Positions 1-64,000 of a DNA stretch of 64,000 nt are shown here, piece by piece. The number at the start of each line of letters is the position of its first letter. Position 1 is the first letter of the stretch. The stretch lies in the IMG/VR virus record IMGVR_UViG_3300028173_000001, one strand, 5' to 3'. The position numbers and the translations under genes are program-made. The stretch is from an uncultured virus (IMG/VR IMGVR_UViG_3300028173_000001). Lineage: Duplodnaviria > Heunggongvirae > Uroviricota > Caudoviricetes. The notes under the pieces are model-generated. The model worked only from the letters and a program-made list of their open reading frames with translations. It was not told where the DNA came from and made no database searches.

Positions 1-233
1 TTGGCTCAGATTATAATAAGTACTGGAACACCTTGAACGCTTTGTCTTTAGCCGGCAAAGGTGTTGATATCGTTACGGTACAGACCAACAGAGGGCCCAT
101 TCGTGAACCCCAGGAGCCCACCCAGACGTCCGGAGGATGTTGTGGGGATAAACCGGTATCGGTAAAATCAGGGTGCTCTGGTGACTGTTCTGGTGGTTGT
201 TCTGGAAGTGAGGAGAAAGCAAATGAAGATTAG
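1..233 (+). CDS. 5'-truncated hypothetical protein with Cys/Gly/Ser-rich C-terminal tail
   Basis: Frame is open from the window start (GSDYNKYWNTLNAL...); ends GGCCGDKP..SGCSGDCSGGCSGS; stop overlaps next gene. Confidence 0.6.
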   Translation, partial: GSDYNKYWNTLNALSLAGKGVDIVTVQTNRGPIREPQEPTQTSGGCCGDKPVSVKSGCSGDCSGGCSGSEEKANED

Positions 234-471
234 ACAAGACGCATGGCGTTACGAAGTGAAATATCCATACAGCCCGACCGAGCCGGTCGTGTTTGTCACA
301 CGAGGATTCGGTGATAACACATTTGGTTTCGAGGTTTCCGGTGAAACAGATCAGGTGGAGATTTCGAACATCGTCTGGATCGATGATGGTAAGGAAGCCG
401 TGGTCCCTGCGCATGTTGTGTCGAAAGCCCTTGAGCTGTTCGATCTTTGCCAGCCGGACACAATTTCATGA
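223..471 (+). CDS. hypothetical protein
   Basis: AGGAG RBS before ATG 223; ATGA coupling to next gene. Confidence 0.65.
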   Translation: MKIRQDAWRYEVKYPYSPTEPVVFVTRGFGDNTFGFEVSGETDQVEISNIVWIDDGKEAVVPAHVVSKALELFDLCQPDTIS

Positions 472-725
472 CAGATTCTGATTGGCGTTTTTATGACGTC
501 GGTACCTTTGTCGTTGCCAATCGGATTCGAAGGTACACGAAGTTCACAGACAAAGAACGAATCATGACTGCACTTTTGCTCAAACTCAGCTTGGCTCCGT
601 TTGGCGACACACAAACCCGTGAGATTTGTGATGGTGTTATTGTCAGGCGAACATTGTTCGAGAGTGATTGGCGTTATCGGTGGCAAATCCGGGACCTGGA
701 AGCCCTGCGGAGAATATTACCATGA
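468..725 (+). CDS. hypothetical protein
   Basis: ATGA overlaps at both ends (468-471, 722-725). Confidence 0.6.
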   Translation: MTDSDWRFYDVGTFVVANRIRRYTKFTDKERIMTALLLKLSLAPFGDTQTREICDGVIVRRTLFESDWRYRWQIRDLEALRRILP

Positions 726-990
726 CAGGCCAACAGTTGTCAGCGGTAACTGAGTTCATGACGAAGCATGGGGCTGAAAATGTTCGTGTAGACGATAGCC
801 TCCCGGAATCGTTACATATGTTGTGCACCCGTATACGTTGGGTGTTTTCCTCCACGAAGATTCTCGGTACCAACTGAAGCACTGGAAAGGTGCTCAACTC
901 CACCGCGACGACCTGCTGAAACCTGCTGTCGTATGCGGCAATGGCATTGGCTTTTTTTACCAGAACGGGCAGCCCACGATATTGGAATAA
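722..990 (+). pseudogene. frameshifted member of the 'TEFM / HRxxxPAV' small-protein family
   Basis: Frame 722-877 gives MTGQQLSAVTEFMTKHGAENV; the -1 frame (open 799-990) gives ..LHRDDLLKPAVVCGNGIGFFYQNG, matching intact paralogs at 1439, 3343 and 7173. Confidence 0.65.
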
Positions 991-995
991 AGTTT

Positions 996-1049
996 CGTGT
1001 AAGAGTCGTCGTTTCATGGTATAATGGATATGTCACCGGGAATGGTGAC
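996..1049 (+). promoter_or_regulatory. early-promoter/hairpin repeat copy 1
   Basis: GTGTAA 997-1002, 17 bp, TATAAT 1020-1025; hairpin GTCACC-GGGAAT-GGTGAC 1032-1049. Confidence 0.85.
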
Positions 1050-1066
1050 TTGACCCAGGAGAGACC

Positions 1067-1438
1067 ATGTCGAAGATTGAAGACCAGCGTGCTGAGTATC
1101 GTAAGCTCCGCGACGAAATCTGTGAGCTGACCGGTCATACCCCTGAGGCTGTGAATAAGCGAATCAAGGGTGACCGTGTGTTCACCTCGAATCGTGGCTG
1201 GCTTGTCGCCGCTGAGTGGACCCTAAAGCAGGCCCGCAAATTCAGCGTGAAACGGAAAAGTGATAACTACTCCGTCAACTTCAAGCTCGTCGGTGAGCCC
1301 CAGCTTTGCAAAGAGTGGATTGAGAATCTCATCGCCGGTTATCACCCCTGCGGATACGGCACCCGGGCCACGAAGGTTGAAACCCTTTCTGACGGTCGTG
1401 AGGTTTGGACCGCATACCGCGCCACCTCGTGTGACTAA
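1067..1438 (+). CDS. hypothetical early protein
   Basis: AGGAG RBS directly after repeat copy 1; 123 aa. Confidence 0.75.
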   Translation: MSKIEDQRAEYRKLRDEICELTGHTPEAVNKRIKGDRVFTSNRGWLVAAEWTLKQARKFSVKRKSDNYSVNFKLVGEPQLCKEWIENLIAGYHPCGYGTRATKVETLSDGREVWTAYRATSCD

Positions 1439-1723
1439 ATGAACCCATACCAAACGAAAATAATAACTGAATTCATGAACTGCCACGGTGCTGAGTGCGT
1501 CGAATTGTATGTTACACCTGCAGGAACGGCAAACGCGTGTATCACGGGAAAGTGTTCAGTCATGATTTCTGCACCTGGAAGAATCACATACCACATATTC
1601 GATCGCGACCGAGGCTGGGTTAAGCACAGGTCTGATTCGCTGCCGGCAGTTATCCATCCAAATGGCCAGACTGAACGCTGGGAATATGGAATTAAACGGC
1701 GTGATCGGATAACATACGTGTAA
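1439..1723 (+). CDS. small protein with TEFM N-terminus and HRSDSLPAVIHPNGQTERW (MORN-like) motif
   Basis: Paralog motifs; stop codon is the TAA of the next repeat's GTGTAA. Confidence 0.7.
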   Translation: MNPYQTKIITEFMNCHGAECVELYVTPAGTANACITGKCSVMISAPGRITYHIFDRDRGWVKHRSDSLPAVIHPNGQTERWEYGIKRRDRITYV

Positions 1724-1772
1724 GAGTGCGAAAAGTGTGGTATAATATTTATGTAATCCGGACCGATGGTCC
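1717..1772 (+). promoter_or_regulatory. early-promoter/hairpin repeat copy 2
   Basis: GTGTAA 1718-1723, 17 bp, TATAAT 1741-1746; hairpin GGACC-GAT-GGTCC. Confidence 0.8.
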
Positions 1773-1792
1773 CAGAACGCCAGGAGCGCATC

Positions 1793-2047
1793 ATGAACGC
1801 ACGTACTGCAGAAAAACGATTTGTCAACTACAAAAGCACGTGTGACCACTGCAACAACCACCTTTCCGGTGGGAGCCGGGATGCACCGAAAGTGCGTGGC
1901 TATCTGACTGAGCTGGACGGGGTTCCGGTCTTGTTCACAGGTGAGTGCTGCGACTTTGACGGTGTCCATGAGGCATTCATGACGCGACTGGTTGAAGACA
2001 ACCTGCTCCAGCGCCAGGTGAGCTCTCGCCAGTCTCGGGCGTGGTAG
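1793..2047 (+). CDS. hypothetical protein, possible Zn-binding (CDHC...CC)
   Basis: AGGAG RBS before ATG 1793. Confidence 0.65.
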   Translation: MNARTAEKRFVNYKSTCDHCNNHLSGGSRDAPKVRGYLTELDGVPVLFTGECCDFDGVHEAFMTRLVEDNLLQRQVSSRQSRAW

Positions 2048-2054
2048 AGAGATA

Positions 2055-2396
2055 ATGCACCTACGATATACAGAGCTGATCACGAAGCTAATGGCGTGCC
2101 CTGACGTTGCGATTGATAAGATCGTTCCGGTACAGGGCTCGCCTGGTAGCACTGACGAATCGTATGTCGTGAACATCACTCATTTCGGAATCAGGACATA
2201 TAGCGTGTATCTTGCTCTTTCGGATGACCACGTCGTCCCATATTTTATGGAAGGGCACGTTGATGACACATATGGCGTGCTCTTTTCCGGCGTGAACTAT
2301 TGGGCGCGAATCCATGGGTACCCGTCGGATATTGGGCACGAAATGAACATGCTGGAAATGAAAATCGAAGAAAAACTTGTTACAATGACATTATGA
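2055..2396 (+). CDS. hypothetical protein
   Basis: 113 aa ORF in operon context; N-terminus (TELITKLM) loosely resembles the TEFM family. Confidence 0.6.
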   Translation: MHLRYTELITKLMACPDVAIDKIVPVQGSPGSTDESYVVNITHFGIRTYSVYLALSDDHVVPYFMEGHVDDTYGVLFSGVNYWARIHGYPSDIGHEMNMLEMKIEEKLVTMTL

Positions 2397-2593
2397 AAAA
2401 GAAACAAAAGCAAGTCGAAGTAAACGAAATCAGCGTCAACCTGAAAGGTGTTGGAAAACCGACATTGATTCCGTTGTCTCTCGAAAACATAATGTCGTTG
2501 GTCGGGAAGTATCGAACGATTGCAGTTAGTTGCCCAATCAATCCGGATGAACCATATCTCTACGTTTGGGCAGACCCAAAAAGAGGGACCTAA
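2393..2593 (+). CDS. hypothetical protein
   Basis: ATGA overlap; ends 2 bp before repeat copy 3. Confidence 0.55.
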   Translation: MKKKQKQVEVNEISVNLKGVGKPTLIPLSLENIMSLVGKYRTIAVSCPINPDEPYLYVWADPKRGT

Positions 2594-2594
2594 A

Positions 2595-2648
2595 CGTGTA
2601 AGAGTCGTCATTTCGTGGTATAATGTATATGTTGCCGGGGAGGCCGGC
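2595..2648 (+). promoter_or_regulatory. early-promoter/hairpin repeat copy 3
   Basis: GTGTAA 2596-2601, 17 bp, TATAAT 2619-2624; hairpin GCCGG-GGAGG-CCGGC. Confidence 0.85.
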
Positions 2649-2668
2649 GCCATAACAAAGAGGTTCTC

Positions 2669-3100
2669 ATGAATAAGTTTGATTGCTATGTTGGTCTGGA
2701 AGTTTACTTTGGCCGCCCAGGCGGTGAGCAGACTCGTGCACGTGTCACCAAGGTGAATCGCGTGAAGGTGAAAGTCGAGCAGCTTGAGCCACGTCGCCAA
2801 GGGCGGCGCCCGGTGGGCACCATCTGGACTGTGCCTCCTAGCTTGCTAAGCGTGACCAATGAAGGTCCTGCTCCATCTCCGGTCGACTCGCCGAAGCCAC
2901 GTCGAGCTGGTGACAAAATCGTGTTCCCTGAGAGTTTCTACCGAGGTGACAAGGTCACTTTCGTCTCGTCTCGGACTGGAATGCGGGTGACCGGTTGGGT
3001 CAAACGTGTGAATCGCAAAACCGTTTCGGTTGAGCCTGAGGGTTACGTCTACGGTTCGACGTATTACCGCGTTCCCCCACACATGCTCTCCAAGGTCTAA
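2669..3100 (+). CDS. tandem SH3/Tudor-like beta-barrel protein
   Basis: Internal duplication: VTKVNRVKVKVE..WTVPPSLL vs VKRVNRKTVSVE..YRVPPHML; GAGG RBS. Confidence 0.7.
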   Translation: MNKFDCYVGLEVYFGRPGGEQTRARVTKVNRVKVKVEQLEPRRQGRRPVGTIWTVPPSLLSVTNEGPAPSPVDSPKPRRAGDKIVFPESFYRGDKVTFVSSRTGMRVTGWVKRVNRKTVSVEPEGYVYGSTYYRVPPHMLSKV

Positions 3101-3346
3101 GTGGACCCGAGAGTGCTAAAGCTCATCAACGATGTCATGCATGATGTCGTTGTTTCGAGTATTGAGTTCGGGTTTGATGATTGTGTGCTTTTGTTTCACT
3201 CGGCAGGACACGTTCATGTCGATGGCCAAGATTACGCCACATACTGGATGGATCATGATCGAGAACTCCACCGGGATAATCACTTGCCGGCTGTAGTTTA
3301 TGCCGATGGGAGCGGAGAGTGGTGGGTTCACGGGGAGCCTGATTGA
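3101..3346 (+). CDS. small protein with HRDNHLPAVVYADGSGEWWVHG (MORN-like) motif
   Basis: Motif shared with 1439, 3343 and 7173. Confidence 0.7.
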   Translation: MDPRVLKLINDVMHDVVVSSIEFGFDDCVLLFHSAGHVHVDGQDYATYWMDHDRELHRDNHLPAVVYADGSGEWWVHGEPD

Positions 3347-3648
3347 TGACGCCAAAACAAGCGTTGGCTGTTACGAAGTTGCTCGCCTCAGGTCATACCT
3401 GCGAATTTCAGGAGGCGCATAAAAAATTCATCGTATTCGTTCCGGCTGCAAATCGTCCGATATCAGTTTCACTTTCGAGTGGTGAAGATGTTATCATCTC
3501 ACCGGACGGCAAACTTATTTACATCAATGCCGAGGGGAAGTATCATCGTGTTGGAAAACCGGCCGTGGTTTACCCAAACGGAGACGTCGAGTTCTGGGAA
3601 GATGACATGTTCGTCCGTGGGGTCGCCAGCGGAGAAATATATTTCTAA
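3343..3648 (+). CDS. small protein with HRVGKPAVVYPNGDVEFW (MORN-like) motif
   Basis: Paralog motifs; ends just before repeat copy 4. Confidence 0.7.
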   Translation: MMTPKQALAVTKLLASGHTCEFQEAHKKFIVFVPAANRPISVSLSSGEDVIISPDGKLIYINAEGKYHRVGKPAVVYPNGDVEFWEDDMFVRGVASGEIYF

Positions 3649-3650
3649 AA

Positions 3651-3719
3651 CGTGTAAGATGGCTCAAATCGTGGTATAATGTATATGTTCCCGGGGAAGG
3701 GGACCTGAAACTACGGAGC
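3651..3719 (+). promoter_or_regulatory. early-promoter/hairpin repeat copy 4 with leader and RBS
   Basis: GTGTAA 3652-3657, TATAAT 3675-3680; hairpin GTTCCC-GGGGAA-GGGGAC; leader GAAACTACGGAGC shared with copy 9. Confidence 0.85.
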
Positions 3720-3724
3720 CCTAA

Positions 3725-4153
3725 ATGCTGCACACCAAAGCCATGACGAAAGCCACCAAACGCCTGGGGAAGGCTCCCATGATGTCCCGCGAAGGTCGGA
3801 AAGCCTGGGGTGTTCACGGAGAGTACACATACTCCTGGTATGTTCAGGACGGTGAGGCTATGAGCCTTCACGTTCGTCGTTCGGCTGATATGCCTGATTC
3901 GATGACTGACTACTTTCCTGGTTTCTACCCGGATAACATCACCCAGCTCCTCAACTACATATGCCCTCCCCCTCCGAAATACAAGGTCGGCTCCCTGGTC
4001 GAAGGTCGTGCTAAACAGCCGAAGCGGTCAGTTCACCTTGCCGGAAAGCAGGGGTTGGTACTCTCCCACATGACATACGGTGGCTACATGATTCTCTGGG
4101 CTGACAAGACCAAGTCAGACGCCCGGGAAAAAAGCCTGCAATTGATTGCCTAG
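3725..4153 (+). CDS. hypothetical protein with C-terminal SH3/KOW-like region
   Basis: GGAG RBS; YKVGSLV...YMILW motif. Confidence 0.7.
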   Translation: MLHTKAMTKATKRLGKAPMMSREGRKAWGVHGEYTYSWYVQDGEAMSLHVRRSADMPDSMTDYFPGFYPDNITQLLNYICPPPPKYKVGSLVEGRAKQPKRSVHLAGKQGLVLSHMTYGGYMILWADKTKSDAREKSLQLIA

Positions 4154-4165
4154 CTCGTTCAGTTT

Positions 4166-4221
4166 CGTGTAAAACGTCCCCCAACGTGGTATAATTACTA
4201 TGTTGCCGGGGATGGTTCCCC
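4166..4221 (+). promoter_or_regulatory. early-promoter/hairpin repeat copy 5
   Basis: GTGTAA 4167-4172, TATAAT 4190-4195; GTTGCCGGGGATGGTTCCCC. Confidence 0.85.
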
Positions 4222-4234
4222 TCTGGAGAAAAAC

Positions 4235-4981
4235 ATGCGAACGAATCAGTTTGACTACATGTATCGCCGCCCCGTCCGGAAGATTGTGCCCTGGACTCGA
4301 ACCACTTACAATGGGAGTCGGTTTCCTGGTGAGCGCAATGATTGTGCAGTTCGCGCGGCCATGACGGTCTCCGGAAAAACGTACAAAGAGGCACATGCTT
4401 GGGCTGAGCGACTCGGTCGCCGACCTCGCCGTGGGACACCAACTCATCGAATCTACTCGAGCATGATGACCGGCCGCCTGCTGGGCGTCAAAATCTCGAA
4501 GGTTCCCCACATTCATCCAAGCAAAAAACAGACGATTGGTGTGTTTCTTCGTGAGAACCCAACCGGCACGTTTTTCTGCCAGATGCGAGCCCATGTGTTC
4601 GCGGTCATTGATGGAAAATGCATCGACACGTGGGGTGTTCCCCTGGGCTCACGGATTGTGAATGCCTGGGTCGTTGGAACATACAAGAAGAAAGAAAAAC
4701 CTGCCAAGAAGAAGACTGCCAAAAAGGTTGTCAAGCGGGTTGGCGTCAAAAAGAAGGCCACGAAGGCAATGGCTCGACGAACTCGGGTCAAAAACAAGCT
4801 TGTCAAAAAGCTTACGCGAGATGGCATTCGTTTCGTACAACAGACACCGACACAGCTCATGCGCCTAATCGACGGCGATGTGAAAGTGTATGGCGACATT
4901 ATGTGGCTCTGCGCGAATGACAAAAGCTTCATTCGCTGTGATGTGGCCGGCACAAAACGAAAGCATTTCATCATCAAGTAG
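4235..4981 (+). CDS. papain-like (C39-type) fold protein with Lys-rich H1-like linker
   Basis: NDCAVRA ... HVFAVIDGKCIDTW (Cys-His-Asp spacing); KKKEKPAKKKTAKKVVK tract. Confidence 0.55.
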   Translation: MRTNQFDYMYRRPVRKIVPWTRTTYNGSRFPGERNDCAVRAAMTVSGKTYKEAHAWAERLGRRPRRGTPTHRIYSSMMTGRLLGVKISKVPHIHPSKKQTIGVFLRENPTGTFFCQMRAHVFAVIDGKCIDTWGVPLGSRIVNAWVVGTYKKKEKPAKKKTAKKVVKRVGVKKKATKAMARRTRVKNKLVKKLTRDGIRFVQQTPTQLMRLIDGDVKVYGDIMWLCANDKSFIRCDVAGTKRKHFIIK

Positions 4982-4989
4982 GAAACACC

Positions 4990-5679
4990 ATGCGAATGAG
5001 TCTTGCAATCAATAAATCGGAACGAGGTGCTGTCCTTGCTGCTGTGTATCAGCGTCGACAAGAGAAGTTCGAGGCGATCATGACCGGCCCCGGGCCGTAC
5101 AGGGACTACAAGGAGGCCGCCGCCGTGTTCCTGGATATGGATAAAAGCGATCCAGGCTGGCTTGAAGCTGGTCGTGAAGTCGCCAAACTCCAGGCTGTTG
5201 CACATGCGATTGCTGAAGCCCATGATCCCGCTAAAATCAAGGCGGCGTACAAGAAGCATCGTAAGAGGTACCTCGGCAATCGTAAAAGAAACAGGAAAAA
5301 AGCTGAGCGACGAACTGAGTGGCTCTGCGATTATGACACGATTAGTCGAATCACTGATGGTGCTGCAGAACGTGTGAAGCTATTGCAAACAAATCGTCGA
5401 ATCGACAAAGAGTTTGGCACCGACATGTCCACGCTTTGGAACGCCCAGAACGTCGATCCCAAGGCAACCCGAAAATTCATCGCGACGAAAGAAGAACGAA
5501 TCGTCCCAAAAGATGAGTTCGGCGCCTGGATGTTCTCAGGGGGACTCGCCAAGACCAAGAAAGGCGACGTCGTTATGATTATCGACTGCCAGCCTGGAAA
5601 GCGTAGGTGTGAAATCATGATTGAGGGTGCCAAGAAGGTGGTCTCGAAAAAGACATTGCGCCCTGTCGACGAGGAGTGA
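4990..5679 (+). CDS. hypothetical protein with C-terminal KOW/SH3-like domain
   Basis: AGGA RBS; KKGDVVMIID...CEIMIEG. Confidence 0.7.
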   Translation: MRMSLAINKSERGAVLAAVYQRRQEKFEAIMTGPGPYRDYKEAAAVFLDMDKSDPGWLEAGREVAKLQAVAHAIAEAHDPAKIKAAYKKHRKRYLGNRKRNRKKAERRTEWLCDYDTISRITDGAAERVKLLQTNRRIDKEFGTDMSTLWNAQNVDPKATRKFIATKEERIVPKDEFGAWMFSGGLAKTKKGDVVMIIDCQPGKRRCEIMIEGAKKVVSKKTLRPVDEE

Positions 5680-5897
5680 TGGAAAAGCTGCCACCAATCT
5701 TCACAGGGGACATCGTCAAGGTCGTCAGGCGGAGATCTGTGCCGGAACTTTATGCGCTCATCCTGAAAGGCCCTTACAAAGGTCCTTCTGGATCTGTTTA
5801 TTTCGACATACTTGTCGAAGGCCGGAAACTGATGGCAAAACCTGCCCAACTAGAAAAGCTTCCCGATTCGTGTAAGATGTCTCATCTCGTGGTATAA
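5676..5897 (+). CDS. small SH3/KOW-like protein
   Basis: GAGGAG RBS; TGDIVKV; reads through repeat copy 6 and stops in TATAAT. Confidence 0.6.
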   Translation: MMEKLPPIFTGDIVKVVRRRSVPELYALILKGPYKGPSGSVYFDILVEGRKLMAKPAQLEKLPDSCKMSHLVV

Positions 5898-5922
5898 TGT
5901 ATATGTTGCCGGGGATACCGGC
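5869..5922 (+). promoter_or_regulatory. early-promoter/hairpin repeat copy 6
   Basis: GTGTAA 5870-5875, TATAAT 5893-5898; hairpin GCCGG-GGATA-CCGGC. Confidence 0.85.
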
Positions 5923-5942
5923 CCTACGAATCAGGAGTTACC

Positions 5943-6329
5943 ATGCGAAAGGGAAATCTAGTCCAACTCAACGTCGCGACGTGCTTTTCAGAGCGGAACG
6001 GAGGCGAGTTAACCTGGTCTTTGGGCACCATGGATGATGATGACAACGGCTTGGTCATCGCTCGGCGACCTACCACTGCCAAAGAGCAGAATGAATGGCG
6101 GAACTCGCCCGCTTCACGTGGCATGACCGATGCCGGCGAGACCAAACTCCCGCCCCAGTCGACGATGGTGAAGCTCCGTCGCGACATGTGCTACATGGTT
6201 CTCCGAGCTCGCTGCCAGGTTCGACTTGGTTGGGGCAACCCGATTGGCGGGATGGTCAAGGTGCTTGACACGGAGACCGGCGAGCAGGTTTACCTCAAGC
6301 GAGAACTTGTCGAGGTCGTTTCTAAATAG
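5943..6329 (+). CDS. hypothetical early protein
   Basis: AGGAG RBS; single-gene module between repeats 6 and 7. Confidence 0.75.
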   Translation: MRKGNLVQLNVATCFSERNGGELTWSLGTMDDDDNGLVIARRPTTAKEQNEWRNSPASRGMTDAGETKLPPQSTMVKLRRDMCYMVLRARCQVRLGWGNPIGGMVKVLDTETGEQVYLKRELVEVVSK

Positions 6330-6336
6330 CCGACTA

Positions 6337-6390
6337 CGTGTAAAACTCCGTAAGTCGTGGTATAATGGATATGTTGCCGGGGATACCGGC
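6337..6390 (+). promoter_or_regulatory. early-promoter/hairpin repeat copy 7
   Basis: GTGTAA 6338-6343, TATAAT 6361-6366; hairpin GCCGG-GGATA-CCGGC identical to copy 6. Confidence 0.85.
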
Positions 6391-6406
6391 ATGCCCAGGA
6401 GACACC

Positions 6407-6643
6407 ATGGTTCGCCTTTCAGATAAAGAAAAGAAAGAAATCAAAGATGTCGTTGACCCAGTCATGACCGAATGGGCCATGATTGAGGATAAGTCCTTCC
6501 TTCCCGATCTGCTGAGCACCCTGACTGAGTGTGTTTGCCAGTGGTCGGAGCACACTGACCGCGATTGGTGGTACAAGGAAGAGCGCGATTTCATCGAAGA
6601 GACCATCCTGGCTCGCGAAGAGTTCCAGGGTGAGTACGCATAA
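6407..6643 (+). CDS. acidic hypothetical protein
   Basis: AGGAG RBS before ATG 6407; D/E-rich. Confidence 0.7.
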   Translation: MVRLSDKEKKEIKDVVDPVMTEWAMIEDKSFLPDLLSTLTECVCQWSEHTDRDWWYKEERDFIEETILAREEFQGEYA

Positions 6644-7176
6644 TGACGAAAATCAAATACGATTCAAAAGTCCTGTACGATGAAAACAACAAGAAGTCGT
6701 ACCATGGCACAACGATTCGCACAAAAAATATCAAGTTCGGGAAGGATAAACTCCTGACCCATGAGGTCTCGTTTTATTCGATGTATGGGAATGATGTCCA
6801 CGAGGATGACCGTGTTGTCGCCCGGTGTACTTCTTACTCGAAGGTCGTCGCCGAGTTCCCATCGCTTTGGGCGAGGTCTGAGCCTGGCGGCCGTTTTCTT
6901 GTGTTTGAAGAAGGCACCAAGTGGTCCGGACGGATTATAGAGTTTGACGGGCACATCGTCATTTACTTGTTTTTCGGGGCCGGGGAATACCTGCTCTTTC
7001 AGAAACATGTCGCGCGCGAAACGTTTTTCGCTGATACCTCGGTAATGGCCGGCGAGTGGCTCGAAACTTTCAGGCAAGAAATCATTGAAAATGATGTGCC
7101 AGGCATTTGCCAGGGCGGCAATTTCTCTCGCGAATACCAGCGGTTCACGATCGCAGAGTGGGAGAAAACGAAATGA
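6643..7176 (+). CDS. hypothetical protein
   Basis: TAATG coupling; 177 aa. Confidence 0.7.
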   Translation: MTKIKYDSKVLYDENNKKSYHGTTIRTKNIKFGKDKLLTHEVSFYSMYGNDVHEDDRVVARCTSYSKVVAEFPSLWARSEPGGRFLVFEEGTKWSGRIIEFDGHIVIYLFFGAGEYLLFQKHVARETFFADTSVMAGEWLETFRQEIIENDVPGICQGGNFSREYQRFTIAEWEKTK

Positions 7177-7538
7177 CACCAATTCAGGCAAAAATCGTGA
7201 CTGAGTTTATGATCGAGTTCGGCCCGGAGAACATCACGATCATAGATGGCACCATCGATACAGGAATTAATGGGGTGTCGGTCCTAGTTTCAAACGGCAT
7301 CAATCGTGTTTGGATTGCCGCAGACGGCCGATTTGAGTATTCTGTAAACCCAAACCAAGAATTTCCTGATGAAGATGTTCCATGGTCATGTCACAGAGGT
7401 TTGCCCAACCCGGCTGTACGACACCGTAACGGTGACGAATATTGGATTCACGGAAAACAAACAAACGTTGACTGTGGGTTATTCTTGGAATGGGACGAAA
7501 AAACGAAGACATACCGAAATCTTTATCACGACGTGTAA
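7173..7538 (+). CDS. TEFM / HRGLPNPAV family small protein
   Basis: MTPIQAKIVTEFM...CHRGLPNPAVRHRNGDEYWIHG; stop inside GTGTAA of copy 8. Confidence 0.7.
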   Translation: MTPIQAKIVTEFMIEFGPENITIIDGTIDTGINGVSVLVSNGINRVWIAADGRFEYSVNPNQEFPDEDVPWSCHRGLPNPAVRHRNGDEYWIHGKQTNVDCGLFLEWDEKTKTYRNLYHDV

Positions 7539-7585
7539 GATACCTATCTTTGTGGTATAATGTATATATTGCCGGGGATGCCGGT
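7532..7585 (+). promoter_or_regulatory. early-promoter/hairpin repeat copy 8
   Basis: GTGTAA 7533-7538, TATAAT 7556-7561; GCCGG-GGATG-CCGGT. Confidence 0.85.
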
Positions 7586-7598
7586 CGAGGAGCTGACC

Positions 7599-7841
7599 AT
7601 GAAGATTTACGGAAGCGAAACTCTGCCTGCGAATATCAGGTGGCCCATCCTCGAGTACCCTGATTGCGGCGATATCTTTGCCTACGGGCGGAACTCCAGC
7701 TCTGGCAATCTTCGAGGTAAGGGTGGTGACATCCGCTCCTCTCACAAATCCTCAGCTAAAAAGGCACGCAAACGTCGTGTGCTCAAAAAGGCTGCCCGTC
7801 GAGCCGGTAAGGCCGAATGCAAGGACATGTCCCAATGGTAG
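7599..7841 (+). CDS. small basic protein
   Basis: GAGGAG RBS; KSSAKKARKRRVLKKAARRAGK. Confidence 0.7.
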   Translation: MKIYGSETLPANIRWPILEYPDCGDIFAYGRNSSSGNLRGKGGDIRSSHKSSAKKARKRRVLKKAARRAGKAECKDMSQW

Positions 7842-8068
7842 ATTTTCAAACTGAAATGAAAACGTGCGATAGGATTTCCAATTATTTTATGGTTGGGTTT
7901 ATACTTTCGGCAATGGTAACTGTAACTTGCTTTATCCCAGTCACGGAATCAAGTTTTATGGAAACAAGTTTCTGTTTTCTTACGACAGGACTTCTGGCTT
8001 TCTTCGCAGTGCATTATGCGGTGCAGGTTGATTACTGGACCCATACCTTGAAGGTGCAAAATGACTGA
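7835..8068 (+). CDS. putative membrane protein (2 TM)
   Basis: Two hydrophobic stretches. Confidence 0.55.
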   Translation: MVDFQTEMKTCDRISNYFMVGFILSAMVTVTCFIPVTESSFMETSFCFLTTGLLAFFAVHYAVQVDYWTHTLKVQND

Positions 8069-8411
8069 GCTTATCGATTACGTTTTCGACGCATACCCAT
8101 GCAAACATCGTTCAACCGGAGTACCCCTGGGGGATCCGGATCTTGTCATTGCAATCAGCACATCGATCAATAACCCTTCCACGGCTTGGAAGTTGGCCCG
8201 ACGGCATGTTCGAAAAGCTGATCCTGATGAATCATGGGCGCTATACATGCGTGATGAAGAGAACCCAAAGCGGGTTTCTTTGCCGGTTCCTGGTGGAACT
8301 GTTTCCTGGGCACGCCCATGGGATCGCCTCCGGGATGGACGCATTCATTCACCAGAGTGGAATCGATATTTGGTTGATGATAATGAAAAGGATGTGTTCG
8401 AACTCGTGTAA
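8061..8411 (+). CDS. hypothetical protein
   Basis: 116 aa; stop inside GTGTAA of copy 9. Confidence 0.65.
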   Translation: MTELIDYVFDAYPCKHRSTGVPLGDPDLVIAISTSINNPSTAWKLARRHVRKADPDESWALYMRDEENPKRVSLPVPGGTVSWARPWDRLRDGRIHSPEWNRYLVDDNEKDVFELV

Positions 8412-8473
8412 GACGGTGAAAAACGTGGTATAATATATATGTCCCCGGGGAAGGGGACCAGAAACTACGGAGC
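8405..8473 (+). promoter_or_regulatory. early-promoter/hairpin repeat copy 9 with leader and RBS
   Basis: GTGTAA 8406-8411, TATAAT 8429-8434; GTCCCC-GGGGAA-GGGGAC; leader shared with copy 4. Confidence 0.85.
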
Positions 8474-8478
8474 TTATC

Positions 8479-8712
8479 ATGGTTAACGGTTGGAGCGATT
8501 GGAGCCTGCAGCGCTTGTTCGAGGTCCAGGACATTATCGAAACCAGCGATGGTCGCGATGAGCTTGGTTCTGAGGATTGGCTGGTTCAGTTTGATACCAA
8601 AGAGGCTGCGAACGAGGTCATCGCCAAAATCAACGCCGTGGGTGACAATTGGAAAGCTGTTTCCCATGAGTATGTCACCGGCATGATTTTCATCACGCGG
8701 AAGGTCAACTAA
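8479..8712 (+). CDS. hypothetical protein
   Basis: GGAG RBS after repeat 9. Confidence 0.7.
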   Translation: MVNGWSDWSLQRLFEVQDIIETSDGRDELGSEDWLVQFDTKEAANEVIAKINAVGDNWKAVSHEYVTGMIFITRKVN

Positions 8713-8924
8713 TGGTAACCGCCGGAATCATTCTTTTGTGCATTGGGTTTTTGCTGACTTCAGTGTCAACCATCACGGGCTTCGTGAGTTTGATATTGTC
8801 GTTTACGGTAAACAATGATGAACCGCTAAAAACTACAATGATTTCACTTATCGCCTGGTGTGTTGGTCTAGCGGCCGGCATCGGTGGGTTTATTATGTGC
8901 GGTTACGCCGCGGCAGGTCAATAA
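8712..8924 (+). CDS. putative membrane protein (2 TM)
   Basis: Two long hydrophobic segments; TAATG coupling. Confidence 0.65.
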   Translation: MVTAGIILLCIGFLLTSVSTITGFVSLILSFTVNNDEPLKTTMISLIAWCVGLAAGIGGFIMCGYAAAGQ

Positions 8925-9112
8925 TGAAAAAGGGTGACCTGGTAGAAATCCTGATTGATTCGCCGTTCGTCGGCGGACTGAAGGGCGACATTGGCCAGCT
9001 TTATACCATCATTAGCCACAAATCAGATCCCAGCCTATCCAGGTGGGTTGTTTTGTTTGGCACCGAGTATCATACGCTTTACGACGACGAGTTCAAGGTG
9101 GTAGCATCATGA
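8924..9112 (+). CDS. small SH3-like protein (paralog 1 of tandem triplet)
   Basis: MKKGDLVEI...GDIG...LYDDEFKVV. Confidence 0.65.
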   Translation: MKKGDLVEILIDSPFVGGLKGDIGQLYTIISHKSDPSLSRWVVLFGTEYHTLYDDEFKVVAS

Positions 9113-9333
9113 GTAATTCAAACCCATCACCCTTGATTCGAATAAACAGGACAATAGTAAGTAATAATACTGTCGTGCACGAGGGTTCCATTGGTCTCCT
9201 GGGAAATCCCACGCAGTGCTACAAAAACGTAAGAGGAATATACCAGAAAGGTGCACTGCGTCACACCGGGATCTTTGGAAACGTGAAAATCATCCTTTAT
9301 GAAAACGAGTTCGAACTGGTAGGTGATGAATGA
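9109..9333 (+). CDS. small SH3-like protein (paralog 2)
   Basis: EGSIG...LYENEFELV; ATGA coupling. Confidence 0.6.
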   Translation: MSNSNPSPLIRINRTIVSNNTVVHEGSIGLLGNPTQCYKNVRGIYQKGALRHTGIFGNVKIILYENEFELVGDE

Positions 9334-9542
9334 AGATCGGCGATGTAGTCAAGATTACCAAGACGGACATGTTGTACCCGTCGGTCGCAGTGGGAGATGT
9401 CGGAATGATCTGTTCTTCAGGTAAGATCGCCGGGGAGACCCATGACCCGATTTATGACGTGCTCATTGACGGATTCGTCGCTGCGTTTTACCCTGAAGAG
9501 TTTGTCATCATCGCGTGTAAAGCACCGAAAATCGTGGTATAA
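9330..9542 (+). CDS. small SH3-like protein (paralog 3)
   Basis: MKIGDVVKI...GDVG...FYPEEFVII; stops in TATAAT of copy 10. Confidence 0.65.
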   Translation: MKIGDVVKITKTDMLYPSVAVGDVGMICSSGKIAGETHDPIYDVLIDGFVAAFYPEEFVIIACKAPKIVV

Positions 9543-9567
9543 TGGATATGTCACCGGGATGCGACTC
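9514..9567 (+). promoter_or_regulatory. early-promoter repeat copy 10
   Basis: GTGTAA 9515-9520, TATAAT 9538-9543, GGATATGTCACCGGG. Confidence 0.85.
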
Positions 9568-9810
9568 TAAAACAGTCAATAAACTAAATGGAGCAAAATA
9601 ATGCCAAGCCCACGAGGGCCCCCGAAAATGTGACCCACTGCCGGGGGCGGCGAAAATAACATGAACGGAATAAATTGTGTGATTACAAAGCTAGACATCG
9701 TCAGGAGGGCGTAATGAATCGCATCCGAGACCAGCCCTAAGTTAAGGTCGGCGTCGACCTAGGGCATCAAAAAACATGGAATGTTAGGAAAAAGATAAAG
9801 TTTGACGTTT
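9550..9810 (+). ncRNA. candidate structured RNA / mini-ORF leader
   Basis: No long ORF after a consensus promoter; stems 9557-9567/9716-9726, 9618-9624/9642-9648, and a nested hairpin 9734-9765. Confidence 0.4.
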
Positions 9811-9880
9811 TCCCAATAATTTTGGCGTAGGTCCTGAACTGCAGGCGGGACGCGGGGTTCGACTCCCCGGTTGGGAACCA
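9811..9880 (+). tRNA. tRNA-like element lacking a D-stem (identity undetermined)
   Basis: Acceptor TCCCAAT/GTTGGGA + A + CCA; T-arm CGGGG-TTCGACT-CCCCG; 6-bp GTCCTG/CGGGAC stem with 9-nt loop; only 70 nt. Confidence 0.65.
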
Positions 9881-9901
9881 TTTTGAGAACGGAGAAATAA
9901 A

Positions 9902-10393
9902 ATGAAACTCGCATTAGGCCCAAAAGGGCTGCGCCCAAAGCGCACGCTTATCAAACTTGTCCAGAGTCCCTCAAAAACAAGTGTTGTAATCGTGCGCTCC
10001 CCAGTTTTTTCATTCAACGGAGAATCAACTATTGATTTCGGGGAGCTTGAAGAGCGAAAGCAGACTGTTCTAGAAGATGCAGAATTGTGGAGAGATCGGC
10101 CTGGGTTCATTCGAATTAATGATCCAGATGTCCTGATCGAGACTCAGCGGCCATGGGATGAGGACGAAGAGGTCAGCGTTGAGGTCGAGGTAAACGTCTC
10201 AGTTGAACTCGAAAATCCGGATTACGATGAGCAGCTCAAAAATTACAAGCGGTTCGAGCGAGATTGTAAGAAAGCAGACAAGAAGTATACGAGGGAGCTT
10301 GCCGAGTGGGAAGCCAAACAGGAAATAGTGAAAAACATTAGCAGCGATGAGTTGGATCAATTCATTGCATGGAAAAAGAGGAAAAACAAATGA
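9902..10393 (+). CDS. hypothetical protein with C-terminal coiled coil
   Basis: GGAG RBS; 163 aa. Confidence 0.7.
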   Translation: MKLALGPKGLRPKRTLIKLVQSPSKTSVVIVRSPVFSFNGESTIDFGELEERKQTVLEDAELWRDRPGFIRINDPDVLIETQRPWDEDEEVSVEVEVNVSVELENPDYDEQLKNYKRFERDCKKADKKYTRELAEWEAKQEIVKNISSDELDQFIAWKKRKNK

Positions 10394-10662
10394 GCGCAGC
10401 GGCAATTATTTATCTATGTCTCACCGTCGTCAGCCTTTTTGTCGTCATGACGTTGCATGGAAAAGAAACTAAGACCAACTTCTTCGCGAGCCTTTTCGGC
10501 ACTGCGCTTGTCCTAGGGGTGCTGACATGGGGAGGGTTCTTCGATTCGCCACAGGATCGCCGGCGGGCCCATAAATCGCACATCTCAAATGCCAGCGTCC
10601 ATTGTGTCGTAGCGTTGCCAGACGGCGCCGTCAAACCAGAAATTCTTTGCAACGTTAAGTAG
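10390..10662 (+). CDS. putative membrane protein (2 TM)
   Basis: Hydrophobic helices; LTWGGFF motif; ATGA overlap. Confidence 0.65.
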   Translation: MSAAAIIYLCLTVVSLFVVMTLHGKETKTNFFASLFGTALVLGVLTWGGFFDSPQDRRRAHKSHISNASVHCVVALPDGAVKPEILCNVK

Positions 10663-10666
10663 ATTA

Positions 10667-10720
10667 CGTGTAAGAGTCCGAAAATCGTGGTATAATATAT
10701 ATGTTGCCGGGGATGGTAAC
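10667..10720 (+). promoter_or_regulatory. early-promoter/hairpin repeat copy 11
   Basis: GTGTAA 10668-10673, TATAAT 10691-10696; GTTGCC-GGGGAT-GGTAAC. Confidence 0.85.
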
Positions 10721-10755
10721 GAGTCATAACTCAGCCTGATCAAGGATTAAATCAC

Positions 10756-11502
10756 ATGAAATTGTCAACTCGCAAAGGCTTCGCTTTCGGTACCAACATC
10801 AACAACGTTGTTGTTCCGGCTGCACTCCGTGTGAAAGTTAAAACTGGTCGGGATTACATCGATGGTGCAATGGGCGGTCTTGGACTCACCCCAAGCACAT
10901 GCACTTTGTTCACTGGAACACCTGGTGCCGGTAAATCCACGATGATGCTCGAACTTTGCGAAAGCCTGTCGAGTCTAGGTCACAATGTTGCCTTCAATAC
11001 CGCCGAGGAGAGTCTGTTTCAGGTCAAACTCGTTGCAGAGCGCCTGAATATCAAGCATGGCTTCGCTGTAGGTGAAGAGGAGATGGTTCCCGAGCTGCTT
11101 CGCCAGTGTGAGGAGCTTCGACTCCAGCATCCAAAAAAGCAGTTTATCTTGGTCGTTGACAGCCTTCAGGCTGTGAATGATGGCAAGTACGGTCCTGGAA
11201 TCACAAACGGCAAGTCCCCTGAGCGTTGCTTGAGCATGATTACAGATTGGTGTAAGGAAACCAATTCGATTGCTTTCGTGATTGGCCAGGTTGGTAAAGA
11301 TGGCAAATTCTCAGGCAAAAACGTCCTGAAACACATGGTTGATGCCATGATCGAGCTTTCCATCGAGCTAAATCCCAGCTCTGAGCTGTACGGAATGCGT
11401 ATGCTCGAGACGACCAAGAATCGTTTCGGTGGTGCTGGCCACAAATACTTCCTTGAGCTCAAGAAAACTGGGTTCAAAACGCTGCTTCGAGTTGCAGCAT
11501 AA
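10756..11502 (+). CDS. radA: RadA/Sms-like RecA-family ATPase (ATPase core only)
   Basis: Walker A GTPGAGKST, AEES, Walker B VVDSLQ, HMVD, KNRFG signature; no Zn finger or Lon-like domain. Confidence 0.85.
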   Translation: MKLSTRKGFAFGTNINNVVVPAALRVKVKTGRDYIDGAMGGLGLTPSTCTLFTGTPGAGKSTMMLELCESLSSLGHNVAFNTAEESLFQVKLVAERLNIKHGFAVGEEEMVPELLRQCEELRLQHPKKQFILVVDSLQAVNDGKYGPGITNGKSPERCLSMITDWCKETNSIAFVIGQVGKDGKFSGKNVLKHMVDAMIELSIELNPSSELYGMRMLETTKNRFGGAGHKYFLELKKTGFKTLLRVAA

Positions 11503-11517
11503 CTAAATGAGGTGAAC

Positions 11518-12003
11518 ATGAGTCGCAAATTATTGAAAGAAGTTGTAGAGGAAACGCTGGCCAAGGAGCCGAAGGCACTCTACACGGCAATTGTCATCAA
11601 CGAAAATGATGGCGACATGTTGCGAACCAAGATTGCCGGGCTCGGTTTGAACCCAGACGGCTGGCTGGACTCAAACATTAGCGGTATGCATGGTAACCAG
11701 CAGCTCAGCCATCACATGACAGTCAAGATTGGAGCCCTGAAGCCTTCCAGTCCGTTGATCGAGCGCCTCGATGAACCTCTATCACTGGAGGTTGTGGGGT
11801 TCGGGCGTGACAAGGTCTCTGGTGTTGCCGCCTGGCAGGTTGTTGCCCCTGCAGGACTGTCTGCGAAGTCTGGTGTTCCGCATGTCACGGCACTTCTAAA
11901 AACCAGCAGTGTCAAACCGTATAAGGCTGCGAAAATCAAAAAATGGCAGAAAATTGAGCCGTTTTTCGTGCAAGCTACTTTCAAACAGGTTTTTCCTGTC
12001 TAG
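11518..12003 (+). CDS. 2H phosphoesterase-like protein
   Basis: Two HxT motifs (HHMTV, PHVTA); N-terminal LLKEVVEE leader. Confidence 0.65.
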   Translation: MSRKLLKEVVEETLAKEPKALYTAIVINENDGDMLRTKIAGLGLNPDGWLDSNISGMHGNQQLSHHMTVKIGALKPSSPLIERLDEPLSLEVVGFGRDKVSGVAAWQVVAPAGLSAKSGVPHVTALLKTSSVKPYKAAKIKKWQKIEPFFVQATFKQVFPV

Positions 12004-12006
12004 CAT

Positions 12007-12015
12007 GATATTTAG
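12007..12015 (+). promoter_or_regulatory. candidate late-promoter motif GATATTTAG
   Basis: Same motif at 13531, 27225 and 60714, each shortly upstream of virion-type genes. Confidence 0.5.
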
Positions 12016-12036
12016 TTTGTGAAAGGACGGTATTAC

Positions 12037-12402
12037 ATGAAAATCACCAAGAGAAACCTGCGAAGACTAATCAACGAGTCTTGGGCAATCGATAACTTCG
12101 ATCCACGGTCATTCGAAAAGAAAGTGCAGGGTGTAGAGATAGCTGTTGATGTTCTCAGGAACTCGTTGGCATTCAGAAGCCCGGCCGTAAGAGAGGCAAT
12201 GCGCACCATGCAGGACTCAATTGAGGCTGTAAGGATTGCTGTTGCAGGCGAGATTCAGGCACATGATGCGACAGGCGATGCAGCGATGCGTTCGAATCGT
12301 CGGGATGTTGATGCCTACATGCAAGACGCAATGAACACCGATGACACTTACGATGACTATGACTACAGCCCCGCTGATCCGCGTGGCGATGATGAGTACT
12401 AA
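12037..12402 (+). CDS. MKITK-leader protein (putative head-internal)
   Basis: MKITKRNLRRLINES N-terminus; acidic C-terminus. Confidence 0.7.
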   Translation: MKITKRNLRRLINESWAIDNFDPRSFEKKVQGVEIAVDVLRNSLAFRSPAVREAMRTMQDSIEAVRIAVAGEIQAHDATGDAAMRSNRRDVDAYMQDAMNTDDTYDDYDYSPADPRGDDEY

Positions 12403-12847
12403 ATGAAAATTACTAAAACAAATTTGCGGAAGCTCGTTCGAGAAGCGTCAGACCCATTCGGTCTCGGCGGCGCCGGTGCCTTTAGAAAGTATGGTGATGA
12501 TGTGCGCTGGTTACCAGAAGCTGCTGCTCCGAAACGTGCCAGGAAACCACGTCGGTGGTGGTGCAGAACAAGGCTTCAAGCGTCTTATGAAATTGGCAAA
12601 GGAAATGGGCGAAGACTGGCTTGAGGACAACCCGATTGATGGTGGTGAGGACTCATATTCGCTTTATGACGTTGCATATGATCTCGGTGATGCTGCCTTG
12701 CACAGTGCTGATCCACGTGATGTAGAAGCTGCGAAAAAGTACATTGCTGGGAATACAGGATCACGGAATGAGACCAGCATCAAATACGTGCTCAGGGATG
12801 CATTAGGCGATGCCGTCGCCGATGCTAGGCCGTCGAAAAGGCGCTAA
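12403..12847 (+). pseudogene. MKITK-leader protein with apparent +1 frameshift near 12550
   Basis: MKITKTNLRKLVREA...KRARKPR continues plausibly as GGGAEQGFKRLMKLAKE in the 12476..12847 frame. Confidence 0.6.
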
Positions 12848-13518
12848 GCCCCGTAACGATCCACAGCATATTCCACAAACTTTCTAAGAAGTTCCGCCCC
12901 GGCGGCGTTGGCATCTTTTTTTGACATGCCCTCTCTTTCGGCCTGCTGGGCAATATAACCCACTTCCCTTGAAATAGTGTCCTTGACTGGCTCCCGGCGT
13001 TTCTTCGCCCGTTTCATCCAGCCTGTCACATGACCTGCAATCTCCTCAGGAGATGCGTAATAATTCAACATGTTTTCTTTGGAACCAAATGGGTCATCAG
13101 TGTTATCTGCGATTTGATCAATCCTTTCAGGATCTTGTGTTGAGTGCTCAATCTCATGTCGCATGATTTCGATTAGCTCATCATAGAAACGTGCCAGATG
13201 ACGCCTGGTGAACGGAGATGGCAGAGAGGCAGTAACCCTAATGTAAGAGATTTCCGGCTCCCCAGGGACCATCTGGAAGGCCCCAGAGGCGTATATCCCA
13301 TTCACATCGAGGTTGCTATCAATTTCCAGCTCAATTCCAATAAGATTTGGCCTGTCTAGCCCAAGTGGGCGCAACTCTATGTAATCATCAATGATTTTAC
13401 CGGCCTTGAGAGTTTTGATATTCTCTTTCGTAGTAATCGTTTTCATTACTGTTCGACTGTACTTTCTGGCCAAGCTTTCTAGCTCGCGCCCAATTCGTTT
13501 TTTCTCAAGTAGGTACAT
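12844..13518 (-). CDS. HExxH zincin-like metallopeptidase
   Basis: RHEIEHSTQ and downstream YYASPEEIAGH. Confidence 0.65.
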   Translation of the reverse strand: MYLLEKKRIGRELESLARKYSRTVMKTITTKENIKTLKAGKIIDDYIELRPLGLDRPNLIGIELEIDSNLDVNGIYASGAFQMVPGEPEISYIRVTASLPSPFTRRHLARFYDELIEIMRHEIEHSTQDPERIDQIADNTDDPFGSKENMLNYYASPEEIAGHVTGWMKRAKKRREPVKDTISREVGYIAQQAEREGMSKKDANAAGAELLRKFVEYAVDRYGA

Positions 13519-13530
13519 GTAGTGTTATCC

Positions 13531-13556
13531 GATATTTAGTCCTGTATAAGTATTTA
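13531..13556. promoter_or_regulatory. divergent candidate late motifs (GATATTTAG on +, AATACTTAT on -)
   Basis: Short intergenic gap between divergent genes contains the motif on both strands. Confidence 0.45.
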
Positions 13557-13568
13557 CAAGGGTGTGAA

Positions 13569-15044
13569 ATGAAGCAAGATTTAATCATGGAACGTTGGTG
13601 CCGTCTCGCCGGGGTGGTTACCGAGCAAAAAAAGGATTTGCATGTTTTCGATTTCGATGATACACTGGGTATCACCAAAAGCGCAACGATACACATTGCT
13701 TTCGATTACAACGGAGGAGATGTAAATGATCCTGAATCGTATTCGCCTGTTACAGATTTATCGGCACGAATTGGGAAAAGCGGAACCGGTAAAGTAAGAA
13801 CATCAACGCAGGCTGACATCACGACCGACGGTCTCTCTGGCGACAGATTCATAGCATCGCCAGATTACCTACAAGGTTCACAGGCTGTTGTTTTGAATAC
13901 AGACCAATACAAAATCTGGAAAGCGAAATATATGAGCGGGCTGTCCGACCCGACTCGTCCCCTCGTTTACCCAAACGGTAACGTTGAAGAGCTGGTGAAG
14001 AAAGCTGCTGCGAAAATGAATGGCAAGCCCGGAGAGATCCATGCTGTCGACTTCTCACCATCGAGCGGTCTGGGTGATGCTGAACCGATTGAAGCAACAC
14101 TGGCAAAATTCGCTGAGCGGGAGGCCGCAGGTGACATCACGGCAGTCGTCACAGCCCGAAAAGGCCAGACAGGAATGGGGACATTCGGTGGTAAAGAGGT
14201 CGTTGCAACGAATGTTGAAGACATCAAGGATTTCATGGGCGACGAAGCTGGTGAACACCCTGACTACGTCTTCGGCGCGGCAGATTTTGGAAACAGTGTC
14301 GCCGACAACAAACGCAAAATCATCAAGAACATCGTTGGTGGATCCGGTGGGGGCACCGGTAGCGGAATTGATGACATATATTTCTACGATGATGATGCAA
14401 AGAACGCAAGAGCTGTCCAAGGATTAGAGGATGATGAGGAAATGGCTGGGCGCGACCTGAACATTTTCAATTATGAGTTTGCTGACGGTGCCTCTCCGGA
14501 GAAACCATCGTATCGAACAAAAATTGGCAAGAAAAAGACCCAGGAATCGCGGAAAAGAAAAGACATGGCCGTACTCAAAGAGTTTGTTACAAGAGCCGTT
14601 ATGTCGGAGTCTAGGCGGCCGTATCATGAGGCTGTGGTGATAAACGCACTAAAAAAAATGGCAGGCCCGCGGGGATTACCGGTGACTCATGAGACGCCAT
14701 CCGAGAATATGGTAGGAATCGAAGCTGATGGTTACGTTGAGGGAACATACGGCATTTTCTTCTCCGTTGGACACCTTGAAAAGCCTGCGTTTGTGACAGG
14801 GGAAGGGTTTATCATCCATGGGTATCTTCCATCGCACATGATAAACGCCAACTACATTGTACCTGATATGAGCTACACTCCCGGTGGCTATGGTGAGGAT
14901 GACATGTTGTCAGGCGATGAAGAAGATAGTTGGGAAGTTATGTGGAACGACACCCGTGGCAACATGTTCGGATCATTGATCGGTACGAATTTAGATGAAT
15001 GGCCAGAAAAATACTGGGAAAATGTTATCCCGAACGGGCTTTAG
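13569..15044 (+). CDS. HAD-superfamily phosphatase with extra C-terminal domain
   Basis: VFDFDDTL (motif I), VVTAR (II), K, FYDDD (IV); N-terminal LIMERWCRLAG leader. Confidence 0.7.
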   Translation: MKQDLIMERWCRLAGVVTEQKKDLHVFDFDDTLGITKSATIHIAFDYNGGDVNDPESYSPVTDLSARIGKSGTGKVRTSTQADITTDGLSGDRFIASPDYLQGSQAVVLNTDQYKIWKAKYMSGLSDPTRPLVYPNGNVEELVKKAAAKMNGKPGEIHAVDFSPSSGLGDAEPIEATLAKFAEREAAGDITAVVTARKGQTGMGTFGGKEVVATNVEDIKDFMGDEAGEHPDYVFGAADFGNSVADNKRKIIKNIVGGSGGGTGSGIDDIYFYDDDAKNARAVQGLEDDEEMAGRDLNIFNYEFADGASPEKPSYRTKIGKKKTQESRKRKDMAVLKEFVTRAVMSESRRPYHEAVVINALKKMAGPRGLPVTHETPSENMVGIEADGYVEGTYGIFFSVGHLEKPAFVTGEGFIIHGYLPSHMINANYIVPDMSYTPGGYGEDDMLSGDEEDSWEVMWNDTRGNMFGSLIGTNLDEWPEKYWENVIPNGL

Positions 15045-15053
15045 GAGAAAACA

Positions 15054-15512
15054 ATGGCATCAACAATTGACAATGCAACCCTTACGATAACCGTAAATGA
15101 GGATGTGAAGCTAAACGGGTATCAAGTGGGCAGCAAAATCGTGCAAACGATTGGGGCAATCAACGAGGCATCCCGCCGTGTAATGACGGTGGCAACATCT
15201 GAGGTTTCCATTTTAACGCTGTCAACATCCTCTATCGGCGGTGGCTACATCTCATCAAATGTCCAGTACATCCGTGTGTCCAACCTTGACGATACGAATT
15301 TCGTGCGCCTTTCGTTCCTGTCAGGTTCTGGCGGAGCAGGAAATCGGTATGACATGAAACTGCCAGCCAAACGAACAGCTATTTTTACAAGCCCAAGCAT
15401 GTCTGGCTCTAATGTCGGCTCAACATTCAACTCGTTTTCAGATTTTGACACAATGAAAGCAACCGCAGACACGGCGGCGGTCGATATCGAGCTGTTCGTC
15501 GCGAGCACATAA
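15054..15512 (+). CDS. putative virion structural protein
   Basis: Beta-rich, S/T/G-rich; AGGAG RBS. Confidence 0.6.
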   Translation: MASTIDNATLTITVNEDVKLNGYQVGSKIVQTIGAINEASRRVMTVATSEVSILTLSTSSIGGGYISSNVQYIRVSNLDDTNFVRLSFLSGSGGAGNRYDMKLPAKRTAIFTSPSMSGSNVGSTFNSFSDFDTMKATADTAAVDIELFVAST

Positions 15513-15796
15513 TGAAAAAATCAATCGTCCGTGAAATCGTCCGAATGGTGCTCCGCGAGCAACACGGTAATATGCGGTCCGTCGATACGACGCCAAACAC
15601 ATGGGACTCATTTGAAGATTTCAACATCAGCTACTACCCGCAGGATGATGAATCGTGTTTGTTGGACATTGAGTTTAGGGGAGAGAAGATTGCCCCAATG
15701 GAAAGGTACAACAATGAGCAGGATGCCCAACACCGAGCACGAATGATTGTCGACAAATATCGTGTAGAGGTAATGAATAAGTCCGAAAATGTGTAA
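15512..15796 (+). CDS. leader-family hypothetical protein
   Basis: MKKSIVREIVRMVLRE; stop in a GTGTAA. Confidence 0.65.
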   Translation: MKKSIVREIVRMVLREQHGNMRSVDTTPNTWDSFEDFNISYYPQDDESCLLDIEFRGEKIAPMERYNNEQDAQHRARMIVDKYRVEVMNKSENV

Positions 15797-15819
15797 AACG
15801 CCCATACTTGTGTTAGAAT
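15791..15819 (+). promoter_or_regulatory. degenerate early-type promoter
   Basis: GTGTAA 15791-15796, 17 bp, TAGAAT 15814-15819 with upstream TG. Confidence 0.6.
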
Positions 15820-15840
15820 GATCATAAGGATGCGTGCACT

Positions 15841-16269
15841 ATGAGTATCAGAACCAAACTTGAGACATTATTTTCCCCATTGGACATCGTGGTCCTAGAG
15901 AAGGATTTTGAAGGATTGGTTCCAAAAGACTCGGACGTTGACATTTTCCCAGAATGCTTGGCATTCGCCAGCGAAATGATTTCCGTGGGGCCGCATCCCA
16001 AAAGGAACCCATCATGCTGGCAAATATGGCAGGGTCATCAACCAGATTTACACTCACCGGCATGGAATCAAGGTGTAAGAAACCTTTTACGACTTACCGC
16101 TGAACATACGGTCACAAATATTGATAATGACCAAGATTATTTGAAAGTTCTCATTCGGGTTGAGATTTTAGTTATAAATGCAAAAGAGTTGCCAGATTTG
16201 GCATCTCACGGAGTAAAATGCGTAACAGTAAAAACACCTTTCGGCAATTTTCCAATCGACGAAAAATGA
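15841..16269 (+). CDS. hypothetical protein
   Basis: 142 aa; ATGA coupling to clpP. Confidence 0.65.
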   Translation: MSIRTKLETLFSPLDIVVLEKDFEGLVPKDSDVDIFPECLAFASEMISVGPHPKRNPSCWQIWQGHQPDLHSPAWNQGVRNLLRLTAEHTVTNIDNDQDYLKVLIRVEILVINAKELPDLASHGVKCVTVKTPFGNFPIDEK

Positions 16270-16892
16270 GTCGATATGGCATGAACGATGAGCCCGAACA
16301 CCAGCATGGCGATGTAATATTGCAAATGGGCGATGAGAAAGATCGGGCTCCCGCTGGAATCGAGGTCGAAGAAAACCATGTCTACTTCTACTGCCCAGTT
16401 ATGGAGCGAGAGGGCCTAGAGCTTGTACGGATTATCCGTCGCCTGGACATCGAGATGGAATATTTGGCTGCGCGAATTGGTTTGGAAAAGAACCCGCCGA
16501 TTCATTTGCATATCCAGAGCCCAGGAGGAGACATTTTCTCGGGACTCAATATTTGTGATGCAATCAACAGTTGCAAAACAGATGTCTACACATACATCGA
16601 GGGCTCGGCAGCATCGGCAGCGACGATGATTAGTTGTTGCGGAACAAAAAGGTTCATCACGAAGAACTCGTTCATTCTCGTGCACCAACCGCAGATTATG
16701 TTTCGTGGGAAGCACGACGAGTTTGTTGACGAAATCGAAAACCAGAAAAACGTGTATAAGGCGGTTACACAAATCTATCTCGATACAACAGCAGTGAAAG
16801 ATGCCGAGGTGCTCGACGAAATGCTCACACATGAGCTGTGGCTTACGGCCGAAAAATGTCTTGAGCTAGGGTTCGTTGACGAAATCTGCTAA
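16266..16892 (+). CDS. clpP: ClpP-family protease
   Basis: IQSPGGD, GSAASAAT (catalytic Ser), LVHQP (His), WLTAEKCLELGFVDEI. Confidence 0.85.
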   Translation: MSRYGMNDEPEHQHGDVILQMGDEKDRAPAGIEVEENHVYFYCPVMEREGLELVRIIRRLDIEMEYLAARIGLEKNPPIHLHIQSPGGDIFSGLNICDAINSCKTDVYTYIEGSAASAATMISCCGTKRFITKNSFILVHQPQIMFRGKHDEFVDEIENQKNVYKAVTQIYLDTTAVKDAEVLDEMLTHELWLTAEKCLELGFVDEIC

Positions 16893-16928
16893 GTAAATCA
16901 CCACTAACAATTTATATTTGGAGGGCAA

Positions 16929-18533
16929 ATGCCTAACCATGATTGGAAATGCTTCTTCCCACACAAAACAGTCCGGGACGAACAAACGCTTGCGATCAAC
17001 GCGATTCTAGACTCATTTGAAGGGGGCAAAAAGATTTTTGTCCTTGAAGCAGGTACAGGTGTCGGCAAATCCGCCATTGCCGTAACGGTGGGTCGATATA
17101 TAAAGGCACACTTTGGGAACTGCGGTCCTGAAACGAAGCAGGGGAGTAACATCATCACGACCCAGAAACTGTTGCAGGCTCAATATGAAAAGGACTATGT
17201 CGACATCAATTCGTTGAAATCATCGACGAATTACGGATGCGGGCACCACAAAAAGTTGTCCTGCAATGATTCTAGAAAGCTATTGAAGACTGAAGAGAAG
17301 AACACTCGGTTTTGGAAAAACTGCATGTTCAATTGCACATACAAAAAAGCAAAGGAAAAATTCATCAAGGAACCTTACGGGGTCACAAACTTCGCATATT
17401 TTCTGACTGAGACTCGGTACTCTGGTAAGATCCCGAGGACATCATTGCTTGTCATCGACGAAGCTCACAATACCCCTGATGAACTTAGCAGGTTCATTGA
17501 GGTTACGTTCTCTGACCGGTTCGCAAAATCGTTTGTTGGAATCGAGCTCCCAGAACACATCACCCCGGCAGCATTTGTCAAATGGATCACTGAAAAGTAC
17601 TATCCTGTGTTGGCAAAGAAAATCCTTGATTTCAGGATTGGTCTGGAGAAATTCACATCACTCAAATCACGGGTTGAATCGGGCGAGTTCTCGAAACTAT
17701 CTCGGCAGTTGGAGATCCTGACGGGTCATGACCTGAAGGTGCAGACATTTTTGAAACTGTATGATAAGGATAACTGGCTGATGTCAGAAATCCCAGCGGA
17801 GGAGAGGACCAGCCGGAAGGTTGAATTCAAACCGATCGATATTGCACCATATGCTCATGATTACTTGTTCAAGTTGGGCGAATACACGTTGCTAATGTCA
17901 GCAACCATTGTTGATGTTGACCGGTTCTCGCAGTTGTGCGGTATTACCGGCAAAGCTGGGTCTATAAAGATTCCGTGCCCGTTCCCAATTGAGAACCGGC
18001 CAATCATTTATTCTGGTGCCGGTAAAATGTCAGCTCGCGAGATTGACAAAACGTTGCCAAAGCTTGTCAAGACGGTGAAAGCCATCATGGACGAACACAA
18101 AAATGATAAGGGGATCATCCATTGCAGGTCGTACAAAATCGCATGGTACATCAAAAGGAACATCAGGAGCTCACGATTCCTTATCCACGACAGTTCAAAT
18201 CGTGACGAGGTTCTTCAGCAACACATCTCGTCAACGAAACCAACAATTTTGCTCTCGCCGTCAATGACTGAGGGTGTTGACCTGAAGGGTGATTTGAGTA
18301 GGTTCCAGATTGTTTGTAAGGTTCCCTTTCCATTCCTCGGCGATAAACTCATCCGTAAGAAGATGAATAAGTGGGATTGGTGGTATGATCTGCAAACCGC
18401 CAAGACAATTATTCAGTCGGTTGGGCGGTCTGTTCGAAGCGAAACTGACACCGCTGTCACATACATTTTAGACAGTTCATGGGAAAGGTTTTTCAACAAA
18501 AACAAGGCATTGTTCGGCCCAGAGTTTCTCTAA
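16929..18533 (+). CDS. DinG/XPD-like SF2 helicase
   Basis: Q motif, EAGTGVGKS, Cys cluster, DEAH, MSAT, EGVD, QSVGRSVR. Confidence 0.85.
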   Translation: MPNHDWKCFFPHKTVRDEQTLAINAILDSFEGGKKIFVLEAGTGVGKSAIAVTVGRYIKAHFGNCGPETKQGSNIITTQKLLQAQYEKDYVDINSLKSSTNYGCGHHKKLSCNDSRKLLKTEEKNTRFWKNCMFNCTYKKAKEKFIKEPYGVTNFAYFLTETRYSGKIPRTSLLVIDEAHNTPDELSRFIEVTFSDRFAKSFVGIELPEHITPAAFVKWITEKYYPVLAKKILDFRIGLEKFTSLKSRVESGEFSKLSRQLEILTGHDLKVQTFLKLYDKDNWLMSEIPAEERTSRKVEFKPIDIAPYAHDYLFKLGEYTLLMSATIVDVDRFSQLCGITGKAGSIKIPCPFPIENRPIIYSGAGKMSAREIDKTLPKLVKTVKAIMDEHKNDKGIIHCRSYKIAWYIKRNIRSSRFLIHDSSNRDEVLQQHISSTKPTILLSPSMTEGVDLKGDLSRFQIVCKVPFPFLGDKLIRKKMNKWDWWYDLQTAKTIIQSVGRSVRSETDTAVTYILDSSWERFFNKNKALFGPEFL

Positions 18534-18582
18534 TCGACGATTGTAATATAATGATCTAGGATACCTATATCCTGGAGATTAT

Positions 18583-19752
18583 ATGTCAGTTTTCTCACAT
18601 CACAAGACGATTGCCGACCGGTCTGCATCAGATCGTAAGCGCCATAAACAAAAAATTGAAAAAGCAATACGTGAAGGAATTCATGATATTGTTGCCGATG
18701 AATCTATTATCGGCCAAGATGGTAAGAAGAAATTCCGCATTCCCGTGAAGGGAATCAAGGAGTACCGCTTTGTTTATGGCTCAAACGAGCAAAACAAAAA
18801 AGTCGGTTCGGCTCCCGGGCGTGATCTTGATCGCAAACAAATCATCAAAAGAAAGGATGGTAAGAAAGGGGAAGGCCAGAAGGCCGGAAATAAGGCCGGT
18901 GATGATGTTTACGAGGTTGAAATTACCCTTGACGAACTTGCCAAGTACCTATTTGATGAACTTGAACTTCCAGATTTGGAACGTAAAGCCCTTGTAAAAA
19001 TCAAATCGGATCGTCTCAAGCGTTCTGGTTACCGCCCACAAGGCATAATTCCTCGCCTAGACAAGAAAAAGTCTGCGATCAACCGAATCAAAAGGTTGAA
19101 AGCTCAAGAGCGCCGCAAAAATGATGGCGAAGATGAAGAAGAGAAGAGCACATCGTTTCATGACGGTGACTTGGTCTACCGAAACTACAAAAACAAATCC
19201 AAAGAGAGCACCAACGCCGTAATCGTTATGATGATGGACGTCTCTGGGTCGATGTCGAAGAAAAAGAAATTCCTTGCACGGAGCTTTTTCTTCCTGTTGT
19301 ACCAGTTTATTCGTTCAAAGTATGACTCTGTTGAAATCGTTTTCATTGCCCACGATGCTGAAGCTCGTGAGGTAAACGAAGAGCAGTTCTTTTCTCGAAG
19401 GTCCAGCGGCGGAACAGTTGTCTCAACCGCATACCAACTTGCAATGGAAATCATAGAAAAAAGGTTTCATCCTTCGTTGTGGAACGTCTACACTTTCCAT
19501 TGTTCAGATGGCGACAATTTTGGGTATGATACAAACGACATGCTCACCGCCGGCGAGAAGCTAAAAAATGTTAGCCAGCTTTTCGGATACTGTGAAATTG
19601 CCCCTGACGATGAGATGTCATGGGCAAGTGATGACAGGTTGTCAAAACACCTTGCAACAATCGCTTCAAGTAATATGAAGCTCGTTGAAATTGCATCGAA
19701 AGAAGATGTATGGCCGGCGTTCAAGGTCATGTTTGGAAACAGGGGAGCATAA
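18583..19752 (+). CDS. yeaH: YeaH/YhbH (DUF444) vWA protein
   Basis: DRKRHKQKI, MMDVSGSM MIDAS, SGGTVVS, SDGDN. Confidence 0.9.
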   Translation: MSVFSHHKTIADRSASDRKRHKQKIEKAIREGIHDIVADESIIGQDGKKKFRIPVKGIKEYRFVYGSNEQNKKVGSAPGRDLDRKQIIKRKDGKKGEGQKAGNKAGDDVYEVEITLDELAKYLFDELELPDLERKALVKIKSDRLKRSGYRPQGIIPRLDKKKSAINRIKRLKAQERRKNDGEDEEEKSTSFHDGDLVYRNYKNKSKESTNAVIVMMMDVSGSMSKKKKFLARSFFFLLYQFIRSKYDSVEIVFIAHDAEAREVNEEQFFSRRSSGGTVVSTAYQLAMEIIEKRFHPSLWNVYTFHCSDGDNFGYDTNDMLTAGEKLKNVSQLFGYCEIAPDDEMSWASDDRLSKHLATIASSNMKLVEIASKEDVWPAFKVMFGNRGA

Positions 19753-19753
19753 T

Positions 19754-21055
19754 ATGACATGGGCAATTGAAGACCTACAAATGTGGGACGAGAAAATCAA
19801 AAAGATCGCTGAAGGTTATGGATTAGATTGGTACCCGATCAATTATGAAATCTGTGATTACTACTCGATGATTGGCCACATGTCATATCATGGTATGCCG
19901 ACGCATTATGATCATTGGTCATATGGAAAATCGTTTGAGAGAACACACCAATCGTACAATGCAGGAGTGTCAGGTCTTCCATACGAGCTCATCATCAACT
20001 CAAACCCATCGATTGCATACCTGATGCGCGAGAACCCGCTATATTTGCAGATCCTTATTATGGCACACTGCGTAGGACATAGCGACTTCTTCAAAAACAA
20101 CAGAATGTTTGCTTCAACCCGAGCTGACTCAGTCATCGGACGATTTCGTGCAGCAAAAAAGAGAATCAAGGAATATGTTGAGGATCCGAGAATCGGTATT
20201 GATCGTGTGGAAGCAGTAATCGATTCATGTCATGCATTACAGTATCAAATCAACAGAACCGGAGCTGAGCGACGGTCGCATAAAGAAATGGTCGAGTGGT
20301 ATCGTTCGCTCGCCGAGAAGGGTGAAGATGGGTGCTATATTGTTTACGACATCGATGTTATTCCTCTAGAACCTGATCCTGATGTCCTGGGCTTCATCGC
20401 TGAGCATGGGAAAATGCCCGATTGGAAACGTGACATTATTGAGGTTGTGCGAGACGAATCGTGTTACTTTATGCCCCAGATTCAAACGAAAATCATGAAT
20501 GAGGGTTGGGCTAGTTTTTGGCACTATACAATCTGTCACGATTTAGAGCTGGATTCAGAGTACCACCTTCCAATACTGAAATCACACAACGGAGTAATTC
20601 GGCCGCATATCGGTGGATTGAACCCTTACCATCTTGGTTTCAAGATTTTCCAGGACATCAAAGAGCGTTTTGGTTTGGAAGAATGTTTCGTTGCCAGGGA
20701 ATCACTGAACGATGTTTCTTTCATTAGGCAGTACCTCACACATGATCTGGCGATGGATCTTGGACTCTTCAGTTGGAGTGAAAAGAAATATGCTTGGTCA
20801 ATTGATGACATCTCAGACAAAGATGGCTGGAAGAAAGTCAGAGAGGCATTGTGTCGTTCAATCGGTGCGGCCGGAATTCCAGTTATTAAGGTTGATCTTT
20901 TGGAAGATAACGGCACGTTGATTTTACATCATGAGCATGACGGAAGAGATCTAGAGCTGGAATATGCCGACAAAACAATCCAGCACGTCAAGTCATTATG
21001 GGGAAATAACATAGAATTCCACACGATGATCGAGGGTGATGCTTGGGATATTTGA
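19754..21055 (+). CDS. spoVR: SpoVR/YcgB family protein
   Basis: HWSYGK, YELIINSNP, MAHCVGHSDFFKNN, TKIMNEGWASFWH, NPYHLG. Confidence 0.92.
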   Translation: MTWAIEDLQMWDEKIKKIAEGYGLDWYPINYEICDYYSMIGHMSYHGMPTHYDHWSYGKSFERTHQSYNAGVSGLPYELIINSNPSIAYLMRENPLYLQILIMAHCVGHSDFFKNNRMFASTRADSVIGRFRAAKKRIKEYVEDPRIGIDRVEAVIDSCHALQYQINRTGAERRSHKEMVEWYRSLAEKGEDGCYIVYDIDVIPLEPDPDVLGFIAEHGKMPDWKRDIIEVVRDESCYFMPQIQTKIMNEGWASFWHYTICHDLELDSEYHLPILKSHNGVIRPHIGGLNPYHLGFKIFQDIKERFGLEECFVARESLNDVSFIRQYLTHDLAMDLGLFSWSEKKYAWSIDDISDKDGWKKVREALCRSIGAAGIPVIKVDLLEDNGTLILHHEHDGRDLELEYADKTIQHVKSLWGNNIEFHTMIEGDAWDI

Positions 21056-21113
21056 ACGAATAGGTTTATAAACCAAGAGACATGGTTATAGTCAAAATTA
21101 TACAGGGGAATTT

Positions 21114-23051
21114 ATGAGCAAAAATGTAAAGAGTCTTTTGGCAGCGATCAAAAGTCAGCGTGTAAAAAGCAAGGCGGTACAGAAGTTTTCAGGAACTTTC
21201 GCAGATTACATCAAGCTGTTGGAAGAAAATCCACATCTTGCCAAGACGGCACAACGTCGTTTGTATGAAGCACTCTCTGGCCCAGGCGTTAAAAAAATGC
21301 CTGATAGTGACCCAAGAAAAAACAGGATTTTCGACGGTGACGCAATCAAGGTCTACGACTACTTCGAGCCGCATTTTTTCGGGATGGAGCGTGTCATTGA
21401 AAATGTGATGGCATTCCTACACTCAGCAGCTCATCGTGGTGAAGAATCACGCCAGGTACTTCTGCTTATGGGCCCTGTTGGTGCCGGCAAGTCTGCGTTG
21501 GTTGAGCACATCAAAGCCTCAATTGAGGGCGAGAAATACTTTTACCTGAAGAATGACCCACACCGCGGCGAACCACTCCAGTTGATCCCACGTAGCTTGC
21601 GTGAGACATTTGAGAAGGCCCTGAACGTAAAAATCGATGGTGACATCAGCCCAGTCGCTCGTCATAAGCTTCTCAAGGAACTCGGTGGCGAATATGAAAA
21701 CTTCGAAATTGAAGAAACGACGTTCTCACAACGAGGCCGCCGAGGAATCGCATCAGTTCCCCCAATGGATGCCAACAGTCAGGATGTATCGGTGCTCATC
21801 GGCTCAGTTGACATTTCCAAATTAGACAAATACGCTGAGGATGATCCTAGGGCGCTGTCTTTGAATGGTGCATTCAATGTTGGTAACCGTGGAATTGTTG
21901 AGTTGGTCGAGGTTTTCAAGAATGAAATTGAGTTCCTCCACACAATCATCACGGCAACACAGGAAAAGCGAATTCCATCGCCGGGCAAGAACGATATGCT
22001 CCATTTCGATGGTGTTATCTTGGCTCACTGTAATGAAGCTGAGTGGAATCGATTCCAGTCGGAGCATACGAATGAAGCAATCATCGACCGTGTCGTAAAG
22101 ATTGATGTTCCATACTGTCTCGAATTGAATCAGGAAATAAAGATTTACGAGAAAATGCTCGGCCTGTCTGATTTTGACGCCCACATTGCTCCACATACAT
22201 TGCGTGTTGCCTCGATGTTCAGTGTTATGTCCCGCCTGAAGGCTTCGGCTAAATGCGACCCGGTTACCAAGATGAAAATCTACAACGGTGAAGAGGTTGT
22301 TGAGAAAGGCCGCGTCAAGAAGGTTGATCTCCGTGACTTGAAGGAAGAGGCCCGTCATGAAGGCATGAGCGGAATTTCCACACGGTTCATCACGAAGGCA
22401 ATCGACATGGCACTCGTTCGTAGTGACAAGAATATGATTACACCGGTTTCGCTGATTGAGTCGCTGACAGCTTGTGTAAAAGAGCAGATTGCTGATGAGG
22501 AATTCAAATACTCTTGCCTTGAGCTTATCCAGAAGGTTGTCCGCGAAGAATACCTGAAAATCCTCGATACGGAGATTGCAAAGGCATTCATCGCGGCATA
22601 TGAGGAGCAGGCTCAGGCATTGTTTGATAGCTATCTTGACAATGCTGAAGCTTACACGACCCACCAACGAATGCGTGACCGTATTACACAAGAAGAGCGG
22701 AAGCCTGATGAGAAATTCATGACGTCCATCGAGGAGCAAATCGGTATCACCGGGAGTGCTCGTGATGGTTTCAGAAGTGATGTGACGGCTTACATGTTTG
22801 CCAAGATGCGTCGTGGTGAGAAGGTGAATTTCAAGGCCTATGAGCCATTGAAGGAAGCTATCGAATCATACCTTATCAACTCTGTCCGTGACATCTCAAG
22901 AATTGTGACGAAGTCGAAGACACGCGACAAGGACCAGCAGAAGAAATACGGCGAGATGGTTGGTGTGATGATCAAGGAATACGGTTACAACGAAGACAGT
23001 GCCGAAGAAATCTTGACATATGCTTCTAACAACCTATGGCGTGATTCGTAA
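21114..23051 (+). CDS. prkA: PrkA/YeaG AAA-family protein
   Basis: LLMGPVGAGKS, GNRGIVELVEVFK, NEAIIDR, EGMSGISTRF, YGYNEDSA. Confidence 0.92.
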   Translation: MSKNVKSLLAAIKSQRVKSKAVQKFSGTFADYIKLLEENPHLAKTAQRRLYEALSGPGVKKMPDSDPRKNRIFDGDAIKVYDYFEPHFFGMERVIENVMAFLHSAAHRGEESRQVLLLMGPVGAGKSALVEHIKASIEGEKYFYLKNDPHRGEPLQLIPRSLRETFEKALNVKIDGDISPVARHKLLKELGGEYENFEIEETTFSQRGRRGIASVPPMDANSQDVSVLIGSVDISKLDKYAEDDPRALSLNGAFNVGNRGIVELVEVFKNEIEFLHTIITATQEKRIPSPGKNDMLHFDGVILAHCNEAEWNRFQSEHTNEAIIDRVVKIDVPYCLELNQEIKIYEKMLGLSDFDAHIAPHTLRVASMFSVMSRLKASAKCDPVTKMKIYNGEEVVEKGRVKKVDLRDLKEEARHEGMSGISTRFITKAIDMALVRSDKNMITPVSLIESLTACVKEQIADEEFKYSCLELIQKVVREEYLKILDTEIAKAFIAAYEEQAQALFDSYLDNAEAYTTHQRMRDRITQEERKPDEKFMTSIEEQIGITGSARDGFRSDVTAYMFAKMRRGEKVNFKAYEPLKEAIESYLINSVRDISRIVTKSKTRDKDQQKKYGEMVGVMIKEYGYNEDSAEEILTYASNNLWRDS

Positions 23052-23302
23052 TGAAAGGCAAAATGTCAGAGGTCCTTGTAATTTGTGGGGCGTATTTATA
23101 CACCCATGAAGCGTGGCTAGGATGTATCTTGCTAATTTTGGGTGCGCTGTGCGGGTTCGTTCGATTCGCATTGGAAGCCGAGGACAAGAAAGTCAAGAAT
23201 GACATAATCCTGGGATTTCATAACATCGTCGCAAGCATCAGTCGGGCCGCCAACTCATTGGAAAATCAAAAAGGTCATGAGAAACAACAGACAGTCCACT
23301 AG
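23051..23302 (+). CDS. small membrane protein
   Basis: Hydrophobic N-terminus; TAATG coupling. Confidence 0.6.
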   Translation: MKGKMSEVLVICGAYLYTHEAWLGCILLILGALCGFVRFALEAEDKKVKNDIILGFHNIVASISRAANSLENQKGHEKQQTVH

Positions 23303-24434
23303 CGCTTGTATCAACCAGAAAGAGATAAAAAAATCGATAGAGATTGCCCGCCAAGAATTGGGGCAGATTTGCGATGATATTTTTGGTGGCAAAATTGCCT
23401 TGAATTATGATGGGAAGGTCTGCACCGCGGTTCCGCTGGACTTCCACCGGTGTCTCTCACGTTGGCCCCAGACGTCCCGAAGCAGTGTGGCAATAAGAAA
23501 CACCATCCTAAGCTGTTTGTATTCAACAGAGGTCAACCTGGGTGGCTCAGGACTCATCTCCTGCCTCTTGTGGACGGGCAGAATTTCACTGGATGATGTC
23601 AAAGGCAAGAAAAGGCAAGGATCGTATGCACTTGCAGGCGATGTTGATGAAATTATCTCATCATGGTCAAGAGATGGAATGTCAGGAACCATCGCAAAAA
23701 AGCTGATACAAATGGGTGCCTGCGGAAGCCATGTTAGCCTGGTCGAAGGAAATCATTTCGGAACGGTTGTCAAGGTCGTCTCCGGTGAAGAGATTTTTGG
23801 AAGTATTGACCCGCTATTCAACAGTCGAGCTGACGTGCCCAACGAGAGCGGCGACTTTTATGGAGTTGCCATCGATGGTATTGTTGAAAGCGTCGCACAA
23901 ATTCACAAAATGCTCGATGCCGCTGGGAATAATGGAATCGTAATCGCAGCACGAGGCTTTCTTCCTGATGTATCGAATACATTGCTTGAGAACTGGCTGT
24001 CAGGGAAACTCAAAGTCATCCCGTTTGTAATATCGGACTGGGGCAACAGGAATTTTTTAGATTTGGTCGAGTCTGGATTCGAGTGCGTTTCTTATGCAAT
24101 GGGTAACGAAATCAGGAAGGCACGACTGCAAAGGCTCATCAAAATGAGCATTGACACCGACCGAATCACATATCAGGCTGTCAAGAATACAAAATCGAAA
24201 ATGTCAGTTTCGTTCGGGATGGATTTGGGTTCCCTGAAAGGTATTTCAATCGACAGAACAAAAACGCTCTTGGCATTAGGTCGGTTCGCGGCGAGGTCTG
24301 GCATCACGAAATTTGATGTGAATGATTGTCAGCTCACCGTACCACATTCGTCAGTAATTGTTGGCACCAGAGCCAAAGACAGTATGGACAACATTTTACA
24401 AAGTATGGGTGGAGTCATCACATCAAACAGATAA
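23277..24434 (+). CDS. degenerate GroEL/Cpn60-like protein
   Basis: IDGIVESVAQIHKMLD...IVIAARGF..DVSNTLLENWLSGKLKVIP resembles the GroEL apical domain; no GDGTT motif. Confidence 0.55.
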   Translation: MRNNRQSTSACINQKEIKKSIEIARQELGQICDDIFGGKIALNYDGKVCTAVPLDFHRCLSRWPQTSRSSVAIRNTILSCLYSTEVNLGGSGLISCLLWTGRISLDDVKGKKRQGSYALAGDVDEIISSWSRDGMSGTIAKKLIQMGACGSHVSLVEGNHFGTVVKVVSGEEIFGSIDPLFNSRADVPNESGDFYGVAIDGIVESVAQIHKMLDAAGNNGIVIAARGFLPDVSNTLLENWLSGKLKVIPFVISDWGNRNFLDLVESGFECVSYAMGNEIRKARLQRLIKMSIDTDRITYQAVKNTKSKMSVSFGMDLGSLKGISIDRTKTLLALGRFAARSGITKFDVNDCQLTVPHSSVIVGTRAKDSMDNILQSMGGVITSNR

Positions 24435-24444
24435 TGGAGGAAAA

Positions 24445-24657
24445 ATGTCAAACAAAGTATCAGAGGGTAAAATCTGTCGGTCGATTATCGATAGGCACGA
24501 CGTCATGAAAAATCAAATTTTGAATGCGCTGTTGGAACAACTACCAGAAGGAATATCATACGACGAGAAAGTGTCTTTACAGAATGCTGTGGCGCATGTG
24601 TTCGATGTTCATACAAGCGGACTTCTAACCAATGTGTCAAAACAGTTTGCAGGCTGA
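24445..24657 (+). CDS. hypothetical protein
   Basis: GGAGG RBS. Confidence 0.65.
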   Translation: MSNKVSEGKICRSIIDRHDVMKNQILNALLEQLPEGISYDEKVSLQNAVAHVFDVHTSGLLTNVSKQFAG

Positions 24658-24660
24658 CAA

Positions 24661-25122
24661 ATGCAGGGTTATAAGCACCTGATTGAATGTCATTGTGTTC
24701 TTCCGCAATTCAGAAATAAAAAAGATGTGGTGTACCATAAATTCACTGCATTCTCAATTATCGACGACAGCGACACGGTAATTTCATCGTTAGCACAATG
24801 CAATAGTTGCGGAACGGTACATAAAATCATCGACATTTGTAAGTCAGAAATAATGACTGGGAAAGATGAATCTCGAGCAATCGAGCTGAAAGAGGACATC
24901 AGCATGTCGCTTCCATCATCACTCGTCGAGCTTTTTGCGAATTACAAATTGGATTTGCCAGACTATCAGCATGCCAGGTTCATTTTAGAGAACAAAATGT
25001 GGGATGCAACCATTGTCTTGACAGTCGATGCAGAGGGTGATCAGCAGGAAGGTAAGGTCTTGCGGTTCATATCAGAAGAAAGGTTTCGTGTTGAACCCTT
25101 TTCTAGGACAGAATCGGTCTGA
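24661..25122 (+). CDS. Zn-ribbon hypothetical protein
   Basis: ECHC ... QCNSCG. Confidence 0.7.
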   Translation: MQGYKHLIECHCVLPQFRNKKDVVYHKFTAFSIIDDSDTVISSLAQCNSCGTVHKIIDICKSEIMTGKDESRAIELKEDISMSLPSSLVELFANYKLDLPDYQHARFILENKMWDATIVLTVDAEGDQQEGKVLRFISEERFRVEPFSRTESV

Positions 25123-25132
25123 GGTGGAAATT

Positions 25133-25399
25133 ATGAAAAACCAGGAAGAAAAACCAGAGCTGACGAGAGCTGAAAAGAATGATGTTTTGCATCGAATCAA
25201 ATCACGAGAAATTGTGTCAGAGATTTTGAACTTTGGTGTTAGTCAATCGCAAATCCTTTACATTATACGGCTGTTGTCGTTAGAATTAGAGGACGCGGAG
25301 CTAATGCAATGTTTGAATGATGTAATTCGAGAAAGCGAAAGGTTCGCAGTTGAGGGAAATGCCGATCTAGAAAGTGGGCAGACGAAAATATACACATAG
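25133..25399 (+). CDS. hypothetical protein
   Basis: GAGGTGG RBS. Confidence 0.65.
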   Translation: MKNQEEKPELTRAEKNDVLHRIKSREIVSEILNFGVSQSQILYIIRLLSLELEDAELMQCLNDVIRESERFAVEGNADLESGQTKIYT

Positions 25400-25408
25400 G
25401 AGTGTGAA

Positions 25409-25618
25409 ATGAGTGAGAGTACAGAAGGAACTATTTTAGAGGCATGGGGCGAAGTTAAGGCACTGATCAACGAGGCTGAGGTCGACGTTCTCAAGAACGC
25501 CAACGGAAACTCGGCAGCAGGAGTTCGCGCTCGTCGTGCCCTTCGCTTGCTAAAGGGCAAAACTGCGCAGCTAGTCAAGTTGACTATCTCTGAGGACAAA
25601 AACCGAAAGTCCAACTGA
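25409..25618 (+). CDS. Hc1 / histone H1-like small DNA-binding protein
   Basis: GNSAAGVRARRALRLLK matches the GNKAAGxRARK motif of Hc1-like proteins. Confidence 0.75.
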   Translation: MSESTEGTILEAWGEVKALINEAEVDVLKNANGNSAAGVRARRALRLLKGKTAQLVKLTISEDKNRKSN

Positions 25619-25641
25619 GCTAAAATATAGCTATTTGAACT

Positions 25642-25667
25642 GGGTCGGGCTTATGCTCGGCCCTTTT
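25642..25667 (+). terminator. intrinsic terminator
   Basis: GGGTCGGGC-TTAT-GCTCGGCCC-TTTT between convergent genes. Confidence 0.8.
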
Positions 25668-25669
25668 CA

Positions 25670-25855
25670 TTAGTTGGCGTCGAAAACGTCCAACTTACCT
25701 GTCTTTCTTATCTTTTCGAGGATTGCCTTTTCGATTTGACAAATCCTCATTCTGGTCAATCCAAGCTTGTCACCAATCTCTTGCAATGAGCTGTCACGCA
25801 TCGATTTTTTGATTGACGAACCCTTCTTCTCTTTTCTCCTTTTCATTCTTACCAT
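25670..25855 (-). CDS. stand-alone sigma70 region-4 HTH protein
   Basis: SLQEIGDKLGLTRMRICQIEKAILEKIR; start codon uncertain. Confidence 0.7.
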   Translation of the reverse strand: MVRMKRRKEKKGSSIKKSMRDSSLQEIGDKLGLTRMRICQIEKAILEKIRKTGKLDVFDAN

Positions 25856-25896
25856 CCTAATTAAGATTATTATTATAACAGGAGTCAAAGTTTTCA

Positions 25897-27210
25897 ATGA
25901 AAAAATCAAATCGAAAAATAAAAGTGCTCGATACCAGCGTTTTGCTGTACGACGGAGCTGCCCTAGAGAACTTCCCAGGATGTGATGTAATCCTTCCTTT
26001 GGTTGTTCTTGATGAACTGGATAACTTCAAAGGTAAGCCCGGCCTACTAGGAGAAAACGCCCGGCATATCAATCGTCGCCTGGACGAGCTAAGAAAAATC
26101 TCGCCACTTCATGAGGGCGTTGATGTTGGTAATGACCAAACAGTAGCAGTTCGATTAATGTGCGGCAAAGCACCTGAAAACTTTCCACTGGATGTGAACG
26201 ACAACGACAACAAAATCCTGTTGGAGGCTCTTGAGTTGAAAAGAGTTTCGGATGGCAGGGATGTCGTAATCGTTTCAAAAGACATAAACCTGCGCGTAAA
26301 AGCTGATGCTTTGGAGCTGACCGCCGAAGATTACTACAGCGACTACATTGATCTTCCAGAAAAATGGGATGGTGTTGAGCGAATTGTTCTGCCTGGTGAT
26401 GGTATCGATAGGTTGTACGCTTCAAAATGCGCAATTCTTGACGATGCTGTTATGAGTCATAACACGTTTGTTGTCGCAAAAGGAAGTCAATCAAAACAGT
26501 CAGCACTTTGTATCTGGGATGCTAGGGCTTCAAAATTGAGCTTGCTTCAAGATTTGAATATCAAGACAGGCGGCGCTGAGAATGGCGGGTTTTCTGCAAA
26601 AAATAAAGAACAACGATTCGCAATGCAGGTTCTCATGGACGAAAATGTCTCGTTGGTTACAATGTCAGGTCTTGCAGGATCAGGAAAAACATTTATGAGT
26701 CTTCTTGCAGGAATTAGTCAGGTTCAGTCTGGAAAGTTTGATAGAATTGTGATCACAAGAAACATTCAGCCTGTTGGAAAAGAAATGGGATTCCTGCCAG
26801 GCGATGCGAATGACAAGATGGCTCCATGGATGGCACCTGCAATCGACAATCTTCGCAACCATTTCAAAGACAAGAAAATGTTCGAAATGCTGCAAACGAA
26901 TGGACTGATCGAAGTTGCCCCAATGTCATTCATTCGTGGCCGAACATTCACCAACGCATTCATCATTTTGGATGAGGCCCAGAATGCCACAATCCACGAA
27001 CTGAAAACGGTTATCACTCGTGTTGGTGAAGGCAGCAAAATTATTTTGATGGGTGATACGGACCAGATCGATACTCCGTATATCAATAAAGAGACGAATG
27101 GCCTTTCAATTGTTGCTAAAAAGATGCGCGAGTCACTCCACACGGCACATATTCACCTGCCTGTCGGTATCAGGTCAACCATCGCATCAGAAGCGAGCCA
27201 ATTGCTTTGA
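25897..27210 (+). CDS. phoH: PIN-PhoH (PhoH2) protein
   Basis: VLDTSVLL PIN, SKDINLRVKA, GLAGSGKT, GFLPGD, RGRT, DEAQN, GDTDQID. Confidence 0.92.
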   Translation: MKKSNRKIKVLDTSVLLYDGAALENFPGCDVILPLVVLDELDNFKGKPGLLGENARHINRRLDELRKISPLHEGVDVGNDQTVAVRLMCGKAPENFPLDVNDNDNKILLEALELKRVSDGRDVVIVSKDINLRVKADALELTAEDYYSDYIDLPEKWDGVERIVLPGDGIDRLYASKCAILDDAVMSHNTFVVAKGSQSKQSALCIWDARASKLSLLQDLNIKTGGAENGGFSAKNKEQRFAMQVLMDENVSLVTMSGLAGSGKTFMSLLAGISQVQSGKFDRIVITRNIQPVGKEMGFLPGDANDKMAPWMAPAIDNLRNHFKDKKMFEMLQTNGLIEVAPMSFIRGRTFTNAFIILDEAQNATIHELKTVITRVGEGSKIILMGDTDQIDTPYINKETNGLSIVAKKMRESLHTAHIHLPVGIRSTIASEASQLL

Positions 27211-27224
27211 AATTTCTCTGGGCG

Positions 27225-27233
27225 GATATTTAG
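27225..27233 (+). promoter_or_regulatory. candidate late-promoter motif GATATTTAG
   Basis: Upstream of the virion-type operon starting at 27252. Confidence 0.5.
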
Positions 27234-27251
27234 TCCCAGAGGTGCAGTTTC

Positions 27252-27596
27252 ATGGGAAGTCTTAGAGCTCGATTGATTGATAGGAATAGATATGCGAAAC
27301 GGTATCCTTTGATTAGGGCACCGAAACGTTTGTCTTACCTAGGAACCGAAAGCGTCTCGATTGAAGTTGGTTCAATAACATTCGCCGATGCTGATTCTGG
27401 CACGCTAGCGTTCGAGGTGCCTTTCTTGGACGATTCGTACCAAGTTGTCATTGCAGCACGTGACACTGGCGAAGCGTCAGGAGTTAACGTAAACATATAC
27501 ATTGATTCTGCCGGGAGCTCAGATCGCGCTGTTCTTGTACGAGCCTCTGCGAAGTTCACAGGAATTGTCGATGTTTTTGCGGTGAAAACAGGATGA
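27252..27596 (+). CDS. putative virion protein
   Basis: Beta-rich; upstream of the fibre gene. Confidence 0.6.
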   Translation: MGSLRARLIDRNRYAKRYPLIRAPKRLSYLGTESVSIEVGSITFADADSGTLAFEVPFLDDSYQVVIAARDTGEASGVNVNIYIDSAGSSDRAVLVRASAKFTGIVDVFAVKTG

Positions 27597-27904
27597 GGCT
27601 AAATAACTTCACAATACTCGCCGGCAACGCCGCAAATGAAACAGACGAAGAATTAATTTCTACCGGCTCTGTTTCGCCGACAGATGTTTCACTTGAGTCT
27701 CATCCAGATCAGCGATATACATTTTCATCGAACTTTGGGAATGAAGACACTGAATCGCCGTACGGCAACGTACATGCCTACAATACGGCATACGTAAGCA
27801 CTGAAACAGAATTATCTATTACACAAAGCTTAGGAACGCGCCCGATAGGAACAGCGAAATCAAGTTTTATATCGATCATGAATAGCACCGTTCCCGGAGG
27901 ATAA
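27593..27904 (+). CDS. hypothetical protein
   Basis: ATGA coupling. Confidence 0.6.
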   Translation: MRLNNFTILAGNAANETDEELISTGSVSPTDVSLESHPDQRYTFSSNFGNEDTESPYGNVHAYNTAYVSTETELSITQSLGTRPIGTAKSSFISIMNSTVPGG

Positions 27905-27905
27905 A

Positions 27906-30107
27906 ATGTCAAAAGATTTTAGAGCTAGCCAAATAAGAACCGCACAAATTATCGCATCTGGCTCAACGCTCAATAAACCGAGCTTAATTGTTGCTAGCGC
28001 ATCATCACCCGGCGTCGATTTCGACGGATCCGGAATGACAAATGCTGTATTGATGGCAAATGTTGGGCAGGACGTATTCGTATTTGTCTCCGGAACAAGT
28101 GGCTCTCAAGGAACACAAACACCCGGCATCACAATGTTTGGCGGCGATATATTTGTCTCCGGTAATATCGTGACACCTGATGGTGTTATAACGGCTAGCG
28201 CTAATGTACAGCCAGGCGGGTCCACGACACAGGTTCAGTTTAACGACGGCGGGACATTTGGTGGTGATACCGGTATGTCATACGCAAAAGGAGGCTGGGA
28301 TTTAACGGTCGGCGGAAGCGTTTTGACACCAACAGTCTCACCTGCGACAGGAACACTGACGCTGGATTCTGATTCTTCGATGATCATTGGTGGCGCAACG
28401 ATTGCAATTACTGCAGATGGAGGCGATTCGGCGGGTAGTGTTGTTGTCACGACAAATGATACAACTGTCGGAATCGTCGTTGGAAATGTTGCTAACGTTC
28501 CTGTTACACTTGGGCATGCTACATCTGAAACTACCATCGGCGACAACTTAACAGTCACCGGAGATCTTACTGTCAACGGAACAACGACGACGGTAAACTC
28601 AGACAATCTTGTCGTGAAAGATCCACTCGTTTACATCGCATCTGGTAATACGTCGTCTAATCAAAACGGCGGCCTCGCGATCGCGTCAGGATCGAACACC
28701 ACAGATCAGGCTTTAGTTTTCGGTCGAGTCGGAAACGACACATGGGGTGCCGGAAAATTAGACGTCGAAGCCGGCGGGATTGCAGGAGGTGATGTGTCGG
28801 CGATGACTGTCGTTCCGATTAGGGCAAGCAGGTTCGAGGTCGGCGGAACGGGCGGTGGAACGTATGTGACGCAATCGGCCGCCGGACATATTGAAGTAGT
28901 TGGATCATATATTGAACTTGGAATTCTAAATGGGGCATCGGTTATTGCAGTAACTGCATCAGACGTCAGGTTTGGAAACCTCAGTTTAGAATATAATTGG
29001 GAAATTCCGCCGATGCCGGGTGCTGATTCGTTTTATTTTGTGTCTGGCAGTATTGGAGCAAAAGATGGTGGTACAGCGACGACATCTGTCTTTGGCGGCG
29101 ATCTTGTCGTCTCCGGAAACATGCATGCCCTGAATGGCATCACGGGCTCTATCACAAAGTTGACTAACGGTTCATCATATATGGTAGCCGGTACAAACAT
29201 GACACTTACAACCGGAACCAACGGCGATGTTACGTTTGATGCCGCCGGCGGAGGCGGAAGTTCATATTGGTTTGAGGATACGGCCGGGTTTGTTGCGACG
29301 TACACGACAGGAACTGTTGCAATTTCAGGGGGTTCTGGAGTTGAAGCTGCACAATTAGGAGCCGGCTTAGACACAAATTTTTGGGTGTCAGGCAGTACAG
29401 AAGATCAAATAGACGGCGACACACCACACATAACAACATTCGGTGGTCATGTAGTTGTATCAGGCGCAATTTATGGCGGCGAGAATCCGTTTGGTCCTGG
29501 AACTCGTTTGCTTAATTTGAGATCTGACGTGATTGCTATGCACAGCTCACAATTAGGTGAGTATGGTGATGACGTCGCAATTGTTTTGCAGGGTACACAG
29601 GGATCAAAAAACTCGTCAACTCGCGGGGTTACTGAATTTACAGGTGATGTCCATATATCAGGATCACGAACTGGCGGCAGCGCATATGGCGGCATGTATG
29701 CGTACACTACGGGTTCTGAACAAACTTTAGTTGCGAACACTCCTGAAATCGTTGATTGGGGTGCTCTGAATGCATCTGAAATGTCAGGTTCGGCTTTTGG
29801 TGCTTCGCCTGACATTGTTTCAAATAATATTGCGATAACACAGCCTGGCCCATGGAATGTAAGTTTTAACGCATCATTTTCAGGGACAGCGGAATCTGTA
29901 GTAAATCTTGAATGTAGATTCGGCGCCGAAATTCAAAATCATATTGCTGCACAGACGGTGCTAAACCAGGTTGGAAGTGCCATGAGTGTCTCGGCAGCCG
30001 GAATTATCGACGTTCCAGAGGGCGGTGGATTCCTAGAATTATGGGTTGAAAGTAACAACACAGCAATAACATTCAAAAGGCTGAGTATGTTCGCGACCTC
30101 GCTCTAG
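27906..30107 (+). CDS. tail-fibre/virion fibre-like protein
   Basis: G/S/T-rich; PGGSTTQVQFNDGG, LTVTGDLTVNGTTTTVNS motifs; four VSG..FGGD.VVSG-like repeats; C-terminal beta-sandwich-like region. Confidence 0.7.
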   Translation: MSKDFRASQIRTAQIIASGSTLNKPSLIVASASSPGVDFDGSGMTNAVLMANVGQDVFVFVSGTSGSQGTQTPGITMFGGDIFVSGNIVTPDGVITASANVQPGGSTTQVQFNDGGTFGGDTGMSYAKGGWDLTVGGSVLTPTVSPATGTLTLDSDSSMIIGGATIAITADGGDSAGSVVVTTNDTTVGIVVGNVANVPVTLGHATSETTIGDNLTVTGDLTVNGTTTTVNSDNLVVKDPLVYIASGNTSSNQNGGLAIASGSNTTDQALVFGRVGNDTWGAGKLDVEAGGIAGGDVSAMTVVPIRASRFEVGGTGGGTYVTQSAAGHIEVVGSYIELGILNGASVIAVTASDVRFGNLSLEYNWEIPPMPGADSFYFVSGSIGAKDGGTATTSVFGGDLVVSGNMHALNGITGSITKLTNGSSYMVAGTNMTLTTGTNGDVTFDAAGGGGSSYWFEDTAGFVATYTTGTVAISGGSGVEAAQLGAGLDTNFWVSGSTEDQIDGDTPHITTFGGHVVVSGAIYGGENPFGPGTRLLNLRSDVIAMHSSQLGEYGDDVAIVLQGTQGSKNSSTRGVTEFTGDVHISGSRTGGSAYGGMYAYTTGSEQTLVANTPEIVDWGALNASEMSGSAFGASPDIVSNNIAITQPGPWNVSFNASFSGTAESVVNLECRFGAEIQNHIAAQTVLNQVGSAMSVSAAGIIDVPEGGGFLELWVESNNTAITFKRLSMFATSL

Positions 30108-30224
30108 AAAATAGTTTTGTACATCTGCTCAAAATGAGCTATAAAATGTTTATGGAAAAACAAAGAAACCCACGCAAAATTCTAATACTACTAAAAAACT
30201 GACTACCAAGATTACCAAGGTTTC

Positions 30225-30262
30225 AGCAACATATATCTTCGTGAACTCAGATATATGTTGCT
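30225..30262. repeat. perfect 14-bp inverted repeat with 10-nt spacer in an AT-rich intergenic region
   Basis: AGCAACATATATCT-TCGTGAACTC-AGATATATGTTGCT. Confidence 0.85.
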
Positions 30263-30369
30263 TTAAGAGCTGAGAAGTATCTTTTAACAGATTAGCAACT
30301 ACCAATATGTTATAGACACTGATTGAAAAAACATCGTGATCAGTGTATACTAACTTTAGGGAAACTAAT

Positions 30370-32295
30370 ATGCAGTTGATCAGTCCTTTTGGCAACAACA
30401 AAAAAGCAGTCTCAATCAATGATGAAACTGAGGTAATCTTTGTAGCGGATATGTTCGTTGAAACATACTCAGGCGGAGCTGAGCTGACAACTGAGGCTCT
30501 AATCAAAAACGCTCCAATGAAGACTCAGAAAATATTGTCGAGAGATGTTGACATTGATCTTCTGAAAGACGGTGCCTCAAAATACTGGATTTTTGGAAAC
30601 TTTGCTGCGCTAGATGTCAGGTTGGTTCCTACCATCGTCGCAAACCTGAAATACAGTGTCCTAGAATACGACTACAAATATTGCAGATACAGATCACCAG
30701 AAAAACATCTTTTTGCTGAACAGGAAGAATGTAACTGTCATGAAGCTGAAGTTGGAAAGATGATTTCAGCATTCTACTTTGGTGCCAAGTCACTTTGGTG
30801 GATGAGCGAAGCTCAGCAGAACCACTATTTTAGTAAGTTTCCATTTTTGGCGCAGAAAAAGAACTGCGTGCTGAGCTCAGTTTTCGATGATGAAACGTTC
30901 GTCAACTTCAAACTCATCAGGCACGGTTCCAAGAACAAAAACAGAACAAAATGGATCGTGTTAGGCTCAGGCTCATGGGTGAAGGGTGCCGATCAGGCAA
31001 AGCAGTGGTGTATCGATCAAGGGCATGAATACGAAGTAGTTTGGGGTCTGTCTCACCACGAAACACTCCTCAAACTTTCAGAGGCAAAGGGGTTCGTATA
31101 TCTACCACGAGGAAAAGATACATGCCCGAGAATGGTCATCGAAGCAAAATTGTTGGGCTGCGAGTTGGTACTCAACGAATATGTTCAGCACCGAGACGAG
31201 GAATGGTTCGCAACAGATAATATACTGGAGATCGAAGAATATCTATACGCCTCCCGCGATTTGTTTTGGAAGCAGATCCAAGACGAAATGAACTACAAGC
31301 CAACAATTTCAGGCTACATGACAACGAAAGACTGTTTCCGTCAGGGTTACCCATTCCGTGAGGCTATTCTGTCAATGCTCAATTTCTGTGACGAAGTAAT
31401 TGTTGTAGACGGCGGCTCAACAGACGATACGTGGCATGAGCTTTCCACATGGGCAAGGCACACCAACGGACTTACTGTCAAGCAGAAAAAGTTAGATTGG
31501 GATCATCCACGATTTGCAGTCTTCGACGGCGAACAAAAGGCAAGGGCTCGAAGTCTCTGCACAGGTGATTTCTGTTGGCAACAAGATGCCGACGAGATCG
31601 TCCATGAAAACGATTACGACAAAATCAGAAAAACAGTTCTAAATTTCCCCAACTACACGGATTTGGTTTCATTACCGGTCACAGAATATTGGGGTAGTGG
31701 AGGAAAGGTCCGCATTGATGTCAACCCGTGGAAATGGCGCTTGTCAAGGAACCTACCACACATCACACACGGTATTCCTGGCAACCTAAGACAAACCGAT
31801 GAAGCAGGAGATTTGTACTCACTCCCAGGCAGTGACGGTTGCGATTTCATTCATAAAGACACGCTCGAACTGATTCCACATGCCAGCTTCTACAATGAAG
31901 GTGCTCACAATGCCAGAGTCGCAGCCTTACAAGGAAATGTTGATGCATTGGCGGCGTATGCTGAATGGTTCAATCGTTGCACAGAATTGCTGCCTGGTGT
32001 CCACCATTACTCATGGCGAAACCTGGAAAGGAAAATTCGAACGTACCGTGATTATTGGAGCTCACATTGGCAATCATTGTATAATGTCAAACAGGAAGAC
32101 ACGGCGGAGAACAATATGTTCTTCCAGAAGCCATGGGCTGAAGTTTCTGACGAAGAGATTACCTCGTTGGCCAAAGAACTCGAGGAGAAAATGGGAGGAT
32201 GGGTTTTCCATAATCCGGTAGACTTCTCAAAGCCGACGCCGTCAATAACGGTTGAGTGCGGACATCCAAAGATAATGGAAAATAATAATGGATGA
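30370..32295 (+). CDS. two-domain glycosyltransferase (GT-B-like + GT2)
   Basis: GGAELT, DTCPRMVIEAKLLG; VVDGGSTD, QDADE. Confidence 0.8.
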   Translation: MQLISPFGNNKKAVSINDETEVIFVADMFVETYSGGAELTTEALIKNAPMKTQKILSRDVDIDLLKDGASKYWIFGNFAALDVRLVPTIVANLKYSVLEYDYKYCRYRSPEKHLFAEQEECNCHEAEVGKMISAFYFGAKSLWWMSEAQQNHYFSKFPFLAQKKNCVLSSVFDDETFVNFKLIRHGSKNKNRTKWIVLGSGSWVKGADQAKQWCIDQGHEYEVVWGLSHHETLLKLSEAKGFVYLPRGKDTCPRMVIEAKLLGCELVLNEYVQHRDEEWFATDNILEIEEYLYASRDLFWKQIQDEMNYKPTISGYMTTKDCFRQGYPFREAILSMLNFCDEVIVVDGGSTDDTWHELSTWARHTNGLTVKQKKLDWDHPRFAVFDGEQKARARSLCTGDFCWQQDADEIVHENDYDKIRKTVLNFPNYTDLVSLPVTEYWGSGGKVRIDVNPWKWRLSRNLPHITHGIPGNLRQTDEAGDLYSLPGSDGCDFIHKDTLELIPHASFYNEGAHNARVAALQGNVDALAAYAEWFNRCTELLPGVHHYSWRNLERKIRTYRDYWSSHWQSLYNVKQEDTAENNMFFQKPWAEVSDEEITSLAKELEEKMGGWVFHNPVDFSKPTPSITVECGHPKIMENNNG

Positions 32296-32524
32296 AGCAC
32301 AACAAAAAGAGTTCAACCTATTAGAACAAAAATGGATCTCGACTATGAACCCAAATGATTTCCGCAAGCTAGAACGTTTTTGTTATAATATAAAGTATGA
32401 ACGAGAAGCCACAAAAACCCGAAAAGAAGATGCACGACTGAGAGATTTAGAGAAAAAACATAACATCAGGATCCTTAGAGAGGGCGAAAGAATTGACACA
32501 TCAGCATGGGAAGGCGTACGATGA
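32288..32524 (+). CDS. hypothetical protein
   Basis: Overlapping operon arrangement. Confidence 0.55.
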   Translation: MDEAQQKEFNLLEQKWISTMNPNDFRKLERFCYNIKYEREATKTRKEDARLRDLEKKHNIRILREGERIDTSAWEGVR

Positions 32525-33249
32525 AAGTCTGTATTATCATTGCAAACTATAATCACTCACAGTACCTCGATGAAAGCATCCAGTCAGCCCGAGATCAAAC
32601 ACACAAAGATCTTGAAATTGTCGTTGTCGACGATGGATCTGACGATCAACCTATTGTCCGCAAAATGGTCGAAGCGTTTATGCATTTGGATGACAGGATT
32701 GTTTATCATGAACTCCCAGAAAATCGCGGAAAATGGTATGCACTAAATTATGCAATCGAAAAAACAGGTTGCACGCTTATCACAACACTAGACGCCGACG
32801 ACATATGTCTGGCAGACAGGATTGAAAGGCAAGTCCGTGTGTTTATGACTGTCCCAAATACACAGCATGTCCTGACAGGCTTTTATCATTGTTGGAGTCA
32901 GGAAGACATAGATAGGTGCTGGTCAAAGAAAATAAACCAGGATCCGGTTCTGAACATAATTGAAGCTGATGAAGTCCGCCAGCACGTGCTCACAGGCCTC
33001 AGCACACCAGGCATCAACCATTTCTACACCGGCCCATACGAAACAGCAGGTGCATCGGCAATGTTTGTTCGTGGACTTTGGGATGTAGGCATCAGGTTCA
33101 ATCCGCCAGGAACAAAAACACGAGTGCTCCTAAGCGAAGACTCAGATTTCAATTTCAGGGCCACGGCACTTGTGGGCCGAACAGTCATCCTGAATGAAAA
33201 ACTATATTGCTACCGCAGAAACACATCCACCAACAAGGAGGAGATGTGA
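32521..33249 (+). CDS. GT2 glycosyltransferase
   Basis: IIANYN, VVDDGS, LDADD, SEDSDF. Confidence 0.9.
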   Translation: MKVCIIIANYNHSQYLDESIQSARDQTHKDLEIVVVDDGSDDQPIVRKMVEAFMHLDDRIVYHELPENRGKWYALNYAIEKTGCTLITTLDADDICLADRIERQVRVFMTVPNTQHVLTGFYHCWSQEDIDRCWSKKINQDPVLNIIEADEVRQHVLTGLSTPGINHFYTGPYETAGASAMFVRGLWDVGIRFNPPGTKTRVLLSEDSDFNFRATALVGRTVILNEKLYCYRRNTSTNKEEM

Positions 33250-34196
33250 AAAAGAAGATTAGGATCTTGGCCGTTTCAAAACCAACCACCTTTGGACCAG
33301 GCGTCGGGTATTCACATCATGCTCAGGCTCTGAATCATCCGGATTTCGAGCTGGTTGATTTGACACAGGATATTTGGGACGACCCAAACGGTTTCTCAAA
33401 ATTTGATTTTGTATGGGCCTACGTGAGATTCCAGCCAATCATCTTGGCACGAGCTAAAGAAGCTGGAATTCCTTTCATCGGCGGTCCTAATGTTGTGATG
33501 GAACGTGCTGACAAGGGCATCACTGATGACTGGGAACGATGGTACCTGGAAGAATCCGGTGCCGATGTGAATCTCAATGTTGCCGATTACTACACAAACC
33601 ACGTGAAGCAATTCGCCAAGGGTATCAAACGCTGCGAAACCCTGGAATATTGCTATGAACTTCCGATGATTCAGCCTGTAAACAAGTCCCGTGATATCGA
33701 CGTTTTGGTTTATGTGAAAGACAGGGTCAATGATGGTAAATCATTCAAAATGGCGACGATGTTCTGCGAAAAACTTGAGCATGACGGTCTCACATACAAA
33801 ATTATCAATTATGGGTCGTACGAAAATGAAGATTATCTCCGGGCCTGTTCAAACGCAAAAGTAACGGCATGGTTCTGTATCGAGGACTATTGCAGTCTTG
33901 CCCAGATGGAAGCCCAAAACCTGGGTTCCTGTGTGATCGGGACACCATATAATCTCACAATTCCTGTCGCCGATGAAGCTATTTGTAAGAATTCGCAGGT
34001 TATGAATGAATGGATCGAATGGAAAGATGAAAAAACGGTCGTAAGTGATTACTATAATACAATGAACGCAATCCTGCGAGAGTTAAATTTGAATGAGAGG
34101 GTCCAACATCAATCCTCCACACGATTTTCGCATGCAGAATACCGTAAAAACGTTCATACACTACTAGACAAAATAAGGGGTCAAGATGACGGATAG
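33246..34196 (+). CDS. GT-B-like glycosyltransferase
   Basis: IGGPN, EDYCSLAQMEAQNLG; GTG start with GGAG RBS. Confidence 0.6.
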   Translation: MKKKIRILAVSKPTTFGPGVGYSHHAQALNHPDFELVDLTQDIWDDPNGFSKFDFVWAYVRFQPIILARAKEAGIPFIGGPNVVMERADKGITDDWERWYLEESGADVNLNVADYYTNHVKQFAKGIKRCETLEYCYELPMIQPVNKSRDIDVLVYVKDRVNDGKSFKMATMFCEKLEHDGLTYKIINYGSYENEDYLRACSNAKVTAWFCIEDYCSLAQMEAQNLGSCVIGTPYNLTIPVADEAICKNSQVMNEWIEWKDEKTVVSDYYNTMNAILRELNLNERVQHQSSTRFSHAEYRKNVHTLLDKIRGQDDG

Positions 34197-34599
34197 GAAA
34201 TATCTTCCAACACTTTCTGAGTTGGTTGACAGGTTGTCAATCGCACAACTAAAAGAGGTGTTCATTGTCGAACACAAAGCAGAGTATGCAGATGAGATTA
34301 GCGACATTTTGCACGACATTCAATTGTTGGCTGAAAATGAGGATCTGAAGTTCTCTGCCGACGTTGTTCGTGCTATTGTAGTTTTGTCACAAATGAATTT
34401 ACATATTTGGCACAATGAAACAAATTACAGGAAAGGGATTGGTGAAGGGAATGACCTTGAATTGACCCATGGCCTGAACGGGATTAGAAACACAGCAAAA
34501 AACAAAATCCAGGAAAAAGTGGGCGGACGTAAAGACTACAAAATCGATTGTCTTGCAGCAGACTTCAAAGACTGGGAAATCAGCTGGGGGAAACAATGA
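34186..34599 (+). CDS. helical hypothetical protein of glycan clusters
   Basis: TLSELVDRLSI...NLHIWHNE...NGIRN. Confidence 0.6.
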   Translation: MTDRKYLPTLSELVDRLSIAQLKEVFIVEHKAEYADEISDILHDIQLLAENEDLKFSADVVRAIVVLSQMNLHIWHNETNYRKGIGEGNDLELTHGLNGIRNTAKNKIQEKVGGRKDYKIDCLAADFKDWEISWGKQ

Positions 34600-35525
34600 A
34601 AAAAGTACTTATTACAGGTGGAGCAGGATACATTGGCAGTTCGTTGATTCCATGGTTCCTGCATGATCATAAGGTCACGGTCATCGACTCATTAATGTAT
34701 GATAAAACTAGTCTTCTTCCGTACTTAACACATAAAAATTTCGAATTTGTGAAGGGTGACGTCCGCGACACTAAATTATTAACGAAACTAGTTAATGATG
34801 CAGACATCATTGTTCCATTGGCTGCATTAGTCGGCTTTCCGCTATGTCGCGATGACGAAAGAGGTGCCGTCGAGATTAATGCAACGGCAAACACATTCAT
34901 TGCATCAATTAAGCAACCTAATCAAATTGTTGTATACCCATGCACAAATTCTGGTTACGGAAACGCCAATGCGGGCGAGGTTTGTACTGAAGAGTCACCG
35001 ATGACACCAATTACGTTATACGGCACGACGAAGGTCGACGCGGAAAAGGCCTTTATTGCAACCCCGGGGTGCACAACACTTCGTCTAGCAACAGTATATG
35101 GACCCTCTCCAAGAATGCGATCAGATTTGCTTATCAACAATTTTACGTTGAAGGCAATGAAGGAAAAAGCGCTTGTTCTTTATGAGGACTCATTCAAGCG
35201 AAACTATGTGCATATCCAAGATGTTTGTGCAGCGTTCAGGTTCGTTGTTGATAACTGGGCTGAATGCAAAGACCAAGTGTTCAATGTCGGCAACGATGCC
35301 CTAAATTGCACAAAAATGGAATTGGCAAAACAAATTGCCGAAGTTATTCCGTGCGAGATTTACGTGAATGAGAATTTCAAAGATCCAGACAAACGTGATT
35401 ACATCGTCAGCAGCCAGAAAATCTACGATTTAGGATTTGAGTGCAAGATCGATTTGAAGACGGGAATCAAACAGGTTCAGTCAGCATATGATATTTTAGA
35501 TGAGCCATGGTATGCCAACTACTAA
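34596..35525 (+). CDS. NAD-dependent epimerase/dehydratase
   Basis: TGGAGYIG, YGTTK, LRLATVYG. Confidence 0.9.
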   Translation: MKKVLITGGAGYIGSSLIPWFLHDHKVTVIDSLMYDKTSLLPYLTHKNFEFVKGDVRDTKLLTKLVNDADIIVPLAALVGFPLCRDDERGAVEINATANTFIASIKQPNQIVVYPCTNSGYGNANAGEVCTEESPMTPITLYGTTKVDAEKAFIATPGCTTLRLATVYGPSPRMRSDLLINNFTLKAMKEKALVLYEDSFKRNYVHIQDVCAAFRFVVDNWAECKDQVFNVGNDALNCTKMELAKQIAEVIPCEIYVNENFKDPDKRDYIVSSQKIYDLGFECKIDLKTGIKQVQSAYDILDEPWYANY

Positions 35526-36240
35526 TTTCAAAATTGGGATTTTTTGTCCTACAAGAAAACGTGTCAAAATGTTGGCTCGATTGATGGATAGTGTTGTTTC
35601 ATTAGCAGCCAAGCCGGAACGCATTTCATTTCATTTATACATTGACAATGACGATGAAGCGACAATAAATTTCATTAAAAAAGTTGGTCCCCAATCATCG
35701 ATTCCAATTCACCTATTTATTGACAAGCATGATGTAAGGCCACTTTCTGACACATATAATGTTCTTTTCAATAATTCTGACGTTGATGTTATGATGCAAT
35801 TTGGTGATGACACAATTATGAGAACTAAAGGATGGGATTTATTAATTGACGAAGCGTTTGAAAAATATGATGATCGATTGGCATTAGTTTATGGTTGCGA
35901 TGGCGTGCATGATGAGGGCTTTGCAACACATTACGGCTTACATAGGAACTGGATAGAGTTATTAGGGTATGCATCACCTCCGTATTTCACAGCTGACTGG
36001 TCAGACGCATGGATGTTTGAATTAGCAAAAGCTGTGAATAGAAACATTTTCGTAAAAGATCTTGTTATAGAACATATGCATTGGACGCAAGGGAAGAGCG
36101 CTGTGGATGAAACAACAATGTTGGCTGAATTGCGCAGAAGAAATGATAACAATGAAATGCTATTCAGGTCTGACGAAATGGTTGCAGAGCGCCAAGCATC
36201 AATTGAGAAACTTAAACAAGCAATTGGAGACAAGCAGTGA
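35512..36240 (+). CDS. GT2-like glycosyltransferase
   Basis: PTRKR, YIDNDD, QFGDD, WSDAW, IEHMHW. Confidence 0.75.
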   Translation: MPTTNFKIGIFCPTRKRVKMLARLMDSVVSLAAKPERISFHLYIDNDDEATINFIKKVGPQSSIPIHLFIDKHDVRPLSDTYNVLFNNSDVDVMMQFGDDTIMRTKGWDLLIDEAFEKYDDRLALVYGCDGVHDEGFATHYGLHRNWIELLGYASPPYFTADWSDAWMFELAKAVNRNIFVKDLVIEHMHWTQGKSAVDETTMLAELRRRNDNNEMLFRSDEMVAERQASIEKLKQAIGDKQ

Positions 36241-37760
36241 TTGATATTTTATTTGTACATACAAATTCTTCGAAGATAGTATATCAAGATTTAAGTTCGC
36301 GACATTCTGCAATTGAACCCCCGATATGGGCTGCTCTTTTAGCAAACTCTGTCCGATCAGTTGGTTTTTCACCAGCAATTTTGGATGCTGAAGTAAACCA
36401 ATTGACTGATAAAGAGACAGTTGCACAGATTATCGAATATAATTCCAGGATTGTTTGTTTTGTTGTTTACGGCCAGCAACCTAGTGCATCTTCACAGAAT
36501 ATGTCAGCAGCCACAGCTGTGGCTGCTAGCTTAAGAAACGAAGATCCGAATTCGTTCATTTTATTTGTAGGGGGCCATGTAGCCGCGCTGCCTACGAAAA
36601 GCCTCATTGACGAGCCTGCCATTAATGCAATCTGTTTAAATGAGGGTGTATATGCAATCCGCGATTTATTGGCTGTAACAAACCTAAAGGATGAAAAACA
36701 GCTAGAGAAAGTGTCAGGTCTTGGCTTTCGTAATGTCGAGAATAATATTGTTATAAATCGTGCGTCCAGAATTGTTCCACAAGCATTAATGGAAACAGAT
36801 TTGCCTGGTATGGCATGGGATCTACTACCTGATTTTTCTAAATATAGAACTGCAGGATGGCACTCATGGTCAAATGATTCTGACAAAACACCCTTCGCCG
36901 CACTATATACATCATTGGGCTGTCCGTACCGATGTTCATTTTGTATGATTAATATTATTAACAGGACAGACAATCGTGCCGGCATTACTAGCGCTGACAG
37001 CAATAAGTTTAGATATTGGGATCCTAATTTTATTATTGAGCAATTCGATTATTTTGCTAAAATGGGCGTTAAGAACGTTAAGATCGCAGATGAACTATTT
37101 GTTTTAAACCCACGACACTTTGAAGCAATCTGCGATCTTATCATTTCACGTGGTTATAAGTTTAATATTTGGGCATATTCGCGAATAGACACATGCAAAC
37201 CGAAATATCTTGACAAATTAAAACGTGCCGGTATAAATTGGCTGGGCTTGGGAATTGAAAATCCAAATACGGTTTTGCGAAAATATGTGCATAAAGATAG
37301 CTTTAAGGAAGTAAGAATCAATGATGTCATGACTGACATGCGCAACGCCGGAATCAATATTGGCGCAAATTATATTTTTGGACTGCCAATGGATACTGCT
37401 GAATCGATGCAAGAAACCTTGGACTTTGCCATGGAAAATCTCACAGAGATGGTAAACGTATATTCTGCCATGGCATATCCTGGAAGCCCTCTTTACATGG
37501 ACGCAAAAAAGAATGAACTATGCTTGCCTAACTCATATGATGGCTATAGCCAACATTCATATAATACATTAAATTTGGCGACTGACAATTTGACGGCATC
37601 TGAAATTTTGGATTTTCGTGATAAAGCTTGGATGAAATATCACAAACATAAACCATATCTGGAATTACTTGAACAAAAATTTGGTATAAAAGCAAGAAAT
37701 GATGTAGAAGAAACATCGAAAATAAAACTAAAGCGAAAACTGCTTGGGGATGAAAAGTAA
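36237..37760 (+). CDS. B12-binding radical SAM enzyme
   Basis: N-terminal cobalamin domain (PPIWAALLA, VGGHV), CPYRCSFC, IFGLP, YPGSPLY. Confidence 0.9.
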   Translation: MIDILFVHTNSSKIVYQDLSSRHSAIEPPIWAALLANSVRSVGFSPAILDAEVNQLTDKETVAQIIEYNSRIVCFVVYGQQPSASSQNMSAATAVAASLRNEDPNSFILFVGGHVAALPTKSLIDEPAINAICLNEGVYAIRDLLAVTNLKDEKQLEKVSGLGFRNVENNIVINRASRIVPQALMETDLPGMAWDLLPDFSKYRTAGWHSWSNDSDKTPFAALYTSLGCPYRCSFCMINIINRTDNRAGITSADSNKFRYWDPNFIIEQFDYFAKMGVKNVKIADELFVLNPRHFEAICDLIISRGYKFNIWAYSRIDTCKPKYLDKLKRAGINWLGLGIENPNTVLRKYVHKDSFKEVRINDVMTDMRNAGINIGANYIFGLPMDTAESMQETLDFAMENLTEMVNVYSAMAYPGSPLYMDAKKNELCLPNSYDGYSQHSYNTLNLATDNLTASEILDFRDKAWMKYHKHKPYLELLEQKFGIKARNDVEETSKIKLKRKLLGDEK

Positions 37761-37762
37761 AT

Positions 37763-38296
37763 ATGAAAGCATTGATTATTACATGGGAAGGATACCAGGA
37801 TCACGAAGTAATTTATCCTTATTATAGGTGCCGAGAAGAAACGCCAAACGTTTCAATTATGGCAAACAAGGAAGTGATTTTTGGCATTATGGGCACGAAA
37901 ATGAATGCAGACCTAAACGTGTCTGACTTGTCAGTGAGGTATGACGAGATTTTTAATAAATATGATTTTTTAATTTTGCCAGGCGGTGTTAAGGCGTTGG
38001 AAAAATTACGACAAGATAAAAAAATACTTAGATTTGTTCATGAATGGGATGCTGCCGGAAAAATAATCGCTAGTACATGTCATGGCGCGCAATTATTAAT
38101 ATCCGCGAAGGTTGTAAAGGGAAGAGATATTTCTGGCTATTACAGTCTTGAAGATGACATTACAAACGCAGGTGCTGTTTATTCGCGAGAGCCTGTCGTT
38201 ATGTCTGACAACATCATTTCATCTCCTCATTATAATTGGATGGGGGAGTGGATGAAGGAGGCGATTGATGCATATTCTAGAAAAGAAAGACTATAA
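37763..38296 (+). CDS. DJ-1/PfpI family protein
   Basis: QDHEV, LPGG, TCHGAQLL. Confidence 0.85.
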   Translation: MKALIITWEGYQDHEVIYPYYRCREETPNVSIMANKEVIFGIMGTKMNADLNVSDLSVRYDEIFNKYDFLILPGGVKALEKLRQDKKILRFVHEWDAAGKIIASTCHGAQLLISAKVVKGRDISGYYSLEDDITNAGAVYSREPVVMSDNIISSPHYNWMGEWMKEAIDAYSRKERL

Positions 38297-38960
38297 AGAT
38301 GTTATTGTCAATAAACCATGGGGACATGAATATTTAGCATATCAAAATGAAAACCTAGGTATTTGGCTGCTTCGAATTGATGATGAAAAACAAACATCAA
38401 TGCATTGTCATCCTAAAAAAAATACCGGCCTGATTTGTTTAGACGGAAATGTTCAGGTTTCATTTTTAAAAAATAGTATTACACTCCGTGGTCTCGATAA
38501 AATCATGATTTTTAGAGGTAGATTTCATTCGACCAAAGCTTTGACATCCTCATTTGTTTTGGAAGTGGAATGCCCGCAAGATAAACATGACCTTGTAAGG
38601 CTGGAGGATAAATATGGAAGGACACATCTTCCGTATGAGGGAAATAAACATGAGCGAGCAAAGTCAGCAGACTCTTTGTGGTTAGATGATCCTGTCGATG
38701 ATGCTATAACATCTATAAATTTGTTTAATTGCAACTTTGTGATAAAAAACGTTAAATTAACAGCAGAGTTGCATAATCGCCCGTATGAAGAAGTTTTAGT
38801 TGTCCTTCGAGGTGGCCTTACGACTCCGTCGGGTGATGTTATTATCCAGGCCGGTGATGTAGTTGCTGGTCATACGATGAGTTTTTTGTCGACAAAATTT
38901 GGAATAATGCCCAATACAACACTACTTTCTATTAACAGGATAAGCTTGGATGAACTTTAA
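38265..38960 (+). CDS. cupin-domain protein (sugar isomerase-like)
   Basis: KPWGHE, TSMHCHPKK, FHST, DLVRLEDKYGR. Confidence 0.8.
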   Translation: MMHILEKKDYKDVIVNKPWGHEYLAYQNENLGIWLLRIDDEKQTSMHCHPKKNTGLICLDGNVQVSFLKNSITLRGLDKIMIFRGRFHSTKALTSSFVLEVECPQDKHDLVRLEDKYGRTHLPYEGNKHERAKSADSLWLDDPVDDAITSINLFNCNFVIKNVKLTAELHNRPYEEVLVVLRGGLTTPSGDVIIQAGDVVAGHTMSFLSTKFGIMPNTTLLSINRISLDEL

Positions 38961-40341
38961 TATTTTTGAGCATTTCGTATTCGATCTAGACAGAACTTTA
39001 TGGGATATTGTCGATCCTACCGGTAGACCAATTTGGGCGAAACAGACACTTCCACCATACCACATTCATAATGTCAACGCGTTAACTGAAAAAACAACTG
39101 ACACAATCATCGATGACGTTGGCAATATTTGTAAGCTTAGAATCGGCGTGCGAGATATGCTAGAATTTCTTCATAGTAATAAAAAAGTTGTTTCATATTT
39201 GTCAGGCGGAGCCGTCCATGGATTACATAACACAAACCAACCGTCAGTTATGTTATTGTCGACATTTGGTCTAACGCATTTATTTAACGGCGATAGAATA
39301 CTTTTATATAAAACGCAGAATAAGGCGGAGCATTTTCCGCTAATAGCGAAAACTCAAAAAGCAGTTTTTTTTGATGATGATACAAAATACTTAGCTGAGG
39401 TTTCTGCAATTGGTGTGCCTGTTGTGAATACGGCAATGGTTTTTGATTATACAAACATGTTTGGCAATACAGGATTACCGGCAATAAATAGAAAATTACA
39501 AACCAAGAAATTGACTAATGAACAAGAATTAAAAATATTTGAACTTGCTGCAACAAGTCGTGCATTCGAAGAATATGCATTTAATCAATTAAAAAATAAA
39601 ACGATTAGTATACCGACGTATTTATCAGCTGGCCAAGAATACATCGCCGCAACACTTTCTGTATTTTTAGATCATCATGGTCCTACAAAAAGGCAGATTT
39701 TTATTCAACATCGAGGTCATTCGACATATCTTTCATTCGGTGGTGATCCTGAAAAATTAGTCCTAGAATTGCTTGGGCATAAAAATGGGTGCGCCGGAGG
39801 TATGGGCGGCTCAGCATCTATTCATTCAAAAGAAAAGCAGATATACGGTCATGACGGGCTTATGGGTTCACAAGCCCCTATCGCTACAGGCATGTGTTTT
39901 ACTAATAGGATATTTACGCTGTGTTTCGCCGGTGATGCAGCTGCTGAAGAAGATTATTTTTTGGCTTCTTTGGGATGGGCAGCAACGAAAGGGTTACCAA
40001 TATTATTCATTGTTGAAGATAATAATTTTTCAATATTAACTGAGAAAAAAGTACGTCGCAGCTGGGATATTAGTGATATAGCAAAATCATTTGGTCTCCA
40101 ATCATGCAATGTGACAGATGACCCGACCCAACTTTGGGAAACTCTTTCAAAGCTTGATTTATCGAAACCTGCACTTCTAAATGTTAAAACACATAGAAAG
40201 TTTTGGCATGCCGGAGCAGGTATTGATGATCCTACTACATTTGATCGACAAGATCAATTTTTGAAGAAATTTGGTGCTAGCCGGATTACAACTGCAGCAC
40301 GTTTTGTAAAGGATGTTTGGGAAAATGCCAAAAACACTTAG
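38950..40341 (+). CDS. fusion: MDP-1-like HAD phosphatase + TPP-dependent E1 alpha-like subunit
   Basis: FDLDRTLW...FFDDD; then YLSAGQE, HRGH, GMGGS, GDAAAEE..VEDNN. Confidence 0.8.
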   Translation: MNFNIFEHFVFDLDRTLWDIVDPTGRPIWAKQTLPPYHIHNVNALTEKTTDTIIDDVGNICKLRIGVRDMLEFLHSNKKVVSYLSGGAVHGLHNTNQPSVMLLSTFGLTHLFNGDRILLYKTQNKAEHFPLIAKTQKAVFFDDDTKYLAEVSAIGVPVVNTAMVFDYTNMFGNTGLPAINRKLQTKKLTNEQELKIFELAATSRAFEEYAFNQLKNKTISIPTYLSAGQEYIAATLSVFLDHHGPTKRQIFIQHRGHSTYLSFGGDPEKLVLELLGHKNGCAGGMGGSASIHSKEKQIYGHDGLMGSQAPIATGMCFTNRIFTLCFAGDAAAEEDYFLASLGWAATKGLPILFIVEDNNFSILTEKKVRRSWDISDIAKSFGLQSCNVTDDPTQLWETLSKLDLSKPALLNVKTHRKFWHAGAGIDDPTTFDRQDQFLKKFGASRITTAARFVKDVWENAKNT

Positions 40342-41260
40342 AAATACAATAAAAAACACAGTACAATTACATCTTTTGAACAATGATGGAGTTGCAATGG
40401 GCCAGTGTTTAACGGCTGTAGGCTGGGTAGGCGGTACGTTACCAGAATTATATGAAGAAGACGGTATGGTGGAGCTTCCAATGGCTGACGTCGCCGGCAG
40501 TGGATTTGTCGTCGGTGCTGCCTTAGCTGGAAAACGGCCAATGTATGTAATTCGATATCAAGGTTTTAACTGGTTTAATGCACCCATTATTATTAATTAC
40601 GCATGCAAATCTAAAGAAATTTGGAATAGACCATGCCCGATGTTCATAAGATCAATAGCCATGGAAGGCGGAATTGGCCCAGTCGCCGGTTCTTCACATC
40701 ATTCGTTATACTATCGGATGCCAGGTGTGAAAATATATGCTCCAATGTCATCGTCTGAATACACAGCAACATATAACATGTTTATGGACGACGATGATGT
40801 GTATTATGTATCTGAACATCGAGGTTCATACGACAACACTGATGATTTGGATGACGTCATTTTTGACAATCCGGATATTATTTTGTTCCCAATATCTATC
40901 ACGCGATTCGCTGCAATCGAAGCGTCAAGGCGACTTTTGTGCCTAGGGATTAAGGCGGCCGTAAGTCATATTTGGCAAATCAAACCCTTTGAACCATCAC
41001 GTGATGTATTAAACGATTTATCAGCCGCTGGCCGCGGAGTTGTCATTGATGATGATTATCGCGACGGCATTGCAAAAAATTTGGCTTTCGACATGATGGC
41101 AATTACACATGCATCAATGAGCGTGCTGGGCCTAGCTGACAAAACTGCAGGATTTCATCCTGCAGTTGACAATTTACCACCGAGTGCCGCTGATATTACA
41201 AAACATGTTATTGCGACTTTACAGGATAAAAACAATGCTATCGAAAAAAGAATTAATTGA
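40325..41260 (+). CDS. TPP-dependent E1 beta/transketolase-like subunit
   Basis: ELPMAD, GAALAGKRP, MPGVKIYAP, IKPF. Confidence 0.8.
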   Translation: MPKTLRNTIKNTVQLHLLNNDGVAMGQCLTAVGWVGGTLPELYEEDGMVELPMADVAGSGFVVGAALAGKRPMYVIRYQGFNWFNAPIIINYACKSKEIWNRPCPMFIRSIAMEGGIGPVAGSSHHSLYYRMPGVKIYAPMSSSEYTATYNMFMDDDDVYYVSEHRGSYDNTDDLDDVIFDNPDIILFPISITRFAAIEASRRLLCLGIKAAVSHIWQIKPFEPSRDVLNDLSAAGRGVVIDDDYRDGIAKNLAFDMMAITHASMSVLGLADKTAGFHPAVDNLPPSAADITKHVIATLQDKNNAIEKRIN

Positions 41261-41840
41261 ATTTGAGAATAAAGTCGCGGAATCATTTAATGCATCAAAT
41301 ATTTTAGCACCTATACATCTTCATAATGGAAATGAAGATCAATTACTTGACATTTTTAGTGATGTAAAACATAAAGATTGGATTTTTTCTAGCTGGAGGA
41401 GTCATTATCATTGTTTATTAAAGGGTGTCGATCCAGCCGATCTTATGCGTGATATTATCGCAGGCCGCTCAATTTCATTGTGTTATTCATCGCACAAGAT
41501 TATGTGCTCTGGAATTGTTGCTGGAACTATACCAATAGCACTAGGCACTGCATTAAATATTAAACTTCGTGAAGGAAGTGAGCATGTTTGGTGTTTTATT
41601 GGCGACATGACAAGTGAAACAGGAATAGCGCATGAATGTATAAAATATGCTACAAACTTTGATCTTCCGATAACATACATTGTTGAAGACAATCAAAAGT
41701 CAGTTTGCACAGACACAAAAAAGGCTTGGGGAATGTACACACCAACGTATGCAAACAGAAATGATAAACATGTACGTTATTATGCATATAATTTAATTAA
41801 ATACCCACATGCCGGCGCCGGCAAGCGAGTCCAGTTTTGA
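41235..41840 (+). CDS. short TPP-dependent E1 alpha-like subunit
   Basis: IHLHNGNE, WRSHYH, GDMTSETG..VEDN. Confidence 0.8.
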   Translation: MLSKKELIEFENKVAESFNASNILAPIHLHNGNEDQLLDIFSDVKHKDWIFSSWRSHYHCLLKGVDPADLMRDIIAGRSISLCYSSHKIMCSGIVAGTIPIALGTALNIKLREGSEHVWCFIGDMTSETGIAHECIKYATNFDLPITYIVEDNQKSVCTDTKKAWGMYTPTYANRNDKHVRYYAYNLIKYPHAGAGKRVQF

Positions 41841-42385
41841 CTAAATCAATGAAATATCGAGACGAGTTAACACGGGCCATGACGTGGTTGGGTTCGCAGT
41901 CCGATACGGTTTTTATTGGTCAAGCGGTGGCATCACCAGGAACATCGATGACAGGAACATTAATTGATGTTCCTGATAACAAAAAGATAGAAATGCCGGT
42001 GTCGGAGGAAATGCAAATGGGAATCACAATTGGGATGGCCGTCGATGGTTCAGTTCCTGTTTCGATATATCCAAGGTGGAATTTTTTATTGCTTGCAACA
42101 AACCAGCTCGTTAATCACTTAGATAAACTGCAGGCTTTTTCTGCGGGCCGTTATGCACCAAAGTGCATCATCAGGGTTGGGATTGGATCGGAACGACCCC
42201 TTCATCCACAACATCAGCACATCGGTGATTTTACAGACGCGTATCGCATGATGTTAACTAACACAGACATAATAAGACTCGACACACCAGAACAAATTTT
42301 TGACGCATATAAGACTGCATACGAAAGACAGGACGGCAAATCGACAGTGCTTGTTGAGTGGGGCGACTTCCATAATGAAAAATGA
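41837..42385 (+). CDS. short E1 beta-like subunit (pyrimidine-binding domain only)
   Basis: FIGQAV, EMPVSEE, NQLVNH, PQHQH. Confidence 0.8.
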   Translation: MTKSMKYRDELTRAMTWLGSQSDTVFIGQAVASPGTSMTGTLIDVPDNKKIEMPVSEEMQMGITIGMAVDGSVPVSIYPRWNFLLLATNQLVNHLDKLQAFSAGRYAPKCIIRVGIGSERPLHPQHQHIGDFTDAYRMMLTNTDIIRLDTPEQIFDAYKTAYERQDGKSTVLVEWGDFHNEK

Positions 42386-43331
42386 AAAACTTCTTGTGAT
42401 ATACAATACATGCGGGTTGTCAGGAAAAGAAAACAGTGATTGGTACATAAAAAGTATAGATTCGATACTACGACAAGACGCTAACATTCATTTGGTAATG
42501 TCTAGTTGCTGTAATACGCAGTTGACAAGACAGAAAGTAAAAGGCACATTCGGTGACAGAATATCTTACTGTTTTTTAGATTCTGTTGTTCCGGTTAATA
42601 TTTCGTGTAATTTTGCGGCGCTAGAAGCGGTGAGACAACATGGCACAAACTTCGCAGCATATGTTTACATTGATTCCGGAATGAACTTCGCAGATCAGAC
42701 AGATGTATTATCAAAAGGATATAATGAGCTGGTCAAGAATGATTACGGAATCCTGTCAATCCAAGCTTCAAACGATAACGGCTTCGAAGCATGGTTGGGT
42801 TTCAAGGGTTTTGTGACGAATGAAAATCACGTGATTCCAGTTGGCAAAGCTTGTAACAGCCATATTCATATTTTTAGCCAAGCCATATTCGACGGGTTTG
42901 ACGGGAGGCTGCAGCCCGACATTTTTGCGGCGTATTGCACAGAATCAACATTCACGTTTTTTGCTGCCTCTGTCGGAAAGCGCTGGGCAATTCTTAAAGA
43001 TTCGATTGTTGAACATGACAGGGGAATCGACGGCGCATCGTCGGGATTTAGTCATGTTGGGCTGAGGCAAGACCCATCGAACAACCTGCTTGGGGGCCTA
43101 GACATGCGCAAGATACTTTCTAACCCTGAAGCATGGAAATCCGGATTTGGATACGAAGAAATAAATTCTGTATTTTTGCATAATCAGGCTGTGTATGATG
43201 ACTCAGGAAAGCATAATGATCCAGAAAGACTCCGGGCGTTCCTTTCCCAAAATATGTTTCTGAGCAAGGAAATTATTGATTATGAAAATATGGCAAACTA
43301 TTCATTTTTTGTGGGAGTTCTAAATGATTGA
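42375..43331 (+). CDS. putative glycosyltransferase
   Basis: YIDSG DxD-like motif; cluster context. Confidence 0.55.
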   Translation: MKNEKLLVIYNTCGLSGKENSDWYIKSIDSILRQDANIHLVMSSCCNTQLTRQKVKGTFGDRISYCFLDSVVPVNISCNFAALEAVRQHGTNFAAYVYIDSGMNFADQTDVLSKGYNELVKNDYGILSIQASNDNGFEAWLGFKGFVTNENHVIPVGKACNSHIHIFSQAIFDGFDGRLQPDIFAAYCTESTFTFFAASVGKRWAILKDSIVEHDRGIDGASSGFSHVGLRQDPSNNLLGGLDMRKILSNPEAWKSGFGYEEINSVFLHNQAVYDDSGKHNDPERLRAFLSQNMFLSKEIIDYENMANYSFFVGVLND

Positions 43332-44139
43332 TGTTTCATTTTTCTTGCCAGGTATCAGGACGCACTTTTGGGAGCAAATGTATAGCACGGCGGTTGCAGC
43401 TTGCGGAAAGTATAGTTTTGAAATTGTAATTGTGAGCCCATTTGATGTGCCTGACAATCTTAAAAACGTTGAGTGCGTCCGGGTCATCAAAGATTTTGGA
43501 AACCCAACACGATGTGCACAGATTGCCGCTGCCAACACTCGCGGCCGGCTTCTGTATCATACCGTTGACGATGGCTTTTTTTATCCTGGTTCAATTGAAT
43601 CGGCTGTTACATTATATGACGCTACATGCTCAAAACTCGACATGATAAACATGCGATATAGGGAAGGCCCGGGTTATAGCGGTGCAGCATTACCGCTCGA
43701 TTTTTGGAGAGCATGGTCAAGCGCAGAGTTACAGTTGCCAGGCGTTGGGAAGGGATGGCGCACATCCCTTCATTTCCTTATTGATCGCGAGCGATTTGTT
43801 GAACTTGGAGGGTTCGATGCACAGTTCGAATATTTGAATCACCCCCTTCATGATTTTGCATTTCGCTTGCAAGCCGCCGGCGGGAAGATTTATCATTCGC
43901 CACATGAAGTAATAAACTGCACGCATTATCCGAATGAAACAATTGACCATGGGCCGATTCATAATGCACAAATTTTTCATGATGCTCCAATTTTTCATGA
44001 AATGTATCAATCGCCGATGGCTGCATTTGATCGTATACCAATTTCATTCGATAATTGGAAACAGTCGCCGCCGAGATGGGAACGCAGGTTCGGTGGTAAA
44101 ACACCAACAACCTACGAAGAAATGCTCAACAACGATTAG
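43324..44139 (+). CDS. GT2-like glycosyltransferase (paralog A)
   Basis: DFGNPTR, TVDD, LGGFD, WERRF. Confidence 0.7.
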   Translation: MIDVSFFLPGIRTHFWEQMYSTAVAACGKYSFEIVIVSPFDVPDNLKNVECVRVIKDFGNPTRCAQIAAANTRGRLLYHTVDDGFFYPGSIESAVTLYDATCSKLDMINMRYREGPGYSGAALPLDFWRAWSSAELQLPGVGKGWRTSLHFLIDRERFVELGGFDAQFEYLNHPLHDFAFRLQAAGGKIYHSPHEVINCTHYPNETIDHGPIHNAQIFHDAPIFHEMYQSPMAAFDRIPISFDNWKQSPPRWERRFGGKTPTTYEEMLNND

Positions 44140-44147
44140 AGGGTAAA

Positions 44148-44951
44148 TTGAAAAAGCAAACAGTCGGAATAATAGGATTGGGAACAGTGGGTTTGGCCTG
44201 CAAGTTTGGGTTCGAAAAATTAGGACACACCGTCGTCCATTATGACATAAAAGATGGTTCAAAACTGAAAGATGTCCTAAGTACATCAATTGTTTTCATA
44301 AGTGTCCCAACTGACCAGTTGGAAGATGGCACGTGTGATGTTTCTGTGGTCGAGGATACAATCCAGAGGCTCCGAAAGCACAAGTATGGTGGAATCATTG
44401 TCATAAAGTCTACGGTTGAACCAGGGACTACCAGCCGCCTTAGAGAAAGGTATGGAATGAACATCTGTTTTGTGCCAGAGTTCCTAAGGGAAAGATGTGC
44501 AACCTCAGACTTCGTCGAGAATCATTTGCTGTTGGCAATCGGATGTGAAGACAAGAAAACATTCAAGTTCATCAAGAAACTTCATGGAAATTACCCGAAG
44601 CAAATTGTAAGAATGGGATTGACCGAGGCCGAGATGGTAAAGTACTATTCCAATATCTTCAACGCCATGCGCGTCATATTCGCAAATGAATTTTATGAAA
44701 CATGCCAAGCAGTGGATGCTTCATACAATGATGTAAAAGCGGCGTTCATCAAAATGGGAACCGTTCCAGACCAATACCTCGACGTGAACGAAAACTTTAG
44801 AGGTTACGGAGGCGTTTGCCTTCCAAAAGATGTCAAAGCCATTGTCAGACTACAAGAAAAGCATAATGTCAATGCAGGATTATTTCGGAGTATTGACTAT
44901 GAAAATACAAAATACAAAACAACTGTGTTCGGAGAAATGCGACTAAAATGA
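44148..44951 (+). CDS. ugd: UDP-glucose/GDP-mannose dehydrogenase family (lacks C-terminal domain)
   Basis: GLGTVG, IKSTVEPG, PEFLRE, GYGGVCLPKD. Confidence 0.85.
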   Translation: MKKQTVGIIGLGTVGLACKFGFEKLGHTVVHYDIKDGSKLKDVLSTSIVFISVPTDQLEDGTCDVSVVEDTIQRLRKHKYGGIIVIKSTVEPGTTSRLRERYGMNICFVPEFLRERCATSDFVENHLLLAIGCEDKKTFKFIKKLHGNYPKQIVRMGLTEAEMVKYYSNIFNAMRVIFANEFYETCQAVDASYNDVKAAFIKMGTVPDQYLDVNENFRGYGGVCLPKDVKAIVRLQEKHNVNAGLFRSIDYENTKYKTTVFGEMRLK

Positions 44952-45958
44952 ATATCATGATTACCGGTTCGCAAGGTTTCATTGGAAGTTACCTTTGCAA
45001 TGAGCTACTAAAAGCTGGTCACAATGTCATAGGAATTGACAATTACTCAAAATATGGGAAAATTGTTCGGGCACACGATGATCATCCCTGTTTCACATTC
45101 TACGAAGAGGATGTCATCGGTCTCGAACAACGAGATTTGGCCAGATTTGGCGATGTCGATGTGATTGTCGGCATGGCAGCAATGATTGGCGGCATTTCTT
45201 ATTTCCACAAATATGCGTATGACCTGCTGGCAACGAACGAAAGGATTATGGCGTCGATTTTCGACACAGCAATCCACTTGCACAAAACAAAACAGCTCAA
45301 GCGTATCGTGGTTCTGTCAAGCAGCATGGTTTTCGAATCGACTGATGTGTTTCCAACACCCGAAAGTGTAATTGCCACAACTCCACCACCTTTGAGCACT
45401 TACGGGTTCCAAAAATTGGCTTGCGAGTACTTTTGCAAGGGTGCCAATGAGCAATACAACCTTCCCTACACGATTATTCGGCCATTCAATTGTGTCGGTG
45501 TTGGAGAAGACAAAGCCCTGGGCGAAGAAGTGGTCACAAGTGGCAATGTTGAGATGATGATGAGTCATGTTTTGCCTGATCTAATCAACAAGGTTGTCAA
45601 AGGTCAATATCCGCTACGTTTGCTAGGCCAGGGAAACCAGGTTCGTTGCTACACCAACGGAAAAGACATCGCAAGAGGAATTCGGGTAGCCATTGAGTCA
45701 CAGGCTGCCGAAAACGAAGATTTCAACATATCAACGAGACAACCAACAACAGTAAAAGAGCTCGCGACAGTTGTTTGGGAAGAATTGGGCGATCCAAGGC
45801 CGCTACTTTTTGAACATGATGAGCCATTTGACTATGATGTACAGAAGAGGGTCCCAGACGTTCAAAAAGCAACGGATGTATTGGGCTTTACAGCGGACAT
45901 TTCGTTGCGAGAATCAGTAAGGGAGGTAATTGAATATGTCAGAACACAAAAAGCCTGA
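44948..45958 (+). CDS. NAD-dependent epimerase/dehydratase (UDP-glucuronate decarboxylase-like)
   Basis: TGSQGFIG, YGFQK, RPFNCVG, KRVPD. Confidence 0.85.
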   Translation: MNIMITGSQGFIGSYLCNELLKAGHNVIGIDNYSKYGKIVRAHDDHPCFTFYEEDVIGLEQRDLARFGDVDVIVGMAAMIGGISYFHKYAYDLLATNERIMASIFDTAIHLHKTKQLKRIVVLSSSMVFESTDVFPTPESVIATTPPPLSTYGFQKLACEYFCKGANEQYNLPYTIIRPFNCVGVGEDKALGEEVVTSGNVEMMMSHVLPDLINKVVKGQYPLRLLGQGNQVRCYTNGKDIARGIRVAIESQAAENEDFNISTRQPTTVKELATVVWEELGDPRPLLFEHDEPFDYDVQKRVPDVQKATDVLGFTADISLRESVREVIEYVRTQKA

Positions 45959-46733
45959 ATTATCGGTAATTTTGCCGAGTATCAGACCAGAACGCCTTCC
46001 AGGCTTTTACAAATCGCTATGTGAGTCGACATCGCTTCAGTTTGAGCTAATTGTGGTCGGTCCTAATCCACTTCCGGAAGAATTGCTGCAATATCGAAAC
46101 ATAAAGTACGTACGAGATTTTGGACACCCAACTCGGGCCCAAAATATTGCACTTCTCGTCGCTGAAGGCGAGATTGTGACATGGCAGGCTGATGATGCAA
46201 TCATGCTGCCTGGTTCTGTCGATGCAAACATGAAAATCCTTCGAGAAATGGGCGGAAATCCACTAAATGTGGTAATTGCAAAATACCAGGAAGGTCAAGT
46301 TGGAAGTGTGGACAGGGATCGGCAACATGACGACTCATATTTCAAGATTGCAGCCGGTCCTGCGGCATCACCGTACCTCCCACCAGATTGGTGGCTCTTC
46401 AACGTCGCGTTTATGCACCGTTCGTTCTTGGAAGCCCTCGGAGGGTTCAACTCTGAATTCGAAGGGACCTGGTCATCACAAACTGACCTTGCAATCCGTG
46501 CCCAGGCCGCCGGCGCCATCGTAAAGATGTCAGGAATCGCATGCATGATTTGCGACCACATGCCAGGAACAACAGGCGACCACGAACCGATTCATAATTG
46601 TCAAACATTCCACGATGAGCCACTTCTCCACGCGAAATACAGAAATAATGAGTGGCCGAAGAATGAATCGATTGCCGCCGAGATAATGAATTGGAAAAAT
46701 GTCGAAACTGTATGGACTCGGAGGTTCAAGTGA
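45936..46733 (+). CDS. GT2-like glycosyltransferase (paralog B)
   Basis: DFGHPTR, QADD, LGGFN, WTRRF. Confidence 0.7.
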   Translation: MSEHKKPELSVILPSIRPERLPGFYKSLCESTSLQFELIVVGPNPLPEELLQYRNIKYVRDFGHPTRAQNIALLVAEGEIVTWQADDAIMLPGSVDANMKILREMGGNPLNVVIAKYQEGQVGSVDRDRQHDDSYFKIAAGPAASPYLPPDWWLFNVAFMHRSFLEALGGFNSEFEGTWSSQTDLAIRAQAAGAIVKMSGIACMICDHMPGTTGDHEPIHNCQTFHDEPLLHAKYRNNEWPKNESIAAEIMNWKNVETVWTRRFK

Positions 46734-47515
46734 AGCCAGTTTTGTCGCTTTTGGTCTCAGGTATCAGAAATGATAACTGGGGCAACGTTTATAAACAAAT
46801 GTTGCTATCATGCGATCGTCACCCATTTGAAATTGTGTTTGTTTCGCCATATCCGATGCCTGCCGATTTACGTGGGCTGTCAAATGTTCAATATTCGCAG
46901 GATTTTGGTTGCCCTTCACGATGTCTTCAAAAAGCAAGCACGCTTGCACAAGGAAAGTACATCGCCGCTGCCTCAGACGATGTAATCATCAACGAGAAGG
47001 AATTTAGCAATTGCATTGACCTTCTTGAACAAAATGACAGCGAAAAAGACATCATTGCATTGAAATATACCGAAGGGCAGAATTTCAATGCCAATTTGGC
47101 CGATTTCAAGCCAAGTTATTGGAATGCACACCACCATGACAGTCTCCGGATACCCGGAGTTCATCCAGATTGGAAGATTTGCCTAATGTTTATGATGAGT
47201 GTGGAAAGGTTCAGAGGTTTGGGCGGTTTGGACTGCAGGTTCGAACATTTCAACTTGAATTTGCACGATTTTGCCTTTCGGGCCCAAAGAAGTGGTTCAA
47301 AAGTGATAACGTCAGACAATTTTGTAACAAAGCACGATTGGGAACCCGGCAGAGACCAAAATAATAGCCCAATCATTGCGGCATACTATCAGAACGATTT
47401 ACCGCTGTTCAATAGCATTTATGGGCACGCGTTTACGTCACATCATCGTCCAGTTTGCATACGGTACGACAATTGGATACGCCAACCAGAAAAATGGGCC
47501 AGGAGATTTGGATAA
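46730..47515 (+). CDS. GT2-like glycosyltransferase (paralog C)
   Basis: DFGCPSR, ASDD, LGGLD, WARRF. Confidence 0.7.
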   Translation: MKPVLSLLVSGIRNDNWGNVYKQMLLSCDRHPFEIVFVSPYPMPADLRGLSNVQYSQDFGCPSRCLQKASTLAQGKYIAAASDDVIINEKEFSNCIDLLEQNDSEKDIIALKYTEGQNFNANLADFKPSYWNAHHHDSLRIPGVHPDWKICLMFMMSVERFRGLGGLDCRFEHFNLNLHDFAFRAQRSGSKVITSDNFVTKHDWEPGRDQNNSPIIAAYYQNDLPLFNSIYGHAFTSHHRPVCIRYDNWIRQPEKWARRFG

Positions 47516-48090
47516 TGAGTATTTTGAAGAAAAATGGCTGCAAAATCAACGTCGGTTGCGGCGACCGGAAAATGTGGGGCTACACGAACGTGGATATTCG
47601 TCCAGACGTTCAACCCGATGTTGTTTGTGACATTTCAAAGTTATCGACCAAGTTTTCTGATGCGAAAGTGATTTATGCTGCCCATGTTTTGGAACATTTC
47701 CCGTTGAAGGCATCAAAATTTGCCCCGACAACATACAAGGACATTCTTGCCGACTGGTTTGAAGCTTTGGGTAAAGGTGGAACATTGCGTTTGGCCGTTC
47801 CAAACATGCGTGCTGCGTGTGATCGATACTTGGCAACCGGCAACCTCGCGGAGGTCCAGGCTTTCTTTTTTGGCGGCCAAAAATACGATTTTGACTTTCA
47901 TTTTCACGGGTGGGACTTCGATACATTGAAATATGATCTTGAACAGGCCGGATTTAGTGATGTGAAAGGATACGATTGGCGAAAGACTGACCATTTTTAT
48001 GTGGACGATTACAGTCAGGCATATTTGCCCCACATGGATAAATCGACCGGGCTGCTTATGTCGTTGAATGTTGAGGCAAAGAAATTATGA
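47515..48090 (+). CDS. class I SAM-dependent methyltransferase
   Basis: NVGCG, HVLEH, LGKGGTLRLAVP. Confidence 0.85.
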   Translation: MSILKKNGCKINVGCGDRKMWGYTNVDIRPDVQPDVVCDISKLSTKFSDAKVIYAAHVLEHFPLKASKFAPTTYKDILADWFEALGKGGTLRLAVPNMRAACDRYLATGNLAEVQAFFFGGQKYDFDFHFHGWDFDTLKYDLEQAGFSDVKGYDWRKTDHFYVDDYSQAYLPHMDKSTGLLMSLNVEAKKL

Positions 48091-49010
48091 AAAAATTGGT
48101 ATTGGTCACAGGCGGTAATGGGTTGGTCGGCAATGCTATCAGAAGGTTAGCTGGCTATCATTCTCAATTTGATGTAATCTTCGCGGCCCGGGAAAATTGG
48201 GATCTGACAGAGCAAGATGGTGTCAAAGACATGTTTGATTGTTATAAGCCAAATTATGTCATCCATACTGCTGCCCGTGTCGGAGGGATTGCGAAAAACC
48301 TTGAAACGCCAGCGCAGCAATTTTTTGACAATGTCATGATGAACACGATGATCATTGATGAGGCCTACAAGCATGGCGTCGAAAAGTTGATTGCGTTTTC
48401 ATCTGTATGTGCCTTTCCTGATGTGGAAACGATGACAGAATCGGTCCTACACGATGGTCCTCCTTTCCCGGCACATGGAGCTTACGCTCATGCCAAGAGA
48501 ATGGTTGATGTCCAAATTGAGGCCTACAGGAAGCAATACGGCGTAAACTACTGCTCGATCATCCCAGGAAACATCTTCGGCCCGAATGACAACTTTGACT
48601 TTGCCCATGGGCATGTCGTGCCATCCTTGATTCATAAGGCATACTTGGCAAGAGAAAATGGAACCAGTTTGCAAGCATGGGGCGATGGCTCTCCTCGTCG
48701 TGAATTTATCTACGTTGATGATTTGGCGGAAGCATGCTTCGAATTGCTAGCGTCGGTGGATGATTTGCCGCAGAAACTGATTGTGTCAGGCGATGAACTG
48801 GAAATCAGGAAGCTGGTTGAGACGGTGGCAGAATATTTCAATGTTAGTGTTGATTGGGATACGTCAAAGCCGAACGGGCAACTCCGTCGCCAAACGGTAA
48901 GTGAATACTTTGATGATTTGTTCCCAACATTTGTACGGACACCAATCGTTTGGGCAATTGTTAACACTTCAAAATGGTTTGAAGAAAACTTTGAGCATGC
49001 GAGGAAGTAA
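48087..49010 (+). CDS. fcl: GDP-L-fucose/colitose synthase
   Basis: TGGNGLVG, AARVGGI, YAHAKR, HVVPSLI, WGDGSPRREFIYVDDLA. Confidence 0.9.
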   Translation: MKKLVLVTGGNGLVGNAIRRLAGYHSQFDVIFAARENWDLTEQDGVKDMFDCYKPNYVIHTAARVGGIAKNLETPAQQFFDNVMMNTMIIDEAYKHGVEKLIAFSSVCAFPDVETMTESVLHDGPPFPAHGAYAHAKRMVDVQIEAYRKQYGVNYCSIIPGNIFGPNDNFDFAHGHVVPSLIHKAYLARENGTSLQAWGDGSPRREFIYVDDLAEACFELLASVDDLPQKLIVSGDELEIRKLVETVAEYFNVSVDWDTSKPNGQLRRQTVSEYFDDLFPTFVRTPIVWAIVNTSKWFEENFEHARK

Positions 49011-50008
49011 TGAAACGCGCACTCGTGACGGGGATCAACGGGCAAGATGGAAGTTATCTTGCCGAATATCTCCTCGAATTGGGGTACAATGTTCATGGTA
49101 CACTCAAACGAAACTCAATCGCAGAAAACCAATCTGCTCGTCTGAACGACGGAACTTACGCAAAAATCAAAGAAAACCTGCAGTTTGCCGATGTGACAGA
49201 CATGGCATCGTTGGTTCGTGTTGTGATGGATGTGAAACCTCATGAGATTTACAATCTGGCGGCTCAAAGTCATGTGAAGGTAAGTTTCGACCAGCCGTTG
49301 TATACAATCCAGGCAACTGGTTTGGGCGTGATGAATTTGCTGGAAGCGACGCGACTCTGTTATCCCTCGGCCAAGATTTATCAGGCAAGCAGCTCTGAAA
49401 TGTTTGGCAACAACATTGATCCGGATGGATTCCAAAGAGAGACAACACCAATGTCTCCTGTCAGCCCGTACGGTTGTGCAAAACAAATGGCCTACTCATT
49501 GATGAGGTGCTATAGGGAATCGTACAACATGTTTCTGTCGAACGGTATTCTGTTCAATCATGAGTCACCCCGCCGAGGTGCCAATTTCGTGACGAATAAG
49601 GTCGTCATCGGTGCAGTTCGAATCAAAAAAGGTTTGATGAAAGAGCTCCGTTTAGGAAACCTAGATGCAACACGGGACTGGGGTCATGCCAAAGATTATG
49701 TTAGGGCGATGCATGCGATTTTGCAGTTGGATGAGTGTGACGATTTTGTCATGGCCACCGGTCGTTCAAATTCAGTTAGGCATCTTTGCGAATATGTTTT
49801 CAATTACCTAGATTTGAATTATAATGACCATGTGGTTGTTGACCCACGGTTCGTGAGACCACTTGAGTTGCACAACCTAAAAGGTGATGCCTCAAAGCTT
49901 CTAGGAAAAATAGGCCCAACAACAAAAACGAACTTTCAATTTGAGTACACATTCGAATCTATGTTGGACGAAATGATTGAATATTGGATGGAGAAAATTG
50001 ATGAATAA
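49010..50008 (+). CDS. gmd: GDP-mannose 4,6-dehydratase
   Basis: TGINGQDGSYLAE, AAQSHVKVSF, FNHESPRRG, RDWGHAKDYV. Confidence 0.95.
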   Translation: MKRALVTGINGQDGSYLAEYLLELGYNVHGTLKRNSIAENQSARLNDGTYAKIKENLQFADVTDMASLVRVVMDVKPHEIYNLAAQSHVKVSFDQPLYTIQATGLGVMNLLEATRLCYPSAKIYQASSSEMFGNNIDPDGFQRETTPMSPVSPYGCAKQMAYSLMRCYRESYNMFLSNGILFNHESPRRGANFVTNKVVIGAVRIKKGLMKELRLGNLDATRDWGHAKDYVRAMHAILQLDECDDFVMATGRSNSVRHLCEYVFNYLDLNYNDHVVVDPRFVRPLELHNLKGDASKLLGKIGPTTKTNFQFEYTFESMLDEMIEYWMEKIDE

Positions 50009-51167
50009 AATTGAGTACCCACTGGCAAAAGATACGATTAGCGATCACGATATCGATAATCTTATCAATTGGCTGAAAACATATCCTCGCCTGACAAAGG
50101 GCGAACTAACGGTAAAGTTTGAGAAAGCATGGGCGAAATACATCGGTACGAAGTACTCTGTGTTTTGCAACTCCGGCTCTTCTGCAAACCTGCTGATGGC
50201 GTACGCCGCAAAGGTTGCAAAGCCAAGAAACATGAAGGTCGTCGTCCCATCGGTGGGATGGGTCACAACAATCGCACCATTCATGCAATTTGGTTTCGAC
50301 CCGATCATGGTTGGCGCCGATGCAAAAACGTATGGAATCGATCTCGACGACCTCGAAAAAGTGTGTATCGAAGAGGATCCGGCAACGGTAATTTTTGTGC
50401 AGGTTCTCGGTATCCCGCATGACGCTGAAAGATTGCATGCCCTCTCAAAGAAATACAACTTCACTTTGCTTGAGGACGGCTGCGCAGCTCTCGGTGCTGA
50501 ATATGCAAACGGCAAGAAGGTGGGAACGGTTGGCAAAATGTCGAGCTTCTCATTCTACTTTGGGCATCAGTTGGCGACAATTGAAGGTGGTATGGTGAAC
50601 ACCGACGATTTCGAAACATACCAAATGTTGCTCATGCTCCGAAGTCACGGCTGGGGAAAGGATCTTGATGAGTCAGTGTACGACGGGTTGGTTGAAGAAA
50701 ATGGAGTTGATGACTTCCACAAACCGTTCACATTCTTCGTTCCAGGATTCAACTTGAGGGCGACAGACTTACAGGCATTCATTGGAATCGACCAGGTCAA
50801 GAAAGCACCTTGGGTATCAGAGGCCAGAGAGAGAAATCACAAGCGCTACGCGGAAAACCTACGAGGAACTTTCAAGTTTCAAGATTGGGGAACCAACAAG
50901 CCGGTCTCAATCTCGTTTGGTCTCCTGGCAAAAGACAAGGCACAACGAACGAAAATTGTGAAGATGCTACGGGTTGCCGGCGTCGAAACAAGAATCTTCA
51001 GCGCAGGAAACTTAGGAAAGCACCCATTCTGGAAGGCGGAATACGGTGAGTTTAGTCATCCCGTTTCAGATGAGATTCATGATTGTGGGTTCTTTTTACC
51101 CAACAATCCAGAGTTAGGTACGGAAGACATCGATAGAATCTGCGACCTTGTCAAGTGTGTGCTATGA
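50001..51167 (+). CDS. colD: PLP-dependent ColD-like GDP-4-keto-6-deoxymannose 3-dehydratase (DegT family)
   Basis: NSGSSANLL; SFYFGHQLATIEGG has His at the usual Lys position; LRSHGW. Confidence 0.75.
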   Translation: MNKIEYPLAKDTISDHDIDNLINWLKTYPRLTKGELTVKFEKAWAKYIGTKYSVFCNSGSSANLLMAYAAKVAKPRNMKVVVPSVGWVTTIAPFMQFGFDPIMVGADAKTYGIDLDDLEKVCIEEDPATVIFVQVLGIPHDAERLHALSKKYNFTLLEDGCAALGAEYANGKKVGTVGKMSSFSFYFGHQLATIEGGMVNTDDFETYQMLLMLRSHGWGKDLDESVYDGLVEENGVDDFHKPFTFFVPGFNLRATDLQAFIGIDQVKKAPWVSEARERNHKRYAENLRGTFKFQDWGTNKPVSISFGLLAKDKAQRTKIVKMLRVAGVETRIFSAGNLGKHPFWKAEYGEFSHPVSDEIHDCGFFLPNNPELGTEDIDRICDLVKCVL

Positions 51168-51895
51168 AATTTTTAGTAATTGGTGAATCATGTTTGGACG
51201 TCTTCGTATACGGCAACGTAGTGCGACTCGCCCCGGAGTCGCCAGTTCCTGTTTTCAATAGCATCAAAAGTGTTGAGAACCTTGGGATGGCTTCAAATGT
51301 TGCCGCCAACATGAGAGTTTTGGGTTGCGATACGGAGCTATACACAAATGATAATGCCGAGTGTATCAAGAAGATTCGTTACGTAGAAACGAAATCGAAT
51401 CATATGTTCCTCAGGGTCGACGAGAACGATGAAAAGTATGGTAACGCCCTGCTTCGAGGTATTGATTTCTCGAAATATGATTGCGTCGTGATATCTGATT
51501 ATGACAAAGGCTGGTTGTCGACGAATCAAATCAACTTCATCGGGCGCAAATCGAAAATCTCAATCCTCGATACAAAAAAGATTCTTGGTGAATGGGCATA
51601 TTCAATCTCATTCATCAAAATCAATGAGACGGAGTATGCACGTACAAAATCAGTTCTTGGTGAAGACATCATTGAAAATCTAATCGTGACATTGGGCCCT
51701 CGTGGTGCAATGTATCGAGGAACTGTGTATCCAACGCCAACGGTGAATCGAGTTGATTCTGCTGGTGCTGGTGACTCATTCGTTTCTGCATTCGCAAAGA
51801 CATTTACTGAAACAGGTGATGTTCAGGCTGCTATTGAAAAGGGAAATGAAATTGCATCAATCGTTGTCCAGAAAAAAGGGGTATCAACGATATGA
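51164..51895 (+). CDS. PfkB-family heptose kinase-like (HldA/RfaE domain I)
   Basis: RLAPESPVPV, ISDYDKG, DSAGAGD. Confidence 0.85.
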   Translation: MKFLVIGESCLDVFVYGNVVRLAPESPVPVFNSIKSVENLGMASNVAANMRVLGCDTELYTNDNAECIKKIRYVETKSNHMFLRVDENDEKYGNALLRGIDFSKYDCVVISDYDKGWLSTNQINFIGRKSKISILDTKKILGEWAYSISFIKINETEYARTKSVLGEDIIENLIVTLGPRGAMYRGTVYPTPTVNRVDSAGAGDSFVSAFAKTFTETGDVQAAIEKGNEIASIVVQKKGVSTI

Positions 51896-52290
51896 GCCCA
51901 ACCGTCATTTGGACAAATGGATGCTTCGATATTTTGCACGTGGGACATCTTGCAATGTTGGAATACGCAAAAAGCAAAGGCCAATTTCTTGTCGTTGGTG
52001 TCGATACCGATGAGAGGGTCTCTGAAAACAAGGGACCCCTCCGACCCCACAATGATCTTGTGAACAGGATGAGAATGCTTCGTGCATTGGAATGTGTTGA
52101 TGTCGTTGTGTGTTACGGCTCGGATGAAGAAATGTGCCAAGAAATCGAAAACTGGAAAGCCGACAAAATCGTTGTCGGCAGCGAGTATGACGGAAGGCGG
52201 GTTGTTGGCTCACATTTGGCTGAGGTCGACTATTTTCCTAGGATAGGAACGCATTCATCAACGGAGGCAATAAATGCGCTACGTATTTGA
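51892..52290 (+). CDS. HldC/RfaE domain II-like nucleotidyltransferase
   Basis: NGCFDILHVGH, KGPLRP, SST. Confidence 0.85.
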   Translation: MSPTVIWTNGCFDILHVGHLAMLEYAKSKGQFLVVGVDTDERVSENKGPLRPHNDLVNRMRMLRALECVDVVVCYGSDEEMCQEIENWKADKIVVGSEYDGRRVVGSHLAEVDYFPRIGTHSSTEAINALRI

Positions 52291-52594
52291 TCTGGACGGA
52301 ACACTGTGCACGACAACTGACGGTGATTACAATGTAGCGCGTCCACACAGGGACCGAATTGCACGAGTCAATAAGCTGTTTGAATCCGGCCATAGCATTA
52401 CTATCTATACGGCCCGAGGTATGGGCCGCAACAAAGATAACCAAGTAGCTGCAATAACGCAGTTTTATGATTTGACACTGGCTCAACTGTACGACTGGGG
52501 AGTCAAATTTCATGATCTCCGACTAGGAAAACCGAGTGGTGACATATACATTGACGATAAAGGAATGAAAGATGCCGAATTCTTTGCCGATTAA
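52274..52594 (+). CDS. small HAD phosphatase (capsule-biosynthesis type)
   Basis: FDLDGTLC, YTARG, GKP, YIDDK. Confidence 0.85.
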   Translation: MRYVFDLDGTLCTTTDGDYNVARPHRDRIARVNKLFESGHSITIYTARGMGRNKDNQVAAITQFYDLTLAQLYDWGVKFHDLRLGKPSGDIYIDDKGMKDAEFFAD

Positions 52595-52937
52595 ATTTGT
52601 CCCAAAAGGCTGGGGCTTTGAAAAATGGATTGTGAACTGCGAAGAGTATTGCGGCAAGCTCCTGTTTTTTGTGAAAGGGAAACGATGTTCCTGGCATTAT
52701 CACAAGCTCAAGGATGAAGTTTTCTTTGTACAATCCGGGAGAATCAAGGTACTTTATTCTGCGCCGGAATGGGACGAGGTTGAAGATGCCTGCGAGGTCA
52801 TCCTGGAAAAGGGCGATAACTTCCACGTGACGAGAGGGATGCGACACCAAATGATTGCCCTCGAGGACACTGAGTTGTACGAATTTTCAACACAGCACTT
52901 CGATTCTGACAGTTACAGGATTCAAAAAGGCGACTAA
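52572..52937 (+). CDS. cupin (sugar isomerase-like)
   Basis: KGWGFEKW, CSWHYHKLKDE, EFSTQHFDSDSYR. Confidence 0.85.
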   Translation: MPNSLPIKFVPKGWGFEKWIVNCEEYCGKLLFFVKGKRCSWHYHKLKDEVFFVQSGRIKVLYSAPEWDEVEDACEVILEKGDNFHVTRGMRHQMIALEDTELYEFSTQHFDSDSYRIQKGD

Positions 52938-52965
52938 TGTAAAGTTGTCAACATATTCATACAAT
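52937..52965 (+). promoter_or_regulatory. degenerate early-type promoter
   Basis: ATGTAA 52937-52942, 17 bp, TACAAT 52960-52965; +1 predicted at the ATG 52972. Confidence 0.45.
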
Positions 52966-52971
52966 TGAAAT

Positions 52972-53853
52972 ATGAAAAAGAAAGTAACAATCGATCCCTC
53001 ACTTCCGTTGCTAAGAAACGGAAAACCACACGTCTCATATTCTGAAGTTAGTACTTGGGCAGGTTGTGGATGGCGCCATGACCTTTTGTATATTCCAGCA
53101 TCAGATGAGGAAATCATAAGCCCATATTTGGATTATGGTACAATCGTCCACGATGGTGGCGAGAGTTTCCTCAATACAAGAACGATAGACATCCCGGCAG
53201 TCCATGAGAAAATCAAGGAAGCCTGGAAGAAACGAGGATTTGATGATGAGGAATGGATCAAGGAACAAACGGCGAGAGCCAGGGCTCAAGGTTGGAAATA
53301 CAAACATGTCGAACTTCCAGGTTGGCTGGAATCGGCAACGAATGCCCTAACACAGCTCCCTGATTTCATGGAAAAGACATTTCCTGGGTGGAAGACTGTC
53401 GAAGCGGAACATATGTTGTATGCTGACGTTTTGAAGACGACCGGTCACTTCAAGGGCTACATCGATTGCGTGATTGAACTTCCCAATGGAAAACATGTCA
53501 TCATCGACTGGAAAACAGCAGGACGATATGGTTGGCAGCGAAGAAAGAAGCAAGACTTCTTGACATTAGCTCAGGTCATTCTTTACAAGCATTTCTGGAT
53601 GCGCCACACAGGAAAGAAATCTCGGGATGTGAAAACAGCATACGTTCTTCTCCACCGTGAAGCAAAGCCAGGTAAATCAGTGTCGATGGTTGAAGTATCA
53701 TCAGGACCGAAGGTCATGGCGAAAGCCGAAAAGATGGTCATCAACATGTTGAAAAACATGGAAGCCGAGTTCACGCTGAAGAACAGATACTCATGCAAGT
53801 TCTGCGAGTTCGCAAACACCGAGCATTGTAAAGGGTATGTTCAGTTGTTCTAG
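52972..53853 (+). CDS. PD-(D/E)xK nuclease, Cas4/AddB-like with Fe-S Cys
   Basis: SYS..C, GTIVH, GYIDC, IIDWKT, Q..LY, CKFCEF..HC. Confidence 0.85.
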   Translation: MKKKVTIDPSLPLLRNGKPHVSYSEVSTWAGCGWRHDLLYIPASDEEIISPYLDYGTIVHDGGESFLNTRTIDIPAVHEKIKEAWKKRGFDDEEWIKEQTARARAQGWKYKHVELPGWLESATNALTQLPDFMEKTFPGWKTVEAEHMLYADVLKTTGHFKGYIDCVIELPNGKHVIIDWKTAGRYGWQRRKKQDFLTLAQVILYKHFWMRHTGKKSRDVKTAYVLLHREAKPGKSVSMVEVSSGPKVMAKAEKMVINMLKNMEAEFTLKNRYSCKFCEFANTEHCKGYVQLF

Positions 53854-54338
53854 GCATTCATATGGGCAATCGAAACGCGACCGACTTTCATGGTTTTACA
53901 CAAATCGCAACCCATGACAAACAAAGTGCATATATCATGATCACTGGTGTTTATGACATAAACCGGCACCCCGCGAAGGAACCCAATCATGGCGAATTTG
54001 CCACGACTAATGATTTTGGGACTCGAGATGTCCGTCCTGAAACTTAGAGAAAATTCAATTATTGTGGCTGCCAGGGGTGATACGACGATCCCGCGGGCCA
54101 TCCCATCACCATGAAGATTCGATGTCATATCACAGAATGCACGAGAAATAGTATCGGTTAGACCTTCGTACCATTCACGGACATTCCCGCTCCACTCCAT
54201 TATCATTGGCGAAAGTATCCCTGTTTTTTCATCGAGAAAATCACCGGGACGTCTTGACCAGTGAAAAATTGTTGTAGGTTCCTCGACCAGGACTTGGTGG
54301 TATATCATGTCTGAGTCAACCTGTAAGTAGTTTCTCAT
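53850..54338 (-). CDS. stand-alone fragment resembling T4-gp23-type major capsid protein
   Basis: WSRRPG.FLD, GNVREWYE.L, GIVVSPLAATIIEF, IGFLRGVPVYV resemble the gp23 mid/C-terminal segment (from recall); AAGGAG RBS. Confidence 0.6.
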   Translation of the reverse strand: MRNYLQVDSDMIYHQVLVEEPTTIFHWSRRPGDFLDEKTGILSPMIMEWSGNVREWYEGLTDTISRAFCDMTSNLHGDGMARGIVVSPLAATIIEFSLSFRTDISSPKIISRGKFAMIGFLRGVPVYVINTSDHDICTLFVMGCDLCKTMKVGRVSIAHMNA

Positions 54339-54426
54339 TTTTCTCCTTTACTATGATATTATTCACGCTCGCCGCGATGTAACACGGTATTTTACTATCA
54401 TCGAATAGCAAGATAGTATTGTATTG

Positions 54427-55674
54427 ATGCAAGTACAAAAAAAGAAAATATTGATGTTGTCAGATCATGCCTTGAGCTCCTCGGGCGTTGGTTGTCAAAG
54501 TAGGTTTTTGATCAACGGCCTTTTGGAAAAAGGGTGCTGGTCGATTCGGCAGTTTGGCGCCGCCCAGAAACACGACAATTATGAAACTGTCGTCGTGAAT
54601 CCTGACTTCATAATCAAGCCCATCGACGGTTTTGGAAATAGAGAACTGATTCTTCAAACCTTGGCTGCCGAAAAACCAGACGTTCTCCTGCTCTTTACGG
54701 ACCCACGATTCTTCATTTATATCTGGGAGATGCACGACGAAATCAACAAGATTTGCCCGATTGCATACTGGCATGTGTGGGATAACCGCCCAACTCCAGA
54801 ATTCAATCGGGTTCTTTATGAAGCGACAGATTTGGTCAATTGCCACAGCCACCTAACATATGAAATGGTAAACGAGATTATTCCGGGGAAGGCGAACTTT
54901 GTTCCTCATGCTCTTCCCGATGAGATTTTCTTTCCTCTACCTGAAAACGAAATCTTGGAACACCGACGACATACACTCGGCGCCGAACGTGAAAATCACT
55001 TCATTGTTTTTTGGGCCAACAGAAACGCAAGGCGGAAAAGACCGGCCGACGTTTTAGAGGCATGGTCGAAGTTCATGAAGAAGCTTGAGAAAGAAGGGAA
55101 ATCAGACGCGACATTGCTAATGCATACTGACCCGCTGGATCAGGAAGGACCGAACCTGCTGGTCATCGCCGAGAAGTTTGGAATCATTGACAGTGTCGTG
55201 TTCTCAACCCAGCGCACAAACTTTGAACAAATGAATGTTCTGCACAACATTACAGATTGCTGCCTGAACATTTCGTACGCCGAAGGTTTCGGTTTGACAA
55301 CCCTCGAATCAATGCAGGTTGGAAATCCAATTATTGCCGTGAAGACAGGCGGTCTGACAAGACAGGTCATCGACCACCGCGATGGCTCAGAAAACGGCAT
55401 CGCCCTTGAAGTCGAAACACAATCGCTGGTAGGCTCTCAGATGGTGCCTTATATATACGAGGACTATGTGGGAACTGAATCTGTGGCCAATGGGCTTCAT
55501 CAGATGTACAGCATGGGTCCCGAAGCCCGAAAGGTGTTGGGTACTAAGGCAAAAGCATACGTGACGTCTGAGTTCAAACTGGAGACAACCATCGACCTTT
55601 GGCATGAATCATTACAAAAGCTATGCGATGATTGGAAATTTGATAACAAGTTTACGATTGAGGAGATTGCATAA
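54427..55674 (+). CDS. GT4 glycosyltransferase
   Basis: LFTDPRF, NRNARRK, AEGFGLTTLES. Confidence 0.9.
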   Translation: MQVQKKKILMLSDHALSSSGVGCQSRFLINGLLEKGCWSIRQFGAAQKHDNYETVVVNPDFIIKPIDGFGNRELILQTLAAEKPDVLLLFTDPRFFIYIWEMHDEINKICPIAYWHVWDNRPTPEFNRVLYEATDLVNCHSHLTYEMVNEIIPGKANFVPHALPDEIFFPLPENEILEHRRHTLGAERENHFIVFWANRNARRKRPADVLEAWSKFMKKLEKEGKSDATLLMHTDPLDQEGPNLLVIAEKFGIIDSVVFSTQRTNFEQMNVLHNITDCCLNISYAEGFGLTTLESMQVGNPIIAVKTGGLTRQVIDHRDGSENGIALEVETQSLVGSQMVPYIYEDYVGTESVANGLHQMYSMGPEARKVLGTKAKAYVTSEFKLETTIDLWHESLQKLCDDWKFDNKFTIEEIA

Positions 55675-56846
55675 TGAAAAACGTTTTGATTCGTGCGCCA
55701 TTGTTGAGCCAGAGTGGATACGGAGTTCATTCCCGCCAGGTTTTCCAGTTTTGTGAAACCCAAAGCGATTGGAACCTGACAACTGAGGTGCTGCCATGGG
55801 GTATTACTGCATGGTGTGTCAATTCTGATTTTGAAAATGGAATTTACGGCAGGATCATGGAGAAGTCAAAACCTATGGAAGGGAAATTTGACATCACCAT
55901 CCAGATCCAATTGCCACATGAATGGAATCCCGATCTGGGCCATTTCAATGTTGGAATCACCGCCGGCGTAGAAACAGACAGATGTTCAGTCGAATGGGGA
56001 ACTGTTTGTCGAGAAAAGATGGACTTGGTGATTGTCCCAAGCGCTCATGCAAAAGCCGGGATGATAATGGTTTCGACAGGAAACGAAAAGACGCCAATCA
56101 AGGTTGTTCCGGAAGCATTCTTTCCTGAGCTTCTTCTTCCTCCAACGTCGGATCCACTCGAATCATTACCGACATCAAACAACTTTCTGATCGTTGGAAC
56201 TCTGATTTCAGATGACCCCGCGGCAGACAGGAAAAATCTTGTTGCATCGATTACGTGGTTCCTAGAGGCGTTCAGTGAGAAAGATGATGTCGGTTTGATT
56301 GTGAAAACAACGAAGGGCCGTGACACTACAATCGATCGAGAGTTGGTAAGAAAGCTCCTAGGTCAAATCAAGAAGTCAATAAACAAGAAATCATTTCCAA
56401 AGTTGTATATGCTTCATGGTTCCATGACCAGAGAAGAAATGACGAACCTGTATAAGAGCGAAAAGCTGACAGCGCTGATTTCAGCTACCCGTGGAGAAGG
56501 CTTTGGTCTTCCAATGGTTGAGGCCGCAGTTGCAGGTTTACCAATCGTAGCGACGGATTGGTCGGCATACACGGAATTCCTGTCAGGCGACAGTTTTCAA
56601 CGCGTGCATTATGATATGGTACGCATTCCACAATCTAGAATTGACAATCGAATTTTTGTTCCCGGTGCAAAATGGGCAGACGTCCGCGGTGGCAACTTCA
56701 AGAAAAAGCTTGTCAAGGTACTGAAAAACAAGGAGAGCCTGACGGTTTCGGCAAAGGAACTGTCATCTACACTCAAAAAGACCCATAGCATCGATGCGAT
56801 AATTGAAGCGTATATGCGATGTATATTACCGGTCACGGAGGCATAA
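55674..56846 (+). CDS. GT4 glycosyltransferase
   Basis: SGYGVHSR, DRKN, TRGEGFGLPMVEA. Confidence 0.9.
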   Translation: MKNVLIRAPLLSQSGYGVHSRQVFQFCETQSDWNLTTEVLPWGITAWCVNSDFENGIYGRIMEKSKPMEGKFDITIQIQLPHEWNPDLGHFNVGITAGVETDRCSVEWGTVCREKMDLVIVPSAHAKAGMIMVSTGNEKTPIKVVPEAFFPELLLPPTSDPLESLPTSNNFLIVGTLISDDPAADRKNLVASITWFLEAFSEKDDVGLIVKTTKGRDTTIDRELVRKLLGQIKKSINKKSFPKLYMLHGSMTREEMTNLYKSEKLTALISATRGEGFGLPMVEAAVAGLPIVATDWSAYTEFLSGDSFQRVHYDMVRIPQSRIDNRIFVPGAKWADVRGGNFKKKLVKVLKNKESLTVSAKELSSTLKKTHSIDAIIEAYMRCILPVTEA

Positions 56847-57143
56847 ATGTTTAGCATTTCGATAATCGTCATTTTGGCATTTTTATTGACAATGTCAGTG
56901 TACAAAAATGTACAACTTGGCACGACAATTCTGAAAATGGAAGATGCAATAGAAGAATGCTTGGATGTTATCGATACGAAGTATGAGATAATGACAGAGA
57001 TTTTGGAACGTCCATTATTTTTTGACAGCCCGGAGGTTCGCTCAGTCGTGAAAGGCATTGGTTCAGTTCGAACTGCATTACATTCAGTGGCATTGACACT
57101 GACAAGGGATGTTCCAGACGACATAGAGGATAATGAGGCATGA
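56847..57143 (+). CDS. membrane-anchored hypothetical protein
   Basis: N-terminal TM then helical region (PLFFDSPEVR). Confidence 0.7.
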   Translation: MFSISIIVILAFLLTMSVYKNVQLGTTILKMEDAIEECLDVIDTKYEIMTEILERPLFFDSPEVRSVVKGIGSVRTALHSVALTLTRDVPDDIEDNEA

Positions 57144-57886
57144 TAAAAAGAAAAAAACGTATCAAAAGAAAGCCCGGCCGCAAAAGTGTTTTATACTTTG
57201 ACAAAAATACCGAAGTTGCAATTCTTGCATTTTTAGGCGAGAGTGACACACGACAGAGGGAAATTATTTACGGCGACAAAATCAAGCCGGCGATAATGAA
57301 GTTGTCGGAGAGCTTGGTCTATGTATATGGGTTCAAGTCACCGCTGATGTCTGCTGCTGAACTGATTGAAGAATGCAGCTACTCACTGTATAACTCGTTA
57401 CATAAGTGGAATCCCGATCGAGGTTCGAAAGCATTCTCGTATTTCAATGTGGTTGCAAAAAACTTCCTAATCAACACGACGAATAGTCACAGAAAGAAGT
57501 ATTATAAACACGTGTATCTAAATGATACGTTGCACCTCTCCAGGGACACACAAAAGCAGATTTCCAATTTTGTTGAACTTCCTTCAACAGAGGAGCTCAT
57601 GCTTCTCCGGGAAAGGAAAGTCGAACAAGTTGCCAGGGTGAAGAAAATCAAGAAGAGTCTTCGCGATCCGCGTGACATAACAGTCATGACGGCAGTTGAA
57701 GGCTTGTTTGACCAGGTTGACGAGCTAGATTTTATAAACAAGCAATCGATTTATGTCTATTTAGTAGAGATATCTGGGTTTGAAAAGAAGCAAGTGACAA
57801 AGTCGATGAGCAAAATCAGAAAGATTTATGCCCAGGTGGTAGCAGAGGAACGAAGAGATGAAGCCAACGAATATAAAAAAGGTTGA
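57140..57886 (+). CDS. phage sigma-factor-like protein (late, gp55-like)
   Basis: KWNPDRGSKAFSYFNVVAKNFLI (sigma region 2 pattern); located before baseplate genes. Confidence 0.7.
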   Translation: MIKRKKRIKRKPGRKSVLYFDKNTEVAILAFLGESDTRQREIIYGDKIKPAIMKLSESLVYVYGFKSPLMSAAELIEECSYSLYNSLHKWNPDRGSKAFSYFNVVAKNFLINTTNSHRKKYYKHVYLNDTLHLSRDTQKQISNFVELPSTEELMLLRERKVEQVARVKKIKKSLRDPRDITVMTAVEGLFDQVDELDFINKQSIYVYLVEISGFEKKQVTKSMSKIRKIYAQVVAEERRDEANEYKKG

Positions 57887-58241
57887 CAAGCTGATGGCGG
57901 ATGACAAGTCCGCGCAGGTGAAGATTCGCTCGTTCGGGAAAATATTGAAAGAGATTGAAGGTGTCGAAGAGCAAAAATTATATCTTTGGACGGAAATCTA
58001 CAACAACGCAGCCAACGACCGAGCCACCGCATGCGCATTATTGGCGCAGTGCTTCGCCGCGCTCGGTCAAGGTGCCGCTGAGCATATGGCCCTCGGCGGA
58101 ACATTGGTAAAGTACCTCGAGCGAATGAGCAAATCGAATGACCAACTCCTGGCACTTGCACAAGTCGTCGCGAAAGAAATTGAAGCGCAGGCAACACTAG
58201 ATGCAGACGAATTATTTGCGGCGATTGAAGGAAAGCAATGA
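57858..58241 (+). CDS. hypothetical helical protein
   Basis: EIYNNA.NDR, KYLERMSKSNDQL; start may be 57891. Confidence 0.65.
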   Translation: MKPTNIKKVDKLMADDKSAQVKIRSFGKILKEIEGVEEQKLYLWTEIYNNAANDRATACALLAQCFAALGQGAAEHMALGGTLVKYLERMSKSNDQLLALAQVVAKEIEAQATLDADELFAAIEGKQ

Positions 58242-59842
58242 CATCATCAAAGGCGGTAATTCATGGTGGAGCTGCGGTCCGTTCGACTGACGACGTTGAT
58301 TCTGATCTAAGTTCGATCAGGACAACAAACATATTCGAGCGAGGCCTTGTAATAGACACAATTTGCGATGTGTCCCTTCGCCAAGAAGTACCCGAAACCC
58401 TTTCTGAGCCCCAGAGGATACTGTTCTCGTTGGCCCCAAGAAATTCGCTGATTTGTCGTATAATATCAACAAGTGAAGGCTTATCTGACACTGTCGATCT
58501 TGTCGTTTACCCGTTTTTTTCATCGCACATCGCGTTGCCGGCGAAGCCAGGCGAACAGGTCTGGCTTTTTCGACAAAAAATATTGAACGGCGCGCCCGAT
58601 GATAGAACGTATTGGGTAACTCGAATATCAGATTCATTACCACTTGAGGATGCAAATTTTACAGCATTCACTCGACCGCATCGTTTGACACAAACAGGCT
58701 CAGAAAAATTGGATCGGACATTACAGTTCCCCAATGGAGACGATGACAAAAAAATCATCGCTGGGGATGACACAGCCCTCCAGCAACTACTTATAAACTC
58801 TGCTGAGGGGAAGAACATTGTTCTAGAGGCAGTACCTAGGTTGACAAAGCGCCCAGCGGATACTGTTCTGCAAGGCTCAAACAACACGGCAATCATCCTA
58901 GGGACGGAAAGAGGCTGGGATGCAACCGACCGACCTGTTTCACCTGATGCTTCAAACGCAGCGTCAGAAACTGTCAAGTCGCCAGAAACAGGAGCAATTG
59001 ATATTGTTGTTGGTCGTGGCCGGTATTTCAAAGATAACGAGTCGGAAACAAAACGAAATCGAAAGGGTACAGCTTCGAAAGGTGTCAAGAACAGTACACA
59101 GCCATTTATTGCGAAAAATTCATTTGGTGCATTTGAAACCGACAAGGACCCAGCGCAGGTCCAAGATGTAGATGCACAAAGGAAAGTCGATGGCGAGGGT
59201 CCCGCAACCCCCGGCAACGCCAAAACAAACCCAGCCGAGGGCGATCCGGATTTTCTTGTTGACGCATCCAGGATATACGTTTCAACAAATTCGAAGATAG
59301 ACAAGAAATTAGGAAAGCTTGCCCCAAAACCGTTCGAAAACAAGTATGAACAGAGAGAAGGCCCGGCAATCGCAATAAAATCAGATCATATTAGGATTGT
59401 GGCAAGAAAATTGCCAACAAAGGATTCATCAGGAAACCTACCTGAGAAGTTTGATTCGGTGGCAGGTTCAATTCGAATCGTAAAAGAGGGGAATCCGGAT
59501 GATGATTTGGCAGGCATTATAATAGAGTCTGACGGAACTGTTCATATATCTGGTAAGGCAATCTATTTCGGTAGAAGTAAAGATGATGGAGGAGACGCCA
59601 CCGGCCCAGGACCTGGAGGTGCCCAGCCTTTCATAAAGTATAAGCAATTTGAGGATCTTTGGTTCGAAACAATGGATTCATTGGTGACATTTTGCGATAC
59701 AGTTTTGACGCATGTGACACCCGGGTACGGCGCACCGTCGCCGCAACTAAACCAGGCAGCAGCCGAACTAAAAACGAAAATATCGAGCAAGCTAAAACAA
59801 GACATTGCAACACTGAAATCTAAAAGAATGTTCGGAGAATAG
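58238..59842 (+). CDS. baseplate hub/central spike (gp5/gpV-like)
   Basis: LPAKPGEQVW OB-fold motif, LQGSNNTAIILG, IKSDHIRIVAR, C-terminal HVTP. Confidence 0.7.
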   Translation: MTSSKAVIHGGAAVRSTDDVDSDLSSIRTTNIFERGLVIDTICDVSLRQEVPETLSEPQRILFSLAPRNSLICRIISTSEGLSDTVDLVVYPFFSSHIALPAKPGEQVWLFRQKILNGAPDDRTYWVTRISDSLPLEDANFTAFTRPHRLTQTGSEKLDRTLQFPNGDDDKKIIAGDDTALQQLLINSAEGKNIVLEAVPRLTKRPADTVLQGSNNTAIILGTERGWDATDRPVSPDASNAASETVKSPETGAIDIVVGRGRYFKDNESETKRNRKGTASKGVKNSTQPFIAKNSFGAFETDKDPAQVQDVDAQRKVDGEGPATPGNAKTNPAEGDPDFLVDASRIYVSTNSKIDKKLGKLAPKPFENKYEQREGPAIAIKSDHIRIVARKLPTKDSSGNLPEKFDSVAGSIRIVKEGNPDDDLAGIIIESDGTVHISGKAIYFGRSKDDGGDATGPGPGGAQPFIKYKQFEDLWFETMDSLVTFCDTVLTHVTPGYGAPSPQLNQAAAELKTKISSKLKQDIATLKSKRMFGE

Positions 59843-59843
59843 T

Positions 59844-60104
59844 ATGCCTCTTTCATCAGCAGCCCCGGTACTTGACGTAGATATAAGGGAAACATATATT
59901 TCAACTAGGAACAGGATTTCAGGTGAACTATACACAGAGACGATAGAAAAACTTGCGACGGATCTTGGTGACGCAATTCACAAATACATGTCGCAAGCAA
60001 TTGTTTCTACAACCGATACAACCGACGCCGGACAAACGGACTTGCCGGCTGCTGGTACCACCACGGTAACTGGCAATGGAACAGGAACCGGAACACTTTC
60101 CTAG
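59844..60104 (+). CDS. small baseplate-associated protein (paralog 1)
   Basis: MPLSSAAP...GDAIHKYM...GTGTGTLS. Confidence 0.65.
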   Translation: MPLSSAAPVLDVDIRETYISTRNRISGELYTETIEKLATDLGDAIHKYMSQAIVSTTDTTDAGQTDLPAAGTTTVTGNGTGTGTLS

Positions 60105-60112
60105 GAGGGCAA

Positions 60113-60673
60113 ATGCCGTTATCATCAGCAGCACCGTTACTAATTCGCGACCTAAACACCGCTTTCACGAATGTGTATATGGCCGGCATAAAAGAAGGCG
60201 CGAATAGCGACGAAATAATCAAAAATCTATCGACTGAAATGGGTGATGCGATCCACAAGTATATGGTGGCTGCACATGTCACGACAACCGACATCATCAC
60301 ACCGGGACAATCTGCTGCAGGCCCGTTTGGGGCTGGGATATATTCGGCGCCAGGATCAGCAACGGGAACTGGAAGTATTTCATTCAAACCAACAGCTCTC
60401 ACCATTCTGAAAAATGACTTATTGAAGCTGTTCAAGGTGGCCCGTGACGCCGGCCTAGACAAACATGCAAGCTCTGATACGATTATTAGGATGATTGCGT
60501 CGGACATGAAAACGGCCATTCACAACTTTGCGGTAAAAGCTGACGTCCAAACGAACATTATACTCGCCGGCGGAGTTCCTGTCGTCGGGTATCTGACCAC
60601 GACACCACCCCCCATTCCCTTTCCATCTATTAGTGGTCCTGGAAAAGGCACAGGAACTGGGGCTTTACTATAG
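60113..60673 (+). CDS. small baseplate-associated protein (paralog 2, internally duplicated)
   Basis: MPLSSAAP...GDAIHKYM...GSATGTG then AIHNF...GKGTGTG. Confidence 0.65.
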   Translation: MPLSSAAPLLIRDLNTAFTNVYMAGIKEGANSDEIIKNLSTEMGDAIHKYMVAAHVTTTDIITPGQSAAGPFGAGIYSAPGSATGTGSISFKPTALTILKNDLLKLFKVARDAGLDKHASSDTIIRMIASDMKTAIHNFAVKADVQTNIILAGGVPVVGYLTTTPPPIPFPSISGPGKGTGTGALL

Positions 60674-60713
60674 TCGCTATTTTTTGCCGCATGCGTTTCA
60701 ACTTATGTTTTTT

Positions 60714-60722
60714 GATATTTAT
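60714..60722 (+). promoter_or_regulatory. candidate late-promoter motif GATATTTAT
   Basis: About 15 bp upstream of the gp25-like start codon. Confidence 0.5.
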
Positions 60723-60737
60723 GTATCGAGGTAGGTA

Positions 60738-61223
60738 ATGTCACAGGTTCGACGAACATACGATTTCAAATCGGTAGGCCAGCTCCAGGACACATACGAT
60801 AAAAGCGTAGAAGATCTGGAAGTAAAGATGCCAATTGGCATTCGCACACCTATATCATTCGCCTCAACGGGCAATTCAATGTTTGATATGTCATATGATA
60901 TTGCAAGTCAAATCAAGGACAATTTACGAAACCTGCTAGCAACAAACCATGGCGAACGTTTATCATTGAGCGACTTCGGCGCAAATCTATTACCACTCGC
61001 TTTTGAATTCACGGCCGAAAATACAGACGAAGAAGCTGCCCGCAGAATAATCAAGACAGTCAAAAAGTACATGCCGTTTGTGGAGCTAGATGTTTTTGAA
61101 CCAAGCGTTGAGAAATCGAACGATGAAAATGTAATCAGAAGCAAAATCAAGGTGATGTACAACGTCCCTGGTTTAGCACTAACGAACCAAGCAATCGAAG
61201 TAATAATCTTCGCGGCAGGATAA
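60738..61223 (+). CDS. baseplate wedge gp25-like
   Basis: IKDNLRNLLATNHGER..DFGANL..KYMPFV. Confidence 0.85.
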   Translation: MSQVRRTYDFKSVGQLQDTYDKSVEDLEVKMPIGIRTPISFASTGNSMFDMSYDIASQIKDNLRNLLATNHGERLSLSDFGANLLPLAFEFTAENTDEEAARRIIKTVKKYMPFVELDVFEPSVEKSNDENVIRSKIKVMYNVPGLALTNQAIEVIIFAAG

Positions 61224-61224
61224 A

Positions 61225-63069
61225 ATGGCATTTCAAATCAAGAAAAAACTAAAAAAAGAAGAAAATCGGTCGTACCTTGCAAGGGATTTTGAATCGATCA
61301 GAAACCAATTGCTGGAAACGGCGAGAATATACTTTCCCGACAAGATTCAGGATTTCTCTGAGGCTTCTGTTGGCGGCATGTTTCTTGATTTTGCTGCGAC
61401 GGTGGGCGACTCACTTAGCTTTTACCTTGACCATTCATTTCGTGAGTTAGATCCAACCAACGCGGTCGAACCTGAGAATATCATCACCCACCTCCGCAAC
61501 GCCGGTGTAGAGATACACGGAAAAGCACCGTCGGTCGTAGAGCTGAAATTCCAATTGACCGTGCCTTCTGAATCGATTAGCGGTGTTTATTTACCGACCA
61601 GATCAGCAATGCCTGTTATTTTGGCAGCGACCGGTATATCATCGTTTTCTGGCGTGACGTTTACGACAATTGATGATGTTGATTTTTCAGAACAAGATGC
61701 CAACGGCAATTTCCTGGCCGATTTTATCATTGCAACGACGAATGCTGACGGAAGCCCAGCGTCATTCTTCGTGACTCGCAGTGTTTACGCGGTAAGCGGG
61801 GAAGAGAAAACCCAAAATATTGTTGTTTCTCCAACATTCATCCCCTTCCGCGAAATCACCCTCGACGAAAAACACATTTCTGCAGTGTTGTCCGTTACGG
61901 ATGCAGAATTGAATGTGTATTATGAGGTCACATCGCTAAGTGAAGACACGGTCTTTTTGAAGGTAAAGAATCCGGACACAGACAACGCAATTGTGCCGAA
62001 TCATATGCAGGTCATCGCAGCCCCATACCGGTACATTCGAAGGTATGATCCTGTTACGCAATTGACAACATTACGGTTCGGTTCAGGAAATGCCTCGACG
62101 CTGGATGATGACATTGTGCCTGATCCGTCTGCATTGTCGTTGAGCCTGTTTGGAAAAGCAACTGTTGCGAAATTCAGTATTGACCCTCAGTCATTACTAC
62201 AAACACAAACCTTGGGTATTTCTCCGAAAGACACAACGCTGACTGTAAGATATCGTCACGGCGGTGGTCTTGGCCACAATGTCGCATCAGAACAAGTGCA
62301 ACAAATCGACGAATTGTCGCTATCGTTCAGGCGAAGCCCGTCAGCATCCAACAGTCTAACGGTTCGTCAATCGATACAGGTTATCAATCCAGAAAGTGCA
62401 TCGGGAGGTGCTCCGGCACCATCGCTAAACGAACTGAAGCAACTGATTCCGTCGGCACGGAAATCTCAGCGCCGCGTCGTATCGAGAGAGGATTTGCTGG
62501 CAAGAATTTACACAATGCCAAGCGAGTTCGGCAGGGTTTACCGGGCGTCTGTAACTGATAATCCTGTCAATCCTCTTTCGGCTCTGTTGTATGTAGTTTC
62601 GCTCGATGAAGAAGGATCGCTCTCTGTTTCACCCGATTCGTTGAAGAAAAATATCAAAACATATCTAAACGAATTGCGACTAATCGGTGATGCGATTGAT
62701 GTACTTGATGTCAAGGTCGTGAATTTTGGTGTCAAGTACAGTGTGTTTGTCTCACCAAACGCTAACAAAACGCAAGTAGTGCAAAACATAAACTCTCGAA
62801 TCGCGACGAATCTCAATCGCAAGTTTTTCAACGTAGATCAACCAATCGTCGTTGATGACATCACAAACGTCATCATCAATACTGACTTCGTGGTTTCGAT
62901 TGTGGATTTGCAGGTGTTTCCTAGGGTTGGTTGGGTTGAGGACAGAAGCTATAACACATCGACATTTGATTTCAAACAAAGCCAGACAATGGGTCTAATC
63001 CAGCCCGACCGTGGTTCTATTTTTGAGCTAAAGTACCCTGACTACGACATTATCGGAACAGCATTCTAA
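61225..63069 (+). CDS. baseplate wedge gp6-like
   Basis: YLARDFESIR, QDFSEASVGGMF, LSFYLD, LRFGSG, ASGGAPA, RVVSRED. Confidence 0.85.
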   Translation: MAFQIKKKLKKEENRSYLARDFESIRNQLLETARIYFPDKIQDFSEASVGGMFLDFAATVGDSLSFYLDHSFRELDPTNAVEPENIITHLRNAGVEIHGKAPSVVELKFQLTVPSESISGVYLPTRSAMPVILAATGISSFSGVTFTTIDDVDFSEQDANGNFLADFIIATTNADGSPASFFVTRSVYAVSGEEKTQNIVVSPTFIPFREITLDEKHISAVLSVTDAELNVYYEVTSLSEDTVFLKVKNPDTDNAIVPNHMQVIAAPYRYIRRYDPVTQLTTLRFGSGNASTLDDDIVPDPSALSLSLFGKATVAKFSIDPQSLLQTQTLGISPKDTTLTVRYRHGGGLGHNVASEQVQQIDELSLSFRRSPSASNSLTVRQSIQVINPESASGGAPAPSLNELKQLIPSARKSQRRVVSREDLLARIYTMPSEFGRVYRASVTDNPVNPLSALLYVVSLDEEGSLSVSPDSLKKNIKTYLNELRLIGDAIDVLDVKVVNFGVKYSVFVSPNANKTQVVQNINSRIATNLNRKFFNVDQPIVVDDITNVIINTDFVVSIVDLQVFPRVGWVEDRSYNTSTFDFKQSQTMGLIQPDRGSIFELKYPDYDIIGTAF

Positions 63070-63079
63070 GGTTGACACA

Positions 63080-64000
63080 ATGATTATAATTTGCACAGCA
63101 AGTGCCGACACATACATTACAGATAAAATTGTCAACGGCAATATTCGTGTGACCGATGCTAACGTCGGCCGAGCTTCGACATTGGATCTGTTTACACTTT
63201 ACAACGAAACGAAACTAGAAGGCACCGGAACCCAAACAGAGGTTTCCCGGGCACTGCTCAAGTTCGACCTATCACCGATTACTGAATTAACGTCGAGCAT
63301 TCTAAATCTGAATAGCGGTCGATTCTCGGCGACCCTAGAAATGAAGGACATCATGACAGGTCATGCTGTTCCTAGAAACTTTACATTGTCAGCATTTCCA
63401 TTGTCACAATCATTTGATGAAGGTGTTGGGATCGATACAGGAAGATTCAATGATGTAGACACAGCAAACTATGTCACCGCATCATACACAACTCAAAATA
63501 ACGTTTGGTTCACTAGTGGTGCTATGGCATCCGGCTTGTTGGGCTCGAATGACATCGACTACATTTCATCTGGAAATCTGTCCGATGGCAACGGCGTCGT
63601 TTCACTCGAGTATACACAAACATTTACGGAAGGAACTGAGGATCTTTCGATTGACGTAACAAAAATCGTCTCTGCGACTTTGGCAGGCATCATTCCGGAC
63701 AAAGGGCTACGCCTGTCCTTTACGGGTTCTGAGGAAAATGATTCTAAATCAAGGTTTGTCAAGCGATTTGCATCACGCCATGTGTCAAACCCACTCCTTC
63801 GTCCAAGATTGGTGGTAAGGTTCGACGATACGATTTATGACAATCATCAAAATTTCTATTTTGACACCTCAGGAACATTGTTTTTGCAGAATTACAACCA
63901 GTCATCTTTGTCTAATCTGGTGAGCGGTTCCGGGTTGACCGACGTTTCAGGTGCGAATTGCTTCGTACTAAAACTAGACTACGGCAGGTTCAATTTTTCA
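63080..64000 (+). CDS. 3'-truncated virion protein with DNRLRE-like domain
   Basis: Not in the ORF track (runs off the end); my translation gives MIIICTASADTYIT...SRALLKFDL...FDEGVG...RPRLVVRFDD. Confidence 0.7.
   Translation, partial: MIIICTASADTYITDKIVNGNIRVTDANVGRASTLDLFTLYNETKLEGTGTQTEVSRALLKFDLSPITELTSSILNLNSGRFSATLEMKDIMTGHAVPRNFTLSAFPLSQSFDEGVGIDTGRFNDVDTANYVTASYTTQNNVWFTSGAMASGLLGSNDIDYISSGNLSDGNGVVSLEYTQTFTEGTEDLSIDVTKIVSATLAGIIPDKGLRLSFTGSEENDSKSRFVKRFASRHVSNPLLRPRLVVRFDDTIYDNHQNFYFDTSGTLFLQNYNQSSLSNLVSGSGLTDVSGANCFVLKLDYGRFNFS

Follow-up and report, generated by a model that had tools for sequence, protein, structure and literature searches.

In plant mitochondria, t-elements in the cox1 leader direct cleavage by RNase Z and RNase P and so define mRNA ends; the t-element sits 74 nt before cox1, and tRNA end-processing there sets the 5′ end of the mRNA (accessible portion of PMC1920247). 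This element of an mRNA 5′ leader combines a non-canonical cloverleaf with a perfect GGTTCRANYCC T-arm; it is organellar, is processed by RNase Z and a protein or RNA RNase P, receives its CCA afterwards and has mapped ends (PMC1920247, same portion). Hairpins made of an acceptor stem, T-stem and T-loop are cut at the canonical site by E. coli RNase P, whose ribozyme pairs with the 3′ RCCA, and T4 tRNA precursors are RNase P substrates (excerpts of PMC11143913). The bacterial RNase P model hairpins, which are synthetic and were tested in vitro, carry a 7-bp acceptor stem on a 5-bp T-stem, a T-loop, a purine discriminator followed by CCA, and a U at position −1 (same excerpts). The tRNA-like domain of tmRNA (RF00023) has a 7-bp acceptor stem, an unpaired D-loop that contains GG, a helix where the anticodon arm would be and a terminal ACCA, and the eukaryotic mascRNA/MALAT1 module (RF01684) is a tRNA-like module that ends a longer RNA, where the RNase P cut of mascRNA separates two products.

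Phage tRNA clusters hold pseudo-tRNAs and stable non-tRNA RNAs, such as two T4 stable RNAs of unknown role, which are tRNA-related and are processed together with their neighbours. To our knowledge, the punctuation of mRNAs by tRNA-processing machinery is documented in plant mitochondria and in tRNA–mRNA co-transcripts and is hardly catalogued in phages.

Here we describe a 70-nt tRNA-like module of a marine jumbo phage that lies between an early-type promoter and a protein gene. Coordinates refer to the window, the whole 64-kb stretch of DNA that was analysed, unless they are given as genome positions. The window covers positions 199,686–263,685, read on the minus strand, of a 318,267-bp record (completeness estimate, 93%); its + strand carries all long ORFs, and its PHROG matches include a head maturation protease, a helicase, PhoH, glycosyltransferases and a baseplate wedge protein. 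The DNA recurs in seawater and marine metagenome runs (20 runs from 17 studies), and none of the 20 sequencing runs listed with the stretch around the element is an RNA run. The phage is without a close relative among GenBank phages: neither a DNA similarity search nor tblastn with the neighbouring 733-aa ORF returned a match there, and its RadA-like protein found matches of at most 31% identity. We propose, with about even confidence, that the module is a lineage-specific, non-decoding, tRNA-derived element that would be processed and co-transcribed with the gene downstream. The competing view of a neutral tRNA relic is nearly as probable.

Sequence and fold of the module

The features of the locus are as follows.

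9515–9543, + strand: early-type promoter (GTGTAA at 9515–9520, 17-nt spacer, TATAAT at 9538–9543)
9550–9810, + strand: non-coding leader of ~260 nt, with transcription probably starting near 9550
9811–9817, + strand: 5′ strand of the acceptor stem, UCCCAAU (pair probabilities 0.87–1.0)
9818–9830, + strand: 13-nt region replacing the D-arm, AAUUUUGGCGUAG, which contains GG
9831–9851, + strand: arm replacing the anticodon arm, with two alternative folds
9853–9869, + strand: T-arm, CGGGG / UUCGACU / CCCCG (stems 9853–9857 and 9865–9869)
9870–9880, + strand: 3′ strand of the acceptor stem (GUUGGGA), discriminator A at 9877 and encoded CCA at 9878–9880
9891–10393, + strand: downstream gene (Shine-Dalgarno GGAG at 9891–9894, ATG at 9902, 163 aa)
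1017, 1738, 2616, 3672, 4187, 5890, 6358, 7553, 8426, 9535 and 10688, + strand: starts of the promoter motif TGNTATAAT in the window

The preliminary description had proposed a tRNA-like module with an encoded CCA at 9811–9880, and every sequence feature that it listed for these 70 nt is present. All seven acceptor positions pair (9811–9817 with 9870–9876), one of them as U-G, and the T-stem has a pair probability of 0.97. The T-arm fits the GGTTCRANYCC motif (GGTTCGACTCC at 9856–9866), and position −1 of the module is U (9810), as in the phage tRNA genes. Everything that marks the upper half of a canonical tRNA was found, namely a 7-bp acceptor stem, a 5-bp T-stem with G53-C61, a UUCRANN loop and a discriminator followed by CCA.

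We scanned the genome for a TTCRANN loop on a 5/5 T-stem, with a 7/7 acceptor stem at tRNA spacing and a CCA. The real genome holds 22 such sites, all of them on the transcribed strand; 21 lie in the tRNA region, and the module is the only one outside it. In 60 simulated genomes that matched the real one in size and dinucleotide statistics, the two strands together held 0 sites (53 when CCA was no longer required), so the upper half is not a chance resemblance. As a fold, however, an 81-nt stretch holding the module is not more stable than its shuffles (z = −0.54), which counts against a processed element.

The lower half departs from that of a tRNA. Region 9818–9830 has an A where tRNAs have U8 and forms no stable D-stem, in agreement with the unpaired 13-nt D region described before. 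In place of an anticodon arm, 9831–9851 can adopt two near-isoenergetic folds. One is the 6-bp stem GUCCUG/CGGGAC (9831–9836/9846–9851) with a 9-nt loop, AACUGCAGG, at −24.9 kcal/mol and a pair probability of ~0.31; in the other, the minimum free energy (MFE) fold, CCUG/CAGG closes a 5-nt loop and is enclosed by GCGU/ACGC in an extended arm, at −25.2 kcal/mol and ~0.54. The 6-bp stem with its 9-nt loop had been presented as the arm of this module; it does exist in the sequence, but as one alternative of two. A canonical lower half (3–4-bp D-stem, U8, and a 5-bp anticodon stem with a 7-nt loop carrying U33) was not found. Positions 3–70 are C9813–G9874, so the identity pair of alanine tRNA and tmRNA, G3-U70, is absent, as had been noted.

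ARAGORN in its default mode reported 0 genes in the window and placed none of its 40 genome-wide calls at the element, its tmRNA mode made no call there, and Rfam returned 0 matches to the element at gathering score. When E values up to 10 were admitted over 601 nt, the 17-nt T-arm alone matched, to tmRNA with 13.2 bits (gathering score of RF00023, 47 bits) and to mascRNA with 15.6 bits (gathering score of RF01684, 42.5 bits). A full-length tmRNA match is absent, since model positions 347–363 alone align, and the match to mascRNA-menRNA (RF01684) is below the gathering threshold and confined to the T-arm. The empty ARAGORN and Rfam searches and the non-canonical lower half exclude a canonical tRNA, and they agree with the earlier view of the element as tRNA-like yet non-decoding. 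Because its tRNA lower half no longer works, the module is most likely a cutting site or a relic rather than a decoder.

Compared with the described systems, the module shares with the tRNA-like domain of tmRNA the 7-bp acceptor stem, the unpaired GG-containing D region, a helix for the anticodon arm and ACCA, and its T-loop, TTCGACT, is also that of the phage's own tmRNA; unlike tmRNA, it has no G3-U70, mRNA-like domain or pseudoknots. It resembles mascRNA as a module in a longer RNA, but the latter is eukaryotic and the likeness is limited to the T-arm.

The distribution of defects bears on the neutral relic. All visible defects lie in the lower half (A8, no D-stem, the anticodon arm, C33 and a variable region of 1–3 nt), whereas the 35 nt of the upper half are free of them, which a tRNA gene in neutral decay would not lead one to expect. 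Ascertainment bias weakens this contrast of an intact top and a decayed bottom, since an element whose top had decayed would escape notice.

Early promoter, leader and downstream gene

The promoter at 9515–9543 has an extended −10 element (TG at 9535–9536, in TGgTATAAT at 9535–9543) and overlaps the stop codon of ORF 9330–9542. It is a member of a family, GTGTAA-N14-TGNTATAAT, with 47 sites on the transcribed strand of the whole genome; the TGNTATAAT part occurs 52 times on that strand vs 6 times on the opposite one. The preliminary description had counted the promoter ahead of the element as repeat copy 10, and it is indeed the tenth of the family in the window. The same family is present in the 284-kb relative G006.

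Family promoters are usually followed by ATATGT, a conserved GC-rich 5′ hairpin (GCCGGGGATGCCGGC-like) and then a Shine-Dalgarno site and ATG, and 40 of the 47 have an SD-preceded ORF start at most 61 nt downstream. From the promoter ahead of the element the distance to such a start is 358 nt, the second longest of the 47. Five of the six other long promoter-to-ORF cases lie inside the tRNA region, where at least one family promoter leads straight into tRNA-Trp. Terminator prediction gave nothing on the + strand between 9543 and 9902. The proposal that an early promoter drives the element is supported to this extent: an early-type promoter lies upstream, and no terminator is predicted on the + strand ahead of the gene that follows.

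That gene begins with an ATG 21 nt past the CCA of the element. Its 163-aa product (ORF 9902–10393) belongs to no Pfam or PHROG family and has no usable Atlas match.

The leader between promoter and module is as free of long ORFs as first reported, with none of 25 aa or more on the + strand between 9571 and 9901. The pairings that had been pointed out in it are also present: a long-range pairing of 9557–9567 with 9716–9726 (8 contiguous pairs, one C.A mismatch and 2 pairs), GCCCCCG at 9618–9624 with CGGGGGC at 9642–9648, and a nested hairpin at 9734–9765. Their interpretation as a structured RNA did not hold up. The 336-nt RNA folds with ordinary energy (z = −0.24; 38 of 100 shuffles are at least as stable), the leader has no Rfam family at gathering score, and a 330-nt sequence should, by our estimate, contain about one 8-bp long-range pairing by chance. 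Searches with blastn and tblastx found no paralogue of leader or element within the genome.

The + strand of the leader also holds three very short ORFs that abut one another, at 9589–9660 (23 aa), 9662–9714 (17 aa) and 9714–9740 (8 aa); the 8-codon ORF has an AGGAGG site at 9703–9708 and a TAATG stop-start overlap. By eye, the 5′ hairpin typical of the family is degenerate after the 9515–9543 promoter, and these mini-ORFs together with that hairpin could be the wreck of a small early gene that suffered a frameshift.

Conservation and origin

The preliminary description had looked to relatives for conservation of the element. None was detected in the 11 other viral records searched, G006 among them, and G006 has other genes at the syntenic locus. 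A covariance model (R1) built from the element alone found no counterpart across the 11 records; its matches there were real tRNAs and one tmRNA T-arm, and nothing else. Because a single-sequence model may miss diverged homologues and most of the records are fragments, this result reads as no counterpart found and not as proof of absence.

G006 is the closest complete relative (284,429 bp; helicase 70% and RadA-like protein 65% identical in amino acids). A scan of its whole record for an acceptor stem, T-arm and CCA yielded no uncalled element that passed, and upstream of its RadA-like gene stand different genes and no tRNA-like element. Synteny breaks exactly at the element locus, since our phage has small early genes there instead. 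In G006 that place is taken by a 172-aa ORF, a MoxR-like AAA ATPase of 361 aa and an ORF of 254 aa whose product, judged by eye, resembles a vWA protein. A search with the RadA-like protein recovered 7 viral loci at 51–54% identity, none with a tRNA-like element upstream of the RadA-like gene. In none of the relatives examined did a normal full tRNA occupy the element's position, as a simple deletion pseudogene would have led one to expect.

Other probes of the locus added few sequences. ORF 9902–10393 returned a single, spurious locus from viral records and was rejected as a locus finder there; in metagenomes it found the source contig, one 99.98% copy and two unrelated high-GC loci. ORF 4235–4981 found no match, and an exact 27-mer of the 3′ half of the element had 0 matches in viral contigs. 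A second metagenome contig (99.98% over 4,215 nt) carries the element unchanged, and contig pieces from four further DNA runs over 9597–10136 differ in zero letters. Covariation could not be assessed because all other copies of the element are identical. A relative at 75–87% nucleotide identity is represented by two IMG/VR contigs from one sample, both of which cover other parts of the genome.

These results, in which we see no sign of selection, are a point against a processed element. They would suit a neutral relic, that is, a tRNA gene from a fast-changing complement that took small deletions in its D-arm and anticodon loop and is decaying without a role, a reading that we regard as a tentative but serious possibility. 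It is consistent with the element's absence from the 11 records and its non-syntenic position in G006, with the ordinary fold energy, and with the degenerate hairpin and the mini-ORFs of the leader, which by eye resemble a broken gene. The phage has 39 tRNAs vs 8 in G006 (whose RNA genes also include a tmRNA), a difference that implies recent gain and loss of tRNA genes. At least three other degenerate tRNA-like elements, uncalled, stand on the minus strand of the tRNA region (their T-loops are at genome positions 33628, 26479 and 10682), with perfect T-arms and 6–7 of 7 acceptor pairs; one of the uncalled elements is 67 nt long, with a TCCA end and a very short anticodon-like arm. If the element is a tRNA in decay, it is what the fast turnover of tRNA genes in phages ordinarily leaves behind, and it warns that intact halves made of T-arm, acceptor stem and CCA outlast the remainder of a tRNA.

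A relic should have had a parent, and neither a parent tRNA nor, as noted, a paralogue within the genome was found. Among viral tRNAs with the same ends (5′-UCCC...GGGA-A-CCA; 80 of 115 loci fetched, 71 distinct strings), 43 of the 71 strings are tRNA-Gln, and the 9-nt loop of the element contains CUG. The 71 tRNAs are 73–89 nt long, none as short as 70 nt, and none could be accepted as the parent, the alignments being unconvincing beyond matches forced by the search pattern. A TTGAC motif was also rejected as a link to the phage tRNAs, as it lies upstream of 2 of 39 tRNAs vs a background of 5.4%.

The 3′ halves of tRNAs are common in phage attachment sites, and the element might be the remnant of such a site, copying the 3′ end of a host tRNA. 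We judge this origin, together with accidental resemblance, to be very improbable. The exact 3′ half, with one N allowed, had 0 matches in one genome of each of 185,579 prokaryote species; a looser pattern had 16 matches in prokaryote genomes, about the chance estimate, with 1 of the 16 within a tRNA, so that an attachment-site origin is unsupported. The element also has the matching 5′ acceptor strand, spaced as in a tRNA, of which an attachment site would have no need, and accident would have to account for a pattern that the simulated genomes did not produce.

Predicted processing, mimicry and decoding

Of the functions offered in the preliminary description, a tag for processing by RNase P and RNase Z is the best anatomical fit. 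The transcript from the promoter at 9515–9543 would carry the element as part of the leader of gene 9902–10393. In it, the upper half would present 12 stacked pairs (acceptor and T-stem), a canonical T-loop, A73 and CCA, and would be read by the enzymes that process tRNA ends; this half by itself is the part that bacterial RNase P and the enzymes of tRNA 3′-end formation recognise. RNase P is predicted to cut between 9810 and 9811, a cleavage expected because the element has the full minimal RNase P substrate (an acceptor/T helix of ~12 bp, a T-loop and a 3′ RCCA) and U at −1. The 3′ end would be trimmed to, or kept at, the CCA at 9880. An RNA of ~70 nt with a CCA end would be released, and the ~260-nt leader would be detached from an mRNA whose 5′ end would lie ~10 nt ahead of the GGAG at 9891–9894.

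The likeness to the plant t-element extends to the non-canonical fold, the GGTTCRANYCC T-arm and the place between promoter and gene, with probable co-transcription. The phage element differs in that its CCA is encoded, its processing is predicted from sequence alone and it has no sequence relationship to the t-element. It has the parts of the RNase P model hairpins as well; compared with these synthetic molecules (PMC11143913, as excerpted) it is natural, has an extra lower half and is a predicted substrate. Like the T4 stable RNAs it is phage-encoded and tRNA-related and has no known role, but those lie inside a tRNA cluster, whereas this element stands ahead of a protein gene near genome position 253,800, which puts ~215 kb of the record between it and the phage's own tRNA cluster.

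Should the predicted cleavage take place, a jumbo phage would be punctuating an early mRNA with the tRNA-processing machinery of its host. A cut so near the start codon would leave an mRNA with a 5′-monophosphate, however, which does not necessarily aid expression. We infer both the cleavage and any benefit to the phage; processing may be of use to it, or may be what incidentally happens to a tRNA gene in decay.

A bolder version of the proposal is that the module is purpose-built: a non-decoding, 70-nt, CCA-ended mimic, released early in infection and with its upper half under selection, which titrates a host factor that recognises tRNAs (for example a nuclease of a defence system, a modification enzyme or toxin, or a protein that binds the CCA or the elbow), or else a site where RNase P cleavage times the downstream early gene, in either case one example of a wider, as yet uncatalogued phage habit of placing tRNA top-half modules in early mRNA leaders. 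We consider this unlikely.

Quite unlikely, too, is a non-decoding mimic of early infection that acts as a decoy or sponge for a tRNA-targeting nuclease, a tRNA-modifying toxin or a tRNA-binding factor. Such a role would suit the early-type promoter, the intact, elbow-forming T-loop and the GG of the D region, and the CCA end could be maintained by the phage's own enzyme, an ORF of PolyA_pol/CCA-adding type (genome 292275–292649; 123.9 bits). Phage tRNAs have been proposed to counter tRNA-targeting defences (PMC10264068, in the portion accessible), which would likewise suit a mimic. Against it stand the absence of conservation in the relatives searched and a non-canonical anticodon stem-loop that is unstable here. 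Known anticodon nucleases recognise the anticodon stem-loop. The ideas of a decoy or of an SmpB, EF-Tu or RelA ligand, all raised in the preliminary description, are unsupported: the element is without G3-U70, and searches of the phage genome found neither an SmpB gene nor an RtcB-type repair ligase.

It is scarcely credible that the element is a working, odd-shaped tRNA, with a reduced D-arm and an anticodon loop of 7 or 9 nt, that is aminoacylated and decodes. ARAGORN at its ps70 setting does draw an Ala(UGC) cloverleaf here, and the acceptor ends match those of real viral tRNAs, mostly tRNA-Gln; the loop contains CUG. We rejected the ps70 call as uninformative because the same setting yields 14 calls in 3,351 nt. 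The cloverleaf lies 7 kcal/mol above the MFE fold. Two of the three pairs in its D-stem are G-U, its variable region is 3 nt long, and it contains an A.G mismatch and C33; the G3-U70 pair for alanine is not there. The Rfam tRNA model fails beyond the T-arm, and 70 nt is short beside the 73–89 nt of the viral tRNAs with the same ends.

A further tRNA would also come on top of a full set. ARAGORN (default, whole genome) makes 40 calls, 39 tRNAs and one tmRNA; the tRNAs are confined to genome positions 1,043–38,620 and serve all 20 amino acids. Rfam, over the whole genome, confirms 34 of them as tRNAs at 34–68 bits, and the tmRNA (genome 299,618–299,977; tag ANDNSEYSYAQAA) at 92 bits. By a manual count of the printed 3′ ends, 29 of the 39 ARAGORN tRNAs end in an encoded CCA.

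Other features of the tRNA region deserve mention. One ARAGORN tRNA (genome 28754–28827, minus strand) is given a four-letter anticodon, cata, in an 8-nt anticodon loop. A 131-nt Rfam tRNA match of 56.4 bits (genome 29691–29821, minus strand), which is not an ARAGORN call, may be a tRNA that bears an insertion or intron. Two promoters of the early family (235531 and 242348 in the numbering of the window; genome ~28155 and ~21338) precede a repeated leader of ~50 nt, whose differences look compensatory by eye (GGGGTTGCAC...GTGCAGACC vs GGAGTTGTAC...GTGCAAACC); this leader, ahead of tRNA genes, is possibly a small conserved RNA.

Follow-up and report, generated by a model that had tools for sequence, protein, structure and literature searches.

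The window, that is the whole stretch of 64,000 nucleotides that was analysed, belongs to the genome of a large marine phage of 318 kb. The ORF listing of the window contains a 162-aa open reading frame on the minus strand at 53850-54338. This frame is referred to as ORF162, and its gene as mini-gp23. The gene and the features around it are as follows.

53850..54338, minus strand: mini-gp23 CDS, stand-alone capsid A-domain protein of 162 aa (ORF listing, homology, AlphaFold2 model, HK97 fold matches and a same-length ortholog)
54343..54348, minus strand: ribosome-binding site AAGGAG, read directly, 4 nt before the ATG and identical in the ortholog locus L005
54358..54386, minus strand: promoter-like site CGTGTTA-N12-CGTG-AATAAT, an exact match and a degenerate look-alike of the early promoter (ACGTGTAAGA-N10-CGTGGTATAAT)
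54339..54423, no strand: divergent intergenic region between mini-gp23 and the glycosyltransferase gene, from alignment to the ortholog locus
52972-53853, plus strand: exonuclease gene, convergent with mini-gp23
54424-55674, plus strand: glycosyltransferase gene, divergent from mini-gp23

The minus-strand frame of 162 aa and its AAGGAG site were both found where the earlier note had reported them. The stop codons of mini-gp23 and the exonuclease gene overlap by 4 nt. The surroundings are a sugar/glycosyltransferase island with heptose-pathway genes, an aminotransferase gene, and glycosyltransferase genes, and ORF162 lies on the strand opposite to every neighbouring enzyme gene. From 113 to 237 kb in the genome, the gene calls include only three on the opposite strand, one of which is ORF162. 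The head genes are approximately 55 kb away and are also on the other strand. The terminator scan identified none after ORF162. Antisense ORFs of this size are common in the window, and many spurious ORFs of at least 100 aa are listed. The size of the frame alone is thus not unusual, and ORF162 is taken to be a real gene because it is homologous to the capsid protein.

This homology is to the phage's own capsid protein. Searched against the genome, ORF162 matched the 632-aa capsid gene at E 1.9e-11 and a paralogue of 168 aa at E 2.0e-11. The alignment to the major capsid protein that the earlier note had proposed gave 36% identity over 111 aa by BLASTP (E 9e-16, capsid residues 426-530). In the family-model alignment, the homology spans capsid residues 426-572 and the last strand, and the last strand of the capsid protein matches that of the family in L124 and L119. 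The 632-aa protein matches Pfam Gp23 (PF07068) at 1.3e-77 (262 bits) and T4 gp23 chains at about 1e-29. Within the segment of the motif G.gNf.v.Sp.va..L, GMARGIVVSPLAATIIE of ORF162 is aligned to GSANFIVVGPDVATIFE of the capsid protein, and this capsid segment is aligned to GEGNFIIASRNVVNVL of T4 gp23. ORF162 itself matched no Pfam family at E<=10, including Gp23 (PF07068) and DUF1884 (PF08967), and no PHROGs family. Against PF07068, the 168-aa paralogue scored 12.6 bits (cut-off 24.4). Among typical relatives, P0039 clearly passes with 43.2 bits, P0004 is at the cut-off (24.4), and the rest are sub-threshold. No gp24-like paralogue, which would be a second full-length capsid protein, was found in the genome.

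The AlphaFold2 model of ORF162 has a pLDDT of 88.7 and a pTM of 0.85. The top Foldseek matches of this model were HK97 capsid proteins, including T4 gp23 and gp24, and four capsid matches had E<=1e-3. By VIA-align, the model matched the P1 capsid (Z 11.4, 134 aligned, rmsd 3.0), S6 (Z 10.8), and T4 gp23 (Z 9.9), and nearly all of the top 50 were capsids or encapsulins. The likeness to gp23, which the earlier note had pointed out, is thus borne out by sequence, profile, and predicted fold, and profile and structural similarity were both found.

Of the capsid fold, the model retains the central sheet together with both A-domain helices and a short piece of the spine helix. According to the family-model alignment, the N-arm, E-loop, insertion domain, and P-domain hairpin are absent. 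An excursion of approximately 45 residues in the capsid protein, between ...ILVGYKG and GTVTCLDMNVI, is a tight turn, GCDLC, in ORF162. At about a quarter of the capsid length, ORF162 does not possess the full HK97 fold (N-arm, E-loop, P-domain, and A-domain). Since it has none of the lattice-linking elements (N-arm, E-loop, and P-domain strands), it cannot tile a shell. The description of it as assembly-incompetent is therefore sound with respect to a shell protein, every HK97 subunit-linking element being missing. ORF162 keeps the invariant or near-invariant residues of its family, W27, R29, P31, G32, F34, T39, G40, G51, E55-W56-Y57-E58, L60, and G119. Most family-invariant positions are also top-conserved in the capsid A-domain (W447, S448, R449, P451, G452 ... 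W482, Y483, L486), and the clade motif YWSRxPG...EWYE.L is common to ORF162 and the capsid proteins of the clade. By homology and predicted fold, ORF162 is a diverged capsid domain, the gp23/HK97 A-domain, from the clade's own capsid protein.

A syntenic ortholog is present in L005. It is also 162 aa in length, shares the neighbouring genes and the stop-codon overlap of ORF162, and is 62% identical in amino acids. The placement in the sugar island is conserved. Between the two genes, pN is 0.228 and pS is 0.650, giving a pN/pS of 0.35 (bootstrap 0.26-0.45). The maximum of 2000 bootstrap replicates was 0.53, and a value of 1 was never reached. The corresponding dN/dS of 0.18 is only approximate because the synonymous sites, with a pS of 0.65, are near saturation. 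A decaying pseudogene, which the earlier note had suggested looking for through dN/dS among relatives, was not what was seen; the ortholog is intact and the ratio indicates purifying selection. The sequence of ORF162 is also identical in contigs of four seawater DNA runs from four studies, with some bins uncovered. Among the sequencing runs listed as containing it, none was of RNA. As judged from these comparisons, ORF162 is an intact gene under purifying selection. It is also a fast one. Eleven neighbouring genes are 76-99% identical to their L005 counterparts against 62% for ORF162, and the dN of ORF162 is 0.27 as compared with 0.009-0.18 in neighbours. Fast evolution is family-wide, as the median distance within the short family is 1.33 and that among capsid proteins is 0.81. 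This may reflect relaxed constraint and not an arms race.

The promoter-like site upstream of ORF162 had been described as an early-type promoter and a near copy of the early repeat. CGTGTTA-N12-CGTG-AATAAT has a single match in the window and none in 100 shuffles. There are 21 copies of CGTGT.A-N12-CGTG genome-wide. Twenty of these are main-strand early promoters, all reading CGTGTAA, and the remaining one, at ORF162, is the only copy on its strand in the genome. Its second box, CGTG at 12 nt, matches the early class. The pair of boxes is therefore real and unique on its strand. The early promoter class of this phage is defined by GTGTAA-N12-YRTG-GTATAAT and a downstream hairpin. On a matrix derived from 11 window copies, the ORF162 site scored -9.7 bits with the standard spacing, -1.0 with one base less, and -10.6 with one base more. 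Genuine early sites score 12-46 bits on the same matrix, and those listed genome-wide score at least 12 bits. The GTGTAA box is invariant in 60 of 60 main-strand early sites; the ORF162 site reads GTGTTA, carries AATAAT one base closer instead of the TGGTATAAT box, and does not have the downstream hairpin of the class. A sigma-70 consensus scan did not call the site and called no promoter on the minus strand.

The ortholog locus adds to this. Only TTACATC and GAATAAT of the promoter-like site are retained in L005, and the CGTG boxes are not conserved. The intergenic region is 92% identical over 111 nt, with differences limited to alignment columns 36-38 (3 nt) and a variable patch of about 23 nt over both CGTG boxes. 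For comparison with this near-identical region, the synonymous-site pS of the surrounding genes is 0.40-0.75. Resemblance to the early repeat is thus limited to the box pair, and early production of the protein is at most a possibility, the likeness failing the matrix test and the boxes differing in the ortholog. A shared upstream motif, TCATAG, was also considered as a common promoter signal. It was rejected because its spacing to the -10 boxes varies.

ORF162 belongs to a widespread family. A profile search gave 351 matches at E<=1e-3, and similar mini-proteins form at least 100 clusters with no Pfam or PHROG family. Of 151 family proteins examined, 117 are 260 aa or shorter. Among these, 115 start with M and two contain the P-domain strand motif. 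In ORF162, the P-domain hairpin has been cut out precisely, as it has in about 100 clusters. Members are 130-245 aa in length and 36-49% identical to the clade's capsid protein. Nine relatives that were compared with PHROGs had no family. The closest clusters in the ESM Atlas, which serve as leads only, are viral hypothetical proteins of 171-184 aa, some with capsid Pfam families. In a plain distance analysis, the short-to-short and short-to-capsid medians are both about 1.3, a value at which single and several origins are indistinguishable.

The 168-aa paralogue is a second stand-alone member in the same genome. It is found in the head-neck module, and its nearest relative is 85% identical. 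This gene and the 243-aa gene of L124 both have the capsid gene on one side and an Ad2-like adaptor gene on the other, in two of two contexts examined, and the context statistics of the family rest on very few loci. Such a placement points towards morphogenesis as the role of the family. ORF162 had been viewed as an inverted, stand-alone fragment. It does stand alone, and the large family and the second copy in the head-neck module had been missed. The second copy raises the odds of a role in capsid assembly. Homing-endonuclease-like genes flank the capsid genes in this genome and in L124. In addition, a conserved 108-aa ORF in the genome carries the most conserved N-terminal capsid segment.

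No short member was found in five other large records with the same capsid clade. A tblastn search of 50,697 phage records gave no match for ORF162, and with the relative P0013 as query only one uncultured phage of 484 kb was matched, in its capsid gene. A mini-protein was not seen in any cultured phage of this set. Scans of IMG/VR and metagenomes returned mostly full-length capsid genes, and short members were seen only in the phage's own record, L004, L005, and L124. L004 is 100% identical to the ORF162 locus and is presumably the same phage.

The preferred reading, which is held tentatively, is that ORF162 mimics the axial face of the capsid in soluble form and acts as a decoy or competitor, with an accessory role in capsid assembly as a close rival. 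This reading starts from the homology, fold, domain boundaries, purifying selection, family size, and genomic context, which are established; the binding, timing, and partner are what we infer. Mini-gp23 would bind whatever reads the capsomer axial face. Its likeliest partner would be something that detects freshly synthesised capsid protein, because ORF162 is outside the head module, is alone on the opposite strand with its own putative promoter, is the fastest among its neighbours, and belongs to a family not found in related phages. The partner may be a host capsid-sensing defence protein, which mini-gp23 would titrate as a decoy. Alternatively, the capsomers of a co-infecting relative may be bound. 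A wider and rather doubtful form of this idea is that large marine T4-like phages may encode soluble capsid-face decoys, which would be free fragments of the phage's major capsid protein with transcription units of their own. The putative set in this genome would consist of the two A-domain copies and the 108-aa ORF with its N-terminal segment. Such pieces would soak up host immune sensors, or other readers of nascent capsid protein, either ahead of the accumulation of the real capsid protein or alongside it. If true, this would be a new anti-defence class that works by self-mimicry. A literature search on phage capsid decoys, truncated gp23 paralogues, and dominant-negative capsid proteins returned nothing relevant, and no phage-encoded capsid decoy was found.

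It is also possible, if somewhat unlikely, that ORF162 helps to build the phage's own head or is an accessory to it. It could modulate assembly, cap or plug capsomers, hold unassembled capsid protein in the manner of a chaperone, or serve as a decoration. The mini A-domain would then bind the A-domain face of the capsid protein or form small rings, and ORF162 would be a diverged second copy with a similar job. Both other members with known context are in the head-neck module (two of two examined), the residues conserved in the mini-proteins are those conserved in the capsid protein, and the genome is without a second full-length gp24-type paralogue. The A-domain helices are described as the main intra-capsomer contacts between subunits (PMC8346489), and, if so, binding of mini-gp23 to the phage's own capsid protein would be at least as natural. 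However, roughly 55 kb separate ORF162 from the head genes, it is encoded on the other strand within a sugar-metabolism island, and its rate of evolution is far above that of the capsid protein. The family is also missing from all five related large records and is therefore not a core head component.

Competition between phages is improbable as the main role. Here, a dominant-negative A-domain would poison the capsomers of co-infecting relatives, and the phage's own capsid protein would be resistant. The clade-wide A-domain motif is kept, the lattice-forming parts are missing, the gene appears to be its own transcription unit, and divergence is quick, all of which speak for it. However, it would have to spare a capsid protein that carries the same motif, and a precedent was not found in the literature.

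A scaffold associated with an enzyme is likewise quite unlikely. Small facets could possibly hold or stabilise an enzyme of the sugar/glycosylation island, as the A-domain-only architecture, the structural match to P. furiosus PF0899 (2PK8), and the heptose-pathway, aminotransferase, and glycosyltransferase neighbours, in a placement conserved in L005, would suggest. However, DUF1884 (PF08967) had no match even at E<=10, phage capsids are better matches (Z 9.9-11.4) than 2PK8, and the 168-aa paralogue and the L124 member are not next to enzymes. The gene is also opposite in strand to the neighbouring enzyme genes, unlike the operons described for this type of protein (PMC8346489).

A decaying remnant of a partial capsid-gene duplication, which homing-endonuclease-like genes near the capsid genes could create, or a chance antisense ORF, of which the window has many, is very improbable and already largely refuted by an intact frame of identical length at 62% identity, a pN/pS of 0.35 that never reached 1 in 2000 bootstraps, a precise excision of the P-domain hairpin common to about 100 clusters, a confident fold prediction, a ribosome-binding site conserved in the ortholog, and an identical sequence in contigs from four seawater runs of four studies.

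The proposed mimic of the capsid face can be compared with known systems. Among the triggers of bacterial immunity, capsid proteins rank with the most common. CapRel, Lit/Gol, PifA, and Pycsar are described as being triggered by them (PMC9712102), and Avs sensors are described as binding conserved capsid-protein cores (10.64898/2026.01.04.697583). These systems establish that nascent capsid protein is read by host immunity, which is what the decoy reading presupposes. For ORF162, such a sensor would have to read the A-domain face.

ORF162 shares with the gp23-type capsid proteins (PF07068) the fold of the A-domain, the motif, and homology to capsid residues 426-572 and the last strand. It differs in being outside the head module, in having no Pfam match of its own, and in its faster evolution. 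The vertex protein gp24 of T4 is a paralogue of the capsid protein with a full-length HK97 fold, and it builds the pentons. Gene 24 is downstream of the capsid gene. Both gp24 and the mini-proteins appear to be duplicates of a capsid gene, and the mini family is often downstream of the capsid gene, but its members consist of the A-domain only. The family profile matched gp24 chains only at E 0.11.

The closest published analogue of ORF162 appears to be the Family 4 A-domain encapsulins (DUF1884/PF08967; P. furiosus PF0899, PDB 2PK8), which are described as stand-alone HK97 A-domains of unknown function that have lost every other domain (Andreas & Giessen 2021, PMC8346489). In that source, self-association of the A-domain is proposed to be retained, and the gene follows an enzyme gene within a two-component operon (PMC8346489). 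The match of ORF162 to 2PK8 is real but middling and below its phage capsid matches (Z 6.1, rmsd 2.9, 83 of 94 residues), and a 241-aa relative gave Z 7.9 over 84 of 94 residues. Family 4 proteins are approximately 100 aa, belong to hyperthermophilic archaea, and reflect an ancient split, whereas members of the ORF162 family are 130-245 aa, belong to marine phages, and clearly come from the clade's own capsid protein. The gene order also differs; mini-gp23 converges on an exonuclease gene on one side, diverges from a glycosyltransferase gene on the other, and is not downstream of an enzyme gene. The ORF162 family represents a clean natural excision of a domain of the HK97 fold inside phages, with more than 100 sequence clusters, multiple copies in one genome, and at least one copy outside the head module that is evolving quickly. 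ORF162 can be put to direct test as a candidate capsid decoy or modulator of capsid assembly. Even if its function is structural, the family would be a new one of accessory head proteins in large uncultured phages. The family also links phage capsid evolution to the unexplained archaeal A-domain encapsulins, and it illustrates a route by which a viral capsid gene can give rise to proteins of this type.

ORF162, the stand-alone 162-aa gene under study, lies on the - strand of a window in which nearly all genes run on the + strand. The window covers bases 199,686-263,685, read on the reverse strand, of a virus record of 318,267 bp, rated 93% complete. The reading frame and the AAGGAG described in the earlier note are both present:

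52972-53853 (+), exonuclease-like gene, convergent with ORF162; the stops overlap by 4 nt
53850-54338 (-), ORF162, 162-aa ORF
4 nt 5' of the ORF162 ATG (-), AAGGAG ribosome-binding site
54386-54358 (-), CGTGTTA-N12-CGTG-AATAAT, upstream of ORF162
54424-55674 (+), glycosyltransferase gene, facing the ORF162 start across 85 nt

Antisense ORFs as long as ORF162 are not unusual in the window, and length alone is no argument. In a crude whole-genome gene call, just three opposite-strand genes were found in the 113-237 kb region: ORF162 and two that flank a 168-aa paralogue. ORF162 lies about 55 kb from the head genes. Its neighbors are an aminotransferase, heptose-pathway genes, a cupin, a nuclease, and two glycosyltransferases. 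A long sugar-modification island surrounds it (32506-56846, +), with a GtrB-like gene, the aminotransferase, heptose kinase/adenylyltransferase-like and phosphoheptose-isomerase-like genes, the cupin, and the two glycosyltransferases.

ORF162 has no match in Pfam, PHROGs, or a tblastn search of 50,697 phage records. Within its own genome it has two relatives, the 168-aa ORF (27% identity across 148 residues, E 3e-14) and a 632-aa protein. The latter is the phage's capsid protein; it matches Pfam Gp23 at 1.3e-77 and T4 gp23 chains at about 1e-29, and its closest relatives are in uncultured huge phages, Flavobacterium phage immuto, Microcystis phage Mel-JY01, and Rhodothermus phage RM378. BLASTP aligns residues 5-105 of ORF162 with capsid residues 426-530 (36% identity, E 9e-16). 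The gp23 segment that the earlier note had pointed to aligns exactly as claimed: ORF162 GMARGIVVSPLAATIIE pairs with capsid GSANFIVVGPDVATIFE, which pairs with T4 gp23 GEGNFIIASRNVVNVL. ORF162 represents a portion of this phage's capsid protein, and the reading as a capsid fragment is supported by this homology as well as by the fold.

An AlphaFold2 model of ORF162, built from a 72-sequence family alignment, has a pLDDT of 88.7 and a pTM of 0.85. The best Foldseek matches are HK97-fold capsid proteins (S6, P1, NF5, T4 gp23, and gp24). A second, independent comparison with 48,161 chains is also led by capsid structures, P1 (Z 11.4, 134 residues, rmsd 3.0), S6 (Z 10.8), and T4 gp23 (Z 9.9), and nearly all of its top 50 are capsids or encapsulins. 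The family-model alignment places ORF162 on capsid residues 441-572; BLASTP pushes the start to 426, at the end of the spine helix. The capsid protein has about 45 residues (SYLETGYVYAPYVPL...) between ...ILVGYK and its last strand, GTVTCLDMNVI, and at that place ORF162 has a GCDLC turn alone, then VGRVSIAHMNA. The end of the family model also matches, separately, the last strand of two other capsid proteins. By these boundaries, ORF162 is the discontinuous A-domain from which the P-domain excursion has been neatly excised. The N-arm, E-loop, and insertion domain are missing, and from the established HK97 architecture the protein would be unable to form a lattice.

A search of 1.84 billion representatives with a profile of ORF162, its ortholog in the syntenic locus L005, and the 168-aa paralogue gave 351 matches at E<=1e-3. 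Of 151 proteins examined, 117 are 260 aa or shorter. All but two of these short proteins (115/117) begin with M, and most end in a capsid-like ...VLDMNII strand. The P-domain strand motif, the marker of true capsid fragments, is in only 2 of the 117. The consensus, YWSRxPGKFVNKxTGE...GTVREWYETLVETIxD...VSPDVATILE...GTLxNRFxVY...VxVLDMNII, is also the most conserved A-domain part of capsid proteins. None of the three invariant or 12 nearly invariant positions is lost in ORF162, which also shares a GCDxC turn with the 168-aa paralogue and P0004 to P0006. The median distance is about 1.3 both among short proteins and between short and capsid proteins, as against 0.81 among capsid proteins. A subgroup of about 240 aa (P0016, P0026, P0033, P0050, P0053, P0056, and others; 8742-9473, +, in L124, a locus of another phage) has about 95 further residues forming an N-terminal domain, and the model matches capsids only over residues 94-240 (T4 gp23, Z 10.9). 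This extra domain, a 33-residue helix with a small alpha/beta unit (model pLDDT 87), had no capsid match in the fold search. The short family is patchy in distribution. In this genome the family model finds the capsid gene and two minis, nothing else, and it finds no minis in five further large records from this capsid clade, only one of them rated complete.

ORF162 is a selected but fast-evolving gene. In IMG/VR it is present at 100% identity in L004, presumably the same phage, and the L005 ortholog, about 62-63% identical, agrees in length, neighbors, and overlapping stops. Between ORF162 and this ortholog, pN is 0.228 and pS 0.650 (Nei-Gojobori), a pN/pS of 0.35 (bootstrap interval 0.26-0.45, maximum 0.53, 2000 replicates); the corrected dN/dS is 0.18, with synonymous sites near saturation. 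By the same method, its protein identity of 62% and dN of 0.27 compare with 76-99% and 0.009-0.18 for 11 neighbors. The 168-aa paralogue has a nearest relative that is 85% identical. Where covered, in contigs of four seawater runs from four studies, the ORF162 region is without any difference.

The earlier note had called the upstream boxes a near copy of the early repeat. The CGTGT.A-N12-CGTG boxes are present, and of 21 in the genome this is the sole one on its strand. However, the site scores -1.0 to -10.6 bits on a matrix made from the 11 window copies of the repeat (ACGTGTAAGA-N10-CGTGGTATAAT, then a hairpin), because GTGTTA replaces GTGTAA (60/60 sites) and AATAAT, one base closer, replaces GTATAAT. 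At 12 bits or more the matrix makes 67 calls across the genome, all but one (66) on the main strand. A generic sigma-70 scan did not call the ORF162 site. Early expression hinges on membership in this promoter class, and the class match fails the matrix. The early-type family itself is very tight (window 995-10719, +, with about 60 more sites genome-wide), and ATATGTTGCCGGGG...CCGG hairpins follow. The intergenic region (54339-54423) is identical to L005 5916-6000 save a 3-nt difference further upstream (columns 36-38) and a patch of about 23 nt that covers exactly the promoter-like boxes; TTACATC and GAATAATATCATAGTAAAGGAG are retained. Against differences at 40-75% of synonymous sites in the flanking genes, this marks the region as clearly constrained and suggests strong constraint, probably regulatory, on both sides of the patch. 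TCATAG occurs within 45 nt upstream of three capsid-family start codons, those of the capsid gene (L002 or L003), the 168-aa gene (L002 or L003), and ORF162:

window 54350-54355, TCATAG
L003 about 2010, TCATAG
L002 about 3120, TCATAG

It is found within 60 nt upstream of 11 of 459 crudely called genes. The sharing may be coincidence, because TCATAG does not keep a consistent position relative to the -10-like boxes.

Other capsid pieces are found elsewhere. The 168-aa paralogue is about 7 kb 3' of the capsid gene, between it and an Ad2-like adaptor gene; a tail-sheath gene follows further on. In L124, a 243-aa member is 1.6 kb 3' of the capsid gene, directly ahead of an adaptor-like gene. In both phages the capsid genes have homing-endonuclease-like genes directly beside them, which could have given rise to partial duplications of the capsid gene:

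L130 13732-14814 (-), homing-endonuclease-like gene adjoining a capsid gene
L124 7264-7926 (+), the same
L124 10844-11788 (+), the same

Outside the window, a 108-aa ORF (G000:C1 about 103.2 kb; L127 1516-1842, -) lies beside a ClpP-like protease gene. Over its last 29 aa it resembles (41% identity, E 9e-7) the ...D.(V/C)S.QPM..P.G.F... segment of the capsid protein, residues 95-123, and Pfam Gp23 matches it at positions 13-56 with 24.9 bits. It is conserved at equal length in three other clusters (72-79% identity) and could represent a second type of free-standing capsid fragment encoded by this genome. We take its capsid segment to correspond roughly to the T4 Gol region, the activator of Lit. 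Gol is described as a 29-residue stretch, the most conserved portion of gp23 (PMC3014915).

These data show that ORF162 encodes an accessory A-domain protein that is folded, under selection, and derived from the capsid protein of this clade. It would display the same conserved face as the capsid A-domain and would act by binding a partner of that face. Two A-domain helices are described as the main subunit contacts in the capsomer (PMC8346489), and therefore the phage's own capsid protein is one candidate partner. A role in capsid assembly through this partner is consistent with the position of other family members in the head module, and is a close rival reading for ORF162. A conflict-related mimic fits this copy somewhat better, because it is relocated, has its own putative promoter, has the highest dN in its neighborhood, and belongs to a family that is dispensable in relatives. 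We tentatively propose such a mimic, which could possibly serve as a decoy for capsid-sensing defense or as an inhibitor of a competitor phage's capsomers. The CapRel, Lit, PifA, Pycsar, and Avs systems are reported to be triggered by capsid proteins (PMC9712102; 10.64898/2026.01.04.697583).

Searches of the published literature turned up no phage protein described as a stand-alone A-domain or as a capsid decoy. T4 gp24 is a full-length capsid paralogue, whereas ORF162 is not full-length. The closest published analogue is the Family 4 'A-domain encapsulins', which are reported in hyperthermophilic archaea and two Bacteroidetes genera as A-domain-only proteins of about 100 aa, encoded in operons downstream of enzymes, with function unknown and a structure, 2PK8 (PMC8346489). 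Membership of ORF162 in Family 4 was rejected, as it has no Pfam DUF1884 match and no enzyme operon. The likeness is in architecture, and the structural match to 2PK8 is moderate and below the matches to phage capsids, with Z 6.1 for ORF162 and 7.9 for a 241-aa relative.
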